Shown: positions 1 to 17,184, numbered from the stretch's first letter. The stretch is DNA of 17,184 bases from Paraphysomonas bandaiensis (GCA_965644295.1 CBFFRP010000005.1:1-17184), one strand, 5' to 3'. A program made the numbers and translations. The notes: generated by a model not told the origin, from the sequence alone.

Positions 1-290
1 GAAAAAATATTACAGACAAAAGACAAAACGACAAAAGACATTTTTTTTCATCAAAATTGTTTTTGTCGGGTGCAAATGGAGCTGAAGTTATAGTGGACAC
101 AGAGAGACAAAAGACAAAACAGCGATTTTTTTTAGAATTTTGAATTCTGCTCATTCTCTGCTCGCTAGATCTCACTGAATATACTTCGAAGCAAAGCATT
201 AAGCATCGACACAAGTCACAAGTGACTGTGTAAAGTTGATAGCATGATATTTCATGTGTGAGTGCATTGTCCCGAAAGTTGTCTGTGCAG

Positions 291-543
291 GACATCCTTG
301 ATCAAACAGCTCATGAAGCAATCTCCAGCGTCCAGTTAGGATCGTATCTTTGCAAGAAGAAATGTCTACGAACGGATTGGTACGATAACACACCATGGGG
401 ACTCCTGCTGAGGAATACAAGGATAAGAGATCCCACAACTTATGAAGGTATGACTTTTGGTATTGTATAATATACCATGTCACACTGCCTCAGGCAAGCA
501 ATCAGAACGCGTTTTCGAATTACGTATCAAATGTTTCAAGCAC
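291..543 (+). pseudogene. N-terminal remnant of a Harbinger-type DDE transposase
   Basis: Exon 291-447 reads DILDQTAHE...DWYDNTPWGLLLRNTRIRDPTTYEG, followed by a GT-AG intron of about 46 bp. With one restored base the next exon reads KQ(F)RTRFRITYQMFQA, resembling the FRxRFRxxxxxF motif of PIF/Harbinger transposases. The catalytic domain is absent. Confidence 0.6.
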
Positions 544-1719
544 GATGCTTTTTATTGCCTTGATTAGCATCATCATCACATTTATATAAACACGCTCAGC
601 CTCTGCGAGTGCACCTGATTTGAATGATAGTAGGATGAGGCGCAGAATCCTGATACGCACGACGTCGTGACGGACACCTTGAAAGAGCTGGGTTGAAAGA
701 GCTGGGTGTTACTGCCCTTAACTTCCTATACAGCATCAGATATGGCACTTAAACTCTCCTGTAATATTCTTGCTCTTGTTTCGAAGTCCAGGTTATGAAG
801 ATAGATCGCATGCACTGACATCATTATTATCTTCCACATCAGACGAAAGACGGATGATGACTTGGAGTGTTTGATGAACTCCTTTTGATAGTTGACTCAC
901 CATTGTGGTTTCTCTATAATTGTGTAATATAACGATATCTATACATATGACTGCCAATATCATAATTGATAATTAAGATAGAAGTGAGTTACTGTTAACC
1001 CAATATTGAAGTTGAATGTGTATATTTAGTTTATTACAATATGTTGCCAATATGTTATACGTACAACACACACTACATTTCAGTTGTTTGTGTAGTTAGA
1101 TCCCATTCAATATATCTGTGATTACATGCAAGATTAAATGCATCTTACAGTTAGATCATGTGATAATTATTAGTCAATTGTAATAAACAAAGTTGTGAAT
1201 TTAAAACTGACACTGACAAACGTCATTATAACTAACGTGTATAATATAGTAACAACATATGTATAAAACAAACAGAACTTGCATGGATAACAGAAAATCA
1301 ATCGGACCAAGATAATTATCATTGGTTGGCGTAGCTGTTAGTGTCATTGTCCTCGCCTTCGAGAGTTGTGCCAGCTCTCTTCTTATCCTTTCAGCTTCTT
1401 TACGATTCCAGGAAAGCTCCACCGTCTTGACGAGCAACTCTCTCATCTGCACGCCTGACGGTATTGTTTCGTCCTGCATCAACAAATATTACTATTGAAT
1501 AACTTTAAAAGATATATATACCTTACTCAAAAGGATAACAAAATCTGGAGTGAACTCATTAATGACTGACTTCCTTCTTTATTTCCAGTGTTGTTTATTT
1601 CTTCCAAATAGTTTCAGAGTTGATTCCAAAGAGTTCCTTAATGTATGTATGTATGTATGTATGTATGTATGTATGTATGTATGTATGTATGTATGTATGT
1701 ATGTATGTATGTATGTATG

Positions 1720-1750
<31 letters not shown>

Positions 1751-2003
1751 GTTTAAATCAACACACACTCTTCACCTTCTACAATCTGATAATAGTTATG
1801 GTTCCTGCCGGAATATACTCGGTCAGGGATACGGGATACGGTTTCATTGATGTAGATGTCAGGGCTTTCATTGTTGTCAGGAGTGCGGCGTGTCGTAAGT
1901 AGTTTCACAGACATATTTCTCCAAGCTCTGTAATCGTCGTGGTCTTGACACCATGGGTCTCCATGCCTGCCAAAGCAATGGCAAGCTTCTGCCAATGCTT
2001 GAG
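537..2003 (-). pseudogene. Degenerate multi-exon second ORF of the Harbinger-like element (Myb/SANT-like DNA-binding protein)
   Basis: Exon-like blocks on the minus strand: ~2003-1769; ~1637-1527 (GINSETIWKK..EIKKEV..INEFTPDFVILL, with stop/frameshift); ~1474-1309 (DETIPSGVQMRELLVKTVELSWNRKEAERIRRELAQ). The W..I...V..F....SG pattern resembles PIF Myb-like ORFs. In the DETIPSG exon, 2 of 3 differences between the copies are synonymous. Confidence 0.45.
1641..1749. repeat. (ATGT)n microsatellite, about 27 units, inside the transposon
   Basis: Perfect tetranucleotide run seen directly. Confidence 0.98.
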
Positions 2004-2244
2004 ACTATAAATCATTGCGCCCGGTGCTGTTTATGAGGTGTATGACTATTAATGAAGCTCCATTGTGTAAAAATGTCTTCCACTCTCGATTTCTGTCAGC
2101 CGAAGACAAAAAGACATTTTGTCTTTCGACGGATTTCTGTCTTTTGTCCTCCTATAACTTCAGCTTTTCATGCTCAGAAGACATTTTTGCCGAAAAATGT
2201 CTTCTGTCTTTTTGTCTTTTGTCTCACGACTATAATTAGTGGCC

Positions 2245-2392
2245 AAGAGAGAAAATCGCGATATACAATTTAATAGTAAAATACAGCACTGTATTCCGCA
2301 AAGTCATAGAGAACAAGTTTAAACTCAATAACTGAAAAAAACGTAAGTGTCGACCGTTTTTTGAGCAGTTAGTTATGGGTGAACGAACTGTA
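2245..2392. mobile_element. Possible end of a Tc1/mariner-type element inserted at a TA in an ankyrin exon
   Basis: Minus strand reads TA|CAGTTCGTTCACCCATAAC..., a TA+CAGT terminus, exactly where ankyrin exon similarity begins (ATA CGG GAC AAT, 2395-2406). The other end is not in the window. Confidence 0.35.
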
Positions 2393-2394
2393 CT

Positions 2395-3590
2395 ATACGG
2401 GACAATGGAAGTAACTCCTCTATACATACATGCATATGTAGAGTGTTATGAGGGCATGAGCATATGTGATAATTGTTATTGTTTTATAGAGTGGCCGTAC
2501 AGCTCTTAACTGGGCTGTCTCTAATGGTCATAGCGATATAGCTGTGTATCATATGAGAGCAGGAGCAGATTTAAGCATACGAGACAATGTAAGTAACCCC
2601 TCTATACATACATACACACATACATACATACATTCCTTCATGCATATGTAGAGTGTTATGAGGGCATGAGCATATGTGATTATTGTTATTGTTTTATAGA
2701 GTGGCCACACAGCTCTTCACTGGGCTGCCTCTAGAGGTCACGGAGATGTAGTTCAGTATCTTATGGGAGGAGGAGCAGATACTAATATACGAGACAATGT
2801 AAGTAACTCCTCTATACATACATATATAAGTAGAGTGTTATGAGGGCTCATATGTGATTTTTATTATTGTTTTTGTTTTCTAGCGTGGCCGTACAGCTCT
2901 TAACTGGGCTGTCTCTAATGGTCATAGCGATATAGCTGTGTATCATATGAGAGCAGGAGCAGATTTAAGCATACGAGACAATGTAAGTAACTCCTCTATA
3001 CATACATATATAAGTAGAGTGTTATGAGGGCTCCTATGTGATTTTTATTATTGTTTTTGTTTTCTAGCGTGGCCGTACAGCTCTTAACTGGGCTGTTTCT
3101 AATGGTCATAGAGATACAGCTGTGTATCATATGAGAGCAGGAGCAGATACTAATATACGAGACAATGTAAGTAACCCCTCTATACAAACATACATCATAC
3201 ATAAGTAGAGTGTTATGAGGGTTCATATGTGATTGTTATTATTGTTTTATAGGGTGGCCGTACAGCTCTTCACTTGGCTGCCATTAGAGGTCACAGAGAT
3301 GTAGCTGAGTATCTTATGGGAGGAGGAGCAGATACTAATATACTGGACAATGTAAGTAACTCCTCTATACATACATACATACATACATACATGCATCATA
3401 CATAAGTTATGAGGGCTCATGTTATGTGATATTTATTATTGTTTTTGTTTTATAGGATGGCCGTACAGCTCTTCACGTGGCTATATCTAGAGGTCAGAGA
3501 GATATATCAGAGTATCTTATAAGGAAAGGAGCAGATATTAATGTACGAGACAATGTAAGTAACCCCTTTTACATATACATACATACCTAT
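2395..3590 (+). repeat. Tandem array of ~184-210 bp exon+intron units
   Basis: Introns are homologous: GTAAGTAAC(C/T)CCTCTATACATACAT...GTTATGAGGG...TTATTGTTTT..TAG. Unit length varies mainly with the (TACA)n tract. Confidence 0.95.
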
Positions 3591-3982
3591 ATGGATATGT
3601 GGTGATGCAGTGTGTCACTTCTTTTTATGATGCTTTTTGTTATTTTTGCAGGAGGGAAGAACTCCTGTTGATGTGGCTAAAGATAGTGCGATGCGTGAGC
3701 TCATCAGAAACGCACATGTTAGTATGTGTACTGTATGCTTCATCGTATTCTCAGAACCAGAGACATACCCTCACTGGAATTATATGTGTATTGTATAGGC
3801 TGAGAGGCAGAGACAGCAAGAGGAGGACGCTGCTACCGCTTCAGAGGTATGTGTGTAATGATGTATTATATATGGTGTGATAGTATTGGTATTATACAGG
3901 TGTCGAGTATGTATTGGTTTTAGTTGAGTTAATGCGTATTGTATAGGCTGAGAGGCAGAGACAGCAAGATGACTTCAATTGA
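2490..3982 (+). CDS. Ankyrin-repeat protein, one repeat per exon; 5' end interrupted, possibly a recent pseudogene
   Basis: Six 99-bp phase-0 exons: 2490-2588, 2700-2798, 2884-2982, 3068-3166, 3253-3351, 3456-3554 (e.g. SGHTALHWAASRGHGDVVQYLMGGGADTNIRDN). Then 3652-3717 (EGRTPVDVAKDSAMRELIRNAH), 3799-3846 (AERQRQQEEDAATASE) and 3947-3982 (AERQRQQDDFN*). All introns are GT-AG and the spliced frame is open. An upstream exon remnant (2395-2406) has a mutated donor GGAAGT. Confidence 0.92.
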
Positions 3983-4359
3983 ATACTGTCAGATGTGTTG
4001 TTGAATTGGATGTTGGTTGTTTACACACATATCATGCATCTGTATATTCATGTCTGAATGTAGGACGTGCTATGCTGGTCATCGGAGTAGTATGTATGTC
4101 GTAGAGTATGTCAGGTGTTATAAATTAGCATTTTTAAAAATTCGGGATTTGGTCTATGAAACAGTTTTTTCTATAGAAATCATGTTTTGATTACACTTTA
4201 GCATAAAGTATACTACTGTATTTCTTTTTGTCCATTATATTATATTGAAAGTCTTATTATTAGCAATTTAGGCGTTAAAAACCTGCACCAACTTAGTAGC
4301 TAGATGAATGCTAGACAAACTAGTTAGACCTCTACCTGTAACTAATCAGTACACACTTT

Positions 4360-4685
4360 TTTTATCCTACTATTTCGCTCTGAGTTCTTAAGGAGGTGAA
4401 CATCCCGGATGCTTAACTTCAGCAGGCAGCCCAATACCCCGGTTACCCTTGAGGTGGGCCCATTCCCGGATGCCTGTTTATTCGTCAGGGCCCAAAGACG
4501 TCTACACAAGTGACACTTATTGGTGTCCTTGTATCACACAAGCATTCGGCTATGCGTGGGCAGAACAATATATGCTGACTATGTTTGCGGCTCACGATAG
4601 TTTCCCAGAGAGAATATCTCCGGTACTTATCCCCCAGAACACCACGAAAAGGTGCGAGTCCGACTTTGTTGAGGGGATAGGATGG
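4360..4685. other. GC-richer, hairpin-dense island; candidate structured RNA or SINE-like element
   Basis: Ends pair (ATCCTA 4364-4369 / TAGGAT 4678-4683). Internal stems: GCAGGCA/TGCCTGT, GCCCA/TGGGC, ACAAG-GACAC/GTGTC-CTTGT, GCAT/ATGC, ACTAT/ATAGT, TATCCCC/GGGGATA, CACC/GGTG. No RNA family recognised. Confidence 0.3.
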
Positions 4686-5276
4686 TAAGCTTGAAAGATT
4701 TATAGACTGAACGGCATAATATGCTTTAATTATAAATTAGAAGCATATATATAATTATGATCAATGTCACTTATCATTCATATGGCCAATTGCCGGATTA
4801 CACCCTTTCTCCTCTCTCCTTCTTGTGTGTGAATTGAGACGATTCCAACCACCAATCATTCTCATACTACTATCATAACAGGTATATATACTATTATCAC
4901 GATATTTGTTGAGGGTTTTCGTCCATTATGCAATTCCTGAATTTTTACAGAGTGTTGATGTGTTCACCATCAATAACAGAATACAGGGCTAGAAAACAAT
5001 ATATTGCAATATAGTAGTATGACTAACCAGAAACAACACCATATTAAGTAGGATGGATACTTTTGCGCAACACTGATATAATATGTTTAGCTCCCATGTA
5101 TTGGAAGTACATACCAGGGCATACATACCAGGGCCTGGTCACCGTTAATGACTCGTGTACCTGTACGTTTCTTAATTGTTTGAGCTGACTATAGTTTTTA
5201 TTCGCATAGTCAAAACATCAGCTTCATCATCCTCTGTATTGTTGTCATCACTGTCTGAGCGGAGCTATATGCTAAC

Positions 5277-5362
5277 TGTTGAGTTTTGCTGTTTGAGCAA
5301 TTAAAAGCTGTAATTCTAAGGTGTTTAACTTAGTGAATCATCCAATTGTGTCATATCTTGAC
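5277..5362 (+). repeat. Dispersed direct repeat, copy 1 (partner 7059-7362)
   Basis: 5277-5318 matches 7059-7100 (42 bp, 2 mismatches); 5338-5362 matches 7338-7362 (25 bp, 2 mismatches). Confidence 0.8.
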
Positions 5363-5390
5363 CATTGGAATGGAACTAGACAGACGTATG

Positions 5391-5830
5391 GGCAGTCAGC
5401 ATCTTATTTTTCGGGAATAAATTGAAGCAAATATTCTCTATATTACTTACATTCAACTACGGCTGGAATACAGATAATTGCTGTCTCAATATTAGAGGCA
5501 TCTTGGAACAAAAATATACAAAGGATGGCGATCAGGATTGATACTGCTTTGTATAGTAGAAACATACAGTATATAGAATATAAAACCAGTATTATTTATG
5601 AAAATCGGGGTTTTTCATACGAACATGACAGAAAAAGTAGACTGGAAAAGATGACTGCGATACTGCTGTGCGTGTATGTGCTGGCCGAATCGGCATCCTT
5701 CGTGTATTTTTGTTCAAAAATGCCTCATATATTGAGACAGCAATTCTCTGTATTCCAGCCGTAGTTGTATTGCAGTTATATAGAGTATATTTGCTTCAAT
5801 TTATTCCCGAAAAATAAGATGCTGACTGCC
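5391..5830. mobile_element. 440-bp MITE/foldback element with ~145-bp terminal inverted repeats
   Basis: GGCAGTCAGCATCTTATTTTTCGGGAATAAATTGAAGCAAATA at 5391 is the exact reverse complement of the sequence ending at 5830. Imperfect pairing continues to about 5535/5686. No clear TSD. Confidence 0.85.
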
Positions 5831-5899
5831 GATATCTAGATATGGTTAGAGTGGTTAATGAATGTATGAACCCTCTGGAGAGACCCCATATAATTATTA

Positions 5900-6630
5900 G
5901 AATGATGTCTACCCATGGATGGAGTGTGAGCACGGTGATTCAGTAATGTGTCTGATTCTGTGGATGGGGGTGCAAGTGATGAGGACTCGTGTCCATTGTG
6001 TTATATAAGATGAGAGCATCTCCTCATGTGATGGAATGCTATCGATGATGAGCTTGAGGAGGTTGTTGCAGAGTTCAGCCATCTTACAAGCTCGAATCAT
6101 GTGGATGAGGGCTGAATCCTTAGAGCTACTTGAGAAGTAATAGTAGAGTAGCCTCGAGGGCACTTGACACTGCCATGTTGTGAATGTGACTAACGATTAT
6201 ACACAATGGTGGTACGAAAAATCCTGCGACCCGTGACGATGGGGCAGGTGGCTAGGGAGACCAGTAAGAGTTGTGTTGGTACTGTGCGTGCTTTATCTAG
6301 TGAGACGGCTGTACTATAAAAACCCTCGTTTTTTTGATGAAAAAAGGGGTGGATCTTCATCTACACGCCGGCTTCGGGTGGTGCGCCCAATAAGTCTATA
6401 CGGCGGATGAGATTCCAGGGAAGAGAATGTCCCTTCGTACTTTGCCTAGTGATACTGTGTATACTAAGTCTAGTGAGATCAGCGTGAATCGTGTCTGTGA
6501 GACTGTACCTGCTGAGTCTAGGGAGACTTGTGTGGTAACCGTACGGGTGTTGACTAGTATGTCCACCCTGGGTGAGGTAAACCTTTATGATGAGGAGATT
6601 GTCTATCTATGTGATGACAGTGACTGTATC
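5900..6630 (-). mobile_element. Probable decayed non-LTR retrotransposon fragment (APE endonuclease-like remnant)
   Basis: Minus frame 6606-6361 reads IDNLLIIKVYLTQG...SLTDTIHADL..HSITR...RRIDLL, resembling the IINVY, LxD and RID motifs of LINE endonucleases; GDFN is missing. The strand is A/C-rich like the RT fragment at 16750. Confidence 0.3.
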
Positions 6631-7058
6631 TAATAACTAACATAATATGTCTAATTGTAGAGAGATCAAGGCATAATATATGCGAAGTTCGTTAATTGTG
6701 TTGTTTCGTTTCAGCGTGCTATGACTGCTGGCATGCAAGAACTGGTGTGGCTGGTGTGGCTTCGGGGGGTGTTGGTCGAACTGGGACTTCGATTGTACGA
6801 ACCCACTCCATTCTTACTGACAGTCAGAGCACTCGTAACTTAGCGTGTTGAATGATGTGGTGTGATTGATCTCAGCGACGAGAGGATAAGAAATCATACG
6901 CGCTGGTTATCAGAGACAGAAGATCATTCAGATGTGTTGCTGAAACATCGGAGTCATACGTCCACCGGTTTGTCCTATGAGGTTTTTGGTGGTTGCGTAT
7001 CCGTCAGTTATGACTCGTGGTTTGACAATTCAGTGTACAGCTTTGAATTGAGAGGGAG

Positions 7059-7362
7059 TGTTGAGGTTTGCTGTTTAAGCAATTAAAAGCTGTAATTCTA
7101 TGATATTGGAATTATGACGGTTACTGGAGAATACAGTAGTGGTTAACTGTATTATGAGAAGTAATGAGAACTGAATATATATTGACCATACAAGAAGATA
7201 GTGACGATATAAGATCGTACTAGAAATGAGTGGTAGTAGAGATAACGTGATATATTGTTTATTATATTTATTATAATCTTCTCTTATCTTAACTTGATTA
7301 ATGAGTAAATAAACGTCCAGTTAACTTATAGTAAAAGTCATCCGGTTGTGTCATATCTTGAC
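7059..7362 (+). repeat. Dispersed direct repeat, copy 2 (about 220 bp longer internally)
   Basis: Matches 5277-5362 in two blocks; similarity ends at ...CATATCTTGAC in both copies. Confidence 0.75.
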
Positions 7363-7363
7363 A

Positions 7364-7623
7364 TAGCAATGCCAAGAATAGGTAGTACCTATAGGTATTA
7401 GGAACTTGCTTAGCACCTATGTCAAAAGGTAGTGCCTAATAGGGGTTCCTAATGCAATTATTAGTACCAAGAAATAGGACCTTGCCACCTATAGGTGGTC
7501 CTATCTGAAGCTGGTATAGGTGCTACCTTTTGAGCTAAAATGTACCCATAGGTACTAGACAAGTTCCCAATAGGTACCAGGAGATTTAATTAATAAAGTA
7601 TCTATATCTGAGGTCCACCGATG
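7364..7623 (-). mobile_element. End fragment of a TACCTATAGGTA-rich putative DNA transposon, copy 1
   Basis: Reverse complement of 16257-16598 with indels; similarity stops sharply at the shared end CATCGGTGGACCTCAGATA. Confidence 0.65.
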
Positions 7624-7986
7624 GCTGATATTTGATAATTAGGACTTCCCTGGGCGGCAACGGTGGTTTCATAAAGTGAGAATGATAATGTGTTCATATG
7701 AATCAATCTAGAGCATCTAGCTAAATAACTAGCTTAAATTAGCAAAGCATTCATCGGACAGTTGTTTATTTCGAATCCCTTGTATGTAATGCACTCCATT
7801 CGGATTTAAAAAATGCTCTCTTCTCTCTTTATCCATATACTAGTAATCATGAGATTGTTATTATTTCTTGTCGGATTTTAGAATAATAGACACCTAAACA
7901 ATAGGCCATAATGCAAAATAACGACATTTCAAAACATACAAACACCCTTACTATGCAGCAGAGTAGCATTTCCTTCACAAACGTGG

Positions 7987-8865
7987 TCATGGAAGGTCTT
8001 GTGAACGAAGCCATTGCAGAACACTAACGTGTTTACCCTTTGCAGCTGCCTCTATGCAAGTGTCTTTATTCCAGGGACATGGAGGGTCCTGTGAACGAAG
8101 CCACTGTAGAGCATCCAATTGTCCAGACTGTGCAGCTGCAAGGCAAGTTCTTTCATTCCAGGGACATGGAGGGTCCTGTGAACGAAGCCACCATAGAACG
8201 TTCAAGTTCCCATGCCTAGCAGCAACTTCGCAAGTAGTTTCACCCCATGGCTCTGGAGGGTTCAGTGAACGGAGCCAATGTAGAACATTCAAGTGCCCAC
8301 CTTTAGCAGCACCAGTACAAGTGCTTCCAAGACATGAATCTAAAGCGTCCTGTGAACGAATCCACTGCAGAACATCCAAATGCCCACCTTCAGCTGCACA
8401 GCCACAAGTAACCATATTCCAGGGACATGGAGGATCCTGAGAACGGAGCCACTGCAGTACCTCCAAGTGTCCACCCCTAGCAGCAGCATAACCAGTTCTT
8501 ACATGCCAGGGACATGGAGGGTCCTGAGAACGGAGCCACTGCAGTACCTCCAAGTGTCCACCTTTAGCAGCAGCAGTGCAAGTGTCTTCATTCCAGGGAC
8601 ATGGAGGGTTCAGTGAACGGAGCCACTGCAGTACCTTCAAGTGTCCACCTTTAGCAGCAGCAGTGCAAGTGTCTTCATTCCAGGGACATGGAGGGTTCAG
8701 TGAACGGAGCCACTGCAGTACCTCCAAGTGTCCACCCCCAGCAGCAGCAGTGCAAGTGTCTTCATTCCAGGGACATGGAGGGTTCAGTGAACGGAGCCAC
8801 TGCAGTACATCCAAGCGTCCACCCCCAGCAGCAGCATTCATGATATCCATATTAGACATATCCAT
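7987..8865 (-). CDS. Ankyrin-like repeat protein, ten 29-aa AAxGGHLEVLQWLRSQDPPCPW repeats (292 aa)
   Basis: Uninterrupted ORF with 87-bp tandem periodicity; the N-terminal repeats are nearly identical at DNA level. The start is uncertain because a possible acceptor (ttatcag) lies just upstream of the ATG. Confidence 0.9.
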   Translation of the reverse strand: MDMSNMDIMNAAAGGGRLDVLQWLRSLNPPCPWNEDTCTAAAGGGHLEVLQWLRSLNPPCPWNEDTCTAAAKGGHLKVLQWLRSLNPPCPWNEDTCTAAAKGGHLEVLQWLRSQDPPCPWHVRTGYAAARGGHLEVLQWLRSQDPPCPWNMVTCGCAAEGGHLDVLQWIRSQDALDSCLGSTCTGAAKGGHLNVLHWLRSLNPPEPWGETTCEVAARHGNLNVLWWLRSQDPPCPWNERTCLAAAQSGQLDALQWLRSQDPPCPWNKDTCIEAAAKGKHVSVLQWLRSQDLP

Positions 8866-9036
8866 ACTGATAATATGATGAGATTATATGAGACTAATAG
8901 AGAGCTAATAGACTGTAGAATAATGAGATGAGTTGATATCTATACACACATATCCACACACCAGTACACGAGGACACAGACCACACATACATATGGGACA
9001 GACCACACAAAAGAAGTTTCCTCAACATGGACACAC

Positions 9037-9376
9037 ACATACATACATACATACATACATACATACATACATACATACATACATACATACATACATACAT
9101 ACATACATACATACATACATACATACATACATACATACATACATACATACATACATACATACATACATACATACATACATACATACATACATACATACAT
9201 ACATACATACATACATACATACATACATACATACATACATACATACATACATACATACATACATACATACATACATACATACATACATACATACATACAT
9301 ACATACATACATACATACATACATACATACATACATACATACATACATACATACATACATACATACATACATACAT
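9037..9376. repeat. (ACAT)n microsatellite, about 85 units
   Basis: Perfect run; it is the homologue of 1641-1749 within inverted transposon copy 2. Confidence 0.98.
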
Positions 9377-10521
9377 TAAGGAACTCTTTGGAATCAACTC
9401 TGAAACTATTTGGAAGAAATAAACAACACTGGAAATAAAGAAGGAAGTCAGTCATTAATGAGTTCACTCCAGATTTTGTTATCCTTTTCAATAAGGTTTA
9501 TATATCTTATAAAGTTATTAATAGTAATATTTGTTGATGCAGGACGAAACAATACCGTCAGGCGTGCAGATGAGAGAGTTGCTCGTCAAGACGGTGGAGC
9601 TCTCCTGGAATCGTAAAGAAGCTGAAAGGATAAGAAGAGAGCTGGCACAAATCTCGAAGGCGAGGACAATGACACTAACAGCAACGCCAACCAATGATAA
9701 TTATCTTGGTCCGATTGATTTTCTGTTATCCATGCAAGTTCTATTTGTTTTATACAGGAGAGTTTAAGTGCCATATCTGATGCTGTATAGGAAGTTAAGG
9801 GCAGTAACACCCAGCTCTTTCAACCCAGCTCTTTCAAGGTGTCCGTCACGACGTCGTGCGTATCATGATTGTGCGCCTCATCCTACTATCATTCAAATCA
9901 GGTGCACTCGCAGAGGTTGAGCGTGTTTATATAAATGTGATGATGATGCTAATCAAGGCAATAAAAAGCATCGTGCTTGAAACATTTGATACGTAATTCG
10001 AAAACGCGTTCTGATTGCTTGCCTGTTGCAGTGTGACATGGAATATAATACAATACCAAAAGTCATACCTTCATAAGTTGTGGGATCTCTTATCCTTGTA
10101 TTCCTCAGCAGGACTCCCCATGGTGTGTTATCGTAGCCAATCCGTTCGTAGACATTTCTTCTTGCAAAGATATGATCCTAACTGGACGCTGGAGATTGCT
10201 TCATGAGCTGTTTGATCAAGGATGTCCTGCACAGACAACTTTCGGGACAATGCACCCACGCATGAAATATCATGCTATCAACTTTACACAGTCACTTGTG
10301 ACTTGTGATGATGCTTAATGCTTTGCTTCGCAGTATATTCAGTGAGATCTAGCGAGCAGAGAATGAGCAGAATTCAAAATTCTAAAAAGAATCGCTGTTT
10401 TGTCTTTTGTCTATCTGTGTGCACTATAACTTCAGCTCCATTTGCACCCGACAAAAACAATTCTGATGAAAAAAAATGTCTTTTGTCGTTTTGTCTTTTG
10501 TCTCCACTATAATTAGTGGCC
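9037..10521 (-). mobile_element. PIF/Harbinger-like transposon copy 2, inverted and truncated at the microsatellite
   Basis: Highly similar reverse complement of 14-1749, lacking 764-1263. Complete TIR GGCCACTAATTATAGTGG ends at 10521 and is followed by TTA (10522-10524), the TWA-type Harbinger target. Confidence 0.78.
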
Positions 10522-11023
10522 TTACATACATGTTAATAAGTTTCATTTTAGTTGCAGGTCATAAACCTGAGAATGTAACGGTTACACTATACATGTATAT
10601 ATATATGTCTTATATATAGTATAACAGTATAGTATCTAATCATGCATGTGTTGTTTGTGTATAATATCTATATATATATATAGTTAAGTTGATGTGAGAT
10701 TTTCATAAGTATTATTTCAGTATATTCATATGAAAAGTAACAAATATAATGCAAAATTTTAATAAAATGTTTTTAAAATATACATAGAATTGATAATATA
10801 CAACTAAACTGTAACTATATAACATTAATATAGTCTTCAAATAAGTACTTATATGACACTTTTCCATATAATATGAAACCTGATGAAATTACTTTACCAG
10901 TTTTACGATCACACCGACTTAAATAAGAATACCTGGGCTGATTATGACATATGAGAACGGTTGTGTATAGAATCTAGATTTACATCTATAGACTTACTAA
11001 CTTAATTTTCTATATAATACTAG

Positions 11024-12109
11024 TGCTGGCTCGTGGTAATTGATCTCAATGCCTTGAAAAACGAAGTACAGCTTTCAAGTGAGGGATTCAGAAGATTGTC
11101 AAATTCATCAATTATCAACACATACTTTTTATATATGTTGATATGATGTGATGCATAATGCATACATTATATGTTACTTTGAGATTACACACAACATGAA
11201 TTATTGATGATCTTATATCATCAGTAAAGCAGTGATCTCAGCTTTTCCGTCGACGTATTTCGACGGAGTTGTGTGTATGAATCATAAAGAGTTGTTCCTC
11301 CCTATGATCTCAGAGACAACATTACAAGATCAATAAAGAGGTACCCACAGTAAGGTTCAGAGCACCCTCATTGCCCTCCTCTATGTGTGTGGTACGACAC
11401 ATAGGATGGTATAATAAGGCGAATACAGAGTTTAAGCCACTACAGCTACCAGTGTGGATATGTATAACATATTATATATATGAGTTAGGGAATATACGCA
11501 TTATATGTATATATATGTATGTACTCCATTCAATGTCTCATAGGATTAACATCAGTCTGTATGTACAGGACGCTAAATACGACTGAGACGTCATATTTAT
11601 AGATTACAAGTATGATATTTCAGCTGTGGATATACTTTGGAGAGGAATTTATCGAAGAAGTCACCCCACTCAAAGTCATTCACAGAACACATGCAATGTA
11701 TGCATTATTGAATTGTATGATGGTCTTATATAGCTTGGTTTATGTATTTAGTTCTATATCTTAAGCCTTATAGAATGTATATCACCAGTTAATTAATGTA
11801 TGTCTAATATATATGTATGTCTAATATATATGTATGTCTAATATATATGTATGTATAATATATATGTATGTATACATGCATGTAAATATTTTGCATCACT
11901 AACTTATAGGCTACGATACCGATAATATCACGACTCACAACTGGGGAGTACTCACAGGTATCCCGCTCCATGAATTACGAAAAGAGGTGCATATTAGATG
12001 TGGCATGATATATATATAATATAGTAACATATGATACTATGTATTATTGTAAATGTGCAAGGTCGATGTAGCTGACCATAACGAGGAGTTTCTGTGTGCT
12101 ATGTGGTAA
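11024..12109 (+). pseudogene. Probable degenerate multi-exon gene, weakly glycosyltransferase-like
   Basis: Predicted exons ~11329-11408, 11569-11589, 11624-11697, 11910-11986 and 12062-12109 splice in frame to ...SLPSSMCVVRHIGWTLNTTETCGYTLERN...NWGVLTGIPLHELRKEVDVADHNEEFLCAMW*. Upstream blocks (CWLVVIDLN at 11024) are frameshifted or contain stops. Confidence 0.35.
11796..11874. repeat. 17-bp minisatellite (ATGTATGTCTAATATAT) x ~4.5
   Basis: Seen directly; lies in a predicted intron. Confidence 0.9.
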
Positions 12110-12912
12110 ACGTAATGAAAGTGTGCTGTGTGTTCGTGTGCTCCACAATTCATGTGTGAGGGATACGTTGTCTACGAGTATAGTCATAAGTCGAGCTGAT
12201 TCGAGAGTGCATTCATATCGACCTGTCTGTCCCAGGAATGGGGTAGAACAGAAAGTTAGATTACACATAAATACTTATACTACACTAGGACTTAATACGA
12301 CATCACAGCGTGCTTAAACCTGTAGCTTTAGGAGTAAGAGATAGACTAGCAACTAATTTACTATCCACTGGTGAAAGCGGACTACAGTTTGTGGTAGAAA
12401 GAGTGCTGCCGCATATCAATTGCAGTTTACTGAAGATTAAGATTAACTTTCTTATCCCTTACTACGGTAATCTATATTTTGTCCTCAGAACTTGTATCAT
12501 CCTACTTTCCGTACTGCTGAAAGATTCGCGATGTCGCTTGCGACTTCTCTCCTCGAGTGGTCAGTGAGAATAGTACAAGGTACAGTGTAGATCTAGCTAG
12601 AGCTTGCTTAGCGCCGACACATATAGAATACGGTGAGATTTTATTAACTATCTATACGATACTTAGCTTAATCAACACTAACGCTTTACTAGGGCACGCT
12701 CTCGGAATGGGGCAATTAAAATTCCAATTTCACGCTTACGATTACCGAATGCTACGACATAAGCATGTTTTACGCGCACGTACACGATAGGTGTAGTATG
12801 TATGCTAGTGTCAACTATGGCAGCAACTTATACGTAGGTTTTGATACACATGCATACTACAAATTGTAAAACCCAAATATATACGACCACCATTTCTCAA
12901 CTGTATACTAAA

Positions 12913-13356
12913 CTACACTATCATTAGAGCCATATTTAATTGTAATCGAGTCACACCTAGAACCTTCGCCACACGTAGTCGAAGATTTCTAGAACTTTGG
13001 CTTCCTTCATTCTCATTCTCAGTGTTAGTCTTTTCATCTGTCTCATATGTTGGATCGTATGCTCGCAATAGAGCCAAACTCTTCATTCTGTTCCAGTTAT
13101 TCCGCTGACCGCTAGGAAGAAACTCATTCTCTGATGCAACCAAATGTGCAATGGATAATGGAATCTCAACTTGTGGGATACTTCCATCAGGTAAAGGGAC
13201 AATATTTAAGGGTTCATCTTTCCCTATTGCAGCATTAGCCATCTTAGCCGTCATTGCACTGCACTGTGCTTCCACATCCCTGAGACGATGAATCAATGGA
13301 GATAATGCCCTATCAACTTCCTCTTGTATCAATCTACTAATAGATTCAGAGTCCAT
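12913..13356 (-). CDS. Hypothetical 147-aa protein (N-terminal coiled coil; loosely Mug135 C-terminal-like)
   Basis: ATG-to-stop ORF with protein-like composition in AT-rich surroundings; pattern A...N...L..VP.PDG..P...P...L...Y...R....LGV. Confidence 0.65.
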   Translation of the reverse strand: MDSESISRLIQEEVDRALSPLIHRLRDVEAQCSAMTAKMANAAIGKDEPLNIVPLPDGSIPQVEIPLSIAHLVASENEFLPSGQRNNWNRMKSLALLRAYDPTYETDEKTNTENENEGSQSSRNLRLRVAKVLGVTRLQLNMALMIV

Positions 13357-13403
13357 CTTATATGATATGTGCTTATTACTTGTCCTCTCAGTGTAATTGT
13401 GAG

Positions 13404-13666
13404 GAGGTCAGGTCAATGTGATATCATTCCAACCGATTTGGACGGAGGAATAGAAATCAGTGATTTTGTATATGAAAATCAGTGATTATGGGTAAAATTC
13501 ATGACTTATGTGTATGAAAATCAGTTTATGAATGATTTCTGTGTGTGAAATGATATGAGGTCAGGTCAATGATGCAGCCAGGACTGAGGAATAGAAACCA
13601 GTGGTTTTGTATATGAAAATCAGTGATTATGGGTAAAATTAATGATTTTTGTGTGTGAAAATCAGT
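13404..13666. repeat. Imperfect duplicated ~140-150 bp unit with internal TGAAAATCAGTG motifs between divergent genes
   Basis: GAGGTCAGGTCAATG...GGAATAGAAA(T/C)CAGTG(A/G)TTTTGTATATGAAAATCAGTGATTATGGGTAAAATT occurs at ~13404-13525 and ~13557-13666. Confidence 0.85.
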
Positions 13667-13940
13667 ATGATGTGTTGGGAGTGTGTAGTTATGGTATAAT
13701 AGTGTAGATGTACGTACATGTATGTAGAGTCCGTATATATATACTGCTGTACATACTCTGTACATACATGTATGTCCATACCTACTCCAGTGTATAGATA
13801 TACCCACACACACAGCAGTGTATGTATGTATATGTATGTCTACTCACAACTCGCAGTCGTCTATGACTCACTCCCTACATCTACACACCACATCACACAT
13901 ACATACATACACCTCCTTACACAATCTAATCTATCTGATC

Positions 13941-15774
13941 ATGACCACCCCATTACTCCCTTCCTCTTCCACTTCCCTTCCTTCACACTCTCTTGTCATT
14001 CTCATTCATCTCACTCTTATTTATTTCCTTGAAAACTATAGTCGCAGTCTCATCACCGTGTCGCCGATCCCTTATATACCATACAATACATACAAATACA
14101 GTCTATTAACAGGCCCCATATATGCAGTGATGTATACATACAGTGGTCTCGTCCTCTCACTTATACATACTTTACAATCCATACGCGTCATCTCACTATC
14201 CATTGCATGCTTTCTATTCTCATCTGCTGTATTCTTTACATCATTTACACAAAACTTTTGGCAGATATCTTTATTGCGTATGTTAATGGGATTAGCTCAG
14301 AGTATAGTCACACCATTTTCATGTGGTTTAATCAGTTATTACATTCATCCGACATATCGAGGGGGGGCGTATAGTGTATATAACTTTGGCGTGTATGTAT
14401 CTTTCTCTGTTGCCTTGTCATTAGGGACATACATGTATGATACATACGGATATAAAGCCGGTTACTTATTATTTGGTTTAATTGGTGTGTTATTTGCTGT
14501 ATTAACACCATTTGTTATCCCAGAACCACCTGATGATAAGGATTGTATTAGTTCAGATTGTCGAGAGGATGAGGATGGTGTTGAGGTTAGTCTTATGGGA
14601 TCAAATACACATCAACCGCATAGACAGGATGGTATGATGGATACACTGTTAAGAGTCTTACATGTATGGAGAGAGTCCCCTGCACTCTATATTCTCTGTA
14701 TTGGGACTGGAATCAGAATAGGTGCAGGCTATATATGGTCTGCCTACACGGCTGTGTACTTCTCTGAGATGTACGTTACCGATGAGGAACACAGTGGTAC
14801 GTGTACGTACTCCTATAATGCGACCTATACCGGCTCAGGAGGAAATACTTGTGGAGCGGAGTATCCCTATTGCTTTGCTTCAGGTTTGTAGTTACTTCTT
14901 GAACCGCATATTTGTTGTGAAACTTTTGAAGTGATGATGTTATGCGATGATACATCATCTAAGTGTATATGTACAGGGGAATGCAAGGATATCAATATCT
15001 TCCCGTGGCACAACAGTGGTGTATCGCACTCCCATCTCTATGCGTATATGTCATGGGTTCCGCTGGTTGGATCTGGTCTAGGAAGTATGTTGGGGGGATA
15101 TTTTTCTGACATACTGGTCAGAAGCAAGCATTATGGCCTTTATGGACGGCCTTTTGTAGCAGCTACGAGCTCCGTTGTTTCACTGCCATTTGTAATTCTA
15201 GCTCTGTTGGCAGGATATCCTGACTGCTTCTTGTATTTTATACCGTCAGGGCTGGTGAGTGGATGTCCTGCTTGTTAATTATTAAGTGTGGGAATGCTTT
15301 CCTTGCGTGCATATGCGTGACCTTTGTGGATTTTTGCCCTGACCTTAAGTATAGACTGGTGAGATGTACATTGGAGCATCGCTAGCCCTGGTAGCAGACC
15401 TTACTCCTGTGGATCTAGTGGTACCCTCTGTCGCGCTCTTTATGTTCATTGTTACCATCATTGGCGGGAACGCGACACTCTTGGTTCCTCTTACCACAAG
15501 TTATTTGATACCTCACACGTACCATAATTTTCAGTTCACTGCTGCTCCTCCTGTTGGATCTATTGATACCAGCAGTGGCCATAGTACCTACAGTTATAGC
15601 TACAGTGTGGACAGGCGCAGTGGGTATGATTTGCAAGAAGCGTTGCTTTACATTCAGTGTGCACTGTATTTTTTATCCGCGGTTGTGTACTACATGAGTG
15701 CCTGGGTCTTACTCAAGAAAAGACACACACTCTCCAAGTCGAGTAGCACAAGTGTGGAAAGAACGAAAGCTTGA
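13941..15774 (+). CDS. Major facilitator superfamily transporter (spinster-like), 3 exons, 546 aa
   Basis: Exons 13941-14883, 14977-15254 and 15355-15774 join via GT-AG introns into 547 codons. About 12 hydrophobic segments; MFS motifs LLRMLMGLAQS, RGGAYSVYNFGVY and GSMLGGYFSD. Confidence 0.9.
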
Positions 15775-15879
15775 TGGCAGCTGAGCCGTTTCAATATTTT
15801 TTTTGTCCTTTGGATGCAGTGGGACATTGTAGAATAGAATAGAGACGTGTAGCAGGTATATTTTTTTGTAGTCATAGTA

Positions 15880-15972
15880 CAGCATTATCATAGCAAGTTA
15901 TATAGAATGATGGAAGTACGGCGATTCAGCATTATCATAGCAAGTTTTATAGAATGATAGAAGTTCGGTGAT
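15880..15972. repeat. 47-bp tandem duplication (2 copies)
   Basis: CAGCATTATCATAGCAAGTT(A/T)TATAGAATGAT(G/A)GAAGT(A/T)CGG(C/T)GAT twice. Confidence 0.9.
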
Positions 15973-16256
15973 ATATTGCCATACCGTGCATTTTGAAGTG
16001 TACATAGTATGCGGATCGTACCGTCCAGACTCATCATAATATGCGTCGCTATTTAATATTATTACCGAATTACTTTTGAGAAAAGTCATGGTTGGGTGAA
16101 GGCTTCAAATCCAGAAGAGTGTGTACTAAGTTTAAGGCAGGGCCTGGTAATGTTAGAAATTGACATACTTAGTAATAAGACTTTGATAAACACATAGATA
16201 GAATATCATAATTATAAGAGATACCATTCTTCATTCATTGACGTTCACCAACTCTT

Positions 16257-16730
16257 CATCGGTGGACCTCAGATAAAGTACCTACTATGGGTACTTTATT
16301 AATTAAATCTCCTGGTACCTATTAGGAACTTGTCTAGTACCTAGTACCTATAGGTACATTTTAGCTCACAATAGGTAGCACCTATACCAGCTTCAGATAG
16401 AGTCCTATTTTTTGGTACCTAATAATTGCATTAGGAACCCCTATTAGGCACTACCTTTTTGACCTATTGGTACTAGGCAAGTCCCTAATACGGACCTATA
16501 GGTACGACCTATGCGTGTCCTATAGGTACTAAAAAGTTTCTAGTAGGTACTTATCGGTACCTATAGGTACTACGTACTACCTATTCTTGGCATTGCTACC
16601 TATAGGTGGTAGTACCGTAGTGCCTATAGGTGGCAAGACCAGCTATAGGTGGGTCCTATTTATTATTGGTACCTAATAATCGTATTAGCAACCCTATTAG
16701 GTACTAATTTTGACCTATAGGTACTACCTA
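16257..16730 (+). mobile_element. End of the TACCTATAGGTA-rich putative DNA transposon, copy 2
   Basis: Starts CATCGGTGGACCTCAG; dense palindromic (T)ACCTATAGGT(A) motifs and variants; inverted homologue at 7364-7623. Confidence 0.65.
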
Positions 16731-16749
16731 AACTTTAGAGGAATTAAGT

Positions 16750-17184
16750 CAATCCGACGGTTCCTTTCTCCGGTACCCCGACATGGGTTTCTCCGCCGAC
16801 AGAGGAGTTACACAAGGCGGAACAGAATCCACAGTTGCATGGATAGTCATCTTTGACATGATCCTCTGCTGGTCTGACCTTAATGATGACAGCCAGGACA
16901 AAGCGTACGCGGATGACCTCTCCCAAATAACCAACTCCATTGCCACCACGCAGGTGAAGGCAGATAGGCTCTCATCCTTCTGTGCATTCACGGGCATGCA
17001 GCTAGCCATTGACAAAACGGAATGCATCATAATAGGTGCTCCCTTCGAAGTTGAGGCCATGCTGGAAACAGAGCCCACCATAACCATTAGAGACTGGAAC
17101 TGGGCCCCACACACCATCCCAATCAGAGCCACCACAGTTCCCACCAAATACATCGGCGTCCTACTTCCATTCTCCCCACGAGAC
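16750..17184 (+). mobile_element. 5'-truncated non-LTR retrotransposon (LINE), reverse transcriptase motifs 4-7; runs off the window
   Basis: Stop-free + frame: RGVTQGG (16801), AYADDL (YADD 16906-16917), GMQLAIDKTECI and KYIGV (17146). Confidence 0.92.

Follow-up and report, generated by a model that had tools for sequence, protein, structure and literature searches.

The described systems that come closest to the genes analysed here are found in brown algae and in fungi. In brown algae (Ectocarpus and kelps), candidate receptors of the LRR-ROCO and NB-ARC-TPR types carry one repeat per exon, undergo shuffling of these exons and display site-specific positive selection (Zambounis et al. 2012, PMC3341825; Teng et al. 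2024, PMC11378527); in Ectocarpus, the cassettes of the ROCO genes are also reported to be alternatively spliced (Zambounis et al. 2012, PMC3341825). Fungal NOD-like receptors (NLRs) harbour near-identical ANK, TPR or WD repeats, in which positions of the concave face are positively selected (Dyrka et al. 2014, PMC4986451). These fungal repeats are not encoded one per exon and lie C-terminal to NACHT/NB-ARC and effector domains.

The present analysis concerns a stretch of 17,184 nucleotides from Paraphysomonas bandaiensis, taken as a whole and hereafter called the window, together with the relatives of the ankyrin gene that it carries. We put at roughly three in four the probability that the window contains the repeat-coding part of a gene that is transcribed and belongs to a large ankyrin-only family, characterized by a fast-changing binding face and by the turnover of its exon cassettes. 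Like the brown-algal LRR and TPR genes, this family devotes one symmetric exon to each repeat, displays tandem duplication and shuffling of exons as well as selection on the ligand face, forms gene clusters and is found in a stramenopile host. However, its repeat is an ankyrin encoded by 99 nt in phase 0, rather than an LRR (72 nt, phase 2) or a TPR (126 nt), and its canonical members, as seen in the sampled arrays, are devoid of any ROC-COR, NB-ARC or kinase part. With the repeats of fungal NLRs, it shares near-identical ankyrin repeats, concerted evolution with exchange of repeats, and a handful of selected positions on the concave face (inner helices and beta-hairpin). Unlike fungal NLRs, the proteins are ankyrin-only, and the first coding exon of the relatives encodes an ankyrin N-terminal cap (N-cap) instead of a NACHT/NB-ARC domain. 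The family joins the fungal type of ankyrin repeat with the brown-algal exon build, in ankyrin-only proteins. No published description of it was found in the literature on ankyrin exon cassettes in diatoms and on 99-bp ankyrin exons.

Two other ankyrin systems provide points of comparison. In vertebrates, many repeats of the membrane-binding domain of ANK1-3 are said to lie on single 99-bp exons; unlike the present family, ANK1-3 are single-copy, conserved structural adaptors, without known hypervariability and without a known family of cassette arrays. The engineered DARPins have the same build as the family, i.e. an N-cap, n internal repeats of 33 residues and a C-terminal cap (C-cap). Unlike DARPins, the family is natural and germline-encoded, and its proteins end with a Q/R/E-rich tail encoded by a variable number of exons.

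The ankyrin gene of the window and its expression

Between positions 2490 and 3554, the window carries six phase-0 exons, all exactly 99 nt long, which code for one 33-residue ankyrin repeat apiece; a pyrimidine tract and AG stand before each exon, and GTAAGT after it. These six exons had been placed at the same coordinates in a first-pass annotation, and exon boundaries, translation and Pfam all confirm them. Searches of Pfam and PDB were run exon by exon. PF00023 (clan CL0465) matches every exon, model 1-33 to exon 1-33 (E 2e-5 to 5e-11; 24.9-42.8 bits for a cut-off of 21.1), and among PDB sequences DARPins (E down to 6e-55) and ankyrins match best. The exons thus qualify as ankyrin repeats, defined as 33-residue units with the G-x-T-A/P-L-H, G-H and G-A-D motifs that exceed the curated Pfam cut-off. 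The features of the gene and of its upstream region are given below, with the splice joints seen in contigs from X1 and X2, two runs of the organism, and from X4, a polyA marine metatranscriptome.

1900..2245, no strand assigned: dispersed repeat element of ~345 bp, upstream of the gene, of which the rest of the genome holds at least 30 copies (73-97% identity)
2252..2322, no strand assigned: terminal 71 bp of another dispersed repeat, present at 99% identity in at least 12 copies
2375..2410, + strand: putative new first coding exon of 12 codons (3' remnant of an N-cap exon), predicted from an in-frame ATG and a GTAACT donor
2490..2588, + strand: ankyrin exon 1, 33 codons, phase 0; departs from the framework at five positions and ranks last of 202 exons in family HMM score
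2700..2798, + strand: ankyrin exon 2, recognized by its anatomy and Pfam; covered by an RNA contig (X4, record 16)
2884..2982, + strand: ankyrin exon 3, differing from exon 1 at 1/99 nt
3068..3166, + strand: ankyrin exon 4, a mosaic, joined by splicing to exon 5 in X1 and X2
3253..3351, + strand: ankyrin exon 5, recognized by its anatomy and Pfam; GT..AG joint 3166>3253
3456..3554, + strand: ankyrin exon 6, a typical repeat of the family from a lineage separate from that of exons 1-5; joint 3554>3652 in X1, X2 and X4
3652..3717, + strand: C-terminal capping half-repeat exon of 22 codons, found at the end of most sister arrays and aligning to DARPin C-caps; joint 3717>3799
3799..3846, + strand: tail exon of 48 nt (16 codons, phase 0), Q/R/E-rich (AERQRQQ... 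unit), present as a cassette in varying numbers among relatives; joint 3846>3947
3947..4147, + strand: last coding exon and 3' UTR, with a TGA stop at 3980-3982; RNA contigs reach 4147

The GT..AG joints 3166>3253, 3554>3652, 3717>3799 and 3846>3947 were seen across the contigs of these three data sets. The contigs of X1 and X2 match the locus of the window with zero mismatches, and contigs extend to 4147. The assignment of X1-X3 to RNA is a guess, for which the spliced joints themselves argue. As spliced joints occur in X1, X2 and X4, the gene of the window is transcribed and spliced as read. Another joint, 2798>3068, which is found in a contig (contigs and not raw reads being considered), would leave out exon 3. 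It was not accepted as exon skipping because 12 + 29 nt are common to the sequences at the exon 2/3 junction and at the exon 3/4 junction, and the contig can be explained as a chimera of the assembly graph at k=31.

One site of the gene also varies among the data sets. At window position 3497, the X4 metatranscriptome and X8 read C for G, which changes codon 14 of exon 6 from Gln to His, the consensus of the family; this G>C change reflects allelic or strain variation, or else a paralogue.

Several other repeated or coding sequences were observed in the window. A tandem cassette is also formed by the 48-nt tail exon (AERQRQQEEDAATASE), of which the window has one internal copy and sister genes (L035, L038, L045 and L033) three to five. 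The introns of the family contain (ACAT)n/(ATAC)n microsatellites whose length varies between a few units and over 200 nt (for example at 2604-2633 and 3367-3404 of the window and in the N-cap introns of L035 and L046), and long (ATGT)n and (ACAT)n runs are found at 1641-1749 and 9033-9376. At 7987-8865 on the - strand, 4 kb downstream of the cassette gene and in opposite orientation, an intronless ORF of 292 aa encodes about ten ankyrin-like repeats of 29 residues (GGHLEVLQWLRS..PPCPWNE.TC..AA), with a Pfam match to Ank_4 (E 2.5e-29) and a tandem repeat (TRF) of period 87 in 9.7 copies with 80% match; this is a second, different gene of ankyrin-type repeats. Exons of a Major Facilitator Superfamily transporter lie at 13818-15774 on the + strand (PF07690, E 4e-20 for 14202-14888).

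Size, integrity and gene build of the family

When the array of the window is compared at the DNA level with the genome (62.5 Mb, 669 contigs), at least 494 matches are found. The family was sampled through ~150 kb of fetched loci, a set that leaves aside contigs C218, C430, C470, C85 and others, and 202 distinct intact 99-nt ankyrin exons were extracted from it. The sampled arrays hold 3-33 repeat exons and, in the window as in its relatives, each repeat corresponds to one symmetric exon of constant length within a tandem array. The proposal of the first-pass annotation that these exons belong to a family of ankyrin exon cassettes is therefore sound. An nhmmer scan of the same loci found 243 exon copies, 229 of which (94%) have both an open frame and AG/GT boundaries; the family is therefore not decaying. 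The possibility that it consists of pseudogenes was rejected on this ground and because the gene of the window is spliced and expressed.

The relatives share a common build, in which an N-cap exon with an ATG precedes the repeat exons, and the C-cap exon is followed by one to five 48-nt tail exons and a terminal exon. Their canonical N-cap exons, which encode an N-terminal capping half-repeat, span 31-33 codons from the ATG (32 codons in L032), and at least 22 of them can be detected in the genome by DNA similarity. In the sampled relatives of the subfamily, no signal peptide, membrane segment, signalling domain or other domain was found, and inspection of the N-caps by eye revealed neither N-myristoylation nor a signal peptide that would be consistent across members. 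The subfamily is therefore ankyrin-only. A fusion to a kinase was also looked for and not found in the sampled arrays: no same-strand kinase lies beside the closest arrays, and the nearest Pkinase matches are 2-10 kb away from the sampled arrays, on the other strand. Consequently, the earlier description of the locus as part of a receptor system finds no support in this subfamily, whose sampled relatives lack any signalling, membrane or secretion part.

Some loci of the genome deserve separate mention. L041 (G000:C508), a contig of 9.8 kb, consists throughout of 33 consecutive intact cassette exons, with neither N-cap nor C-cap in the sampled sequence. At G000:C186:139789-147381, the N-cap exon is matched in part (84%) six times at regular intervals within 8 kb, which suggests a tandem cluster of short genes or of N-cap-like exons. 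Homologues of silicon transporters are present at seven or more loci, which points to a silicifying host.

Growth of the array by duplication and exchange

In a tree of 192 family exons, exons 1-5 of the window are monophyletic, whereas exon 6 belongs to a separate lineage. The histories of exons and introns disagree. Exons 1 and 3 are nearly identical, with the single difference listed above, while their flanking introns differ at 5-6/79 nt; introns 2 and 3 differ at 1/85 nt, while exons 2 and 3 differ at 22/99. Furthermore, exon 4 is a mosaic, as it follows exon 3, with 3 differences, over its first 81 nt and matches exon 2 exactly over the remaining 18 nt; of the eight nucleotides that distinguish it from exon 3, five are packed within 6 nt (clustering P 0.0004). 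Duplication and shuffling of exons are thus seen in the clade of exons 1-5, in the near-identity of exons 1 and 3 and in the mosaic exon 4. The disagreement between exon and intron histories and the mosaic structure of exon 4 indicate that exon-plus-intron units were duplicated in tandem and that short tracts were exchanged. A single ancestral exon gave rise to exons 1-5 in situ, through tandem duplication of exon and intron together. Short-tract gene conversion or unequal exchange would have made the mosaic exon 4, and the (ACAT)n runs of very variable length in the introns may favour misalignment. As the 99-nt exons are symmetric and lie between short conserved introns, cassettes can be duplicated, lost or exchanged while the frame remains intact.

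Codon changes among the six exons

The first-pass annotation had counted 8 differing codons between exons 2 and 5 and 13 between exons 5 and 6, all of them replacements, and 13 replacement codons plus 1 silent codon between exons 1 and 2, and had read this pattern as a sign of diversifying selection. A recount gave exactly the same numbers. However, all-replacement counts are not by themselves evidence of selection because about 76 of the 99 sites are non-synonymous. Fisher tests on these three pairs gave p 0.42-0.47, pairwise NG86 dN/dS values of the window exons range from 0.6 to 2.1 on about 23 silent sites, and a codon model fitted to the six exons gave an omega of 1.00 (LRT p 0.94). Under random neutral hits, the probability of finding no silent-only codon is 0.087 for exons 2 and 5 and 0.024 for exons 5 and 6, and that of finding at most one is 0.17 for exons 1 and 2. 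The counts from six exons are therefore unable to separate selection from neutrality, and the reading as diversifying selection finds its support in tests at the level of the family.

Nearly all the third-position changes among the six exons fall inside codons in which the amino acid changes as well. The claim that the conserved codons are invariant down to their silent sites is true and goes beyond chance (LRT 9.3, p 0.002). Indeed, 13 codons (2, 4, 5, 6, 9, 13, 16, 20, 25, 26, 27, 32 and 33) are identical in nucleotide sequence in 6/6 exons; their synonymous rate is below the exon-wide rate and 0/8 four-fold sites vary, in a test that is partly post hoc.

The replacements are unevenly distributed along the repeat. 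Classes of positions were tested within the window on three path-disjoint pairs (1v3, 2v5 and 4v6). Over all sites, the ratio is 1.73 (p 0.16). At the hypervariable positions defined from the family, pN is 0.34 vs a pS of 0.07 (Fisher p 0.0007), and at the positions defined a priori from DARPins pN is 0.25 (ratio 3.5, p 0.011). The framework of the window has a pN/pS of 0.56-0.79 (0.76 on the path-disjoint pairs) vs 0.39 in the family. The changes at codons 1, 3, 11, 12 and 31 that had been singled out earlier do coincide with the hypervariable surface, but position 8, the most variable of the family, had gone unnamed. N33 is invariant in the window exons, yet position 33 is hypervariable in the family.

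Selection across the family

The codon tests used here are home-made approximations of NG86, FEL and M1a/M2a, with a fixed topology derived from 99 nt and optimisation on a grid. Among the exons of the family, amino-acid entropy peaks at positions 8, 12, 3, 1, 33 and 11. A tree-free test was made on 87 independent closest exon pairs. Their overall pN/pS is 1.07, with values of 2.4-3.2 for positions 1, 3, 8, 11 and 12 each (p 4e-7 to 2e-14), 1.7-1.9 for positions 31-33 and 0.07-0.5 for framework positions. The introns flanking these pairs diverge by 0.083 and 0.095, compared with a pS of 0.087; as introns diverge as much as silent sites, the latter are a fair yardstick, and constraint on silent sites was rejected for the family as a source of omega values above 1. 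Bootstrapping gave the following pN/pS values for classes of positions, the hypervariable ones having been partly chosen from the data on which they were tested.

Positions 1, 3, 8, 11 and 12: 2.75 (95% interval 2.22-3.40)
Positions 24 and 31-33: 1.74 (95% interval 1.38-2.18)
Other positions: 0.94
Framework: 0.39 (95% interval 0.30-0.48)

This pattern was found again in two disjoint subsets of loci, within single arrays and among the closest pairs alone (pS 0.037), where the hypervariable positions reach 2.59 (interval 1.58-4.01). It is also found with a class defined a priori as the positions that differ between DARPin repeats in PDB alignments, i.e. exon positions 1, 3, 11, 12, 31 and 33: with the window excluded, their pN/pS is 2.41 (1.94-3.02) vs 0.75 at the other 27 positions.

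In the approximate site models applied to the 202 collected exons, mean omega is 1.00 under M0 but is strongly split by site, with surface sites above 1, in line with the earlier annotation. The FEL-like grid gave positive LRTs of 19.2 for site 8, 15.0 for site 12, 14.3 for site 32, 8.5 for site 33, 5.5 for site 31 and 4.0 for site 24, and revealed purifying selection at sites 21, 22, 28, 25 and 26. Sites 1, 3 and 11 (beta 2.2-4) are non-significant in this test because alpha, the synonymous rate, is also raised there. No positive LRT exceeded 9.2 among the 165 sites of five neutral simulations with re-estimated trees, compared with the 14-19 observed, and an artefact of the pipeline was rejected on this basis. 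The grid version of M2a is preferred to M1a (LRT 293), which rejects the nearly-neutral model, with about 24% of sites at an omega of about 3.3 and a posterior of about 1 at sites 1, 3, 8, 11, 12, 32 and 33. Tree-based site models may be inflated because recombination between cassettes is real; the pair test, being tree-free, avoids this inflation.

The approximations of NG86, FEL and M1a/M2a all find positive selection on the ligand face of the family. The beta-turn and inner-helix face (positions 1, 3, 8, 11 and 12, and more weakly 24 and 31-33) accumulates replacements at 2-3 times the rate of silent sites and introns, and the framework residues are under purifying selection across the family. 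The idea of a family of variable binders under diversifying selection, put forward from the window exons, is thereby supported at the level of the family and modestly within the window.

The positions concerned are very close to those varied by protein engineers. The register of DARPins on exon positions was read from PDB alignments, and the numbers of their randomised positions are used here as reportedly defined. The match to the randomised surface proposed in the first-pass annotation is confirmed, as the natural hypervariable exon positions 1, 3, 11, 12, 31 and 33, plus 24, coincide with what we take to be all six randomised positions of DARPins and the partly randomised position 26 (exon position 24). 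Unlike in DARPins, variation also affects positions 8 and 32, which are there a fixed Leu and a fixed Asp, respectively.

The window copy as an atypical member

The gene of the window differs from the build of its relatives at its 5' end. Homology to the family begins only at about 2391, late within an N-cap exon; the copy retains its C-cap but only the last ~12 codons of the N-cap exon. The two dispersed repeat elements (1900-2245 and 2252-2322) occupy the place of the 5' half of this exon, the window is absent from the matches of the DNA search for N-caps, and RNA and DNA contigs diverge from the window sequence at 2322. The ATG at 2375 and the GTAACT donor after 2410 could delimit a putative first exon of 12 codons. 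In addition, exons 1-5 show the strongest framework deviation of all sampled exons and occupy ranks 0, 1, 5, 6 and 9 from the bottom of the 202 exons in family HMM score, exon 6 being ordinary, and exons 1 and 3 carry five framework replacements each (H7N, R15S, E19V, L21H and I22M), compared with a maximum of four elsewhere. The truncation of the N-cap and the low HMM ranks indicate that the window copy is probably less constrained than its relatives, while still being expressed. We infer that it is a damaged or newly re-started member and no model for the family; the locus is mainly useful as an example of cassette duplication and of conversion at the sub-exon scale.

Alternative explanations

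These peculiarities raise the question of whether the six exons are simply recent tandem duplicates of a damaged copy that drift unconstrained, in which case the all-replacement pattern would carry no signal of selection. The codon-model and Fisher results for the six exons, the N-cap exon cut short by repeat elements, the position of exons 1-5 near the bottom of the HMM ranks, the five framework replacements of exons 1 and 3 (L21H among them) and the raised framework pN/pS compared with that of the family all agree with such neutral or relaxed evolution. It is nevertheless unlikely, given that the six exons keep an open frame and both splice sites and give rise to spliced mRNA in three data sets, that replacements concentrate at surface positions defined outside the window (p 0.0007 and 0.011) with a framework ratio below 1, that silent sites of the conserved codons are entirely unchanged, and that the family as a whole is 94% intact with extreme heterogeneity among sites.

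Concerted evolution without any selection for novelty offers another account of the same data, in which conversion would homogenise introns and silent sites, and old, fixed surface differences would mimic an omega above 1. The mosaic exon 4 is what conversion would produce, and the near-identity of introns 2 and 3 beside divergent exons, that of exons 1 and 3 beside divergent introns, and the silent-site invariance of conserved codons point in the same direction. This account is, however, highly doubtful: the excess of replacements persists in the closest pairs and within single arrays, and intron divergence across the family equals silent divergence and is no lower. Moreover, homogenisation alone would erase the surface differences too unless these were selected, so that some selection favouring or maintaining diversity is needed under either reading. 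The faster replacement of the surface would reflect either diversifying selection or a selection that opposes homogenisation there. The reading retained is therefore that of a large, transcribed ankyrin-only family with a fast-changing binding face and cassette turnover.

Possible roles and significance

In such a family, the proteins would act as soluble intracellular binders, forming a germline library of DARPin-like proteins, and fast-changing ligands, such as proteins of pathogens or of mobile elements, would be plausible targets. A bolder proposal, to which we give a low probability, is that the arrays constitute a germline repertoire of soluble ankyrin binders for non-self recognition, directed against viruses, parasites or mobile elements. 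Their specificities would be continually renewed as exons are duplicated and short tracts converted, the donors being silent or truncated arrays like that of the window, and splicing mixes of the frame-neutral exons would possibly add variety. If this were true, the repertoire would be the ankyrin-based counterpart of the repeats of fungal NLRs and of the brown-algal ROCO and TPR receptors.

As evolution varies in this family nearly the positions that designers randomised, it is a natural experiment parallel to the engineering of DARPins. The family is a concrete, testable candidate for a recognition repertoire, with a gene build suited to the rapid turnover of cassettes.
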